Shown piece after piece: positions 1 to 64,000 of a DNA stretch of 64,000 nt (positions are counted from its first letter, which is position 1; every line of letters starts with the position of its first letter). The DNA is from Piedraia hortae CBS 480.64 (Eukaryota). Both the position numbers and the translations under genes were made by a program. The notes under the pieces were generated by a model. The model saw only the letters and a list, made by a program, of their open reading frames with translations. It did no database searches and was not told the DNA's origin. The stretch covers positions 1 through 64,000 of the forward strand of contig MU006023.1 in assembly GCA_010093745.1 (NCBI GenBank). The letters run 5' to 3'.

Positions 1-1953
1 GTTCGCGGTTGAGTTGACAAAGTCGGTGAGTTGTTCTTGGTTTGTAGTGTTGAGCATGAAATGGCGGAAACAGTCGTCTGTGTTCATCACCTTGACCGTT
101 GTCTGGCCATTGTTGCCGTCCAAGGCAACAGCATGGTACACAACATCCGACGTGATATCACTGGCGTGAGACGTAAAGTTCCGCCCAGATGCATAGCTCG
201 TCACCAATTCTTTGGCCTCTGCCTCGGGTACAGTGACTTTGAAGAACTTGAGTGTCTCGTCCTCCCAAACTTTGGCATTTCTTGCAGCCGTTTCATTCCA
301 CTCTGGATGTTCAGGGGAAAAACCATCCGCCGATAGAGCGGCAATGGCGCGTAAAGCGGCGGGTACCAAAGCAGTGTTCACGTCATATGGGATTCTGCCA
401 CCACCAAGACCATATGTGCTATCTCTCCAGTTACCCACCGGTATGCCGTCTTTGAGGTGAATCAAGTTGGACTCGACCTGACCATCAGCTTGAGCAAAAG
501 GCCCGGTGAGCTTCACGATCTTTTCCGCATTGATCCGAGCCAGCTCAGCGTAGGTCAAACCAGCGTTTCCAAAATCAAGTGTGGACTTGGTGGCGAAGAA
601 TTTATCGATACGGCTTCGGCCAATAGCAGTGTCGAGAAAGTAGTGCTGCATGGCAGGCATGAGGTAATAATCGGTGTCGACCATGATGTACGAGCATCCC
701 GGAGCAGTGCTGGTGACATTGTTCTGGAGGTTCAACCAAGTTGCGTAGTCTCCAATCGTTTCTTCGTGGCAGATGCTCCCGTCGGTTCGATTGATTCTCT
801 CCAACACTGCAGATATGACGGCTTCGACGGCTCCTCCATCACCTTCGGAGAGTACTGGCTGAAGCAGTGCAAGGCTAATCATGCTGTCGCGGGCAAAATA
901 GGTCAGAAAGCGCCATGCACCTGTCGTGAGCTTCTGAGCGTAAGACAGGAATGAGAGCGATGTCGTCTGATCGGGGTACTGGCTAATCAAGTTCTGGGAC
1001 TGGTTATTCAACACAGAAGACGCGTCGAGTTGTGTAAGCTGAGGATAGTCAAATGCTGCGGTGAAGTTGTATGTGCCAGCTTTCAGTTCCAGAGTGCCGT
1101 TGTTGATTGTGATTGCGCTGCCGTTGGTTGGAATAAAGGCCATGTATGAAGTAGTTATATTGTCGAGCCAGAGACGCGAGATCATCGCACCGCCAGCACC
1201 GACTCGAGAAACATGGTTTGCATCCTGGATTTCAGGACGCAACAGCGAAGGACCTTCAGTGAAATCCCTTATGGTCCGGATACTTCCCAAGATCGCAACA
1301 GTAAGTTTTGCGGAGGAATTAAAGTGGACCAAGGTGTTCACACCCACGAATGGGTTACCCGATAATGAGGAGCTGTTGGTTGGAAGATAGACTCCAGATA
1401 AGGACTGACTGGAGTTACCAACCAGTCCAATGCTTAGGGTGCCATTGATGCCATTCTGAGGAGCAAAAAAGGCCACCACGCCTGATGCACCTGCAGGCCA
1501 TGCAACAAGGAGTCTTGGTCCGATAACTGTAAGATTGCTATCTGACAGCGGACTTGTCACAACAACCTGGTTTGCTACATGGCAATCGGAATAGAAGTAG
1601 TCTTCGTAAGGTGGATCACTCAAGTGTTGGGCAGTTGGGTTCTTGGTGCAAACTGCAATGATGCTGCCAGTAGACGAAGCAGTGGGAAAGGTGGTGGCAG
1701 AAGACGATAATTCAGGGGAACCTGTCGAGGTCAAACTGTACGTACCACCAGTGGATGTCTCAGTATGAGAGGGAGGCCCGTGGTACGAAGGCCAAGGGCG
1801 AGTATGAAGTGTATGCGGCTCAAAGGAATGATGAGAAGGCCAGGGATGCCGAGACGACCCGTAAGGCTGATAAGGCTGGTATTGCTGGGGGCCATCCCCA
1901 AAAACGCTGTCTACCAAGCACGAGAGGATGATGGAGATCAGCTTTCCTGCCAT
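1..1953 (-). CDS. Secreted six-hairpin-glycosidase-like protein (often labelled glycogen debranching enzyme-like); 3' end runs off the window
   Basis: Manual minus-strand translation from ATG 1953 stays in frame to base 1; it is absent from the ORF track because no stop lies in the window. It has a signal-peptide-like start MAGKLISIILSCLVDSVFG, a His/Pro/Ser-rich linker, then LSDPPYEDYFYSDC, GAWRFLTYFARDS, GSICHEETIGDYAT, MVDTDYYL and a GNWRDS..GGGRIPYDVNTAL-type segment. Confidence 0.7.
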   Translation of the reverse strand, partial: MAGKLISIILSCLVDSVFGDGPQQYQPYQPYGSSRHPWPSHHSFEPHTLHTRPWPSYHGPPSHTETSTGGTYSLTSTGSPELSSSATTFPTASSTGSIIAVCTKNPTAQHLSDPPYEDYFYSDCHVANQVVVTSPLSDSNLTVIGPRLLVAWPAGASGVVAFFAPQNGINGTLSIGLVGNSSQSLSGVYLPTNSSSLSGNPFVGVNTLVHFNSSAKLTVAILGSIRTIRDFTEGPSLLRPEIQDANHVSRVGAGGAMISRLWLDNITTSYMAFIPTNGSAITINNGTLELKAGTYNFTAAFDYPQLTQLDASSVLNNQSQNLISQYPDQTTSLSFLSYAQKLTTGAWRFLTYFARDSMISLALLQPVLSEGDGGAVEAVISAVLERINRTDGSICHEETIGDYATWLNLQNNVTSTAPGCSYIMVDTDYYLMPAMQHYFLDTAIGRSRIDKFFATKSTLDFGNAGLTYAELARINAEKIVKLTGPFAQADGQVESNLIHLKDGIPVGNWRDSTYGLGGGRIPYDVNTALVPAALRAIAALSADGFSPEHPEWNETAARNAKVWEDETLKFFKVTVPEAEAKELVTSYASGRNFTSHASDITSDVVYHAVALDGNNGQTTVKVMNTDDCFRHFMLNTTNQEQLTDFVNSTAN

Positions 1954-3837
1954 GGTGACGTGCAACTACATTCAGAATGGATTAAATCTAGACTATATAG
2001 TCAACCGGCGTAGCTCGCTTTTCGTCTGCCAGGCACATCAGATCGCATGCATATGCAGCCGTCCACAAGGTTAGCATCTCAAAAAGCATGACCGGTATAC
2101 TCTGAATAAACAAGACCCAGTGCATAGAACCAGGTGGTAAGAAGCCTGTGGAAATGAATGCACTTGCTTTTCTAGTGGAATGTTGTTTTTGCTTTTCAGT
2201 TCCGATCTGAACGTAATACTTTGACTGTTTGGGTTATGGCACCCAGGGCCACGTACGCCAGCTGCGTCATTGCCTTAATGACCAAACAGGCGTTCTTTTG
2301 GGTTGGAAATGCGGAGTTAATACGGGGCTGACGAATTAACTTTCGACTTTCCGTCGGTATGCCAGATTGACAGAAGCTAAATCCTTACACGTCAACCAAT
2401 GAAGTTATCAAAGTCTATAAGGCACCGCGCTTAATACGGAGGAAACCTATGAGGTGGAAGGGGGATGCCCGATTCAATCGAAGCCAAGCGAATAGAAGGA
2501 CCACAGCAAGTCTTGGCACAAACATATGTTGGCAATTCATCTGTACGGGAACAAAAATTCCTTGGACCTCCTTCAATGAAGATACAAGACAGCAGCCTCG
2601 AACAGATTATTTAAACCAAAATGCCAACGCTATATGATTTTCTGGCGTTAAAAGGCCGACCATCGTCATGTCGCGCCAGCTGACAAATGGAAGGAGAGGA
2701 GCAATGCAAAATTGGCACAGAAGGCGGCACTTTAATTTAAGAGCATTGTGCACGACTGTTGTCGCGCCACATTTCCGATTACCTGTACCGCTACTAGAGG
2801 CGTCTTTCAGGCCCACAAATTTCAAGGGTGGCTTCTAGAAATTAATCGCCTTGCTGCATGGTGTGGAACTACCAGAACTCATTGAAAGTTAGCTGCCTCT
2901 CCATCTCAAAGTCTGATGACTTTTTTTTCGCCCCCGACCTGGCGTCATGCTCACATTATACCGCTTCAGATCGACGATGCCTTCATCATTGCTTCTTATT
3001 CACAGCATTCCTGACAGGAGCGCCATCGCATGTCCTCTTCTTGGCTCCCCGCTGCAGCAACTCAAGACGCCCCGGTCGGTAAATGGTAAACTAGAGGGAC
3101 AACAGGGATACATGTTGGTTGCTCCAGCCCTGAATCGATGGTCATGCTACCTTCCAGAGCCAGGGCAGCAAATGCCCATATTTCGGGATCGAAATTTCAG
3201 AACCAAACTAGACTGGCAAAGTCAGGCGCGGCGATGTTCCCTGTCTTCGCTATCAGAGCCTTTTCCAGTCAACAGTCTCTATCTCGAGCGGTGAGGGCAG
3301 TTGCGTTGCTCCATAGGGTAGCATAGATTACGAACATCTCATCCAAGCGGGAAAATATGCATCAACTGACCTGCACAACAATTAGCCGCGTATCCAGCTG
3401 CCCGGCGTAAAATAGCACAATCAAATAAGCAATCAGCCGTGATTCGCCTAAGGGAAGGAGCAATTGGCGTGGACATCAGTACGACGGACGAAGTCACAGT
3501 GTTCGCCTGTCGAAAACTTAGGGCCAGAGTAGACCATTCTCGAACGACTGGCCGCGAGCTTCCCAAAAAGGCATAAGCGCGATCAACGCGAAACTAACCC
3601 AGCCAGCGAATCTATCCAACAAGATATTCGTACACCATCCAGCAGCGTGTCTCCCGGGCGAGGCCGTTAGAAAAAAGAAAGATGAGCTCCAGACAGCGTC
3701 CCAGATCGCTGAAGCCCCGCTTGGCGGCATGACTCCTGCACAGAGCAATTGAGATCGCAGACTGCGACTTTAAAGTGAACGGGGAAAGACGTCGTGACAC
3801 AGATGCTCGATGTCGCAGTTCGTCCGGATTATGTAGT

Positions 3838-4311
3838 CGGCATACCATCGCCGCTTCCATCACGATAACGCAGTTCTCAACTGCAGGTGCGGCCGACCAA
3901 AGGCCCCTGAGCACTTAGTGCATTGCCCGCGCGTTGTTCGCCAGTGGCGAGTCTGGCCTTGGTTCTGGGATGGACCGAGGCGGATGCTGGATTTCGAAGG
4001 GCGGAAGAAGTATCTTGCCGACCTGGTCAGAAGGCTTACAGACTTTGCCGCGTTTGTTGCCAACACAGGTTTCTTTCGAGAAATCTGTCCGCGCGGCTGA
4101 GCAACATCTATGGGAGACACAGGCCGCAGGCTATCCTCGCAATGCGGAGGAGGACCGCGGCTGGATAACAGCCCTTTGAGGCTCGAGATGCTTGCTAAGG
4201 AACCTAACGTATGTAGGTAGACCTAGTTTAGCACGTCCCCATGCCCTTCGGGAGGCTGCGAATGGCCGTTAGCGGTCATTTCGCCCGGCGTAAAACATCA
4301 AATCATCATCA
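3838..4311 (+). mobile_element. 5'-truncated Tad1-clade LINE (non-LTR retrotransposon), copy 1: ORF2 C-terminal zinc finger, 3'UTR and (ATC)n tail
   Basis: Encodes YHRRFHHDNAVLNCRCGRPKAPEHLVHCPR...ICPRG*. Near-identical to 6373-6870 and to the 3' part of 29136-30467. Flanked by a perfect 14-bp target-site duplication TCCGGATTATGTAG (3823-3836 and 4312-4325). Confidence 0.92.
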
Positions 4312-5829
4312 TCCGGATTATGTAGCCTGCACCTATCACGGCGTCAGGTTTGCGTCCCTAATCGTCAGTAAACTGGCAAGTATACTGGACATCTTGCACT
4401 CTTCGACACATGTTAATCTATGTAGAATGTCCTATATTGGCAAGAATGGACGTAAGGACCATCACTCACCCAAACAAGGCATCGACTCATGAAATGCGAG
4501 TTTGAGTCAAGGCAGCATTGCATCCGGGTAAAAATCAACAGTGTCAAGGCGATTTAATGCTCATGCGCATAATGGCAAATTCAAGGGTCGATCGAAATCG
4601 GTACATGACCAAGAGTGCCATGAGTTCTGGTTTGCAATGTTCTTTGACAATTACAACGAAATATTAAAACTAGACATTTGATCAAGTTCCACAGCGTTCG
4701 AAAGATGAGAGTGAACTAGACAAGTCCATACCATGAGGGTAATTGAGAAATGCCTAAAATGACATGCTGCGTGGCTTAAAGATATCATCAATAGCAACAA
4801 CAGAAGCCAGTACAAAGTGTACGCAGGCACTGTACGTAGTATCACGAACTGATGTCACACTCTCCATCAACTTCGATTGGATTTGATTCACACGCCTTGG
4901 AAGCTCAGTTGCGAAAGATAAGAGGGGGAAGAAGAGGGTACATGAAAATGGTTGTGTTTGATCCACTGGGAATCAGCGAGAAATATACTCGAAGCACACA
5001 CAATACAGAAAAAAGGGCAGTGAGGCGCCTGCACCTCACCGGCGATGTGGAAACAGGGTCCTTCCACGATAGCGTCTTTGGGCTCATCACCAACTGTGAC
5101 AACCTTGTGACCGGAGGTTCAGGCGCGATGTTACCGTTGCCCACCCGCAGTTCAGCAATGTGCGCTCGACTCTTTTCCAAAACTATCTCTTGCTCGATGC
5201 GGAAATACTCTTGGGCCGCCGCACTCAGCTTGGACATAATGTCATTAACATCAAATTGCACTCGAACGCCGTGACGTTCGAGAATCTTGTTCCTCTTAAT
5301 CAAGGCCTTGGCCCTTTCATTCTTAGCGTCAGTCTTCTGGGCTTTCTTTCGTCCGACCGCGACCATCCTTTTGGCCCTCTTTATAACGATTTACTTGTTG
5401 AAGGCTGCTGCCGGGGCGCTTTCCGATTGAGGCTCCGCGTCCGCGCTTGGTGTCACAAGCGCTGGAGCCTGTACCACGGTGGCCGGCCTCTCACCAGGGT
5501 CTTCGGCGGCGACAGCGCGCTTCTTGCTGGGAACCAAATACCGGCCAGCTGCGTGGTCCCCGCCCGTTCAAATCACCGCCGACAGCTGGTTTTCCACAGC
5601 CCACCAGATTGTACCACAGTCCAACGTTGACTCAGGCCCTATATAGTGGCATCTAGATTAAAAAAAAAGACTAAGAGCGACAAGGAAAAGCGAGAGGAAG
5701 TGAAAGCCTGACAGGGGTGAGCCCTGTGTGCTGCTGTTTGAGTCTAGGTGGGGCTGGGTCAGTAACGGGAGAAGAGGCCTCAGGTCGTCAGTGGCTGGTC
5801 ATGGTTCTTGCTTGCGTTGATGGTTTGCA

Positions 5830-5960
5830 CTGACATGCGGTTCCGGACGTTGGCTTGCAAAATCTGAAGCGTGAGAAAATCCGCTCTGTGTCAGCATTAT
5901 GTGGCTTGATTGATAGGATCGCCAGTGCGACCCGCTGGAGCTTCACGACTCGGTTCCCCG
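5830..5960 (-). pseudogene. hAT transposase C-terminal dimerization-domain relic
   Basis: KLQRVALAILSIKPHNADTERIFSRF fits the hATC consensus L..lA..iLsiP..sa..ER.FS; no remainder of the transposase is visible. Confidence 0.55.
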
Positions 5961-6372
5961 AGCTCCAGCGGGTTGCAGGCACTGGCGGAAGTGGCAATGG
6001 TTATACGAATGGTGCTGACGTTAAAGTCCCGGGCACTTTTCCACCCCCCATTCTTGGCAAAGTCCAGAATCCAGCGGTGAAAGCGGTGAATAGTGTCGAA
6101 GTCGAACTTCCGGGAGACAATGAATTGTGTATGGATGGTGTATAGCCAGGAGGAGATAAAGTAACGCGGCTCGTCGTAAAGTGTTGCCGCCAGCAAGATT
6201 TTCGCGAAGAACTTGGTTTTGGTATCCTCGAACTCGGGCGGACAGAAGACTGCATGGATCTGGCGGTTGCCATCTTGGATGATGCGGCTGACTTCTGGTT
6301 TCATGAGGACGCGGTCAGTGATCGAATGCACCAAAGCACCAAGAAGGCGGGCCATCTCTAGGACGATGCCTT

Positions 6373-6870
6373 GATTTGATTGATTTGATGTTTTACGCCG
6401 GGCGAAATGACCGCTAACGGCCATTCGCAGCCTCCCGAAGGGCATGGGGACGTGCTAAACTAGGTCTACCTACATACGTTAGGTTCCTTAGCAAGCATCT
6501 CGAGCCTCAAAGGGCTGTTATCCAGCCGCGGTCCTCCTCCGCATTGCGAGGATAGCCTGCGGCCTGTGTCTCCCATAGATGTTGCTCAGCCGCGCGGACA
6601 GATTTCTCGAAAGAAACCTGTGTTGGCAACAAACGCGGCAAAGTCTGTAAGCCTTCTGACCAGGTCGGCAAGATACTTCTTCCGCCCTTCGAAATCCAGC
6701 ATCCGCCTCGGTCCATCCCAGAACCAAGGCCAGACTCGCCACTGGCGAACAACGCGCGGGCAATGCACTAAGTGCTCAGGGGCCTTTGGTCGGCCGCACC
6801 TGCAGTTGAGAACTGCGTTGTCATGATGGAAGCGGCGATGGTATGCCGCAAAGTCTCCGTGTCCCGATCT
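6373..6870 (-). mobile_element. 5'-truncated Tad1-clade LINE, copy 2 (inverted relative to copy 1)
   Basis: Reverse complement of copy 1 with about 2 substitutions in the shared body, and an (AATC)n-type tail. Imperfect 9-bp TSD: CGATGCCTT at 6364-6372 and CGACGCCTT at 6871-6879. Confidence 0.92.
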
Positions 6871-7250
6871 CGACGCCTTCTGGCGCTGAGCCAAGTTCTG
6901 TAGATAGAGGTTTATGGGGGCAATATCTGCCTCTCGCGCGATTGCAGCATCAGCCGTCTGTTTGTAAGCTCCTATGATTTTCCTGATGCATTCTTTCTGC
7001 ACGATAGCCAGGGGTGCTATGGAGCTCTTGGGAATTGGTTTGCCATCTTTCGCGACAGCCCAGACCTTTGAACCGTACGCTATGATGGGCTTTGTGACGG
7101 CAGCGTGCAAAATCTGTGAGCTTCGCGCTGACGGCCCCTACACGGGGGATGTCATGCGTGCCATGATTTCAAAGGTCTTCAGGCCCTTGGCCGCCGCTCT
7201 TTCAATGTGACCTTTCAAAGAGAGACGCGGATCCAGCCAAACCCCCATAA
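6871..7250 (-). mobile_element. Older LINE relic: end of the reverse transcriptase domain and thumb region
   Basis: Minus-strand translation MGVWLDPRLSLKGHIERAAAKG...SPV*GPSARSSQILHAAVTKPIIAYGSKVW...VQKECIRKIIGAYKQT...EADIAPINLYL shows the GVWLD and WGP(S) motifs (W mutated to a TAG stop) and the PxxxYG and thumb motifs of fungal LINE RTs. Confidence 0.75.
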
Positions 7251-7329
7251 TTATAACGAGCTTGGGACGACGAATAACTTCACATCCTCCGCTGTAGGAA
7301 AGCCCATTGTTAGAATATGGTTTCGTCGC

Positions 7330-7915
7330 ATGGTTGATCCCACGACAACCGAAAACTTACCTTCAGCTCCTGGGGCGGAAGAATGGTCTTGGCATCCGGT
7401 ATCGATTGCTTGATCATCTTGAATTTTTCTTCGGCCGTTTCCTCAGCGCCTTCCCGGTTATCAAGTCATACCTTAACTGTGGCAGTTGCTTTGCCTTTGC
7501 CCACCACTTGACTCCATAGAGGCTTACCCGCCATCACTTGGCCGGCCATAGGAGAGATCACCGGTTCTCCCTTCTCCAGCTTTTCGAGCCGTTTAATGAT
7601 AATGTCCAACTTGTCTTGTACGGTTTCATTCGTAGTCACCATGCTCTTCTCATGCTACGTCATGGCCCGGCAGAGACCGAGAACGTTGTGCGCGTGTCCG
7701 GAGACCACAACGTTATCCTCCCCACCGAGGCTTTCCACAATTGATTCCAAGTGTCCCATAATCCTTTCCGAGCATTGAGCTCTGTTTGTCCCCATCTTTT
7801 CTATTTCTGCGCCTCTGACGCGTGTTTCTCCGCTTCGCTTAGCCGGACGCATCTTGGACGCGTCAGACCCTCCAGGACCATCACTTCCCGTTCCCGCGCT
7901 ATCCATGGCAGGCAA
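7330..7915 (-). pseudogene. Degenerate ORF, possibly the gag-like ORF1 N-terminus of the adjacent older LINE
   Basis: The frame continues through in-frame stops (…LCRAMT*HEKSMV…DKLDIIIKRLEKLEK…PLWSQVVGKGK…V*LDN…). It has a coiled-coil-like stretch and lies on the same strand directly upstream of the RT relic; the identity is inference only. Confidence 0.3.
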
Positions 7916-10241
7916 CGGGCAGTATCCCTTCTTCTTGATCTCCTACACTCTTCTATCGCAGTCCACCGCAAAAAAAAAAGGTTCTTGAAAGGATGTAACG
8001 TGATCACGTGATGTCAAATCATCAGCTAAAACACAAACAAACAAACATCTCGGACTTCAAAAGCTGACACCTTGATTTTTGGTTCCGGGAGAACAACGAG
8101 CGCTGAGGCGTCACGACTTACCGCCTTTCCAAAGAGGGCCGTGTTGTCTGCAAATATTCCATTCTCCATCAGCCAGTGAACAAAACTTCGCCCATCCACA
8201 CCAGTTAAACCCAATCATTGCCTGCAATGAAAGTATCCTCTCCGGATATGAATCCGAAGTCGCAAAATATTCCGGTGATACCTCTGGAGGTCCGATCAGG
8301 GTGGACATCTTAGCATCGAATACCTGCGACGAGCTTTCGAGACGTGATACATCCAATTCTTTCAAGATGGCTCACCTTGCAAAAAGCCCGCTCCAGGTTG
8401 CTATGTACTTCATGTACCTGGCATTGTTCACATTCGGGCTATGACAGACGCATGTGTCTGTGCCAAGGCACTAAGAAAATCATCAAGTCCTCGATCACGC
8501 CATATCCAAGCTCCTGACGACAAAATTATACCAGCAAATATGCACCATCTTGGGTAGATTGTTGAGCAAGATCCCTGTTCACTCTCGATCCTGGAGTGAC
8601 CGTTCTTTCGGTCAGGGGGTGCGTGCCTCAGGAACCACACAGCAAGCCTCCATGTGGACAAAGATATTAGATTCTAAATCAGACACGATTTTCTGGTCCA
8701 GGCATCGATCTTTTGGCGCGTTCTTCACGACATCTTTCGTTGCCACCCTATAGCCAGTCAGTGGGGATAGTTGATAGGGTGGTGGATGGATACTATCATA
8801 CCAAAACGCGGATTAGAAATAGATGCTTATCGTGAGATAAATAAGTTGAATGCTGAACTGAAATCGAATGCTCTTTCATTTCTAGCCCCTATTTCTGCGA
8901 AAGCGCCCGATTGATCATCTCGACTGATTTTGTCTAGTCTATAGGATGGTCCGCCTCTGAGTGCAACGAAACTGATTCAAGCTTAGCTCTGCTCACATTT
9001 AGGTCAGATAGATCTACAGAGCTCTGAAGCATACTTTTCTGCGTAGATAAATGTGTTAGAAAATTTGGTCAGTTCCGCTACGGTATATTTGATGAAGAAA
9101 AGTCGCATTATCCAGGAAATATTTCTCCAAGGTTGCCGTTAAACCGGCTGCCAGTCGCTCCTCTCAAATCCGTACATCTCTTCTGCCGAGCATTTCCTTG
9201 CATCCGTGGAAATGGGAGGTTCTGGGCTTTACAGTTGCGAAATCACTCCGAAGTTTGGTCAAAATACGAAAGAAGACATCCAGAGGCGAGGCTGTCTTGT
9301 GGGCTTACGGGCTCATGCGGAGTTCAAATGTCGCTCGCTGTTGAATTAAGTTTTTTATGGAAAGTTTCCAGCCAAGGGAACGGACGGCAGTGATATGATA
9401 CATGACAGTGATTTGATACAGTGCGCATACTCAATCAGCACGTCCGATGCGCCAGCGTACGATGTGCAAGGTCTTGTGCGCGTTGATTAGGCTTCCCCCG
9501 CCATGCTCATTTTATGCTGGGCGTTGGCTGGAAATGGGTGCTGTATCATATTCCTATACCCCACCCCAGACTCCAATTTTATTGGACACCGTGAACAAGT
9601 CAATTCATGAATGGCCGAGTTTTGGAAACTCATAGGCCAAAAGTTTCTGTCCCCTGGTCGCGATACCACCCAACAGCCGCTTAGGCATTCTCACCGCATC
9701 AAGAAGCACATACTCGCTTCAATCTAAGCCGTATGCCACCTCTTTTGACTTCACAAATCATTTTCTCCAATCCTAGTGTGTCCCAACGCGGCACGGCCGT
9801 GAAAGCCCGATCGCAGCTCCTCGCAGGGAACAAAAGAGTGCGCTGCCTGTCAAATAACTGCCCCCACCATGAAAGTTGTCTACTTGAATTTCACACAAAC
9901 GATCAGTCAGTAGAAAAATCCAAAGACTAGCACGAAGAAAAAAGGGTGGTATCCGACATTCAAAAAAAAACACGGTGTCGGACACTACCGGAGAACACCA
10001 ATCCACTACCAGCGGGACAGTGTAAGACGCTGCCCACGGAGACCTACGTGCCTGTGGTAGATTTACATAGCTATCCTCACACGCATGACAACTTCCTTTG
10101 AGACCATGCGGACATCTCGACAGTAGCTTGACATTATGCGTTGGACAGATATATTGCTCAATACTCGACTACAACCATGTCTTTTGCTGCATTTTTCCAT
10201 TCCCACATTAACTCCACGCTCAATGCCCGAATCATTATACA

Positions 10242-13092
10242 TTAATAAGCCTTTATTCCTTCTCTATTATCATCCACAAGTCTTCCGTACCTGCATGCAG
10301 TCAGTGCTCATCCTCCATGCAAGAACGAGGGCAAACTTACTCCAACAAAAGTCTAAAGAGCCAGGCCTCAAAGTCCTCTTTTCTGAGAGCCTTCTTGGCC
10401 CAATCCGTACTCGCCTGCGCCATTCGTACAGCCTGTTTCTTGCCCTCGGGCTCGGAAATCAGATAGCGCACGCTTTCCAGTGCTTCCTCGGCTCGCAAGC
10501 TCAGGGGAATATAATGCACCCAGGGCTTCAGCCACTCTTCGTGCCATTCGCGAAAGATGGCAAATTTGAAAGTGAGCGATTTAGACCGTAAGAAGGCGTA
10601 GAAGCGACCTGAGAAGGCGTTGCCGTCTACGTCGAGGAGGAAGCGATGTTTCCACGCGTCTTGCTGCTCGACGGCGGGCGCGATGGTAAAGAATTCTTGC
10701 TGTGCCTGACAATCACCCGGGTCGCATTGACCAACGTGAGAGAAGTGCACGTCCATGGCTTCTTTATAGTCTGGTCGGTCGACCTCTTTGATCTGCCACG
10801 AAGGCACACCGTCGCTGTCATGGTCGCGATTCTTATCGACCAGAATCTTGGCTTTGCCCAGGCTGTTGAGCTTTGATACAATTTTTTGCCTGTGCTGCCG
10901 TCTCCAGCCACCATTTCTGCTGAAACCGCCTGTTGTGCTTCCTCGCCACCATAGATGTGCAGCCTTGGTTGTCCAGTCCTCGTCCTTTTTGCTGTCATAG
11001 TCCACTTTGCCATACCAGTACCATGGCGATGGATACACAATGTCCTGGAATGAGCTGATTTTGCTCTGGCTGAAGATAGGAAAGAGATCATGCACTACAT
11101 TGAAGGCATTGGGTCGGTCGAAGAAACCATGGGATGTTGCCAATGAGGGTGATTGGCACACGTCGGTAAAGGCCGTGTGGTTGTATATAAACCCAAGCTC
11201 TGAAAACTCGTACGCGGTGCGGTTATCGTGACATTCCTCATCTCCAAGACACCGAGAAGGGCTGTCAGGAGCACAAGACAGGCGAGACGGGATCCAGGTC
11301 GGCTGATGAGCGAAAGAGTTGAACCGTGTCGTTTTGGCCTCCTTGATGCGTCGGCTGTCTTTAACATCCGCCGGTCGCTTAGAGAATTGGTCCTGCACAA
11401 CTTTGTTTGCCACGGCAGCGGGAATGTTCACATTCAGGGCAGTGTGCACCAGCCGGTTAAGATCATCATGGGGAACAACCACGCGCGGCTCATCGTGAAT
11501 GTTGAAGGCCAGGTCCATGTCTGGGAGGTGCTCCACAAAGCTTCCCAACATGCCTTCTATAGCATCCTGCAGCCAAGCCTGACCACCCTCAACGTGAAAC
11601 ACCCGACCTCCCCTGATCAAGACGGCCATGAGATTGTTTCCGCCGAACCCCAGAGCCTCTCTGGTCCGTGCGCGGATGGTAGCTGGGGAAAGTGCCCAGA
11701 AGGGAAGGAGCGAGTGAAAAATTGTGTCGTACTCATCCACGAGCTGCACGTTTTTGTTGGCAGCAAATTGAAACCATTTGTCAAAATTCGGAGGTGGCGA
11801 GAGACGGTAGCGACGCCTATATTCTGCCACAGCGGCATCCAGCGAACGTGACTGTTTTTGAAGTGTCACCAACCACTGTGCCTCCGCATCCCGAACCAGT
11901 TGGTCGATTGGGTGGACTCTGGTGTTGTTCCAGTAAAGTGCGCCATGGTGTTCTGACGATAGACTGTCAGTGCCCGTGAATGGCTTTGCAGAGACCGGAC
12001 TCGGCCTGAATTTATATTGCCAGTTGACCAGAACCATCACCCCCATCGAAGCTGCCGCCACTAGCAATAGAAGTTTTCTGAATCGAGCATTCATTGTGCC
12101 ACCAAAGCGGGCATTGTTAAGAAGGAAAATGGTAGAGATTGCACCTATTCCAGCAGACCATAACCGACCGGGGCTGAAGTCGACAATGAGGCGTGAAAGT
12201 ACGGCGGCATGGAGAGGAACAAGCGTCGAGATAAGGGCACCGTGGACCTGGACCTGCTGCCAGTCAGAAAAAACGTGTTCGGCTGGTTCCGAAACCTACC
12301 ATTGTTAACAAACTCCAGCTGGCCACGGCGCGGATCGAGACCATGGCGAGTCCCAAAATGCAGGGCAGCAGCATGCCATCCTGTGAGAGCTTCATGTCAG
12401 TAAAGACCGACGGCTCCAGCGCCAGTGCTGCCATGGCCGTGGCAGCTGACGCGACGGCCGAAATGTCACGGAGGACGGCCGTTTCAAACGCGCCATCCAG
12501 CTTCGTTGCGCGCTCGGTAAGGACAAACGCCATTGCTAAGAAGGCAGCATCTGCAAGACCGGCCGACACCGCTGCCGATCCCGTGGCCAGGTATACGGCG
12601 GCTACTGCGCTTGCGCTGATCACCAACAGCAGAGGCGCATCCTGGGCTTCGTCGGAGCCGTTGGATGCGCTCAGCCAGCCTACGGTAAGGACTGCCAGTG
12701 GTAGCAATGTCTGAATCGGTCAGAGGGTTTCTCATGCAGGCCGCGACAGAATAAAGACTGACCTTTGCCCACCAGAGGCTCTTCCCCCCGTCGCCCGCAC
12801 TGCGCTGTTCGACAGCCGCAAAGGCCCACAGCGCGCCGCTAACCCATGCCAGTCTCTTGCATTCCGACGCCTTTGTCGGCTCTCTCCATCCCGCGCGCGA
12901 CGCTGCAAATGCGCAAATCAATGCCCAGCTAACCGAGGTCGACAGCAGCGCATGGTGGTGGTGGCCCCAGCCGCTGTCGAGGTTGCCGAGAACCAGAAGC
13001 AGGAACAAAACGAGCGGCAGAGCCGGGTACGATGATACTAAGGCCGGTACGCCATTGGAAGAAAACCGCGGAAGCGAATGGGAGGATGGCAT
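10242..13092 (-). CDS. Glycosyltransferase family 90 (CAP10/Cxt1-like beta-1,2-xylosyltransferase) with an N-terminal multi-TM region
   Basis: Motifs YRRRYRLSPPPNFDKWF, LPDMDLAFNIHDEPRV, WRGSTTGG, DVDGNAFSGRFYAFL and PWVHYIPLS. Introns at 12711-12762, about 12254-12299 and about 10291-10340 join the upstream hydrophobic ORFs and the last exon (EYGRLVDDNREGIKAY*). The start ATG is uncertain. Confidence 0.88.
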
Positions 13093-13683
13093 GACATTGG
13101 CCGCCGCAGCCTTCCAGAGAGCTGTCCAAAGACGGCTAGACCCGGATGGGCAGGTTGATGGACCGCTAGTCTCTTTGCGTCCTAGCGTATATGCTACATG
13201 TGCAATGCATCCAACCTGGCCGACCACCACATGGATCATCTTTCAGTACTCATTAATCATTCGTCAATTCACAGGCTCATTCTGTCAAGTCAAGTGGATC
13301 TGGTTTACGAGATCTTCCCTGATCTTGGACCAGATGACACACAACCAGCGGACAAATAAGTAGAGCATGTCATGCAGTCGGCGATTCCCGAAGGACATTG
13401 ATCGAACGATCTAAGGGGTAGAAAAATCACCCACATAAAAGTTCTGCAGCCTGATCGCTTGATTGGGGCCTATCAATTCCTCATTCGGAGAATTGGGGCG
13501 TGCTCATGCACATTGGACCCGGTCAATGCAGAGCCCCAAGGCTGAGACGTGACCTTTGACCACTGGTAAGTCCCACTGGTATCTTGACATAAGGCGGTGC
13601 AACTATGCAGGGTAAGCAGGCAGCTATAAGAGACCCTGCTGCTCCTAAGCTGCCCTTGTGTTCAAGATATCTCGGCCCTTGAG

Positions 13684-14655
13684 ATGGCAGTCAATTCACT
13701 CTCTGTCATCTATATACCCAAGCGTTCTGGGGAACCTATCGCCGAGTCGACCCAAGTCACCATCAACATTGATCTCGATCGCATGTCTCAACCCACTACG
13801 TCCCATGGTCGAACTTCCCCAATCTCCTTATCAGCAAACGCAGAAAATCTTTCCTTCGACATCGCCCGTGCGCGTCAGCAGCACAACACCCTACGAAGGC
13901 TCCTGTCTGTCAAGCTGGAAGAGGATGAGAAGCTTGGTCGAAGCCCCGTGGTCAAAGTTCCTAACCAGCTCAGCGGGATGCCGGGCCCTAGGCTCTTGGT
14001 CCTCGGTTCCGACGTCTGCGCGGAACTGCGTCGAAGAAGAGACATGCAGACAACGGGAGTGCCCAATATACCCTCATCACTTCCTCCCAGAGACTGCTAT
14101 CATCCAAGATGGAACCACGCGCGGCAGCAATTAGCTTCCCTCCCTCCTGATGGCTTCAAGCAGATGGCAGTCAATGTATGTCACGAGCTTGAACGACGCG
14201 TTCAGTGTTCCAAACCGGACGTTGACGGTCCCGAAAGTAATCTCACTCCGCGACCTTCACAGAGTGTCCTCGTACCTCCCAGGACGACGAACTCGTCCCC
14301 TGTGAGCCCATCGAGGCCAGCCGTCGGTGCCGAAGGCCGAACACCACCCACACGGCTCGTGTCTGACAGTATTGTGACTCAAACCCCCACAATCTCCTGT
14401 TCCTTCAAGAGAAAACCCGTCCCTTCACGAAGCGTCTCCACAACGGGACATGACATCCCCAGCGTACAGGGGAGTGATCGAATCAGGACCCTGCAGGTGG
14501 AACTCGACCAACTGCGCGAAAAGCTCGCACAAGCAGAAATCGTGGCATTGGCAAAGGATCACGAGATCAATCTTCTTAAAGAAGCTCTTGCAGTGGCAGA
14601 GCAACAGAATGGTCGCTCTCGCGAGGATCCTCCGCCTCCGTATCGGCGGAGATGA
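13684..14655 (+). CDS. Short Spa2-homology-domain (SHD/GIT) protein with a C-terminal coiled coil
   Basis: Two SHD-like repeats (PRLLVLGSDVCAELRRR and HPRWNHARQQLASLPPDGFKQMAVNVCHELERR) and the coiled coil IRTLQVELDQLREKL; intronless, 323 aa. Confidence 0.65.
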   Translation: MAVNSLSVIYIPKRSGEPIAESTQVTINIDLDRMSQPTTSHGRTSPISLSANAENLSFDIARARQQHNTLRRLLSVKLEEDEKLGRSPVVKVPNQLSGMPGPRLLVLGSDVCAELRRRRDMQTTGVPNIPSSLPPRDCYHPRWNHARQQLASLPPDGFKQMAVNVCHELERRVQCSKPDVDGPESNLTPRPSQSVLVPPRTTNSSPVSPSRPAVGAEGRTPPTRLVSDSIVTQTPTISCSFKRKPVPSRSVSTTGHDIPSVQGSDRIRTLQVELDQLREKLAQAEIVALAKDHEINLLKEALAVAEQQNGRSREDPPPPYRRR

Positions 14656-14812
14656 TATCCATACCATTGTAATATCTAGTAAAATTAGTTGAAGTGCTGC
14701 TGGACGGCATTTACCAAACCGTTGATCTTCAATGCTGTATGCACCCCGCTTTCAATTCTATCGTTCACCCACCACTCATCCACCACCTCCCCCCATCTCC
14801 CAAATAATCAAC

Positions 14813-15519
14813 ATGGTAACAACCCGCCGGATCCCGGCATCCTCCACCTCCTCCACCACCACCAAGCAAAGATGGACCCACACCCTCCAAACCCCAATCC
14901 TCCTCTGGCTGTGTCTCAGCCTCCCCCTCGTAGCGTGGGATACAGGGTACATTCTCTTCCGACCGCTAAGCATGCCAGGCGGTAGCCTCCATTTCCTTTG
15001 GAAACCCTACGCTCTCTACGGTAAAATCGACCATCTCTACGGAATCAAAGCGTGGGAAGCACATAATGGGTGGACGACGACACAGGGGTGCTTTAATGCG
15101 TGCGAGACGGGGGCGTATCTGTGGTATTTATTTTTGATGTATAGCTATGGAAGGGCTGGGGATGGAAAGTGTGTGGATGGAAAGAAAGAGAGGGATGGAA
15201 CGATAACAGTCGAGGGAAAAGTCGCTGCTGTTGCTGTGTTACTGGGCTACAGTACGAGTTTCATGACGTTCTTCAAAACGGTGGTTTACTGGGGAATTGA
15301 GATTCTCTCGGGGTTCGACAATATTGGGCATAATGACTTTTTCAGGCTGGTATTTCTGTGGATTGTTCCAAAGTGAGTGTTAGGTGTGAAGTTGATGATT
15401 GTGCTGACTAGCTGATCAGTGGTGCTTGGCTGGTTTTTCCGGCTTATATGATGTACACTTTTGGGAAGGAAATCTTGCAAGGGTTGGAGGCAGCTACGAA
15501 GATGGATAAGTACAGGTAG
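14813..15519 (+). CDS. EXPERA/emopamil-binding-like membrane protein
   Basis: WLCLSLPLVAWDTGYILFRPLSMPGGSLHFLWKPYALYGKIDHLYG and LWIVPNGAWLVFP; intron 15373-15419. Confidence 0.75.
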
Positions 15520-15654
15520 TGAATGATTCCTCTACCTGGGATAAGAAGATTACCTGCTCACTGCCGTACCGGTTAGCCAGTCACAGTAGCAGAACTACTC
15601 CATTACTCCTGTACTTCATCTACACAACTGTATTAGGGTAGTAATCAGTATCAC

Positions 15655-17328
15655 TTAGGCCGGTGGAGGCGGAGGTGGGATATCGCTTGGCGGAGGCGGC
15701 GGAGGTGGTATGCCGTCAGCGGTGGGCGGCGGTGGCGGGGGTAGTTCAGACCCAAAAGGCATCGCCTGCTGCCACGGCGGTACTGAGGCCTGCTGCGGCT
15801 GCTGCCAGGGAGGGATTACGGCGCCGGGAGGGCCGGCATTGAAATCGCCTCCCCACGGTGGCGCCGGCGCTCCGTTTCCACGCGCTTGCTGCCAAGGCGG
15901 AATTGCGCTCACAGCAGCTTGACGCTGCCAAGGAGGCAATTGATCCGCTGGATCACCGTCCTGCCAGCCAATCTGTCTCTGTGCATCTGCGCCCATGTTG
16001 CCTCCAATCTCATGCATCAGTTTCTCAATCTCGTTCTCGGGACCAGCAACGGGGCGACGCGGCGGAAGATTGCGCCAATCCTGACCACGCGCACGATCAG
16101 GGCAATCGCGAGCCATATGGCCGGCATTGCCACAAATGCGACAAATGATGTTAGCAGTGAAGTTGCGCTGGTGTGGACAGTCGTATTTGCGATGGCCAAT
16201 CTCGCCACAGTTCTGGCAAGCCTGGTTCTCGTCGTCACGCAGCGTACCGTTCAGAGCAGCGAGTTCACGCAGCTGATTGCGCTTCAACTCGTTCTGGCCT
16301 TCCGGAATCGAGGCGGCCTCCTCTTGTTAGTTATGCCAAAGAAGTTGATGGATTACATACCGTCTCAATCACATTATGGATGAGCTGCTTAGCCTTGTTG
16401 ACCTTGTCTTCAGTGTCGGCCATAATCAGACAATGGAGGTCTTCGTCTTGGTTGCTAGCATGAGCAGCGTCAGACTTGCCCTTGCCTTCCTTGACGGAGC
16501 CTTTGCCGCGAATGGCAATCTTGGCGCCCGACTCCGTTTCCATTTTCTTCAAAGTGTTGCCACGTGGACCGATTAGGAGACCGACTGTTAGCAGGAAAAC
16601 TCATGTTAGTACAATTCAGTTAGACAAAACAGCCGTTGATGGCGAGGAACAAACCAACGCCATCAACAGGCAGCAATGGGGGCTACTGGTGGGTTAGGAA
16701 GCATACTGAAGTTAATTTCCGGGTAGTCGTTGACCGGTACGTAGACCTTTTCCTGAGTCTTGGTCGGCCGCCGGTAGTCTGCAGGAGGATGGTAGCTCGG
16801 GATGATTCTCATCGCCTTCTCAATGAGCCTATGGCGCTCATCCTCCAACTTCTTCCGGTAGCGGAACTCGCGCGTGTTTACACGTCGGCCAAAGTTGTCG
16901 TACTGTGGCGGTGGGGACGGGGAGCTAGAGAGCTTTGTTAGTTACAGATTGCACAGCCTCTGGTCATCCTACCGATCTCCTTCATTCGGCACCACATCGT
17001 TGATGCGCAGTTTCTGGCTGATCTCCTCAATGCGCAAATGCGTGACGTAGGCATCGAGCTGTTCGGCCGTCATGGCGGCCGTAATGGCCGTCGGCAGGTT
17101 CATGAGTCCCGCAGCTTTGTTGTCCGATGCCTCGCCCCATCGGTTACGTTTTCTGCGCTTCTTCGTGCCGTCGGGGTTCAACTCTGGCGCGCGCCGTTCG
17201 GGACTGCGGCCGCGCTTGGCAGAGTCCAAGGGCGGAGTGCCATCTTCGCTGTCGCCACCGAAACGGCGACGCGTACCCAGAGGTATCGTGTTTGCTCCAG
17301 TTTGGCCGGCAGGATTGCGCCAGGACAT
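15655..17328 (-). CDS. MSL5: Branchpoint-bridging protein (BBP/SF1/Msl5)
   Basis: [22 protein letters not shown]2 domain ([18 protein letters not shown]…[13 protein letters not shown]), two CCHC knuckles and a Pro-rich tail. Introns at 16925-16972, 16585-16706 and 16318-16360. Confidence 0.96.
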
Positions 17329-17465
17329 GATGCTCGTTGAGGTGTTGAGTGGTTGGGATCTGAAATTTTGGTCCGGGCGTTAGGGTCACAAAGTCATGCG
17401 AACGGAAAGCTGCCGGCGCTACACTGTATATGGTACAGTATATTTTACGATTACCACTACATTTA

Positions 17466-18530
17466 TCAGCCTATTCTTCCGCCGCTGCCCAACACATCAG
17501 TCAAATTCACCTGTCCCGTCCCTCTCTCCAACGGTGTTGGCTGAGAACTCCCTTTCTTCCACCCAATCATATATATAAACTTGAAGGTTGCCGGAATTCT
17601 GACTGACCCATCCTCTTGCTTTTCTCCGTAAAGTTCCTTGTATATTCCGTCTGTGGCAAGTAGCACGTCTCGATTGATGCCGTCTGGATCTCGTCGTAAA
17701 GCTGCATTGCTTTCGCCCATTGCCTGTAAATCTGTTAGGAGAGCAAACACGTCTGGATACTCGACTATTATGTCATCCACATCCACCGTAAGAAGCTGGA
17801 AGTGAGCCCGGTTTAACAAGTTGCCCACGTCTCTTACGTCAATCATGGGCGAGATGTGTGTCCCAATGCCACCGAGACGTTCTTGTTCGGCCAGTTGGAG
17901 CGATCCGCGAAGCTCGTAGAGCGTGTCTCCCCCCGGCATAGCACAGAGGAACGGTGCATCGGGCTTTAAGACGTTGTTGATTTGCGCAAGTACTGACGGT
18001 AGGTCGTTTATCCAATGAAGGGAGAGTGATGATATGGCAAGATCGAAAGAATCGGCCTCAAAGGGAACATGCTCAACGTTCTTCAGAACCTCCCTTTTGA
18101 TGTCAATATCTTGATTGAAACCTTCTTCTTGATCCCGGTGAAGCAAGGTTTCGCTGGTATCCACACATACGATTTCACCGATCCTGTTGGCGATAGGCTC
18201 TGTGACTTTCTTCTCCGATTCCAAGTCCGGATTCGGTCTCGCGAGAGCTCGAGCAATGTTGCATGCATTGGCTCCAAAATCTAAAACTCTGGGAAAATTT
18301 CTATTGATATCCAACAGACGACTGCACAGTCTGATTGCAACTTCATCTCGAAGATAGTCAACCTGCCGGGATAGATTCACATTTGAGGCTGCTCTTTCCC
18401 GATGGAGCCACTTTGTGCGAGAGTCAAAAACTTCCACAATAGGACTACCCCCTGCCTGAATGGCGTAGCACCGTATTCCTTGGCGCATCAACAGCGCATT
18501 TCGACAGATGGACCGAAGCAAGATGGACAT
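17466..18530 (-). CDS. NDUFAF5: Mitochondrial complex I assembly factor, SAM-dependent methyltransferase fold (NDUFAF5-like)
   Basis: Presequence-like MSILLRSICRNALLMRQGIRCYA; motifs DYLRDEVA, SSLSLHWINDLP, GGDTLYELRGSLQLAEQER, DLQAMGESNA and PATF..IYMIGWK. Confidence 0.92.
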   Translation of the reverse strand: MSILLRSICRNALLMRQGIRCYAIQAGGSPIVEVFDSRTKWLHRERAASNVNLSRQVDYLRDEVAIRLCSRLLDINRNFPRVLDFGANACNIARALARPNPDLESEKKVTEPIANRIGEIVCVDTSETLLHRDQEEGFNQDIDIKREVLKNVEHVPFEADSFDLAISSLSLHWINDLPSVLAQINNVLKPDAPFLCAMPGGDTLYELRGSLQLAEQERLGGIGTHISPMIDVRDVGNLLNRAHFQLLTVDVDDIIVEYPDVFALLTDLQAMGESNAALRRDPDGINRDVLLATDGIYKELYGEKQEDGSVRIPATFKFIYMIGWKKGSSQPTPLERGTGQVNLTDVLGSGGRIG

Positions 18531-18663
18531 GCTTGGCGGTTCGTGCCTTCTAAAACGGATATCCAAGAATAGGTTTGCATCACGTGATGTATTCTCTACA
18601 CCATCGTCAGCCAAGGGTTTGAGGAGATAGAAATGGCACAGCTGTGAATTATACATTGTCAGA

Positions 18664-19743
18664 ATGTCTTCCGCACTCCATTTGTCCATACCGGCGTCTT
18701 CTATCACCACCCCCGACAGCGGCAAGCCATATACGGTCTACCACATAACCCTCCAGCTTCCCTTGCGAAAGCTGGAGGTTAAGAAACGCTACAACGATTT
18801 CGTCCAGCTCAACGAGAAATTAACCTCTCAAACGGACCAACCACCACCAATCCAACTCCCGCCCAAATCCTGGATCCGGAGAACAATAAACAGCGACGCC
18901 CTTACGGAGGAGCGAAGAACCGGGCTGGAACGGTACCTCAAAGGGATATTAGAGGCCGAGGATGCGCGCTGGAGAAGCAGCAAAGCGTGGAAAGACTTCC
19001 TGGGCATAGCCGCGACTATCGGCGCAGCCAAAGAGCAGCAACATAACGGCGGTGTCAATGACCCTTACGAGTGGCTAGACGTGCACAGGACACTAAAGAC
19101 CAAAATCAACCTTGCTCGACAGCTCCTCAGTCAGCGGGACTCTGCCATGACGGCACAGCAGCAGCACAGTCTCTCTATCGACGCTAAAGCAAGTTTAGTC
19201 CGCGCTGCGACGCTAGTTGCACAGCTCTCAGACGGCTTGAGCAGCTCAAGTAACCCAAATAGAGACTCTGCAGGCTCCAGGCGGCTTGGAGAAGGAGAAA
19301 TAAGACGGCGACGGGACCTTTTATCGGCAGCGAAGAAGGAAATCGAAGGACTAGAAAGCCTTCTCAAGAGTAACCCTACAAAGGTATACTCCTCAGCATC
19401 GGGCTCCGGGGCGGCAGCCACATCCACTGATAAAACTGTCCTGTTGCAGGGTACGGGCCCCAAGCCCTTGGGACGTGTCTTAGGCGGTCCGCTCAAAGAG
19501 ACCAATCGCACGCGGGAGCTCGATAATGCGGGTATTCTGCAGCTGCAGCAAACTATCATGCAGGAGCAGGAGGAAGATGTACTTACCCTCGGCCAGACTG
19601 TGGCTAAGCTCAAGGATATGGGTCTGATGATTAATGAGGAGTTGACGATTCAGAATGAAATGCTGAGTCTGCTGGATAATGATGTCGATAGGGTGCAGGG
19701 GAAGGTTGATACCGCGAGGAAGAGGATTAAGAAGATTAGTTGA
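18664..19743 (+). CDS. VAM7: Vacuolar SNARE with PX domain (Vam7-like)
   Basis: N-terminal PX domain (KKRYNDF, LPPK, ERR.GLERYL) and a C-terminal Qc-SNARE coiled coil (EQEEDV…INEELTIQNEML), with no TM anchor. Confidence 0.9.
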   Translation: MSSALHLSIPASSITTPDSGKPYTVYHITLQLPLRKLEVKKRYNDFVQLNEKLTSQTDQPPPIQLPPKSWIRRTINSDALTEERRTGLERYLKGILEAEDARWRSSKAWKDFLGIAATIGAAKEQQHNGGVNDPYEWLDVHRTLKTKINLARQLLSQRDSAMTAQQQHSLSIDAKASLVRAATLVAQLSDGLSSSSNPNRDSAGSRRLGEGEIRRRRDLLSAAKKEIEGLESLLKSNPTKVYSSASGSGAAATSTDKTVLLQGTGPKPLGRVLGGPLKETNRTRELDNAGILQLQQTIMQEQEEDVLTLGQTVAKLKDMGLMINEELTIQNEMLSLLDNDVDRVQGKVDTARKRIKKIS

Positions 19744-19930
19744 TCGTTTAATGCGGACTGTAAAATAGGTTGCATGCGGTCATTGTTATTCTCAGTTGGG
19801 AGGATGGTTCTTGACAATGTGTAGTCTGGATGTATCATTAATGGCACAGCACGAAACCAATCGTCAATCAATCAATCAATACGACCCTTCCTTTCAACCA
19901 AGCCTACCCACAAGCTGCTCCCCAATATAC

Positions 19931-21966
19931 CTAAGAACCCTCAAAGAGCTTCCCCGTCTTGGCTTTGGGTGAGCTACTTTTCTCCAACATCCACGAAAAG
20001 GGACTTTCTTCCAAAGCCAGTTTTCTAGCTTGTGAGTTACCCTCTGCCTTATTTTCAGATGCACCGTCGGTAGGTATGGGACGTTGGCCCTGTTCGGGAT
20101 CTGAGGTTTTCCCAACTGCCGCGGAGTCATGGTTCTGAGTGTTCATGCTACGTCCATCATCGGCTTTTTTATCTGCGTTCTTCTTCACAGATAGTGCAGC
20201 AGGGGGTCCATTGTCCGGAGAGTCAAAGTCGTCAAAGGTAGACGGGTCTGCCAAGCCATCGTCTTGGCTTGGGCTTGGTGACGGTAATGACTTGACTGGC
20301 GATGGCAACAATCCTAATCTCGCGCTGCGTGGGCTTGACATGGTATCCTTCAGGGATGAGCTTGCTCCTCCCAAGGCCGAAACCTCATCAGAGGCATGAT
20401 CATCCACGTCCAATTCCGAGTCATTCAGATGCACATGCACAAATTGGACTTTGGCGATAGCCATGCTGAGCTTTGCACGATCCTCGCTGTGGTCGTTCTT
20501 CTCAAAGTCCCATAGCTCGTTCAACGCACCCTCGAGGAGCTTGGAAAGTTGTTTGTTCCTTCTTTCCAGCGCTTTTATCCGTGCCGCTACTTGGCTTTGA
20601 GGTGCTATGGCACCACGTCCACCCGACCTTCGATTGGCTAGCACCGCCTCTGGGCCTTGAAGAGTAAGCGGCGCCGAGTCTCTAATCTCCTGGGCTTTCT
20701 TGTTAACCTCCTCGACCGCATTTCTCACTGCCTTGCCTCCTCTCTCGTAGATATCCTTTGCGAAAGCTTCTAGATTTCTCCCTTTTCGAGTACTTACAAC
20801 GCTGCCAGAAAACATTGTAATATTTCTTTGTAGCGCCGGGGGGGTATTGGGTCTGTTTGCCAGACGTAAAGGCTTATCAGTGTATTTGAGCACCCTGCAT
20901 CATCAGCTTTGGGGGCTGCGGCTTTGGGAGCAAGGACGACTTACAGGTACCCACCCGCTTCGGGATGCATGTTTTCCCTCAGATATACAGCGTCGATGCA
21001 TATTCCTTGCGCTTGGTTACGAACAGGTTCAGGGTAGCGCAGGAGCAACGCCAAGGCTGAGTTATAGTCACATTCGAGCAACTCCCACCGAACACGCAAC
21101 AGCATTACGAGGCAGACGTGGTCCACTATCTCGAGGGAAGGGTCTTCGGCGAAGATGATGTCCCACATAGATAACACATCGTCGAAGGGGAATTCTCGAC
21201 CGAATAGCAAGCGTATCCAGCGCATGAGGAAGACTTGGGGCGCGATGTCGATTTTCTTCAAGTGGAAGGCCAGTTCGGGATCGATTTGAGGTAGAAAGGT
21301 GAAGACAATGCGCTTGCTTCGGATGACCATGGGGTTCTCATTCCCAGACGAAGTGGTTTGCTCGTAGAAATTCTTGGCAGAATGCATTAGCTGGCTGAAA
21401 AGAGCAAATGAGTCGTGCTCTATGTAGTCAGCGTCGAACATGGCTTTGATAACAGCATCTTCCCCAAGTAATTTGCTGCTAAGGCCCAAATCAATGGCAT
21501 CCCGTTCAACAACCCAAAGGACGGGTGCGAGAAGCTCATGCATGCCTTGACGATACGACACGTCAGGATTCAGCTTAGCAAAGACAAAAAGAATTTCAGT
21601 CAGCATCTGCTGCGTTTCGGGCTGGCGAAAGTACAGATTCTCAGGCATGCAACGGGACACGTCCTGCGAGATTTCTGCTCTCAGTGATTCATCTGCAACA
21701 GACAACTCCGATATCACCTCGCTAAGGGGATCGCTGGCCTCTTTGCTGCTGAGGAAATGTACCCGCAGCGAGTCGTATGCTGATCGCGACGAAGACAGTG
21801 TCTGTATCCATGTTGATATGTCCACGGTCTGGAACAGTAGGAACGCTTTCCAGTAGGCCGAGCGCAAGTCGTCGATGCCAATACGCACGGTCTTTCGCAG
21901 CTCGTCAAGCGATTTGTAGCGTTGGAGTTCTTTCCAGCTGGTTGCTGCGTCGTGCAGGCGTCGCAT
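19931..21966 (-). CDS. TBC-domain Rab GAP (TBC1D5-like)
   Basis: ISQDVSRCMPE, YRQGMHELLAP and RWIRLLFGREF; an intron at about 20896-20944 joins it to the coiled-coil C-terminal ORF. Confidence 0.9.
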
Positions 21967-22409
21967 TGTCGTGACGTGTGTGGGTATTACACCCGACTCT
22001 GGAGAATTTCGCCGCCTTTGACCGTCTGATCCACTTTTGCTGCTCCCTGTTCGAAATCGAATCGTATCTTGGGCTGTTTGGGGCCTTTTTCTACGCTACC
22101 GCCTGCAAATACAGACATTTTGAAGCGGCTTTTGGTCGTGATAAACCAGCCTCACCCAGCCTCAAACCGCTCAGTCCAACATCTCTCGCAACAACGCGCG
22201 CTCATGACGCGGGACAACGTCGAACAACACTATTGTTATTTGAGACTTCGAGCAGTGCTATTAGCTTACGCCCATCGTCTCTGCACCTGCAGGAACAGGA
22301 TGTCGACTTTGAAAAGTAGATCCTGCTTGATATCTACCTAGTTTCTATAGAGCAACATCCATTCAAGAGCTTCAGCAGCAACCTCTGCAATCTTTGATAC
22401 AGCTGGAAG

Positions 22410-23470
22410 ATAGCCTGCTCTTTTTTTATCCAAGTTTGTCGCCGCCCGTCCTGAACATAGAAAATTCTCGCGTCATGCGTCATAAGATGGATCCATCTTC
22501 TCTCCTCTGGTGGAGATCCAATGATCGCTCCACGCTCGTTCACCTCGGGGACGTACTTACTGACGGAGGCGGGACATGTCTTTGACAAAGGCTCGCCGCT
22601 ACCACATTACGTCCTCGCGCTCATGCCCATCCAGGTAAACGCCTTGGCCCACCCACGCCAGCGATACCCCAACTTCTTCAGCCACACCCGCGCGGTCTCT
22701 ACGCAAATCGTGTCTTTCCTGCTGGCTTGAGCCTCTTCGACCGCATCCAGCTCTCTTTCAATTGAGTAGGCTACACTGGCGCCACCGATTAACTCGCCGA
22801 CGGCTTGGGCCAGTAATCGAGCCGTGATGGCCTCGCCATGTTCTGCCACGAATCGCTGTACGGACATTTGAACGTCCTCGTCCAGGAACAGCGTCAAGAC
22901 TTTGGCATTTCTGCCCTGCTTGCCCTCTGGGGATGTACTGCTTCTGATCCACTCCTTCTCCCAGGATCTCAACTGCTCGGCAAAGTACACGCCTCGGTTA
23001 TTTGCGTTGGCCACCCTTACAAATGTTTCCTTTCGGGTGGCCCCTCCCGGTGTCATCCTGCTGTACAGCAGTTGCAAAACAAAAGCACTCTGCCTTCATC
23101 TGTTCGTTCAGTGAGATATTGCGGGACCGACCGCCGGCCTTTGCCCACAAAAGCCTTGGGAAGGCAAACATCGCTCGGGCTTTGCGGCTTTGGGACGATA
23201 TCTACAAAGGGGCTCTGCTATCGGCTGAGACTGGCGCTTCATCATTGACGTGGCTTTCCCGCATCCTGAAGGGGAAAATGTCATTAGCTTCTTGGTTGTG
23301 TTCTCCACAACGTAGTTTAAAGGCTTGCACATTGTACGTCTTGAGCATAGTACGATGTAGACGGGTAATTTGCGGAGAGACTTCTTCACGATATTTGTTC
23401 TGCAACTCACCAAGGAAAGCACGGGTTGATCGCCGATTGGTCTTTCTGTGTGCCCAGGGAAACTGAGCTC
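22410..23470 (-). pseudogene. Degenerate DDE (IS630/Tc1-mariner-like) transposase
   Basis: Across frameshifts and stops: YFAEQLRSWEKEWI…GKQGRNAK…DEDV…TARVWLKKLGYRW…(K)GVYLDGHEREDV.W*R.AF…IHLMTHDARIFY.QDG. It is truncated after the first catalytic Asp region, and no TIRs were identified. Confidence 0.65.
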
Positions 23471-25092
23471 AATTCTTGTCTTTGGAGAGAAGACAAGAGC
23501 GGGACCAATGTCTCGTTTATGCTTCTGCTCACCGCAGTAGGAGGCACACCTATGTTGCTCCTAGTAAAAGCAACATAGGTGACCCTTGTAGGATGTCACA
23601 TGGCCTGGACAGACGCGGGCGTTGCGGCAGTGACCAAACATGCTCAGCAACGAATACCCGTCGTTCCGGATGCTCCATTGTTAGCCAGATCCACAAGCAC
23701 CCGGGTTGCGAAAAGAGGCCTGGATTGAGCTCGCTAAAACTTGAGCCTGGCTACATTGAAGTGGTACAGGAACTTGATGGGCAGCTGCTCATCAAGGAAG
23801 AAGGCCGAGTATATCCTGAATGGTTTTCCCACTCCCACATGCTGTGGTGATTGGTCTGCCCAACTCTCGTCCATCTTGGAGACCTACTCGTGAAGTGGGA
23901 ATAGGTCCTCAAAGAGAGGCTTGCCAATGCCTAGATCTGAGCAGTGATTAGTCCTTCCCTCATGGTAGAAGTTGGGCAACTTTCAAGTGCTTCCCAGCTT
24001 GCCCCAAAAGCTGGTTCTCTTCGAGGTGGCCTCAAACGTCGGTATCGATGATCCAGCACTAATCGCACCCTGAGTACTCATTAAATGGCCCATTTGAGGA
24101 CTGCCGCGCATTCTTCACAGCTACCTTCGGATTTTGTCACCTATCTAGGGGCTTCATAAGTGATAGCCTGGCACTTGGGAGGTGTGGCTGGCTGGAGATG
24201 TCTTCTTTCAATAACAACTTTTGATTCGGGTCGAGACCATGATGAGATATGGCAGCTGAGATCAATCGAGCTTAGGCAAAAATTCAGTGCACCGGAATAA
24301 TGGTTCCGGCGGACGGAGCTGTTTCCGGTTGGTCGGGAACGCGAACAACATGGAGGTGTGCATTTCTGTGTCGAGTGACGTCAAACTAAGGCTCTCTGAT
24401 CACGTGAAATTAACTCCGACCAAGCCTCCAGGAGTTCAAAACACTGGATCGAGTAAAGTTATGCTAACCGAATTATGATGCGAGGAGTTTGCGGGAGTTT
24501 CCCACCATGTGACCGTTTCCATCGGAGAATTTGGTGGTCGTGAAGCATCTTCTTGGGTAGGGAGGACCCGTTGAATCGTTCATCATGTACTCCTATCAAA
24601 AAAGTCCCAAGTCTTACTAGTAGCCCTTGAACTCTTGAACACCACCAAAGCGTAGATGATCCATAAACCAATCTGTATATTGCAGTAGCGATGTTTGGCG
24701 GATGTTCGGCTGACATTGTTGATCCAATGAAAACGACATCATCCCAGTTGGCATGTGCATAAGCTCACGAACAACCATCGAACTGGCTGTTACACGCGTG
24801 TCAACTGAGTAGTGTGAAAGATTTTCGAAAGACCCAAACAGCCCTTGAAAATGCCACTGTGTCATGGACGTCCCGACCCATTGGTTACCCCAGACTCTTT
24901 CCGCCCTTTCAAGCGCCATAGCCCGTGTATAGCTGACTGAGCTAGCTGCTGGTAGATCGGATACGATCCTTGTCATACCATCTTGCGGACATACTTGAGG
25001 ACGCGTCATCATGCAGCCCTGGGAAAGTTGAGCACATATTGCTTTGAAGGATTCAGTGATCTTCGACTCTTTATTTTCTCCAGTGATTCATC

Positions 25093-28000
25093 ATGGCTAA
25101 GAAGAATAACGATCTCACTGACCATGTGTCTGGCCAATCCAACAGACCTCTGTCGAAACCAGCACATTCATTGACGTGGAACGCAGTTATCCAAGAGCTC
25201 AACACCTCAGCCCTCGATGGCCTTGCCACGTCTGAGGCGAGAAGTCGTTTTGAGGGGTATGGTGGCAACGACCTTGGGGATGCCGATGGAGTCAATCCGG
25301 TAAAGATTCTGGTAAGGCAAGTCGCCAATGCCATGAATCTGGTCCTTTTGCTGGCAATGGCTGTGTCGTTTGGCATTAAGTCATGGATCGAGGGTGGTGT
25401 GACAGCGGCTGTCATTGCCATCAACATTGGCGTAGGCTTCTATCAAGAGTTCCAGGCAGAGAAGACGATGGACAGCTTGCGGTCCATGAGCTCCCCAACG
25501 TCCACTGTCATTCGGGACGGCAAAACGATCAAAATTTCAACCTCTGAAGTTGTTCCGGGCGACATGGTCGAGATCAAGACTGGAGACTCTGTGCCTGCCG
25601 ATATCAGATTGGTTGAGGCCGTCAATCTCGAAACGGATGAGTCTATGCTCACCGGTGAATCATTGCCGATTCACAAGAACGAGGAGAAAACTTTTGACGA
25701 AAAAACCGGACCAGGTGATCGGCTAAACGTTGCATATAGCCAGTCAACCGTCACTAAAGGTCGTGCAACCGGCGTGGTTTTCGCAACGGGCATGTACACC
25801 GAGATTGGCTCCATTGCTGCTGCTCTTCGAAAGAAGGATAGTCGCATTCGCCCGGTCAAGCGCAATGCAAAGGGCCAAGCCAAGCCCCACCGCTATGCCC
25901 AGGCCGGTGTCCTCACCATGACTGACGCTGTTGGAGCATTTCTTGGCATAAGTGTAGGAACGCCTTTGCAGAGAAAGCTCTCACAGTTAGCATGCTATTT
26001 GTTCATCATCGCCGTCATCTTCGCCGTTGTTGTTTTGGCTGCCAACAACTTCCGGTCCAGGCAAGAGGTCATAATTTATGCAGTGGCCACTGGCTTGTCC
26101 ATGATTCCATCCTCGCTTGTCGTCGTATTGACAATAACCATGGCTGCCGGTACCAGACGCATGGTTCAACGCAACGTTATTGTCCGAAACCTCAGGAGTT
26201 TGGAGGCTCTAGGTTGTGTAACGGACATTTGCTCTGACAAAACCGGCACTTTGACGCAAGGCAAGATGATAACCAAGAAGGCTTGGATCCCCAGTTTTGG
26301 TACATTGACAATTGGCGAAACGGATGAACCATTCAACCCAACGAAAGGTGTCTTGACACATTCCTCAAAAGCCCCCAAGGACATGTTGCACGATTCGTGT
26401 TCTGGCGATGAAAAGGAGTATGCCGCTCTCGTTGAAGAGTCAGATGCACTCAAAGAATATCTAAAGGTAGCTACTCTTGCCAATCTTGCAAGAGTTCGCC
26501 AGACTGAGAATGGGTCATGGAACGCTCGAGGCGATCCAACCGAAGTAGCCATCAAAGTCTTCGCCACCCGCTTCCAAAGGATGTCAGGTGATCCTTGGAA
26601 GATGTTGGTGGAGTTTCCCTTTGACTCAACCGTCAAGAAAATGTCCGTAATATACCAAGACAGCTCTGGCGATAGGATGTTCTCCTTTACCAAAGGGGCA
26701 GTAGAGAGAGTCATCACATCCTGCATCCAGTATGAAGCCAATGGTGAAGTGCACGACATGACCGAAGAATATCGAGCATATATCTTGGAAAACATGGAGG
26801 CGTTGGCAGTTCTTGGCCTCCGTTGCTTGGCACTAGCGAGCAAGGAATACACAGAGCCTTACGAGGAGGGCCAAGAGATACCTCGTGACACTATCGAACG
26901 TGACCTCACCTTCCGCGGCCTCATTGGTATCTATGACCCCCCTCGTCCAGAGTCAGCCGACTCGGTCCTAGAATGCCATCAAGCCGGTATTGAGGTGCAC
27001 ATGCTGACTGGTGACCATCCTGGTACCGCAAAGGCCATTGCTTTGGAGGTTGGGATATTGCCAAGCAAGATGTCTGAATTAAGCAAAGATGTGACCGACG
27101 CAATGGTTATGACGGCTGCAGAATTTGACGAACATTCAGATGACGAGATTGACAGGCTACCGGTGCTGCCACTTGTGATTGCGAGGTGTGCTCCAAACAC
27201 GAAAGTGCGCATGATTGAGGCTCTGCACCGACGAAAGAGATTCTGTGCCATGACGGGCGATGGAGTCAACGACTCTCCCTCAATCAAGCGAGCAGATGTG
27301 GTAAGTAGCATATGTCTCCTCCTGCTAACAATACCTGACAAGCCTAGGGAATTGCCATGGGACAAGCCGGTTCCGATGTGGCCAAAGATGCTTCAGATAT
27401 CATCTTGACAGACGACAACTTTGCCAGCATCATTGCGGCCATTGAGGAAGGTAGACGAACATTTGATAATATTCAAAAGTTTGTCTTGCATTTGCTGGCA
27501 CAAAATGTGGCATTGGCCATTGTGTTGTTAGTCGGTCTGGCAGTCAAAGATTCAGAGAACATATCCGTGTTCCCCGTGTCGCCAGTAGAGATCTTGTGGA
27601 TCATCATGATTACCTCTGGCATTCCCGACATGGGCCTTGGATTTGAACGTGCGGCTCCTGATATCATGCAGCGGCCCCCACAGGATCTCAAGCGCGGCGT
27701 CTTCACCACTGAAGTTCTGATTGACATCGCCGTATACGGCATCTGGGTTGCTGCCCTCACTCTCGGCTCTTTTGTGCTCCGCCTATACGGCTTCGGACAC
27801 GGAAACATTGGATATCGCTGCAACGAATCAATCCACGATGGATGTGAAACTGCATTTCGTTCGCGTTCGACATGTTTCGCGCTTGTGACTTGGATGTCCG
27901 TCTTCCTGGCCTGGGAACTCACCGACCCGCGACGTTCCTTTTTCCGCATGCACGAAACAGATCGCTACTTTACGCAGTGGATGCACGACGTCTGGGCAAA

Positions 28001-28295
28001 CAAATTTCTCTTTTACGCCGTGGTCGGCGGTTTCCTCACCCTTTTCGTCATTCTTTACATACCAGGCCTTGACACGGTAGTTTTCAAACACACTGGCATC
28101 AGCTGGGAATGGACAATTGTCTTTATTGCAACCATCCTCTTCTTCATCGGGGTGGAGTCATGGAAATGGGCCAAGAGGGGTTTCTACCGTCGGCGTGCCA
28201 AGGCGAGGGGAGATGGGAGAGAGGAAGACGCACAGATGCGTGTGTTTGAACGTTATCTCTCCAATTCCAGGGAAGTTGGAGGAGAGAAGGTGTGA
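25093..28295 (+). CDS. ENA1: P-type IID Na+/K+-efflux ATPase (ENA family)
   Basis: TGES, DKTGTLTQGKM, KGAVE, MLTGDHPGTA and TGDGVNDSPS motifs plus an ENA-type N-terminus (HVSGQSNRPLSKPAHSL); intron 27301-27347. Confidence 0.93.
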
Positions 28296-29101
28296 TGACT
28301 AATCACGCCACGCGTTCAGAAATGTCGTCCCAACTTCGATGCATTCCATGTGGTTGCTTCATTTCGTGAAGCCACAGCCACCGGAGTTGTAGAGGCTCAA
28401 CGAGATAGATACATAAGTGGTAGATGCTCGTTTTCAGAGCATACTTTACGCCAATTTGACAATTACCCCGGCAAAGGAAACTTGGCACACGAACTACTCA
28501 AACCAAGACAGGCTGGGGTTGGCACGGATTGTGGAGAAAGCAGCCCTTGCGCATTGCTTGTGCGCTACAGCCAACAGAGGCTGTCTCTTTGAATCTGAAG
28601 ATGAGTTGTGGTAAATTTTTTGGGCACCCTTCGGTTTACCACCCTTCTGCTATGTTTTGAGCAGATGTGGCGAGGAGCTCACAATAACACCACTGAGTCC
28701 TGTTCTACCTGACATTTGAAAAATGTCACTGGGCAGAAGCTGGATGGTCAACCAGTTTTTGTTGATTTGCGTCATCCAAGGCACCCGTCCCGAAGAGGGC
28801 TTCCCAAAGACGGCCAACTAGATGCGGTAGTTAGCGCGCTGGAGCAGTGCGTCGCAATAGAAATAGCAGAAGATTCCGACCACTTGGCCCAAAGGATCAA
28901 CCAGCTGCCAACCTTTGGCTAGGCCGGCATTGGTGAGCGATGTCCTGTGTACCCTGAAGGAGCGAAATGTCCCTGAGGGTCCCTGTACCTCATTTGTGTC
29001 ACTCACTCTCATGGACAGCTTACAGGCTGCCGCTCGACAGCCACCAGGCACCACAAGTGCGTTTCCTACCTCAACGTGGCATCGTCCGCAGCCTCGTATG
29101 G

Positions 29102-29128
29102 ATGTTATATTATGTTATGTTATGTTAT
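29102..29128. repeat. (TTATG)n microsatellite
   Basis: atgttatattatgttatgttatgttat lies directly upstream of LINE copy 3. Confidence 0.7.
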
Positions 29129-29135
29129 TGTTCTA

Positions 29136-30467
29136 ACGCCCGAGCCAGGGCTTCCACTACCCAAACAATGCGCAGCCGCACCTTGAGGCTGAGGACAAAA
29201 CTACAACGGGCAGGATTCTTACTGCAAGAGATTGACCGACCCCCTCTGATTGATCGGCGCTTAACCGCCGGATGTCGGTTAGATCCTACGAACGGCAAGT
29301 CCAAAGAAGAGGCCGCAGCACACTTAGTGTCGTGGCTCTCCACCCTACCCTCGTCAGATATCGCGGCGTTCAGCGACGGTTCACAGACGGGCAAATGGGA
29401 CATTGGCTATGGCTACGTCCTCCAACAAGGCGGCCAGTACGTGGGGATGGGCAAGGCGAGGATCGACCCCTGCTCAGCCGTGTTTGACACCGAGGCAGTA
29501 GGTGCGTGGCGCGCCCTAGAGCGGGCTGTTGCACACCGGGAAAGGACAGGACAGGGAAAGATATGGATCTGTGTCGACAACACGGCCGTCATCTGGTGTT
29601 TACGTGCGGATGCCTCTATCTCGTTCCACTGGGCGTTTCAAGCGTTTCACCAAGTTGCCGATGCGCACGACGTCGAAATCAAGTGGTGTCCAGGACATTG
29701 CGACGTCCAGGGCAACGAGACCGCAGACGAACTAGCAAAGGACGGCAGCAAGGGCGATCTGGACCCGGAGGCTGGACCAACGGCCGCTGGCATCAAGTCC
29801 GAGGCCAAGAAGATTCTGGACGACATAGAGAGACAGCACTGGCGGGAGCTGGAAGCGACCCTCTCTGACCTTTAAGACCTGGCGACTCGACCTGGCGACT
29901 CCCGCATGCGGTGCGGGAGAACGCCGAACTCCACCTGGGACGCCCGATCCTTCAGCGCCTTCTGATGCTGAGAACGGGACACGGAGACTTCGCGGCATAC
30001 CATCGCCGCTTCCATCACGACAACGCAGTTCTCAACTGCAGGTGCGACCGACCAAAGGCCCCTGAGCACTTAGTGCATTGCCCGCGCGTTGTTCGCCAGT
30101 GGCGAGTCTGGCCTTGGTTCTGGGATGGACCGAGGCGGATGCTGGATTTCGAAGGGCGGAAGAAGTATCTTGCCGACCTGGTCAGAAGGCCCACAGACTT
30201 TGCCGCGTTTGTTGCCAACACAGGTTTCTTTCGAGAAATCTGTCCGCGCGGCTGAGCAACATCTATGGGAGACACAGGCCGCAGGCTATCCTCGCAATGC
30301 GAAGAAGGACCGCGGCTGGATAACAGTCCTTTGAGGCTCGAGATGCTTGCTAAGGAACCTAACGTATGTAGGTAGACCTAGTTTAGGACGTCCCCATGCC
30401 CTTCGGGAGGCTGCGAATGGCCGTTAGCGGTCATTTCGCCCGGCGTAAAACATCAAATCAATCAATC
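29136..30467 (+). mobile_element. 5'-truncated Tad1-clade LINE, copy 3, with RNase H, zinc finger, 3'UTR and (AATC)n tail; frameshifted
   Basis: RNase H motifs AFSDGS, VFDTEAVGA, ICVDN and KWCPGHCDVQGNETADELAK, then LRTGHGDF…CRC…H…C. A stop/frameshift and a 13-bp tandem duplication lie at 29873-29901. The 5' boundary is approximate. Confidence 0.92.
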
Positions 30468-30984
30468 AGCCATAATGCAGCTGTGGGATGGACAAACAAG
30501 CTAGACCGAAGTATCAGGTAGTTGCTCAATGCGAACATGTCGGGGATTGCCATAAACCATAAAGCGAAGATGTCTAGTCTGCTATATATTCATTGATCAC
30601 TTCAGGGAGTTGCAGAGGGCTTTCCAAACAAAACAACTGTTACAATCGATTTTAATTATTGAGCCGTAGATTAATTTTCATGAATTATGAGCCGCGATAT
30701 GGTGCCCAAGGGAGAAGGCACGCTCGGACAGCGTGCTTGTGGCCGGCAGAGGAAGCACGGAGATCCGGAACATTGTAGGGCCAGTGGTAGCTCATCACGT
30801 GATGGGATATGTGCCCGGGGAGGAATGCAGGCAGTGCCTCGTACGTCGAAAGTCATGCCCATGATGTTGTCAGGCTCTGGGGCCGCCTGCTGCTCCGTCC
30901 ACAACACCAGATCCGAGCCTCTTGCTGCCCGAGACCGGTGCTCGTTCCTTTCTCCGTTGGCCCCCAGAGCAATTAGTGAACTCT

Positions 30985-31336
30985 GCCCGCTCGCCATTAG
31001 GCGATGGCGGCTGTGGCCCTGGTTTTGGCACGGGCCCATGAGGGTACTAGACTACGAAGGGAGGAAAAGATATCATGCCGACCTGGTCAAAAGGCCCGAG
31101 CATTTCGCCATGTTTATGCAGAACACCGATTTTCACCGGAAGATTTGCCCTCGCGGTTAGTGCAGCGATATCGGGCGTCATGAGCTGTACGTTCCCCTTA
31201 CAAGCGAAGGGCGACTACAGGAGGAGACTGATGTGCCCTAGCAACTGTAAATAGCCCTAGTCTAGCATGCCCACATGCCACTTAGGAGGCTGCAGCCGAC
31301 CCTTAGCGGTCGAGCTGCCCGGCGTAAAATAAGACA
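30985..31336 (+). mobile_element. 5'-truncated LINE, diverged sister subfamily (copy 4)
   Basis: CPLAIRRWRLWPWFWHGPMRVLDYEGRKRYHADLVKRPEHFAMFMQNTDFHRKICPRG* is clearly homologous to copies 1-3, and the terminal 74 nt align without gaps. Possible 6-bp TSD AACTCT (30979-84 and 31337-42). Confidence 0.85.
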
Positions 31337-32326
31337 AACTCTCAATGCGCTGTGACAGGCGATGCATCTGCACGGCATAACGAGCTAAAGATCAACGTTT
31401 GCACTCGATGGAACTCAACCCTGGCTTTGATCGACTCTGCCTACGGAGGGCGGGACGCTCTGATGTGGATGGTGGAATAGTTCAGGCTTCGAGACGCCCA
31501 CAGTGCCAGTGAACAGCAATGAACCAAGTTGCAAACCCTCGCAACGGCCCTACGTTAGTTTAACACCGCCACCCGAAACCGCTCTCAGTCCCTTTACCTC
31601 ACTTCTCCACTGGCACTGAGTATCCTCGTCTACGCAAGACAAAAATTTACTAGAATGCACAGCTCAACGACGGACCCGGATCTTCAGCTCTGCCTCATGG
31701 CAATTTTCGGCAAGCTGGACGACTACGACAAGGTCCGCAGCAAGATGGGCTCCCACGCGGCAATGCTCCTAGATCCACGATGCCATTACCGCAATTTTCT
31801 CATCCGCGACCGGTCGGCATCCTTAGATGGCGTGCGAGATTGGTTGAGTGTTACTGGTATTTCTCTATATGGCATTTCTTGAAGAGGTGTTATCTGGAGT
31901 TTTGTAGGGAAATGTAAGCTGGAAACACAGAGAAGGAACCCTTATCCCACAGTGAAATTGACGTCAGAAGGCGACTTGCTATAAGACTGATGATAGCCGA
32001 ATCTGGACATTTGCAAAAAAAGCTGTAGGCGCTGCAGTGGGCTCATAATCTCACTCTTTTGTGTATCACGCACACATGTAATTCTCTGGCAGAGATAGGC
32101 AGAGAATCTCTGCCTTTCTCATTGCCTTGCCACCTTCAACTGCCCCACACCCAGGCCATTTTCTGATTGGTCCAAACCTATGACTTGGGAGCACCCGTGT
32201 GGGTCCGCGGGACAAAATTCCACGCACCAGCAACGAAGTCCCAAACCTCACACCAAAGTATAGCTCAAGCTAACCACACCCCTCTGGCCAAGCTCCCAGT
32301 ACATGCTCCGCCTCCTAGTCGACATC

Positions 32327-33067
32327 ATGGCGCGCAAACCCCGTTTACTCTCTCGACAGGAACAAATCTCTAGAAAACTCTCCTGGCTTCTCCGGCACGG
32401 CGCCGTTGCAGAAGGTCTCCACCTCCATGATGGCGGCTACGCTAAGCTCTCCGAAGTCCTATCCAACCGCAACCTAAAATCCCTCCACGTAACTCTCGAA
32501 GAGGTTGAACAGGTCGTAGCTGAAAACAATAAGCAGCGGTTTAGCCTTTTACGAAATGGTGGTGAGATAGATAAATGGCTGATTCGCGCTAATCAGGGGC
32601 ATAGTATTAACATCGGTACTGAGGGTTTGTTGGAGCCGGTTACAGAGGAGAATTTACCGCAGACAGCTGTTCATGGGACGACGAATCAGGCGTGGGTCAA
32701 GATTGAGGAGTCGGGGGGACTGAAACCTATGGGGCGGAATCATGTGCATTTTGCTACGGGTCTGCCGGAGGGGTTTGGGGAGGGGAATGGTGATGAGGCG
32801 CCTGTTATTTCGGGGATGAGGATGTCGTCTACGGTGCTTATCTTTTTGGATGTGGCGAAGGCGTTGGAGCAGGGTTTAAAGTTGTGGAGAAGTGAGAATG
32901 GGGTTATTTTGACGGAAGGGAATGAGGAGGGGTTGGTGCCATTGTCGTTGTTTGCTCGGGTTGAGCATAGGAAGAAGGGGAAGATCACGGCAGATCCGAC
33001 GAGCGCAAAGCCGAAGAAATCCTCAGGAAAGAAAGTAGAGTCAACGACAGATATCCGCGTCACTTAA
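32327..33067 (+). CDS. TPT1: tRNA 2'-phosphotransferase (Tpt1/KptA)
   Basis: SRKLSWLLRHGA, NNKQRF, IRANQGHS, HGT, MGRNHVHF, SGMR and SENGVILT. Confidence 0.95.
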   Translation: MARKPRLLSRQEQISRKLSWLLRHGAVAEGLHLHDGGYAKLSEVLSNRNLKSLHVTLEEVEQVVAENNKQRFSLLRNGGEIDKWLIRANQGHSINIGTEGLLEPVTEENLPQTAVHGTTNQAWVKIEESGGLKPMGRNHVHFATGLPEGFGEGNGDEAPVISGMRMSSTVLIFLDVAKALEQGLKLWRSENGVILTEGNEEGLVPLSLFARVEHRKKGKITADPTSAKPKKSSGKKVESTTDIRVT

Positions 33068-33242
33068 AGCACATCACGTGGTTGGACAAATTTGGTTCTG
33101 CGCCAAGAACTGATCAACTAGGTGACAGGATTAACTGTAATACCATCTCCACGGTGCATGAGAAATACCTGCCACTACGAAACATGACGGTTGACTGTGA
33201 AGGCGAGCAGCATCTATATCCCAACGTGAATGTAGGTTACGT

Positions 33243-35693
33243 TCATGTGGGCTCGCTCCAGTCAACCTGCTCTACCTTCTCGACCCCGTTTCTCGTATAC
33301 ATGATGCGTAGCCTCAATCGTAATCGCTTGGGCGCTTCCTGTAACCGTTGTTAGCATTTTCACAGTAGTCAAACAATTAGAATACGTACCCCATCATTAC
33401 CGCTAACTCGCATTTGCTGTGTGGCTTCCTTACCACCCAGCAGTTCACTCGAAGAGATTGCCTGCAGCTGTAGCTTCTGGGATTTGGGGACGGCTGCCTG
33501 CATGTTTAGGTTGGAAAACGTGGCTGTGCCCTTGTTGATGAATCTCGCATTGGCCTGCACTGCTTGCGCACTTTTTTGTATTGTGAATGTTATGAGGAGA
33601 TCGTCTTTATCATAAGCCGGATGCCCTGCCGGCTCCTTGCCATTGGCCACGGGACCAGCAGGTGTTGTGGATTCTCCGCTGTCGAGAAGGTCCATGATTC
33701 CCGCCGCAGCAGACTTTTGTTGAGGCTGCTGCTGCTGTTGTGGGGGCACCTCGCCCAGAATGTCTGCTAACAGGTCGGCGTTATTTTGAGTTGTTGGGGC
33801 AATTGGAGTACTTTCACCCATCAGGTCCAACAGCATGTCCTGTTCGGCGACTTTGCTAGGCTTGCTCTTCCTCTTCGTCTTTTTCTCGCCAAGGACCTTC
33901 TTCTCTTCTCTTATTTCGGGCGGAGGCATGCGCTCCAATGCACCCTTTCGGACATGGTCATAGGCGAACAGGTTTCCGTACTCTACCGCGCGCTGCTGCA
34001 CTTCCACATCGAGATCTGTCTGTCTCTTTAGGAGTAGCCTCCGTAACCGCTCAATCTGGGCTGGCTCCTGCAATCTGGTAGTGAGTTTCATAGCTGCCGT
34101 GATTATGTACTGTGTAACCACTTGCCCAGCATGCCCAGAGCTCAGTATGGTGATGAAGAGATCAACAACCTCGTTTTCACTGACCGGCGACTGGCCTTCA
34201 CTAGACTCGCCTCGTAGAAGTCCATCGCCATATTCGCCAATGACCCATGCACCGGCCAAATTTAAGCCCTCTTGCCCAACATCCTCCTGCAAAAGCTGGA
34301 ACAGGCGATGTGCGCAGTACGTCTGCAGCTCTGGGCTGGTAGCAATCAAGCGCACAAAGGAAGAAAGGATCTGCTCCTTGACAAAGTTTCCGGCAAGTTT
34401 GAGGACGCGAAGCATGGTATCAACATGCCACCTCTTGCTCGGGGCAAAGCGATCAGCCGCAATTCCAAGCTGCGAAGTCATTATGGGCTTGAACTCGGCA
34501 TCTGCGATTTCCAAAAAGGCAAGCAGTTCGCGTACAAGAACGCGGATGTTAGACTCGTTAATCAAAGTAAAGCTGAGGTCTAGAGCTCTCCGACGAATGC
34601 TGATGTCTGGGTCACGTAAGCAATCGAGGATGGTGTTTCGATGCCGTTGGACCGCATTAGGTTCAATAGCAACGACTTTGAGAAGAGTATTTAGCGCAAC
34701 ATAACGGATATTGTTGTCCTTGTTGGCTAGGAACTTGCCGAGTATGTTCACGCCCAGCACTCTCAGACCGGAATCGGCCTCGATGTCGAGAATGGTCAGC
34801 ACTGCCTCGTAGAGAATTGAATTTCCCACATTCTTAGAGGACTCGGTGTTGGTGGCCACCTGGGCGAGGATGTCGTTTACTTGCTCGCTGGTCTCGACGT
34901 CTCCTCTTGCCAGGGATCGCAGCAGTTTCAGGATCTTTACCTGCAGGAAGGGATCTGTGATACCCGTAACATCATGCTCTGGTGCATAGCCCGACTGTGA
35001 GAGAGACTTGAGCACCTTCACCAGACTCCCCGTCACCGGGCGGAACATCTCGGTCACACCGAGCTCGCCACCTTCCTCCTGATCGGCCTCACACAGGCTC
35101 TCGACCAGCGTTACGCCGCAGAGCAAGACGCCATGATTGCGGTCGCTCAACATGAGCTTAGCCTTCTCCAGGAAGTGCTCGGCCAGGTCAGGCACTTTGC
35201 TACAGATGCGCATGGCGCACAGGGCCGCTTTTCGGCGGATATACGGGTTCGTGCTGCCCATGATGTTCTCAACCTCGGGGAACAGGTCCCGGCTCATCTC
35301 TACGCCTGCAATATTGCCCAACGTGCACAGAGCTAGGCCCACAATGTACTGGTTGCTGTGGTTTAAGTCATTCTGCAAGCTGTTCGTCACCAGAGTGAGC
35401 ACCTCCTGGTTCTCGTCCAATAGCAACATTGTGCCCAGGTATCCCAGCCGCTTATCGGCGAACCGGGGCGAGGCCAGCAGCTTCAGACACTCAATCTGGC
35501 CAAAATGGGTCCGCTCGCCCAGCGTAAAGAGGTAGAGTAGCTTGGCGACATTGTTCCGGCGCACATCGCTATTGTGAGACTCCTCCCGGAAGCTGGCTCG
35601 AATGGCGGCGCTCTCCTTTTGCACCACAGCGCGCTCGTCGGCAATGGTCTTGGCAGCCCGCACGTTGCGGATGAACTGCTTCAACGAGGACAT
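33243..35693 (-). CDS. APL4: AP-1 adaptor complex gamma subunit
   Basis: MSSLKQFIRNVRAAKTIADERAVVQKESAAIR, THFGQIECLKLL, DPFLQVKIL and an ear domain. One terminal intron (about 33339-33389) precedes the last exon ending EQVDWSEPT*. Confidence 0.96.
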
Positions 35694-36091
35694 GGCTAAG
35701 CGCAAGTATCAAGGTCGTGTCAGGTTGAAGCTACAGGGCTGCGGCCCGGATCCTTGTTTATGGGACGAACATGGCACTGCCCTTGGAAGCATTCCTCTTC
35801 TCCGTGCGTGTGATTACCCTTACCCTAATGCACGTCATTTGTGCCAAGTGTCGGTCTTTCACCGCACCTTGAACTCACACCGAGAATTCTGCTATTGGAC
35901 TCCGAAGAATATTATTGCTTTGAAAACTGGAGACAAGTATCAACTAGTCTAAAGTTTCTATCTCTTGGACATCCTCATCTTTTTCCCAAACGCCACGCAA
36001 AACCGATTTGTATCTGATTGAAAACGCCAAGCCTTGAATTTGTACCATGGATAGTCCCCCTTCCTCGAAAACACCATGCGCCAAGGATAAT

Positions 36092-38194
36092 CTAAACTCC
36101 ATCACGATGCCACTTCGCTTCGTGAGGATAATCCCGGTCCCTCAGTAACTCCAGATTAGGTATGGGTTTGCCGTCGTCGGGCCCGCCCTTGTTCAAACCA
36201 AAATCAATAAGCAGCACCCTTCCATCCTGGCTGGTTGCCACAATGCGTCTGTAGTCGGACTTGGCAGCGAGCATCCAGGAAGTTGTCCATTCGGCAGCGC
36301 GCCAGATCTCTTCACCCGTGGCAAAGTCGTAAACTCGGACATCGAGGTCATAGGATCCAGACACGACACGGTTGTTGGCACTATCCAGCCATAGAGAACG
36401 GACAAGCTGGGTGTGACCGGTAAACTGCTGTTCTTCGAAACCCGAGTCAACCTCGAATTTGTAGGTAATGTGGTCGTTGCCGCCGGCCAAGACGTACTGC
36501 ATGTCTTCGGAAAACTCGACAGCTGCGAGCCCTCGCTCTTTGGCAGTGAATTCCTTGACCAACTTCATCGTAGAAATGTCCCACAGTCGAGCTACGCCAT
36601 CGCCACTAGCGCTGACGAGCATCTTACCGCGGAGCTGAATTGCGTTGACAGGGCCTCGATGGGCGAGCAGCTCGCCTTTGTACTTGAAAGTCGCACGATC
36701 CCAGACAATAATGCGCGAATCCTTGGCGCAGGAGACAATGTGTTTTGTGTCCAGAGCAACGTCAAGCACGCCCCCCGTGTGCCGGCTGAGACGCGTAATG
36801 GGCTCGTACGTCTTGATATCCCACACAATCAAACTCGAGTCAGAAGAGCCCGTGATGAGAATCTCCTCGTCGTACTGCAGACACAAAACACTGGCATCAT
36901 GCCAATACTTGGGCACATGGAATATGGCGTCTCCTCGCGGGGTTCCATTTACGCTGGCTGTGGCCTTGTGGAAATGGGGATAGTCGACGGTTCGCAGCAC
37001 TTTGGGCAGAGAAACAGGCTTGGCAGCAGGGCCACCAATAACACGGATGCACTCGTACGTGTTAGTGTCCCACACACGGATTGTGCGATCCCGAGAGCCC
37101 GTGATGATCTTGTTCTCGTCAAACTGCACACAGTAGACGCTATCGGTGTGTCCTGACAGATAGATGGCCTTGCCCGCACCCCGTGCACCTTGCCGCCAGT
37201 TGTAATCGAGCTGTTTACGGGCCAGGAACATCTTCTTCCATTGCTGCATCGGCTGGTTCGATCTGCCGGCTCCGCAACCGCCTACCTGGACAGGCGGCGG
37301 AATGGAGGGAACACGGCGACCGTAGTTTCTGAGAAATAGGCTGCGCCAGATACAAGAGTCTTCGGTGATGGCCCTCCACTTGCGCGACACAAGCTGGACG
37401 GATGAAAGATCAGAACCGCCCAGGAAGCCAAATATGTGTAGCAGAATCTCATCAGGCATCAAATCAACAAAGTCGTGTCGCGGGGTTGGTGGCAGGTCCA
37501 CATCCATATCGTCATGCAACAACGAAAGGTCCGGGCGAGTCAGATCGGTGCCGCTGTCGGCCGCGCTGCCAATCGACCCCACACGTGTTCTGCGGGGATA
37601 CGATTCCATCCATCTTGTCTGACTCTCACCAACAGACGAGTTGTGGGCCGCGGCTGCCCTGCGAGCATCGTCGCCGCCGGGTACAAATGAGCCATTGGTG
37701 GCAGGGGCTGGTGTATCTCTGCGATCGCCCAGGAGGACTTGGCGGAATCTGCGCGTTCCCGATCGCTTGGGTACGCCCCCTGCCGCAGGATTATTCGCAT
37801 CGGCGGCGACATCTTCCCGCGGCAAGCTCTGCAGCCGCATGCGACCCGTTGTGACGTGCTTGGACAGCCCTTCCCTTAGGCCGCTGTACTTCTTGGACAG
37901 CGTTCTGCCCAGTTGCCGCGCGTGCTGCTCAATATGCGCAATCGCCTGTTCCGAATCGCGCTTTTGTACAGAGCCCCGTCGGTGTCGTGTGGATTGCTGC
38001 GGAGGAGACAGCGCAGCGGCGCAGGGCGGACTTTGTGGGCCGGATATCGCCTTGGACGACTGCTTGCGGTGATGGTGAGGGTCGTCTGCATGAAGGGCAG
38101 AAGACGAGGCGACCGGATGGCGCACAAGCGTAGCAAGAGGTAGGCGCGATGGCGGAGTGGTAGGTTTACACCGAGGCTGGAGCGCGCTGGCCAT
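36092..38194 (-). CDS. fwd-1: F-box/WD40 protein, beta-TrCP/FWD-1-like
   Basis: F-box (MPDEILLHIFGFL…VSRKWR) followed by WD repeats (GHTDSVYCVQFDENKIITGSRDRTIRVWD, HDASVLCLQYD, HRGPVNAIQ). Confidence 0.85.
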   Translation of the reverse strand: MASALQPRCKPTTPPSRLPLATLVRHPVASSSALHADDPHHHRKQSSKAISGPQSPPCAAALSPPQQSTRHRRGSVQKRDSEQAIAHIEQHARQLGRTLSKKYSGLREGLSKHVTTGRMRLQSLPREDVAADANNPAAGGVPKRSGTRRFRQVLLGDRRDTPAPATNGSFVPGGDDARRAAAAHNSSVGESQTRWMESYPRRTRVGSIGSAADSGTDLTRPDLSLLHDDMDVDLPPTPRHDFVDLMPDEILLHIFGFLGGSDLSSVQLVSRKWRAITEDSCIWRSLFLRNYGRRVPSIPPPVQVGGCGAGRSNQPMQQWKKMFLARKQLDYNWRQGARGAGKAIYLSGHTDSVYCVQFDENKIITGSRDRTIRVWDTNTYECIRVIGGPAAKPVSLPKVLRTVDYPHFHKATASVNGTPRGDAIFHVPKYWHDASVLCLQYDEEILITGSSDSSLIVWDIKTYEPITRLSRHTGGVLDVALDTKHIVSCAKDSRIIVWDRATFKYKGELLAHRGPVNAIQLRGKMLVSASGDGVARLWDISTMKLVKEFTAKERGLAAVEFSEDMQYVLAGGNDHITYKFEVDSGFEEQQFTGHTQLVRSLWLDSANNRVVSGSYDLDVRVYDFATGEEIWRAAEWTTSWMLAAKSDYRRIVATSQDGRVLLIDFGLNKGGPDDGKPIPNLELLRDRDYPHEAKWHRDGV

Positions 38195-38669
38195 GACTAG
38201 ATTCTCCAGTCTCCCTGGCCGCGGCGACTGACACGAACGCCGCGGCTGTGGGCTCTGAGCTAGTGTGGCTGGTATGGTGGTGACGTGGGTCGCAAAGGCA
38301 ATCCGTCTGTCAAAAGGAGTCGAGGGCGGCACGGGAGCGGGAGTGGCGCAGCACCGGCGTTAGCGCGTGTCGTAGCGTGCAATAGCGCGTTGTAGCGTGT
38401 CCCGGCAGCGTGCACCACCGCGTGGTCGTGACGAGATCGGCCTTGCGACGGGATTCTGCCCGGCGTTTAAGACATTGACAGCATCCACACACTTTCCCGC
38501 TAGGAAACCCTTACACCAGATTTATCTTCCCCCATGTGTCAAGTGCGGAGTCGCCGCACGTCAGTGCTGCATAAAGGTGACCCACACCGGGAAGGAGACG
38601 TCGTTCCGTTTTCAGCCGTCACGTGAATCACTTTGAAGCGACACGACGTGTCCAGCGACAGCAGAGGAC

Positions 38670-39095
38670 ATGGTCAAGACGCCGTTGGCCTACCGCTTGT
38701 TTTTTCTCCATATCGAGCCCGTTGCCACATTTGCCGGTGCCGTTGTCGCCTTCTTCTCCCAAAATTGGTACTACCATGGCTCCGACCCCACTCTGGCTAC
38801 TGCGCCCGTCTCCGCCCGTGAGCAAATAGTAGCGAACCAGCTGGCCAACATGTACATGGTCTTTGCCCTCAACGAGGCGCTCGTGCTACGCGCCACGTCC
38901 AGTCGTCGCATCTGGTCTGTGCTGCTCTTCGGCCTCCTCCTGGCCGACTTGGGCCACCTTTACAGCGTCCACCCGGCCGGCCCCGACGTCTATTGGCGCT
39001 TCTGGGATTGGAACAGTCTTTATTGGGGCCACATTGGCTTTGTATACGCGGGTGCCTCCTTGCGCGTGGCCTACTTGCTTGGCGTGGGTTTGTGA
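38670..39095 (+). CDS. Small conserved fungal multi-pass membrane protein
   Basis: 141-aa ORF with hydrophobic helices and the motifs FLHIEP, QLANMY..FALNEALVLR and LLADLGHL. Confidence 0.75.
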   Translation: MVKTPLAYRLFFLHIEPVATFAGAVVAFFSQNWYYHGSDPTLATAPVSAREQIVANQLANMYMVFALNEALVLRATSSRRIWSVLLFGLLLADLGHLYSVHPAGPDVYWRFWDWNSLYWGHIGFVYAGASLRVAYLLGVGL

Positions 39096-39145
39096 GGGAA
39101 TGTTCCGCTAAGTCGCTTTGAGCCGCGCTCGAGAACGGTAGCCGT

Positions 39146-40540
39146 TCAAACAATGTACTTCTTCAACCCCCTCAGCCTTTGTTTGGCCTTTTCTAGCACC
39201 TCGTCGTCTTTGCAGACAGCAAATCTCAGCCAATCTTCTACAATATGAGCGTTGGCATCGGTGAAGAACTCGGTGGGCGGCACAGCCGCAACGCCAAGCT
39301 CCTTGATGAGGAACCAGCTGAGCTTAAAGTCCCTTGGTCGACTCGCTACATGTGGTGGAAATTCATAGTCTTCCGGCAGCTTCACCTTTGCCAGGTTGGC
39401 CATTACAAAATACCCGCCCTCTGGATCGGAGTAAGGCAGGCCGAGCTCCTGCCAAATCTCGTTGAACCTGTCCATCTTGGCCTTCATATCCCGCTTGGAT
39501 TGTTCCCAAAAATTGTGTTGATCAGCCTGCTCAAAGGCTACCGCTGTTGCCTCCTGAAGGGGAGACACGGATGAGTAACAGATGCGTGTATGCGCCGCAC
39601 TGACATACTTGATCAAGTGCTCGGGGCCAATGAGCCATCCCACACGCCAGCCGGTGGCGTAAAAGTTCTTGCCGCCGCTGCCCACAGTCAGCGTGATGTT
39701 GGCCACCTCCGGGCTGAGATTGGCCACACGGGTGAATGGCACATAGTACAGGCGATCGTAGACTTCGTCGGACACAATGATGATGTTGTTTTTGACACAG
39801 ATATCTGCAACGGCTTGGAGCTCTTCTTTGCTGAAAACTTTGCCGATGGGGTTATGTGGACTGTTCAACACCAACATACGTGTGCGATCAGTGACGGCTG
39901 CCTTGAGCTCGTCCAAGTTAAGTGTCCAATCGGCTGCCGAGGTAGTCATTGTAGCTCCATTTTTGGGGGGATGCAACGGTACGTAGACAACCTTGCCGCC
40001 AGGCATTTCAATATTGGAAATGTACTGGTCGAAAAAAGGCTCCATGACAATCACTTCATCACCTTGTTCTATAAACCCCATGAAAGCAGACAACATGCCT
40101 TCATTAGCCCCAGTTGTGACTGTGACTTCTGTCTCTTGGTTGATGGTCCTTCCAAAGAGAGGTGAGTAGGCATCAGCAATCGCCTTTTTCAGCCGAGGAC
40201 GTCCCTACCAAGGCGTATGAGCTCGGTCTACGTACGATTGTGTAAGACGCACCTTGGTGGGCGAGTATTGATTGCACTCAACCTTTCCCAGTGCGTCTCT
40301 CGCTGCATCAAGCACAAATTCGGGCGGATTATACCCAAAGAATCCTTGGCCCATGTTCACGACGCTGTTTGCCCCATGTGCCTCGTTGTAGGCGGCAGCA
40401 GCTTCGTTGACGATGGTCCACACATCCGGACGTTGCCCAGCCACGCGGGCAGCGGGTTTGGGATAGTTGTTCATTGAGTATAGTCTACGAGAAGCGTTTC
40501 TCGTTGCAGTTATCAAAGGTCTCGTTATCAGTGACGGCAT
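39146..40540 (-). CDS. BNA3: Kynurenine/glutamine aminotransferase class I (Bna3-like)
   Basis: NMGQGFF, NQYSPTK|GRPRL, EPFFDQY, NSPHNPIGK, SDEVY and GKNFYATGWRVGW; intron 40205-40252; two in-frame ATGs (40540 and 40474). Confidence 0.92.
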
Positions 40541-40685
40541 GTTTTGGCTTGGCGGACAAGGAACTTTTTCATCACGTGAACATGTATATGGCTGAATCAG
40601 CGACGTCACTGCACACCACATTCGGGTTTGGAGGGAGGGCAAGCAATTAAAGGGGAAATTGTTTACAACGCGATAGATAATAACT

Positions 40686-42518
40686 ATGCTTTCTCCTATG
40701 GACCGCTTCATGAATCTCATGGGGGGAGAAGATAATCTTCCGAGCATGCCCAAAGAAGAACTGCCCAAAGTAGGAGCTCCCAAAGCGGAACTTCCCAAAG
40801 TAGAACCACCCAAAGAGCAACCAATAGCAGACACTGCCGCGCCGACAAAGATAAACTCCGGGTTTCAATCGCTCGAAAAAGTTGATGATTTCCTTACGGC
40901 TAACCCGCAGCCTGCACCGAGTTACGAGGGACGCCGTTCCATGGCGCCTAAAGAGCAGCCTGCCAAGACCGCACATGCCACTTCGATGCAGAAGCCTCCC
41001 AGACATACAACAAACAATGGATTTCGCCCACCCCAGGCTGGGACTTGTTTCACACCCTTCAGTGCCCTTACCAAATTTCCCTATCGTTACGTCGCCAAAG
41101 AACACATGCAGCCGATAGCAAGTGCCTTTTTCGATGGAGGAAAAATCCACGAGCGTGATTGGAGTGTATACTACATGTGGATTGACAGCTATCCTACTCC
41201 CAAGCCCACTCCGTTCGTTCCCGAAAAAGAAGTCGCCCAGTTGATGGACGAAATTAATAAAAAGTTCCCCAAGGTTCGCATTGACCAGGAAAGGCTGCGT
41301 CGTCAAGGTGTATTTGTCGATTTCAACGGGCCAGAAGATTACCGTCCTCGTTGGCTAGGTTGTTCAACGACCAGAACAGAGTTCACAGATCTCATAGATA
41401 GCGTGACCGAGCTGGATAATGTGGAGCCCATCGGTGAGAAAGAATGGGAAGACTTTGCGAAGAAAATGGACAATGCTGTGGCAGCCGGTCGCAATAAAGG
41501 TAAAGGAAAGCATCCGGCACCATCAGGTAATTCTGAGGCTACACCCCAACCAACTGCAAAGGAAAAGAAGGCAGCAGAGTCGAGCAAAATGGACCAACTC
41601 CGGGCTGCTCAACGCTACATGGGCCTTCCTCTCCCAGAACCTCCCAAGAGAGAACGCTTCCCCTTCGAAGGCGAGCCAATTCTCATCTGCGTCGACTGCG
41701 AGGCGTGGGAGGAATCACCTCGCCCGATGACCGAAGTCGGCGTTGCCACCCTCGACACGCGCCTACTCCGCGGCATAGACCCCGGCGTCGCAGCCCAAAA
41801 CTGGCAAAAGCTCATCAAACCCCGCCACTTCCGAATCCACGAGTGGAAACACGTTCAAAATAACAAGTTTACGAGCGGATGTCCCGACCGGTTCGAATTC
41901 GGTGAATCCGAGTTCGTAATGCTCAAAGACCTCAACAACCTACTCTCAAGCTGCTTCTCCCCACCTTACTCAAACTTCAAAGGCACCCTCCCCGGCGAGG
42001 AGCAAGAAAAAGGAAGCGAAGCATCCCTCGAACGCCGCAAAATCGTCCTTGTAGGCCACGACATCGCTTCGGATATCAACTACCTCATCAAAAACAACTT
42101 CAACCCGTTCGGAATGGGTAACGTCATCGACACGCTCGATACGGCGAAAATCTTCCAGGGTTGGAAGAAAGAAGCCAACCCGCGCGCTTTGTCGAAATGT
42201 CTTTGGGAATTTGAGATGGTGGGCTGGAATCTTCATAATGCAGGTAACGATGCGGTGTATACCCTTTGGGTCCTCATGGCTGTTGCGGTTGCTGAGGCGG
42301 AGGAGAGGAAGAAGGCTGAGGTGGAGAAGCCAAAAGAGGAGAAGGTTGTGGAGGAGACGGTGAAGAGTGAGGTAAAGGAAGAGAAGGGAAAGGAAAGGGA
42401 GACGGAGCCTGCTGCGAAACCTGTGTTTGGCCCCCCTAGGCCTCCAAAGGAAGAGAAAGAGCCGGAGAAGAAGAAGCCTAGGTTCTACCTCCGAGGGGGC
42501 GTGCCGCTTGATGTTTAG
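40686..42518 (+). CDS. qip: DEDDh exonuclease, QIP (QDE-2-interacting protein)/Gfd2-like
   Basis: N-terminal FTPFSALTKFPYRYV, then ICVDCEAWE, TEVGVATLDTR, HFRIHE, LVGHD and LHNAGNDA. Confidence 0.8.
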   Translation: MLSPMDRFMNLMGGEDNLPSMPKEELPKVGAPKAELPKVEPPKEQPIADTAAPTKINSGFQSLEKVDDFLTANPQPAPSYEGRRSMAPKEQPAKTAHATSMQKPPRHTTNNGFRPPQAGTCFTPFSALTKFPYRYVAKEHMQPIASAFFDGGKIHERDWSVYYMWIDSYPTPKPTPFVPEKEVAQLMDEINKKFPKVRIDQERLRRQGVFVDFNGPEDYRPRWLGCSTTRTEFTDLIDSVTELDNVEPIGEKEWEDFAKKMDNAVAAGRNKGKGKHPAPSGNSEATPQPTAKEKKAAESSKMDQLRAAQRYMGLPLPEPPKRERFPFEGEPILICVDCEAWEESPRPMTEVGVATLDTRLLRGIDPGVAAQNWQKLIKPRHFRIHEWKHVQNNKFTSGCPDRFEFGESEFVMLKDLNNLLSSCFSPPYSNFKGTLPGEEQEKGSEASLERRKIVLVGHDIASDINYLIKNNFNPFGMGNVIDTLDTAKIFQGWKKEANPRALSKCLWEFEMVGWNLHNAGNDAVYTLWVLMAVAVAEAEERKKAEVEKPKEEKVVEETVKSEVKEEKGKERETEPAAKPVFGPPRPPKEEKEPEKKKPRFYLRGGVPLDV

Positions 42519-42843
42519 GTCGGGTTTAAAGTGGTGTAGACACACTTCGTGCGTAGAGTTCTCTTTTTCCTCTAAATGCGAGCATGTAAAGGTATGAAGA
42601 TGTTAACAGTGCACGGATCACTTTGACTCAACACTGTTCGAGATCTGTGCAAATGTTTAGCTGTGTATACAACAATTCACGGTTCAGACCACATTACTGT
42701 GACGTGCAACCATACGAGTTGCACGTGAGAAAAGGGACGAAGTTACGAATAAACACTCATAAAGCGTACACCGAGAAGCTAAACAGCAAAGCGTATTCAA
42801 CATTCCCCATCAAGCCTCATAAGTATCCAAGATTCATACTCGT

Positions 42844-44643
42844 CTACCAACTAAACGCCTCTTCATAAAGATCAATTTCCGTCTTCTCGCAGCGTTCTCT
42901 ATGTGCGAACCTGACATCGTCCGCCAAGGAGCCGGTCCCACATACGCTGAGGGCCATGGCGCCGACTTGTTGGGCCTGGGCTTGGTCGATGAGGTTGCCC
43001 ACGTCTGGCTTGCCGGGGAACATCTGCACGCTGCTGGAGGGGGAGTGGATCTCCTTGGTGCTCCGCGGGCGGGTAACAAAGAGCTGGATCTTCAACACGT
43101 CCCGACGCTGATCCATGCCCAAGATCCCCGTCATCCAGGGACGGATCCATTCAAGGTGCTCGGGCGAACGGATGATCCAGACGAGAATCACCTTCCGAGT
43201 TGCACAGGTCCCGTTGGCGTAGGCTGAGACCAGGTCTCGAACATGCGGGACTTGGTGAGTAATGCCGATGCCCGCTGCAAAGAGCATTACCGTTCCGTAC
43301 GACTTGAATGACTGAGAACCATAGGGCCCTTCGGCAAATGCCATGGTAACAAACTTTCCCCCAGTGGCCTCGGCTTTGCGAAATAGTCGGTCCGTCAGAC
43401 CCGTTCTACGGCGACAGACCAAAGAAAGTGTGCGCGTGCGCGTTGGCGCCAAGTCTTGGCGAGCCAACGGCAGGGACTTCTCGTCAAAAAATTCAGTCTG
43501 CTCCTCGCTCCAAGCGACGCTGAAAGGATGGCTAGTCCACAGCCCAAGGGCGGGCAAGTAGAGGTATACATGCTGGCCTGGATGGAACTTCCACGGACGA
43601 GCCATGCGCAAAGTCACACGCACAGCATCACCAGGCAAGGCCTCAACTTCAGCCCTGGTAACGCCCTTGGAGATATTGGGATACATGATCTTGAACATGC
43701 GTGCAGCGCGCTCAAAGATCCAGAAGGCAACAGCAACAGCAAGCAGGGCTTGCTGAGGCAGACTCTTCAGATGCACCCACACAGCGACGGTTGCGATTAT
43801 GACGAGGATCTGGTGCACATGGAGGAATGTCTCGTAGAATGCATGCCGCAGAATAGATGGAGACTGCAACAGAATGGCGACAAAGGCCGCAGCACCGATG
43901 GTTCCCGTCAGAATCAGTTGGTTTTCGGCCATGGCCACTTCGATCATCATCCAGCCCTTTTTGGGACCCATGGTGGCTATCTTCCCCGTCATCCAAAAGG
44001 CCGCATGGCACACAGCCTCGCCGACAACAATACGCCCAATCCAGCGGTGAATAAGGTTGTACGAGTCGAAGCTGATGCCGAGGAGCCAGATCAAGGGGTT
44101 ATTCCGGCCAGCCAGAAGAAACAAAGGTATCATGTTTAGAGTAGCCAAGACACCCATACGATTGCGTGCATGGACCCACACAAGTTGGTTATTACTCCAC
44201 TGGATTGTGATGGCGGCAAACACAATGTTCATGGCGAGATAGCCGACCAAAAACAGAGTCTGCAGCCGGCCGGGAAGAGTGCCTACGTTGATGGCCTCTG
44301 AGAGATGAAATTCCCGATTGTGACGCTTCCGGATAAGAGGCGCATCTATGATGTGCTTCTTCATGGCAGCGTGCGAGTGATTGGGAATGCTAAAGTAGCG
44401 TTGCCGCCCATCGGCAGAGGTGCCATGGGTCAAATTGGCTAGTTTACGGATATGGTGCAGTAGGGTTGTGGTCCAACGATAGACCAAAAGGCCAAAAACG
44501 ATTGCCGCCCATACCACCGCCGTGTATTTGCAAATGGCGATGTTCTGGTAGTCAGCGGCCGTGGGGTGGTACTCTTCGTGCGCTCCTCCATGCGCTCCGC
44601 CATGCGCTCCGGGGGCCTCGCGCGAGACGAGGGGGGAATCCAT
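42844..44643 (-). CDS. Ferric/cupric reductase (FRE family)
   Basis: LAGRNNPL, HRWIGR, YETFLHVH, HPFS, EGPYG, AGIGIT, VCG.GSLADDVR and EEAFSW. Confidence 0.93.
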   Translation of the reverse strand: MDSPLVSREAPGAHGGAHGGAHEEYHPTAADYQNIAICKYTAVVWAAIVFGLLVYRWTTTLLHHIRKLANLTHGTSADGRQRYFSIPNHSHAAMKKHIIDAPLIRKRHNREFHLSEAINVGTLPGRLQTLFLVGYLAMNIVFAAITIQWSNNQLVWVHARNRMGVLATLNMIPLFLLAGRNNPLIWLLGISFDSYNLIHRWIGRIVVGEAVCHAAFWMTGKIATMGPKKGWMMIEVAMAENQLILTGTIGAAAFVAILLQSPSILRHAFYETFLHVHQILVIIATVAVWVHLKSLPQQALLAVAVAFWIFERAARMFKIMYPNISKGVTRAEVEALPGDAVRVTLRMARPWKFHPGQHVYLYLPALGLWTSHPFSVAWSEEQTEFFDEKSLPLARQDLAPTRTRTLSLVCRRRTGLTDRLFRKAEATGGKFVTMAFAEGPYGSQSFKSYGTVMLFAAGIGITHQVPHVRDLVSAYANGTCATRKVILVWIIRSPEHLEWIRPWMTGILGMDQRRDVLKIQLFVTRPRSTKEIHSPSSSVQMFPGKPDVGNLIDQAQAQQVGAMALSVCGTGSLADDVRFAHRERCEKTEIDLYEEAFSW

Positions 44644-45791
44644 TGCGAAAACGAGTGTAATTGCTGGCCGGCAGCGACTTGGGTGTCTAGAGAGAGTGTG
44701 TGTGTTGACGAAAGAACGTGTGTGGGAAGAAAAGGAAAGAGGAGAGTTCGATTAATGAAACGCTCGACACACGCGAGAAACGGGTGTTTAGGAGAAAAGC
44801 GGGGCCCTGATTGGCTGCGCTAACCGAAAACGCGAATTTGGCGGGGGATGGGCGGCGGGGATACCGCCGTAAACGCCGGTAACACACGTGGCTAATCTTC
44901 CGTCGTCTGCTGAACGGGTTCAGTACTTGTAGAGAATGCATTTTAGGAGCCCTCATCACCCATTTCCCCCCTTCCCCCCAATGCATCTAACACTACCTGC
45001 CTTGACTCGGGGGTCAGCGCGCACTGATTCTAGGGTTAGACCGGAACATTGTTGGCATGCGCAAGCCCAAACAATACGAGCCTTTGGCCGAGAGAAGCCA
45101 AGTTTGAAACGCCGTACTCGTAAGTTTTCGGCTATTTGGTTGGGACCGGTTTCCCAGGGCAGTTCAGCCACAGCCAACTACGCAAACCACCACTTCCACT
45201 CGACCGAAGCAAGGCAGAAGAACGATGCTTTGTTCTGGAAAGAGTCGTGACATGGTGAGTTCTGCTGCTGTCCTTTGCCGTCTATTTGAGTCTCTCCACG
45301 AAGCCCACTTCTAGTCCCGCACCGCTGTGCACTGTGCATTAGCCATTCATGCGGATGCGGGGGCCGAGATCCGAATGTCCACCACCATGGTCGGATGGCT
45401 TGACAGGGTTGATGCATCCCGTGTTTGATGAAAGACACCGGTGACTAACTGCCAATCGCCTGCGTAGCTGCAACAGATACATACGCTAGAAGTCTGTAGC
45501 TGTCACTGGAGCCTCTTACATACTGTTCGTTATTGATAGATACTGCTGATAGGGCATAGATATCTTAATTCAGGCTGTTCACAGACGACGTCCAATGCTC
45601 TGTGCGATGGTCAACCCTAACGCACATGCGTACCACGCTCCAACTCAGGAGACGCGATGCCATGCATATTCTTCACCTAGCAGCCTGGTAAGTGTGTAGG
45701 TTTCATCGTGAATTGTCTGTAAAGGCGCAAGCGCTCACAGCGTAGCCTCGCGATCTGGGTGTAGTATCCCCTTCGCGGCCACAGACGCACC

Positions 45792-48236
45792 ATGGCCCAA
45801 AAAGCGCACCTGCCCGGCCACCTGGACTCTGCGCGACAAACATACCGGCCAAAACATCAGGTTGTCATCAATAAGTGTTATCCGCGGCTACCAAAGAACA
45901 GCACTATTGACGCAAAGCCCAATGGCTCCGAGCTCAGTGCGCTCTGCTTCTACATGGCCAACCGACCCGTCAAGCTGCCCAAAGTGGCCTCCTACCTGGA
46001 GCGGCGCACCGCCCGCGAGGTCGCCAAGCAACAGAGTGCGCCCGTGCTGGTGACGCTGCAGATTCTCTCGGCGCTGATGCAGATCAACGTCGTTGACGGC
46101 TCCGCTTTGGCTCTGATTGCACCCTATCTGATGCGCATTTTGAGCCTCATCCTATCGCGCGCAGTCGACGTGAGCCTATTTGAGGCGTCGTGCGCGACGT
46201 GGGACGTGTTCTGCCAGCACCAGGACATGGCGGTACTAGAAGGCAAGTCGGAGTACAAGTTGCTGTACGAACAAGTTCTACGGCAATATGCGAGTTTGGG
46301 GAGCAAGCACACGGGTAAGAGGCTGGGAAGCTCGACAAGCCCGGTTGAGGCTCAGACGGCCATGCGGCTGCGGCGCGTCGGTTTGAGTGCACTGCTGAGC
46401 GTACTGCGGTCAGAGACACTGGCGCTGGAGAGCGCTCAAGTCCTGCACGACACCATCGTACCGGCGGTCATCAGCAATCTGCGTGGAGACGCCAAGAGTC
46501 TCAGCCGCCTCTTCGCGCGCGCGCGGGAGGGCGAGGAGGAGCAAAAAAGTCCGCGTGCCAGCATGGCCGCCAACCGGGATGAGGTCCCCGCAGATCCTCG
46601 CGCAGCAGAAGGCAGCATCAAGGATGCCGATGACCTTGAAGAGGAAAAGGCGGCGTTGATGGCTGTGGCCTGCCTCAAAGCCATTTTCAACACAAGCTGC
46701 AAGCCGCTCCTCCATGCGGGTGCTGGTGCAACTCTGGAAGTTCTCGGCCGCGACCCCGACTCGCAAGCGTGGGCTGTGGAGCTCTTTGCTCAATGTGCCG
46801 CGTGGACGGCTGTTCAGGATCGCTTCCTAGTTGTGGTAGTCGCCATCAACAGAGTAGGCCAGCTGGAAAACATGCGACAGCAGTATCTTCTGCTGGCCAT
46901 AATAGAGCACATTTTCCACTCCGACCTCAATCTGATAGGTCTCTCCATCATGGACGTGCTGCTGGGGCTGCTCTCGCAGACGGCACGCATCCTACGTGAA
47001 GGCAGCGAATCAAATCCCGCGATGCTCGAGATGCTGCAGAAATGTGTTGCACACCTTGCTACACACGTTTACTACCAAGAGCAGATAACGGATATGGTTT
47101 CTGCCATTTTAACCCGACTCAAGTCGTCTGACGATCCCTCGCCGACTCCTTTCAGCACGCCTCCTGGTCGCCGTGTTGGTCTAGAGATGGTGGCCTCCAT
47201 CTTCCGCGTAGCACATTCCTCTCCCAATCACTCCGGTGTCCCAATCTCCATCTTCGAAAAGACGCAATGGATGGTGCGGGATGAGAGCGAAGCCGTTCGC
47301 CAGGCCTATGCTGACATGATCACAACATGGTTACGCCTGGAAGCAAAGCCTAGCGATTTAATGCCCGTTCGTACGGCTGTCCCACCGCCCTTCCTTGCCA
47401 TGCTGCATCGCGCACACTACGATCATGTAGTACAAATGACCCAAACAGCCAGTGGAGAGCATGAGTGTGATCGTGCAGCTGAGGTTTTGCTAACCTGCGT
47501 GCGATGCATGGGAATTCATGCTGTTGCAACGGGTTTACCCATGATCTTTTCTTTGCTAAAGTTTGAAGGTGGCAGTTCGCAACCGCTCAACCGTCTTGCG
47601 GACAACTACTTAACCACAGTAGCCGAAATCTTCCAATGCAGATCCGATCTCACTCAACGGGCATTAGTCTGGGACGAGGAACGGCAGCGTGTCCTCGTGG
47701 ACGGTGTTCTAGATCGCTATACAAGAGTCATGCAACCGTCTTCTCCCACGTCAGCTTCTTCACCGCGACCGGGCAGCAGAGGTGTGGCAGCTTCGCCTGC
47801 GTTTTCGCCCACTTCAACTGCAAGACGAATTAGCAGCAGTACCTCCGCCACAGAAGCGGTGGCCATGCTCCGTGGCCAGATTAGCAATCCCTGGAGACAT
47901 GTTCGTGACAAGAGCGAAGTAATGGAGATCCCCAATGGGCCAACAAACATCGAGAGTACTTCTCGCCTATTCGTGGATGGCGAAACTTCCTTTAACAAAA
48001 CATCTACCCCTGTTGCGGGGTCGAAAGTGGAGGGTCTGAAAAGACTTGTGGCACAGAACAATACTGCCACCGGAGGAAGTGACGGTGACGTTTTTGGGCC
48101 AGGGCAGATCATTTCTAGCGCGAGCAATGGCAGGCAAAGGGATGAATTGTCTCTCCCGATAATGAGTGGACGAAGAAGAGAGAAGTCTGTGGTTGCGGGG
48201 GGAATTTTAGGGGACGATGCGATCCCACCTTATTGA
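45792..48236 (+). CDS. EFR3: Efr3-like plasma membrane scaffold
   Basis: RPKHQVVINKCYP, PNGSELS.L..Y, KLPKV..YLE, NLIGLSIMDVL and LATHVYY.EQITDM. Confidence 0.88.
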   Translation: MAQKAHLPGHLDSARQTYRPKHQVVINKCYPRLPKNSTIDAKPNGSELSALCFYMANRPVKLPKVASYLERRTAREVAKQQSAPVLVTLQILSALMQINVVDGSALALIAPYLMRILSLILSRAVDVSLFEASCATWDVFCQHQDMAVLEGKSEYKLLYEQVLRQYASLGSKHTGKRLGSSTSPVEAQTAMRLRRVGLSALLSVLRSETLALESAQVLHDTIVPAVISNLRGDAKSLSRLFARAREGEEEQKSPRASMAANRDEVPADPRAAEGSIKDADDLEEEKAALMAVACLKAIFNTSCKPLLHAGAGATLEVLGRDPDSQAWAVELFAQCAAWTAVQDRFLVVVVAINRVGQLENMRQQYLLLAIIEHIFHSDLNLIGLSIMDVLLGLLSQTARILREGSESNPAMLEMLQKCVAHLATHVYYQEQITDMVSAILTRLKSSDDPSPTPFSTPPGRRVGLEMVASIFRVAHSSPNHSGVPISIFEKTQWMVRDESEAVRQAYADMITTWLRLEAKPSDLMPVRTAVPPPFLAMLHRAHYDHVVQMTQTASGEHECDRAAEVLLTCVRCMGIHAVATGLPMIFSLLKFEGGSSQPLNRLADNYLTTVAEIFQCRSDLTQRALVWDEERQRVLVDGVLDRYTRVMQPSSPTSASSPRPGSRGVAASPAFSPTSTARRISSSTSATEAVAMLRGQISNPWRHVRDKSEVMEIPNGPTNIESTSRLFVDGETSFNKTSTPVAGSKVEGLKRLVAQNNTATGGSDGDVFGPGQIISSASNGRQRDELSLPIMSGRRREKSVVAGGILGDDAIPPY

Positions 48237-49802
48237 TATTTTCTTTATCATACCTATAATTCACCGGTCGTCAACAGATGTGCTGCGTTTCAGAGATGGC
48301 TTACGTATGTACCACAGGACAGCTTAGGTGTCGTAAAACTATGTAGTTATTAGTTTACATAAGGAAAGTGCGCAGTGGCACTTGGCATCAGCTCGGTCCA
48401 CCTCCGAGTACAAAATGTGCAATAACAGCAGTTTATTGTTGAGAACCATACAATTTGAGCTACATAAGCACATCGCTCGAACGCGGCTCCTACAATCACA
48501 TCATGTGGCAAGATACCTAAGTGCGAACTGGACTTTCCAGAAGATGATTCACGTAGTGAAGGCGTCAGCCCCTGTTTAAAAGCCATTAGAAGTGTCAAAT
48601 TTTTTCGTTGCGCAAAAGGTTACCTCAAACCTAGGCCTCCTATTTTTCATGTACCTAATTCGGGTTACAGAATAGGAAAAAGCCACAGCTGCCAACCTGA
48701 CCCAGGATGGAAAACGGGCGGCTTGCATAAATGTTTGGTCTGTTGTTCGTATCGAGACATTGCTATTTTGCCCCTCTCAACCATTTTCCGATCTCTTATA
48801 GGTTGCCCATTCGCATCAGCGCTGGCAGAAACAGGATAATCTGATTGCGTACGCAAGACACTATGCGTTAGGTTTAGTGAGATCTCGCTCGCTCTCGCGA
48901 AAAAAATTTTTCGGTCTCAGAATCAGAGACGGTGTCGAGGAATTTACTCACCGACGGAGCGGAATGAATCGCGTCACTTTATCACTCCTGTTGACCTGTA
49001 CAACAAGGCGAAACAGTTGTCGAGACTCTCAATCACAAAAGGTTCTTTAGCCGCGCACACTAAGCAGTGTTTCACATGGAACTTTGGCATTCTTTGGACA
49101 GCGTGACGGAGTCATTGCTTCAATGTCCATGGTCATGTGCTTATATTTCAGACAAAGTAGGGCGATTGATCTGACATGAACAAAGACCTGCTACTGAAAC
49201 CTATCTTGGAGGTGTTGAGCAAACACAGTAAGCGCTTATGATAGATGTAACGATAGCTGACGAGAGTCGCCAAGCTACCATTGGCAATACGTGTCCATCT
49301 GGTATTATTGTCCATACACGAGTTGATTGATTGTGATTAGGATGCAATAATCGACCACCCTCAGGTGTATGGCTGGTGGGCAGGTCACATAACTTGCTCG
49401 TCTAACCAGCAATTGCAAATCTGTTCACATGCCCTCGAGACGTAATTGATTGGTTTGTTGGGACGGCAGTAACCACCCGAAAGCCCGGCCTGCGGGGTCG
49501 ATCCGGGGAAAGTCACGTGCCAGGCGGTGGCGATGAAGTCTTTGGGCGGAAAGGCGCTCGAGGTTCAGATGGCTTTGCTGGAGATTGTAGGTGTTGGTCC
49601 GTTCACGTAAGCCCGTATACAGACCGTTTGCCGTCAACCTCTAGCAAAACGATAGCCGCGGCCTAGCCAACGGTTGGGTTGGATTTGCAGCAGAGCCGCA
49701 TGTGAGCCGCATGAAAGCGCGTCTTGTACTGCGCCTTCGCCTTTCCCTTTTCCTCCCTTCCTTGCAACACACAAACACCATCGCTACAATCTCATTCTGA
49801 CC

Positions 49803-51047
49803 ATGCAACTTGCCGCTGGCGGCGATAAAGATATGGCCCTTTTTCATCCCTCTTACTTTCCAGTTCCGGGCCCCGATTACACAAACTTCACCTTCCATCC
49901 TCAGCCTTTTGTGCCGCAATGGCCGTCGATGTTGCCTGTGTACACGAAACCGGCACCAAGAAAGTCTTCGAGTGCTGGCGGTCGAGCCTTATCATCTCCT
50001 CGAAGAACTTTGACCGATCAGGATCGTCGTGCCATGTGTGAATATGCGCGCGAGCATCCTGATTGCAAACAGACCGACATTGGGGCACTTTTCGGCGTTG
50101 AGAGGAGGTACTTTCTATTTCCCATACTTCTTTCAAACTTTGCTAACTTTATCTGCCAAGCACTGTGTCCAAAGTCCTGCGATTAAAGGACAAGTACCTC
50201 AAAGAAGATGACAAGGAGAATGACAGTCGGGACGCGAAGCCTTCGAAGCGTGCCAAAGCGCACTCTCCAAAAGGCTCAAGCCTCTTCAAGACTTGGAACA
50301 CGAAACAGGTATGGTTGTTCATGCAAAATCGCGTGTCGAAGCTAACACTGCTAGAAAAAAGGCACAGCCACGCCAGCAAGGGAAGTTGGTTATGCAAAGT
50401 CATCAGAGCATACTTTGACGCTGATTACTACGTCTGAAGTATCAGAGATGTTCTCCTCTGACGGCGATGAGCGATTTCAGCAAACCTATTCTGTTTCAAC
50501 GGATCCACATGCTGCCCCCGAAAGCAGATGTGAGAGTCTAGCGCCTTCGCCGAGTCAGTTCTACCCGTACCCGCAACCCAATGACCCATACATCTGCAGC
50601 CAACCCAGTGTACCCATGAGAGAGGTACCCCCAACTGAAGAGGTGGACCCACTCACAACATGGATTGACGGAAAATTGGCAGCACAAGATAACATGATGG
50701 CTCTACCACAAGACAGTACTTGTTTTCCACCATCGCTGCCTGAAGCACCATTTGAGCTAGATGAGTCCCTGGATGCGACCCTGATAGATCCGACTCTACA
50801 TTCAGCTACGGCCAACATGTCGCAGATCACGTTGTCGCAAAGTCAGCAGCCTACGTTTGCTGCTCAGATCGTATCGCCGGACGTGATGTCACACAGACAG
50901 ATGCCAAGCGAAAGAACAGCACAGGACGCCCTCAATGCTTTGGATTGCCTGCATTCGTTCTTCAAACAAAATTCCATCGGTCTCGATTTCGAAGAAAGTG
51001 TTCTTCTGGGCAGAATGAAGGACAGGGTTCATGAAAGGGCCAAATGA
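49803..51047 (+). CDS. CENP-B/psq-type N-terminal HTH protein (putative transcription factor)
   Basis: RRTLTDQDRRAMCEY…KQTDIGALFGVER|STVSKVLR.KDKYL; introns 50108-50160 and 50309-50354 keep the frame into the last exon. Confidence 0.75.
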
Positions 51048-51187
51048 ACGTTGCTATGATTCTTTTTTCGATGATTTAATACACTAAGATATGAGATGCT
51101 CACGCATCACAGTAGATGGGGAGTGGGGAAGGTATCATGTATCTTTAGTTAATCGTCGTTTGAGCTGGTCTCGAAAGAAAAAATGTA

Positions 51188-52408
51188 TCACGAACCAACC
51201 TCCAGCTCAGGAAAGACTCGGACCACCAAGAGCTCCACCAACGCCACGATCAGCCGCTTATTGATCTGTCGGTCATCAAGCCACCTCAACGTCGCCACCA
51301 CATGATCTGCACAGCCCGTTGTAGACAACGCCCCAAAATAAATGTTCCTGAAAGCCGGCGGCATAGCATCCACCAATGCAGCTGCGCACTCCCTCGAGGT
51401 TGCCATGGTCGGTGGCAACGGCACTGTGGGAAAAATCACCGTACGCAACGACGCCAAAAGCGGCGGGATTTGGTCCTGGTCCAGCGCCTTCTGTACGCCC
51501 CATGACAAAAATCTGTCAACGGCGCTATTGACAGCGCAGAAACCACTAGAAGTGAGCCGACGTGCCAACGCCGCAGAAGCAGTCAGCCACGGCATGCGCT
51601 TGCGCAATTCGCTTATTCTCGCAAGAAGATTCCACACTTCCATATCCACTACGGGCTTCGCCTGCGAACCACGCTTGGGAGCATCATAATATGCCAATCT
51701 CATCACCTCCCAAGCAGAACTCATATTTTGCAATGTTCCCCAAAACATTGTTGTCCACGACTTGACACCATCTTTAGATCTACCCTGCGGAACATGTTCC
51801 ACCACCATCTTCCTAATCAACCCCCAAATCAACTCCGGCTGACTAGCCATTTCCAGCAGTACTTTCTTCAACACAAGCTCACTCAAAATCTCAGTGATTA
51901 GTACCCTCTCACACGGGTTCTCCCATTCATCGGGCGGGAAGACCAACTCCGCCAATTTCCCAGCCAGAATCTGAGCCCATTCATCCTCCTTCCCCTCCAA
52001 AACGAGATGAGGTCTCAGAATCGCAAACGCTGCAGCTGAGTCTTCAACCCCACGCGCAGCCTCAAATGCATCTATATGCTTTCCCACCACACGGGGAATA
52101 TCATCGAGAATAACCCTCTCCCGATCTACGCGTCGGAGACGCGCTTCCAGATCGCGTGTGCAGTGCGCGATCGTGAGCACTACCTCGGATATGAACTCCG
52201 TATCCGGAGTTATGGGACGATACCATGTAAGTACACTGCGCGAGATGAGAGTTGAGATTAGTGTGTAGAGCTCGAGGTCGATGCTATCGTTGCTGGTAAG
52301 TGGAGGGAGTTGACTGGAGAGAGGCGTGTAGACTATGGTGTCATGTGACAAGGGACTGTTTTGCGGACAGAGAGTGTTTTGTATGAAAGTTTCTTGCGCC
52401 GTCGGCAT
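51188..52408 (-). CDS. PXA-domain protein
   Basis: LPPLTS…DLELY…VLTWY..ITPD.EF..EV…IAHCTR.LE.RLR and a C-terminal NKRLI..LVELL.VR.FPEL. Confidence 0.8.
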   Translation of the reverse strand: MPTAQETFIQNTLCPQNSPLSHDTIVYTPLSSQLPPLTSNDSIDLELYTLISTLISRSVLTWYRPITPDTEFISEVVLTIAHCTRDLEARLRRVDRERVILDDIPRVVGKHIDAFEAARGVEDSAAAFAILRPHLVLEGKEDEWAQILAGKLAELVFPPDEWENPCERVLITEILSELVLKKVLLEMASQPELIWGLIRKMVVEHVPQGRSKDGVKSWTTMFWGTLQNMSSAWEVMRLAYYDAPKRGSQAKPVVDMEVWNLLARISELRKRMPWLTASAALARRLTSSGFCAVNSAVDRFLSWGVQKALDQDQIPPLLASLRTVIFPTVPLPPTMATSRECAAALVDAMPPAFRNIYFGALSTTGCADHVVATLRWLDDRQINKRLIVALVELLVVRVFPELEVGS

Positions 52409-55400
52409 GGTTGGTGGTGCATGGATGTGGTTGTGTACACTCCCTGTTTTGATTATGGAATGAGGCGGTGTTGTTTAGGATGCATTTTGTGTGTTGTGGT
52501 CATGGATTTGGGACTGGTGTTGTGTTATTGACGTGCGATACTGCTTAGTAAGTGGCATGTGGTTATCGGGCCCCGCGGTGGTGCACATGCACAGATATCG
52601 AGGATATAACGGTTTGTCGATGGAAAGTGGGGTCGCGAGCGACACGACTTGTCAGACACTGGGATTAGGGAGGTGAGATATACCGGAAGGAGACAGGGCG
52701 GAGGGAACCCGAAGACAAATACCAGAGACAGAGCGTAAGATAGAGATAGAGTGCACTCTTCTCGTCGTACACGACTTCATAATTTGGAATTCCTATATGT
52801 CAACTCAGCCATCCAATGTCGAATGAGCCTCGCGACGTTCCACCATTGCTGCTACACCTGGTGGGGTTGAAAATTATTGGTCAAAATCACCAGGACATGA
52901 CGTGAAAAGTTGGCAGGCAACAAGTTTGTATTCAGAGGTGAATACGTCGTTGGGCAAACATTGAACTGTCAGTGAGTCACTTGCTCACAAGGCACCTTGG
53001 TTGTATCACCAGAAGGCATTCACTTTTCATTCTTTCCTCTGCAGATATACTCCTCCGTAAGTATATAAGTCTACGTCTCCTTCCACTCTGGACTTCATCA
53101 ATATGCATTCCCTCTTCGTTCCAATCCACGTAGACATGGATATACCTGTCTATCACTTATGAAACCAACTTCATGATAACTCACCTACCCACCGAGCGTG
53201 GGGTACCGTGGGCAACGGCTTGAAGCACGACTATGTATCTAAGTCACCGCCGGGACTCGGCTTCAACTACCGCAGCAGTGCTATTTACATCTTCTCGAAA
53301 CGACTGGCTGATCCATTCTACAAAAACCTGGAAAAGCCACATTAAGCCTTCCAAACATGATGCCGCCCAGATGACCTGGTGGAAAAGACCGCGGGTATCG
53401 ATAATACTGGGTACATTGACTTTCCCATCCTTGACGCCGTGTCTGGGTATCAACCATGCATCCACTTTACCACCCATGATTATACAACTGCTGTGTAGGC
53501 AAATTGAAACTGGGAAACTGTTGTGCAGGTCGCCACGGAGCGATCCGCAGGTGATGACCCACATCTCTGACCAGGGTTCGAGTACTCAGAAATTTTCTTG
53601 TAGCTCTAGATACGCGTGTATACTGACACACCTGTGAGGTGCCGCTGCTTATTAGAACAGAAACCATCATCCGCATTCAGCTTTACAAGGTAAATACGAT
53701 AAATTCATTGTGATCTCGATCAACTCAATAACTGCATGACTGGTCACTGTACTGGAATCAACAACTGGCAGAAAATGCTCGAACGAGACCACTCTTCAGT
53801 ACATCTTCTACGGATGCCACAAAAACATGCATTTATTTGACATGATGGCCGCTGGGGAATATATAGTCCTTCACATCGCTGTTCTAGTAACAATTATTGC
53901 CGCGTTTCGTGTTACTCCTCCGAAGGGTCGAAAACGGCTACCTGGAAGGACCTGTTCACTTCAATGTCTGTTTGTGTCACATTCCGGATCATTTGTGACT
54001 GGAGATCTTCAACATTGTACACATCGGTTGACGTATGTATACCGGCAGACGTCTTGATAGGGCACGTCTCACTACTATAAGAGTCTGGAAGGAGGGAAAT
54101 TTCATTGTTATGAAGAATGGCCTTCCCCATACCCAAACTCCGCACAAAATTACGCATTACACATACCTGGCGAGACTGGATAACTAATAACCATACTTAC
54201 ACCAATTTTTTCATACAACTCAGTCTATCAGAAAGCAACAACATGTGCTGCTTTTCAAACCCCCAAATCAGGGCGTCTAGCAACATCTCATCAGCTGTGT
54301 CAGGGTGGTTCGAGCTACAACTGAAGATACATCGGCCATCGAATCGTCAGATGAGGCTGCTGTTCACCAGATGGGCTCGAATGAAACACGAAACTGCTGC
54401 CGAAGCCATTGTACTTACACACTATCGTTGGATGGTGGTACCCAAGAGTGTGTGAACGATCTCCCTAGCTTGTGCGATCACTCTGAAGTAGCGCAACGGC
54501 CTGGTTTATGCTCTATATAAGGCATCATTTACCGATTTATTCTCCGGCATCCAACAACAGCGTCGACAAAAGGTGCGCTGCTCGGAGAACTTACGACACG
54601 ACATACTTTTTTGTTTGCACACAACATACCATCCTTTTCGGAATGCAGCATTCTACCGCGAACAAACCGCTTCAGAAAGCAAAAACATATCCGCCAGCCG
54701 TGTCATCCTTGATGCGCGACTGAGGCTTGAAAAACATAATAATTGAGAGTTTTGCATCGATAAAAGCAAAGATGTGAAGAATGTGCCTGGGGTACGCTAA
54801 GAATGACCATGATTCAGCGAGCGATTCAATATTGTGCATTGTTTTTTGCCTGTTCGTGAGACTGGCATCAGTAAGTTTCGTTAAACTGATGTAAAAATTG
54901 CAGGTCTCATGCACACTAGTTCACTCGTCATCCACCCAGCTACTCGCGAGTCAGTTGCATAACAAGACTGACATTATGGGGGTTGACCATTCACGGAGGA
55001 TATTGAAGTCTGCTCTGGTCAGACACTGGCAACTGCTGTATAACTCTTTCGACTATACTTTCGGCCGTGGAAAATGAAGCCGTGGTAGTGACGACAGTAT
55101 CATTACGACGATGTGCGGACTATTCACCGAGGTTTAGAAGGAAACTAGGTAGTACTCTTCTTGGCACTCTCAAGGGATGAGCTGTTCCCAAATGAGGCGG
55201 CGTCTTCTTACTGACCATTTTTACATTGGACCTCAAACTTGATTCGCTACTTGGTATGACTGAATGATGTCTCTTAGGATTGTGGGATTGCGGGCTTGGC
55301 TAGTAATTGAGGTATATTGGACAGGCCATTGAAGGCTGTCTGAGGCGTTTATAGCATATTCATAGCAATGAGCACAAGTGTCGACGGCTGCCCAATTACT

Positions 55401-56185
55401 ACGACTTGTCGAAGCACTCACCCACCCAAAGGACAAATTGTCAAGCTTCGAGCATATCTGCCGGCCAGATAGTTGGCAGACATCCTTGAGGCTTGCAAAT
55501 GTCAAACAGGATTGTAACAGGTAAGCTGAACTGAACTCTATTCCTTAACAATGGCTATGTGACCACGGATAGCAGCCAAGGATAGCCAAGGAACCGGCGA
55601 TCATTCGATCATATTTGCTTTTTTGTGGATTTGAACGCGTAATTTCACGTTAACCTGCGAGGCTGAGATTCGCACGTTCTCCGGTTCATGGTCCGGGTAT
55701 GAGTTTCTCCTGTAGGAGGACGCCACTACGGACCATCCTCAAGCTACCCCGCATTCAGGGTGTCGTTTGATTGGCCGTTCAATAGCCGGAATCATGTGGC
55801 GCGGGGTACATGATCGCGCCTCAAAAACGGTGTCTGCGGGGGAGTCCACCCGCAACAGCAAGGGAACTGGCTCAAGGCTTGCCAGCTTTGGTGACGCAGG
55901 GAACAGCTGATACAAGCAGCACTCGTGAAGAGGAACTTAGCTTAGGTCAGCTGTGATACATTTGCGATAGTAGGAACAGTACCAATGATCATACGAATGT
56001 CCTCTCCCACCATCACAGTTATAGAGCTGTCAGTTTAAAGTTTAGGTTTGCGTATGTGAGATCTGACACCTCGGCTCTCCCCGGAACCCCGAAGTGCCCA
56101 CGGACGACAGCCCCTCATACAATAAAATGTAGACGGCTGCTCAGCTCCAAGAATCACTTCCATCTTACTCCTCCTACTTCCAATC

Positions 56186-57444
56186 ATGGCTCCCGAAGTT
56201 CCAAGACTCAAAAAGCTCAAGTCATCACCAAGACTGGAGAGCCAATCGAATTCAAAGAGATCCCCGTGCAGCAGCCCGGCCCTGATGAAGTTCTTGTCAA
56301 CATCAAGTATAGCGGAGTCTGTCACACCGATCTCCACGCTTGGAAGGGTGACTGGCCGCTTGCCACCAAGCTCCCCTTGGTTGGAGGCCACGAAGGTGCC
56401 GGTACTGTGGTTGCAAAGGGTGACCTCGTAGATGACGTTGAAATGTATCACTTCATGTCATACCATGATTTCAATCGCTAACTTTTGCAGTGGTGACAAT
56501 GTCGGTGTAAAGTGGATCAACGGCTCATGCCTCGCTTGCGGCTTCTGCCAGCAATCAGACGAACCTTTGTGCGCCAAGGCTCTCATGTCAGGGTACACTG
56601 TTGATGGCACCTTCCAGCAGTATTGCATCGCCAAGGCCGCCCATGTTGCGAGGTTGCCCAAAGAAGTTGACTTGCAGAAAGTTGCCCCAATCTTGTGCGG
56701 TGTGTTATTAAGACTTGCATGGCTTTAAGCATTACTGACAGCAACAGCTGGTATCACGGTCTACAAAGGCCTCAAGGAGTCTGGCGCACGTCCTGGAGAG
56801 ACGGTCGCGATCGTAGGTGCGGGAGGTGGTCTGGGTTCATTGGCACAGCAATATGCCAAAGCCATGGGCCTACGCACCATTGCCGTTGACTCGGGCGACG
56901 AAAAGAAAAAACTATGTGAGAAACTCGGCTCCTATGCCTTCGTCGATTTTGCGAAAAGCAAAGACGTGATCAAAGAGGTGCAGGAGGCCACCGAAGATGG
57001 CCTAGGACCCCACGCTGTCCTCCTCGTGGCCGTAAATGAAAAACCCTTCCAGCAAGCTGCGGCTTACGTTCGACCAAGAGGTTAGTTTTACTTTTCCATT
57101 CATGCAATACCTTCTAGCTGACATAACTTCTCAAGGCAGTGTGGTTTGCATCGGTCTTCCGGCCAATGCCGAATTCAAGGCCCTTGTTTTCGACACAGTC
57201 ATCCGTATGATCAACATCCGTGGATCGTATGTCGGCAACCGCAAGGATACCACCGAAGCAATCGAGTTCTTCCGCCGCGGTGTCATCGATGTTCCCATCG
57301 AGACCGTCGGTCTTTCCGAGCTGCCGTCGGTGTACGAAAAGGTAGGCATTTCTATTCCAGAAAGTCCAAGATTTGTGCTAACACTTGGAATAGATGGAGA
57401 AAGGGCAAATACAGGGAAGATATGTGTTGGATATGAGCAAGTAG
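56186..57444 (+). pseudogene. ADH: Zinc-dependent alcohol dehydrogenase (ADH1-like) with an apparent 1-nt frameshift after codon 5
   Basis: [36 protein letters not shown] and GRYVLDMSK*; four introns. ATG 56186 (MAPEVP) is out of frame with KTQKAQV. It could be an intact gene with a sequencing error. Confidence 0.8.
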
Positions 57445-57738
57445 GTGTATGTACTGTACCATGAATAATGAGGATTTTTCTGCAAGGACTTCCACCTATC
57501 ATAGGACTTCAGAAACCACTAGCAACCTTTTCCCGCACCTGTTTGCTGCAGTCCGAGCACAAGGTCGTGTATGGCCGATACTACATATTTCACTTCGCTG
57601 GCGAGCACAAACCTCATCGCCGTTGGAAAAGTTGAATAAGCGGGTCCTTTCAGAGATTTGAATTCACATCGATGCCAGAATCTTAACCCAAGAAATCTTC
57701 TTACTCATACACCTGCATACATACAATACCAACTACCC

Positions 57739-57807
57739 ACCACCCTCTACCTACCACCCTCTACCTACCACCCTCTACCTACCACCCTCTACCTACCACC
57801 CTCTACC
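57739..57807. repeat. 14-bp tandem repeat (ACCACCCTCTACCT) x ~5
   Basis: Read directly from the sequence; lies just past the RhoGEF stop codon. Confidence 0.95.
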
Positions 57808-57817
57808 CAAAAACCCC

Positions 57818-60490
57818 TCATCCAAGTACCCTCCTCAATCTACTCCTTCTAGTCCTCAACTTAACCGCATCTAACTGCGGTGGAACAACCTCATCCCCCG
57901 CCCCATCTACCTGCGAGATCGGCCCAACGGGGGACCACATAGTTTCCTTCCCCAACGGTCCAGAACTAACACACCTCTTCGAAGCTGAAAACCCACTCGC
58001 AAAGCTAGCGATGCTCAATTTTCTAATAACATTACTCGCCGAAGCGCGGAGCGGATCAGTCATCTTGGACGTCATACCAGGATAAGGCAAAAGGTCCTTT
58101 GTCCATACATCCGCAAGCAGACTCTCTAAACGGACACGGTCTGCACGGCGGGGAGCCAGGATTTGGGCGTTACTGTCTCCAGTCAATGTGGACACGGTTT
58201 GTGAGCGGGTAGTGGGATACTCGAGGGCCTCTTTCGCGGTCAGGGTGTTTTTGATAACCACTTGGACTGTTTCCACGCCCTCGGAGAGGGTCGCTGCGCG
58301 GCGGACGGATGGGCAGGATGCGGAAAAGTTCTTTTTGTGGTAATTTTTGCCGATACTACGCATTTCAGTGACAAGAGGGGAGTGGAGCTGGATTCCATGG
58401 ATGCCCGAAGATGCGTTGCGGGACTGGGTGGTGATGCATTCCGTCAGATTCTCACGCCAGACATTGGCTTCGACAGAGGAACATGCTGTTAGCAAGAGTT
58501 CGTAGACCTGTGTGCCGCGTTCGAATTCAAGTTTCCAGGTATATGGTGTTGTGGAGCATTGTAGGCCTGATCCGTTTTCGCAAGAGGTTATATCGACGCG
58601 GTCGAGGGATATTCCCACCAATGCACTGTATTTTTGTTGGCCTTCGACGGCACATGCAAGGAGGAGGGTTGATTTGAATAGGATGCAGACGAGGTAGTTG
58701 CCTTTGATGCGGGTTTTGGAATGCCAGGAGACATAAAGACAGCCGCAGAGCACGACTTGGCCTAGGAGCTGGAGGAAGATTGATCGAGGCACTTGACCAG
58801 AGAAGTTGAGTCGTTCACCAACTAGCCAGGTTCGTTCTAGTGCTTGCAGTTTGTCGCGGTCTGCGCTGGCTTGGTCAATGCGATGGCATACTTTTTTCAG
58901 CTCGTCGAGCAGTGTCTCGATTGTAGAGTGGCAGGAAGGGTCATCAAAGGCTGGTGTTAGTCTTGAAAGATCTCCAAATAGCAGCTCATATCGCGGTAGG
59001 CGTTGTATGGGCTACAGAGTCTTAGCCAGATATAGACTGCGACAGATCAAATGCTCACCTTTATCAATAAGTCCTTCAACGTCGAGGCTTTCCGTGCATT
59101 CGCCTCTCGACATTGTGCAGGATCCGTGGCGTGAGCCAATGCTTCAATAGCAATGTCATATTTCGGCCTAATTGGTGTCAAAAATACACCTCTGTCCCCC
59201 AGCAAAGTCTTACCAAATGGCAATGGACTGCTGCATATGCTCCACATCAGCACGCACGACTTCAAAGTAAACGCCAAAATCAGCATATTCCGCCAATCGA
59301 GGAAGATGGAGCAGAAAGATGTTGGCCACGGCTGTAATCGTGTCTGGAGAACAGAACATTGTTTCATCTTCAGATCTGCGACTAATGTCAAGAGAGCGGT
59401 GGGCTTGTCGGGTATTGCGGTGAGATTTCAGTCTGGGCACGGAGCCATCGACACTGTTCCATCGGGAATGAGATGGGGCAGAGCGCTGCGGAGTCCCACC
59501 GTCTGAGAATGGGATTGCAATCCGAAGCTCGGCAATTATATCTTGGTGGAGATGGATCAAATGGGATAGCATCAAGGATGCCCGTTTACGCACAAGACTG
59601 CCACTGTCGGATCGATATCCCAGCACGGTTGACAGTACCTGTCAATATTAGCGTGGATATTTTGAGTTGCGAAGATGACAGACATTGCAGAGGGTTTTGA
59701 GATCGGCAACGTAGCTTTCCTCGGTGTGAAGAAGCTCCAACACCTTCTCTCGCCGCATTTGGGAACGCGTCCTAGCAGCAGCATCAAGCAAGCCGCGCTG
59801 AGAATCAACGGAAGTTCTTGGATCAGAAGTCACGCTGCTTCTATCCTGTCTCTGTCGGAGCTTGTTGGTGTAATTCGATAAAGTAGCCATACTGGCGCTT
59901 GTGGCTGTTTTGATAGTAGCAACGAAACCAGACGATCCACCTGAACTTGACTGTTTATGATGCGTTGGCTTTGAATGTTCTGTGCGTTTCGGTTCGTCAA
60001 AGTCGTCAAGCGGCCATCGTGCAGCACTGGGAGTTGTGATGGCAACCTGGTGCTGCTTTCTGCGCCGCAATTGGCTCATCCATCGACTGAATGGCTTCTC
60101 TTCACTTGCGACTGTCCACACTTTGCTCTTCTTGGGCGTAATAGCTGGCAAAGATTTTGACATACCGATCCCATGTTTGGTTTGCTTGACTCGGCCAGCT
60201 TGATCATCGTAGTCTGAGTGACATAGAGCACTGTCAATCTTTTCAATTGGAGCTTTTCTGTTGGTTCTCGAATCAAGACGTTGAAGTTCAGGAAAGTTAT
60301 CACTTCCAGGATAGACACTACGGCTTGCAACCATTATAGGCGGCTTCGCGCCCGGATGTGACCAGTCAGGCGTATAGTCAAAATTTGCAAATGGGTCTAT
60401 CCAATCATCATAAACCCTCTTCCGCTTTACGGTTGCATTGGAACTGTCGGATGAAGAGTAACCTGCCGCATCGTCAAGGATAAGTTCCAT
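57818..60490 (-). CDS. Rho guanine nucleotide exchange factor (DH + PH-like)
   Basis: RREKVLELLHTEESYVADLK and DLLIK|PIQRLPRYELL; three introns (about 59639-59684, 59168-59213 and 59013-59059) join the ORF pieces. Confidence 0.88.
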
Positions 60491-63400
60491 GACATCTACT
60501 CACACAGGAAGAAGGGCTGTTTGGTATCATACGGGCGAGACGGGACATCTGATGACGAAAATTGGTAATAGGAAAGGTAAGCGCGTGCCGTGTTCTCATG
60601 TTGCACTAGCGAGGCAACTGCGATGGAAAGTTATTAGTAACCACGGCCGGCTACATCCACACATACATGTTCAAAACAGGGTTCAAGATAGCACAAGCAC
60701 AACCGTCTTCATCAGTGACAACAAACATGTATTCTGACTTCGAGAGTGTGAATTCAATTTTCACGGGATAGTAGTCTCAAGTGTAATTCAAAGTTCGAAA
60801 TTTTCCGTGTTGGATCAATTCAGTTGTTCACCGGGCCCCATTAAATTGGTCTTTCTAGAGCTGAACATTACGCAAAAACGGTGCCTTCAGAGAACATCAT
60901 CCCGAATTGATATAACATGAGTTAAAAACATTTCGCGATCGTTTGCTTGTCCAAGAGTGCTTGTATCCTAACCCACGTCTATAGCAGTGAATAATGCTGA
61001 GGTACGTCAACTGATGTCACGCCTAAGGTCATTGGATGTTGCATACAGTTATTCACCTCCGTAGGATCAGTCACACAATCATCGAATATTTTGTCGGTGT
61101 GACCCATGCCAAGAGGGATATAAAAGCCCCAGTCCACCACCCCTTCCTTCCTCATATCTCAGCTTTCCATCCTAATAGCATCGACTGCTTTCATTGTGTA
61201 GGATATCTACACGAATATCACACACACCTCAAAAGTAATATACCTCCATTTGTCATGGAAGACAATGCGATATGAAGTGTTTATTTCCAAAACCTCGTAA
61301 TCAGTACATGGGCTAAAGTGCTGCAATATCATACGGCACACACACATAAGCAATGAAGCAAGACAGTTTACCTGCATCTTACAAAACCTTTTGACCTCTC
61401 GAAGCAGCACTTTTCAAACTATCAAGCATATACCAGACACAGTTCTCCCGCAGGCTGTGCGAGGAACAGAATACCCAGCCTTCAATGAAGCGAAAACAAC
61501 ACCCAGATAACCATTGAGTCTGGGTCTTTCAATCCCACTAAGGAAATATCTCAAACCCGGCAGAACACAATGCTGGGGAAGGATAATCTGGGCGTGCGCC
61601 AATCATACTATCATCCTGATCAGAGAGATGAAGCACATGTGTTTGAAACGAGGTCAATGAAGAGTTCTCAAACTCTCTGAGAGGGAGAGATAGCGTGAAA
61701 TCCTGCGAAAGCGAAATAGAGAAGTCGAGACATTGCTTCTGGTGCGGGATCTCATCAGCCCCATTATATCCTATTGCGGGAACTGCGATCCGATTGTGCT
61801 TTCCTCAACCATTTACTTAATAAGATTTTACTTCGGGGAATGCGGATGGCAGTGTCAACATCAGATTCCCGGCAATAAGGGATACGAGCACGAGCAGAAG
61901 CTGCGTCAAGCAAAAGGAAGTCCGACGTGAGGAAAGTCCCATTAGTTACTTTTGAATACACATAGTCAACTGGGACGTGGCTTCACTGGCGAACCTTTTG
62001 AATCATATCGTTATTCAACGCAACTGGAGTGGTTATGTTTCTCCAAACACGACACGAAAGAACGTCTCTCTCCACTACGAAGCATCCACCGAGTCGCCCA
62101 TCCTTCCATCGAAACCACTCCGATCATTGACAAAGGCTGTCCAAGTGTTTCTCGAATTCTTACAGTCGTCACCACAATCGCGATCTGACTGTCCTGAGCC
62201 TAATCCTTGAATAACCAGTGATGGCAGCATAGCGTTTCATTCCCAGAATAATATCCGTAGAGCAATGCTTTCATTCGACATACTGGACATCAAAATCTAG
62301 GATACATTATGGCCCTATACGCTGTACAAAAACTTCCAACATGGCGAAAAGGCATCAGCAAATTTCCTTTCCCAAAGACATCGACAGCAAAATAAGTCGA
62401 ACTGGGACAGATTTTATAGAAAGCGAGGGGAACAGCCTGATGATTTTTGAGGAAATCCTGAACAAGCGATGGTTCTTCTCCCACTCAGCTGTTGGTGTTG
62501 TGTTTGTCGCTTGCTGTTGCGGGGAAGCTGGACATAACAATGGCTAAGAATGTGCTGGGTTCAAGTGTAGCCCGAATGCTACGAGAGTGGCAAGCCGGAG
62601 TTGCACTGATGGAAGTGGATTATTTTGCTTGGCTCCTCGGACTGGTACTGTGAACGGATGGGTTAGAGGGAGTACTTATTGATGCGGAATTATCAGCTCG
62701 ACAGTGGGAGTATTGGAGGGACATGTCCGTGCTTACAATGGCTCGCCTTGCTCCGGATTTTGCAGCATTGGTTCGTTCAGTAGCCTCCCTCTTTATGGAA
62801 AATTCACCGCGACAGCTAGCAACAATGGCAAATGCATTACCTTTCCTTAAAATAGAAGATGGGGTTATTTGCTGGTTATCCTCTCCAAATCGCATATTCC
62901 GTCGAAATGGAATGCTCAAGGTGGGAGAGTTCCAGAATCGGAGTCTTGTTACATGGACGATGGACCTGCAGAATGATCATCAGCATCTCGCGGAAGCAAA
63001 ACGCATCGGCGTTAAACTAGAGTGCCGGTTTCGCTCAGCATGGTTTTTTCTACTCCTGAGCGGATAGATACTGATCATGGAAGACTCCGGCATTAAGACA
63101 GTAATGCGTCCATAGTCTCAGGAATAGAATTTTGCTCGAATTCAGGATATCATAGTAGTAGGTATGTGTTTGTAACTTTCCAATATTTATTGTCACCGAT
63201 GAGGAGCTTTTGAGACAGTGGAATGACATTGAAGTTGGGCGCAACTTAGCAGCTTGTTAAGATGGTGAGTTGTTTTTCCCTATCCGAAAGTGCACATGAT
63301 GTAAAAATATGACATATTTGGCATATGGCGAATAGCAACGGGATGTTGGCATTTCTTGCACCGACTTTTTGGACCATTTCCACTAAGAACCGGTGCACAA

Positions 63401-64000
63401 TTGTCTTGGTTCAAGCGGCATACGTAAAACGGGTTCTAAAAGTGATGCAAAGATCTTATTCTCTTCAAGGACGGCTCGGCCCGATCGCAAAATAGCATTA
63501 ACAGCCTTGTCTCGGCGGAATAGCCAACGGTTGCCAACAATAGCATTTGCCTCAACGTTACTTGTCAAAGATAACAATTGTTAAGCCTGGCTTCCCAAAT
63601 TTTCCACCATAACAATTGACTCTGCATCATGACTGACGCAAGACCACGAATTCTTTGCCTTCATGGCGGCGGCGTCACGGGAGAGATTTTCTCCAAACAA
63701 GCCCGTACGTTGATCAAGAATCTCCCAGACTTCAGGCTTGTGTTTGCGGATGGGCCCTTTTTCTGCGATGCCGGCCCAGGAATCTTGCCTGTATATGCCG
63801 ATTATGGCCCATATCGGCGCTGGCTGCGTTGGCTTCAAGAACACCCAGCTGTTGACGATGAAAGCACGATCGAAGAGCTTGATTACTCCATTTCCACGGC
63901 GAAGAACCAAGATGAAGGAACAGGTCCGTGGGTAGGCTTGCTCGGGTTTTCTCAGGGTGCCAAGTTGGCTGCCAGTTTATTGTATGATCAACAGATCCAT

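Follow-up and report, generated by a model that had tools for sequence, protein, structure and literature searches.

A long intron in the gene for the fungal branch-point-binding protein carries conserved branch-point motifs at both of its splice sites and may sense the level of that protein

Introduction

How does a cell hold steady the level of the protein that reads its branch points? The branch-point-binding protein (BBP, also SF1 or Msl5) is needed to splice its own introns, which amounts to a built-in positive loop, and in the literature that we searched we found no description of how its level is held steady. The question is raised here by the BBP gene of Piedraia hortae CBS 480.64, which lies on the minus strand of the stretch of DNA analysed (64,000 nucleotides, positions 1 to 64,000 of contig MU006023.1; hereafter the window). 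A preliminary description of this locus had singled out intron 2 of the gene, and had proposed that excess BBP binds decoy sites in it and blocks the splicing of its own message.

Results

The gene encodes the BBP/SF1/Msl5 orthologue

The features of the locus are as follows.

15655..17328, minus strand: BBP/SF1/Msl5 gene, four coding exons, 486 aa
17328-16973, 16924-16707, 16584-16361 and 16317-15655, minus strand: BBP coding exons
Residues 61-170 and 186-265 of the 486 aa: SF1-HH and KH domains, followed by QUA2, zinc knuckles and a proline-rich tail
16925..16972, minus strand: intron 1, 48 nt, ordinary, serving as control
16585..16706, minus strand: intron 2, 122 nt, phase 1, interrupting the KH domain
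16701..16706, minus strand: intron 2 donor GTATGC, without T at +6
16693..16697, minus strand: donor-proximal extra CTAAC, intron nt 10-14
16663..16665, minus strand: in-frame TGA met on retention, inside the hairpin 5' arm, after 14 added residues
16632..16671, minus strand: hairpin, 10-bp core 16667-16658 / 16644-16635
16619..16623, minus strand: middle extra CTAAC, 3' of the hairpin
16605..16611, minus strand: putative branch point TACTAAC, assigned by its position, branch A 16606, 21 nt from the intron end
16600..16602, minus strand: skipped proximal AG, 6 nt after branch A
16585..16591, minus strand: acceptor overlapped by CTAAC (CTAACAG)
16318..16360, minus strand: intron 3, 43 nt, ordinary, serving as control

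From its predicted protein, the gene can be identified as the BBP/SF1/Msl5 orthologue, with an SF1-HH domain, KH-QUA2, a zinc knuckle and the branch-point contact residues. This protein, P0021, matches Pfam PF16275, PF22675 and PF00098, and its nearest solved structures are human SF1 (E 2.5e-78) and yeast Msl5 (4WAL, E 1.3e-45). In the 4WAL alignment, equivalents of the contact residues N163, G166, R172, K252-R253 and Q255 (Msl5 numbering) are all present. According to the accessible part of PMC4338336, the KR dipeptide and the QUA2 Gln confer the RNA specificity of Msl5, Val165 packs on A5 of the branch-point RNA, Asn163 and Gly166 contact the RNA, and C7U is tolerated in vitro; P0021 keeps both the dipeptide and the Gln. 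The spliced product equals P0021, except for one additional residue in a model of it built with an alternative 40-nt intron 3 acceptor. Intron 3 has a tandem acceptor, AAGAG/GAG (16321-16316, minus strand); the joint seen in sequencing run X1 (see below) is the 43-nt form, and the 40-nt form adds one Glu.

Upstream on the same strand, a methyltransferase gene (17466-18737, minus; Pfam Methyltransf_11) ends some 135 nt upstream of the start of BBP translation. In a convergent neighbour gene (plus strand, region 15300-15780), a GT..AG intron of 47 nt lies between 15372 and 15420; the X1 contig of this gene extends to 15780, overlapping the 3' end of the BBP coding sequence. A Pfam search with the upstream ORF 14726-15376 gave no match.

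Intron 2 carries three extra CTAAC motifs

Intron 2 splits the codon of Ile192, which corresponds to Val165 of yeast Msl5, between the equivalents of Asn163 and Gly166 (4WAL alignment). The preliminary description had counted four branch-point motifs in it. Four CTAAC are indeed present (GTTAG on the plus strand at 16587, 16605, 16619 and 16693), but the one at 16605 is the likely branch point, which leaves three as extra, among them the one that overlaps the acceptor. The rest of the layout was described correctly: a perfect TACTAAC (16611-16605) and a CTAAC just past the donor (starting at intron nt 10) are there, the hairpin arms 16635-44 and 16658-67 pair and can be extended to about 16671-16632, and the X1 joints bear out a length of 122 nt for intron 2, with 48 and 43 nt for introns 1 and 3. 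Translation through the retained intron reaches, as had been stated, a stop ahead of the GxxG loop, giving a predicted product of 205 aa. Use of the skipped AG would put 5 residues in before the same loop.

This arrangement is not expected by chance. None of 20000 whole-intron shuffles had four CTAAC, and 2 extra motifs lie 5' of the branch point where shuffles predict 0.07. The whole intron folds at -31.6 kcal/mol (z -2.97), and 0/200 shuffles folded equally well. Note that the window copy is a reduced form of its family, with 122 nt against a median of 184 and one 5' motif against the usual two or three.

The motifs and the weak splice sites are conserved

Orthologous introns were collected by scanning metagenome contigs with an exon-end pattern, which picks DYPEINF genes only and gave at least 116 loci. 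Among the matches listed, the 117 loci including the window comprised 78 BBP genes and 39 non-BBP chance matches. The 78 listed BBP loci divided into 70 with a complete intron 2 at the identical position, 5 incomplete and 3 intronless; removal of 6 duplicates from the 70 left, among the matches listed, 64 distinct introns, the window's included. Introns 1 (49 distinct) and 3 (34 distinct) of the same listed loci were used as controls.

In these listed loci, intron 2 has a median length of 184 nt, compared to 54 and 52 nt for introns 1 and 3, and 4.3 CTAAC per intron, compared to 0.5 and 0.4. Extra CTAAC 5' of the branch point number 192 in the 64 listed introns, where shuffling predicts 18.2. 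The preliminary description had proposed aligning orthologues, and the positions of the motifs proved to be conserved: on the donor side, a CTAAY starts at intron nt 3-12 in 59/64 listed introns (0/49 and 0/34 in introns 1 and 3), a middle CTAAY is found in 50/64, and on the acceptor side CTAA lies directly against the AG in 47/64, again with 0/49 and 0/34 in the controls. The 5' extra CTRAY sites are CTAAC in 132/143 cases, and the control branch points in 24/49 and 13/34. The A preceding CTAAC is mostly kept at true branch points and not at the later 5' sites, and most extra sites are without the full U2-pairing heptamer.

The splice signals themselves are unusual. A donor +6 T is found in just 2/64 listed copies of intron 2, against 35/49 and 29/34 in the controls, so the donor is weak in 62/64. 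The distance from branch A to the intron end is 21-36 nt in 61/63 listed orthologues; in the control introns the acceptor mostly lies 9-18 nt past branch A, with a distance of at least 21 nt in 1/82 and of at most 7 nt in 4/82. An AG 5-9 nt past branch A is skipped in 57/63 listed orthologues, and its use is predicted, over 58 listed cases, to cause a frameshift in 41, to add in-frame residues in 15 and to bring in a stop in 2. Retention brings in an in-intron stop in 63/64 listed introns.

Two further features were noted at the 3' end. In the Leotiomycete-like loci L029, L031, L044, L047, L057, L065 and L096, an additional conserved AG is found some 40 nt upstream of the acceptor, 3' of the middle CTAAC, and is used by four public gene models. 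TTGA is present 16 nt or less ahead of the branch point in 31/64 listed introns.

The 64 introns are related, and single linkage at 70% identity gave 15 clusters, one with 45 members; the donor-side motif is present in 12/15. By their nearest named proteins, whose class names we assigned ourselves, the loci belong to Dothideomycetes, Eurotiomycetes, Lecanoromycetes, Leotiomycetes and Sordariomycetes, a placement resting on those proteins and not on a quick tree (42/64 loci), where eight loci cluster together in what we suspect is an artefact of exon joining. The identical 5' motif also appears in read-through peptides of public models from Aspergillus, Trichoderma, Xylariales, Aureobasidium, Periconia, Diplocarpon and Polycauliona. 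So placed, the element is shared by at least five Pezizomycotina classes, which include both moulds and lichen fungi. It is real and conserved, and probably regulatory.

The element is perhaps older than these classes. Two deep fungal BBP genes have an intron at the same position: in L015 (1223-1307, plus) it is 85 nt long with four CTAAC, of which one overlaps the donor, and in L017 (1093-1200, minus) it combines a CTAAC on the donor side with a hairpin and a distant acceptor. L017 is also, among the matches listed, the sole case with a stop at codon 3. The best full-length named match of L015 is 57%, and L018 matches many classes at 85%. In L018 and L108 the intron is present and the motifs are absent, and L089 is nearly so. 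L081, L100, L108 and L111 have intron 2 and no intron 1, and could each be transcript or gene.

A hairpin precedes the middle motif

A stem occupies the same place in the orthologues, after a pyrimidine-rich stretch (mean pyrimidine fraction 0.74 at intron nt 20-50) and before the middle motif, with no sequence common to the classes. In 30/49 cases its foot lies between -4 and +3 nt from the middle CTAAC, against 319/980 shuffles (33%). Local folds reach z < -2 in 27/62 introns; whole-intron folding across the family is modest (median z -0.72).

The preliminary description had also called for stem covariation, and the outcome was divided. In two clades both sides changed in 5/16 and 9/15 pairs, which 8/500 and 0/500 shuffles matched, and in a third clade double changes were found in only 2/28 pairs; note that these sets hold 6-8 related sequences and that the structures were derived from the same alignments on which the changes were counted. 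Covariation of the putative hairpin is thus supportive, not conclusive. A predicted pairing between the 5' GCTAA and a TTAGC located 3' of the branch point is not supported, as it is invariant in one clade and absent in the other two.

Intron 2 is found spliced and retained

One run, X1, covers the BBP locus. None of the listed datasets with this stretch is registered as RNA; X1 is labelled 'RNA?', consists of contigs only, was examined over 15300-17600, and was taken as RNA solely from its four spliced joints. Among these are joints that remove introns 1, 2 and 3 exactly, intron 2 as a single 122-nt joint. In addition, a 182-nt contig spans the whole of intron 2, flanked by 30 exon letters on either side. 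The spliced joint has a depth of 558 and the retained contig one of 277, contig depth being a poor measure. By depth arithmetic, X1 has no contig over introns 1, 3 or 17313-17418, but the assembler may lose introns 1 and 3 when they are retained as short bubbles: holes between contigs are not evidence, and were used neither to rank the introns nor to rule out DNA. No joint at the near AG is listed in X1, and small variants are dropped by contigs. Both spliced and retained forms therefore exist in X1, with a hint of substantial retention. Constitutive splicing, which the preliminary description had set against its own proposal, is not what this one RNA-like run displays, since the retained contig stands beside the spliced joint.

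Public gene models carry similar forms. Among 308 proteins examined, whose selection was biased by the protein lengths used in the search, 248 are spliced normally at the intron 2 site, 24 are spliced at intron 1 and terminate within intron 2 (14 are NCBI models of named species, 10 come from unnamed contigs), 23 carry in-frame insertions, and the remainder are other or motif-less. We infer that the models ending in intron 2 follow transcripts. Intron 2 would account in this way for many public fungal BBP models that are truncated or have insertions in KH.

The first part of the intron avoids stops

In-frame stops at intron nt 8-45 make up 2/163 triplets, compared to 19/80 and 19/57 in the controls. 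The TAA of the 5' CTAAC is in stop phase in 0/132 cases (15 distinct positions; nominal P 0.002, optimistic because positions are inherited), and other stop triplets are likewise depleted in frame (6/53). The read-through tail has a median of 43 aa (range 3-63) and a mean hydropathy of 0.96 over aa 9-25. Since in-frame stops are avoided in the first 45 nt, the truncated protein may matter, either through a role of its own or through a need for its disposal. This avoidance is not predicted by simple feedback through nonsense-mediated decay (NMD), and is unexplained. According to a Fusarium study, alternative splicing may not be coupled to NMD (accessible part of bioRxiv 2021.11.08.467853). Given this preprint and the stop-free 5' part, we doubt that the retained BBP mRNA is subject to NMD.

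Other elements and other genes

Several other identities were considered for intron 2 and rejected. For an intronic C/D snoRNA, a C box was found in 1/64 introns and C plus D boxes in 0/64. For an introner or miniature inverted-repeat element, there is one match in genome G000, and the position is the same in 70 listed loci. A stwintron interrupts a splice signal of an outer intron; it has a conserved donor of its own, and its excision rebuilds the outer signal. Here internal donor-like hexamers occur in 11/64 introns, scattered, and X1 has a single 122-nt joint. Finally, a 21-nt CTAAC..CAG at the 5' end of the window intron might have served as an intron 1 acceptor, but the first AG of the orthologues falls anywhere at nt 5-165, and X1 has no such joint. 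Rfam gave only sub-threshold chance hits: no family reached gathering score, either around the gene in the window or in 8 orthologous loci.

In G000, a donor-plus-CTAAC pattern has 137 matches, against 522 for the reversed pattern, and more than two CTAAC in 260 nt were found in 0/31 of the donor-plus-CTAAC loci that were read (30/137 plus L118). CTAAC triples with gaps of 25 nt or less have just 22 matches in this genome. BBP is the only gene where self-reference explains the motif. One other match, L156 (G000:C2:340842-343891, minus, about 1550-1435), lies just ahead of the ATG of a protein with an RRM domain (Pfam RRM_1) that resembles the nuclear poly(A)-binding protein Pab2. Three CTAAC fall within 50 nt there and are followed by CTGAC and ACAG; the region is possibly a 5' intron with extra branch motifs. 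The clusters L158, L163 and L166 lie in or before genes that, judged by eye, presumably encode an RNase III protein, Vps4 and a septin.

Discussion

Intron 2 as a sensor of BBP

We favour, with moderate confidence, the explanation that intron 2 is a sensor of BBP concentration: excess BBP would fill the extra sites and occlude both splice sites, leading to unproductive retention. When BBP is scarce it would occupy just the strongest site, the true branch point with its ACTAAC, and the intron would be spliced; when BBP is abundant the weaker extra sites would be occupied as well. BBP at intron nt 8-14 could then hinder U1 at the donor, and BBP on CTAA-AG could hinder recognition of the acceptor. 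The hairpin would fold the spacer away and set the pyrimidine-rich 5' part beside the middle site, and the two together might act as a BBP-U2AF65 decoy without a usable AG. The outcome would be retention or use of the near AG, and either way the RNA-binding groove of KH would be cut or split. The least sure step is the fate of the retained mRNA, which might go to NMD, be held in the nucleus or be translated into an N-terminal fragment.

The self-reference, the motifs on both splice sites and the conserved weak donor and 3' end all fit a negative-feedback switch, and the weaker flanks of the later 5' sites, compared with the true branch point, fit a threshold. Against feedback, most introns of this length would contain a stop by chance alone. 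The autoregulation first proposed is partly supported, by the conservation of motifs and hairpin and by the partial retention in X1. What the preliminary description had missed is that the motifs flank each splice signal, the weak donor and the 3' geometry, the skipped AG and the avoidance of stops in the 5' part.

Alternative explanations

Sequence alone cannot separate repression from enhancement. The extra sites might be enhancers, with BBP near the weak donor and along the intron aiding the assembly of U1 and U2AF, so that the intron would be spliced preferentially or kept up when BBP is scarce, as a buffer or positive loop. BBP does bridge to U1 through Prp40, and a weak donor and a far acceptor need help. 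In yeast RPL7B, intron-shortening hairpins enhance splicing (accessible text of PMC12311795). We nevertheless consider enhancement unlikely: the motifs sit on the acceptor and close to the donor, where they are well placed for occlusion, about one third of the X1 contig depth is retained, and an intron needing rescue could just have become as short as introns 1 and 3.

It is quite unlikely, in our opinion, that the sites serve another reader of CTAAC (U2 snRNP, U2AF, the helicase that removes BBP, or another KH/STAR protein), which would tune BBP to spliceosome load or stress. The cluster sits in the BBP gene, no other splicing-factor intron was found among 16/22 of the triple-CTAAC matches in G000 (genes judged by eye), and the extra sites mostly lack the heptamer with which U2 would pair in full. 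Yet U2 pairs with the same motif, and since U2 snRNA prefers it too, the identity of the reader cannot be told from the letters alone. Moreover, C7 is held almost strictly to CTAAC though Msl5 tolerates C7U in vitro, and QKI represses a dual branch site by excluding SF1 (accessible part of PMC13004596).

A second protein as the purpose of the intron is also quite unlikely. Here the retained mRNA would give the SF1-HH domain with a hydrophobic tail, titrating U2AF65 or being degraded, or internal splice sites would give full-length forms with a split KH. The missing stop phase of the 5' CTAAC and the depletion of other stops in frame would follow from this, as would the hydrophobic tail and the in-frame insertions in public models. 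However, the nucleotide motif is conserved rather than the peptide (ANP and LTP frames both occur), the tail length varies from 3 to 63 aa, there is no conserved internal donor (any in 11/64, scattered), and use of the near AG shifts the frame in 41/58. Note that this reading is compatible with feedback, as its output. We tentatively extend the sensor in this direction: BBP might police its own level by branch-point decoys on both splice sites in at least five classes, with the retained message also read into a KH-less, U2AF65-holding fragment as a second brake, a combination that is possible although we would not yet expect it.

That the element is neutral or unrelated (chance motifs, an inserted inverted repeat or introner, an intronic snoRNA) is hardly credible, since all that speaks for it is, in the stem of the P. 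hortae intron, an inverted repeat of 10 bp and a word resembling a C box. The single copy in G000 and the outcome of the Rfam and box searches speak against it, and the positional conservation over five classes refutes it.

Significance and comparison with known systems

If intron 2 does sense BBP, it offers a compact answer, directly testable in laboratory strains of Aspergillus or Neurospora, to how the level of this protein is controlled, and a natural reporter of BBP activity in vivo, which is hard to show for most introns. The element would work like splicing-factor autoregulation by unproductive splicing: the host is a splicing factor gene, both isoforms are present in X1, a premature stop occurs in 63/64 introns, and the cis elements match the specificity of the factor. 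It is a candidate member of this class.

We found no description of the element in Rfam or in the freely accessible main texts searched; genome-wide retention tables in supplements may list the intron. Term look-ups in the accessible text of two fungal RNA-structure screens (PMC8216456, with 17 structures, and PMC5640933), of papers on SF1 and autoregulation (PMC3061054, PMC12746065 and PMC6547761) and of PMC4288187 had no relevant match. Autoregulation of splicing factors is itself already known; what appears to be new is that the branch-point reader's own motif is repeated in cis on the splice sites of its own intron.

The closest parallel is the retained intron of fungal srp2/SRSF5 described by Lareau and Brenner (PMC4379411, as far as its text was accessible). 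As there, a splicing-factor gene has one unusually long intron at a conserved position, which is retained and has in-frame stops; the retained form of Neurospora srp2 is stabilised without NMD. The srp2 intron sequence is, in that text, 'not notably conserved' among Aspergillus, whereas BBP intron 2 keeps its motifs, spacing and stem. Unlike srp2, BBP is the core branch-point reader, and the putative cis element is the core splicing signal itself.

Two other systems use the same motif. In Gomafu/MIAT, tandem UACUAAC motifs bind SF1 and slow the splicing of weak introns (accessible part of PMC3116199), in trans and from the exon of a vertebrate lncRNA, whereas the BBP repeats lie in cis, in the gene's own intron and on its splice sites. 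QKI at the dual branch site is likewise a KH-QUA2 protein that blocks splicing from repeated ACUAA (PMC13004596, in the part available), but it is a competing paralogue acting on other genes, and BBP would act on its own message. Finally, yeast RPL7B (PMC12311795) and RPL30/L32 (cited in PMC5640933) share with BBP, in the portions of these papers available, a conserved intronic stem and a proposed self-regulation of splicing in a fungal gene. In those genes the protein reads structured RNA, whereas the BBP stem has no conserved sequence and the proposed read-out is single-stranded CTAAC.
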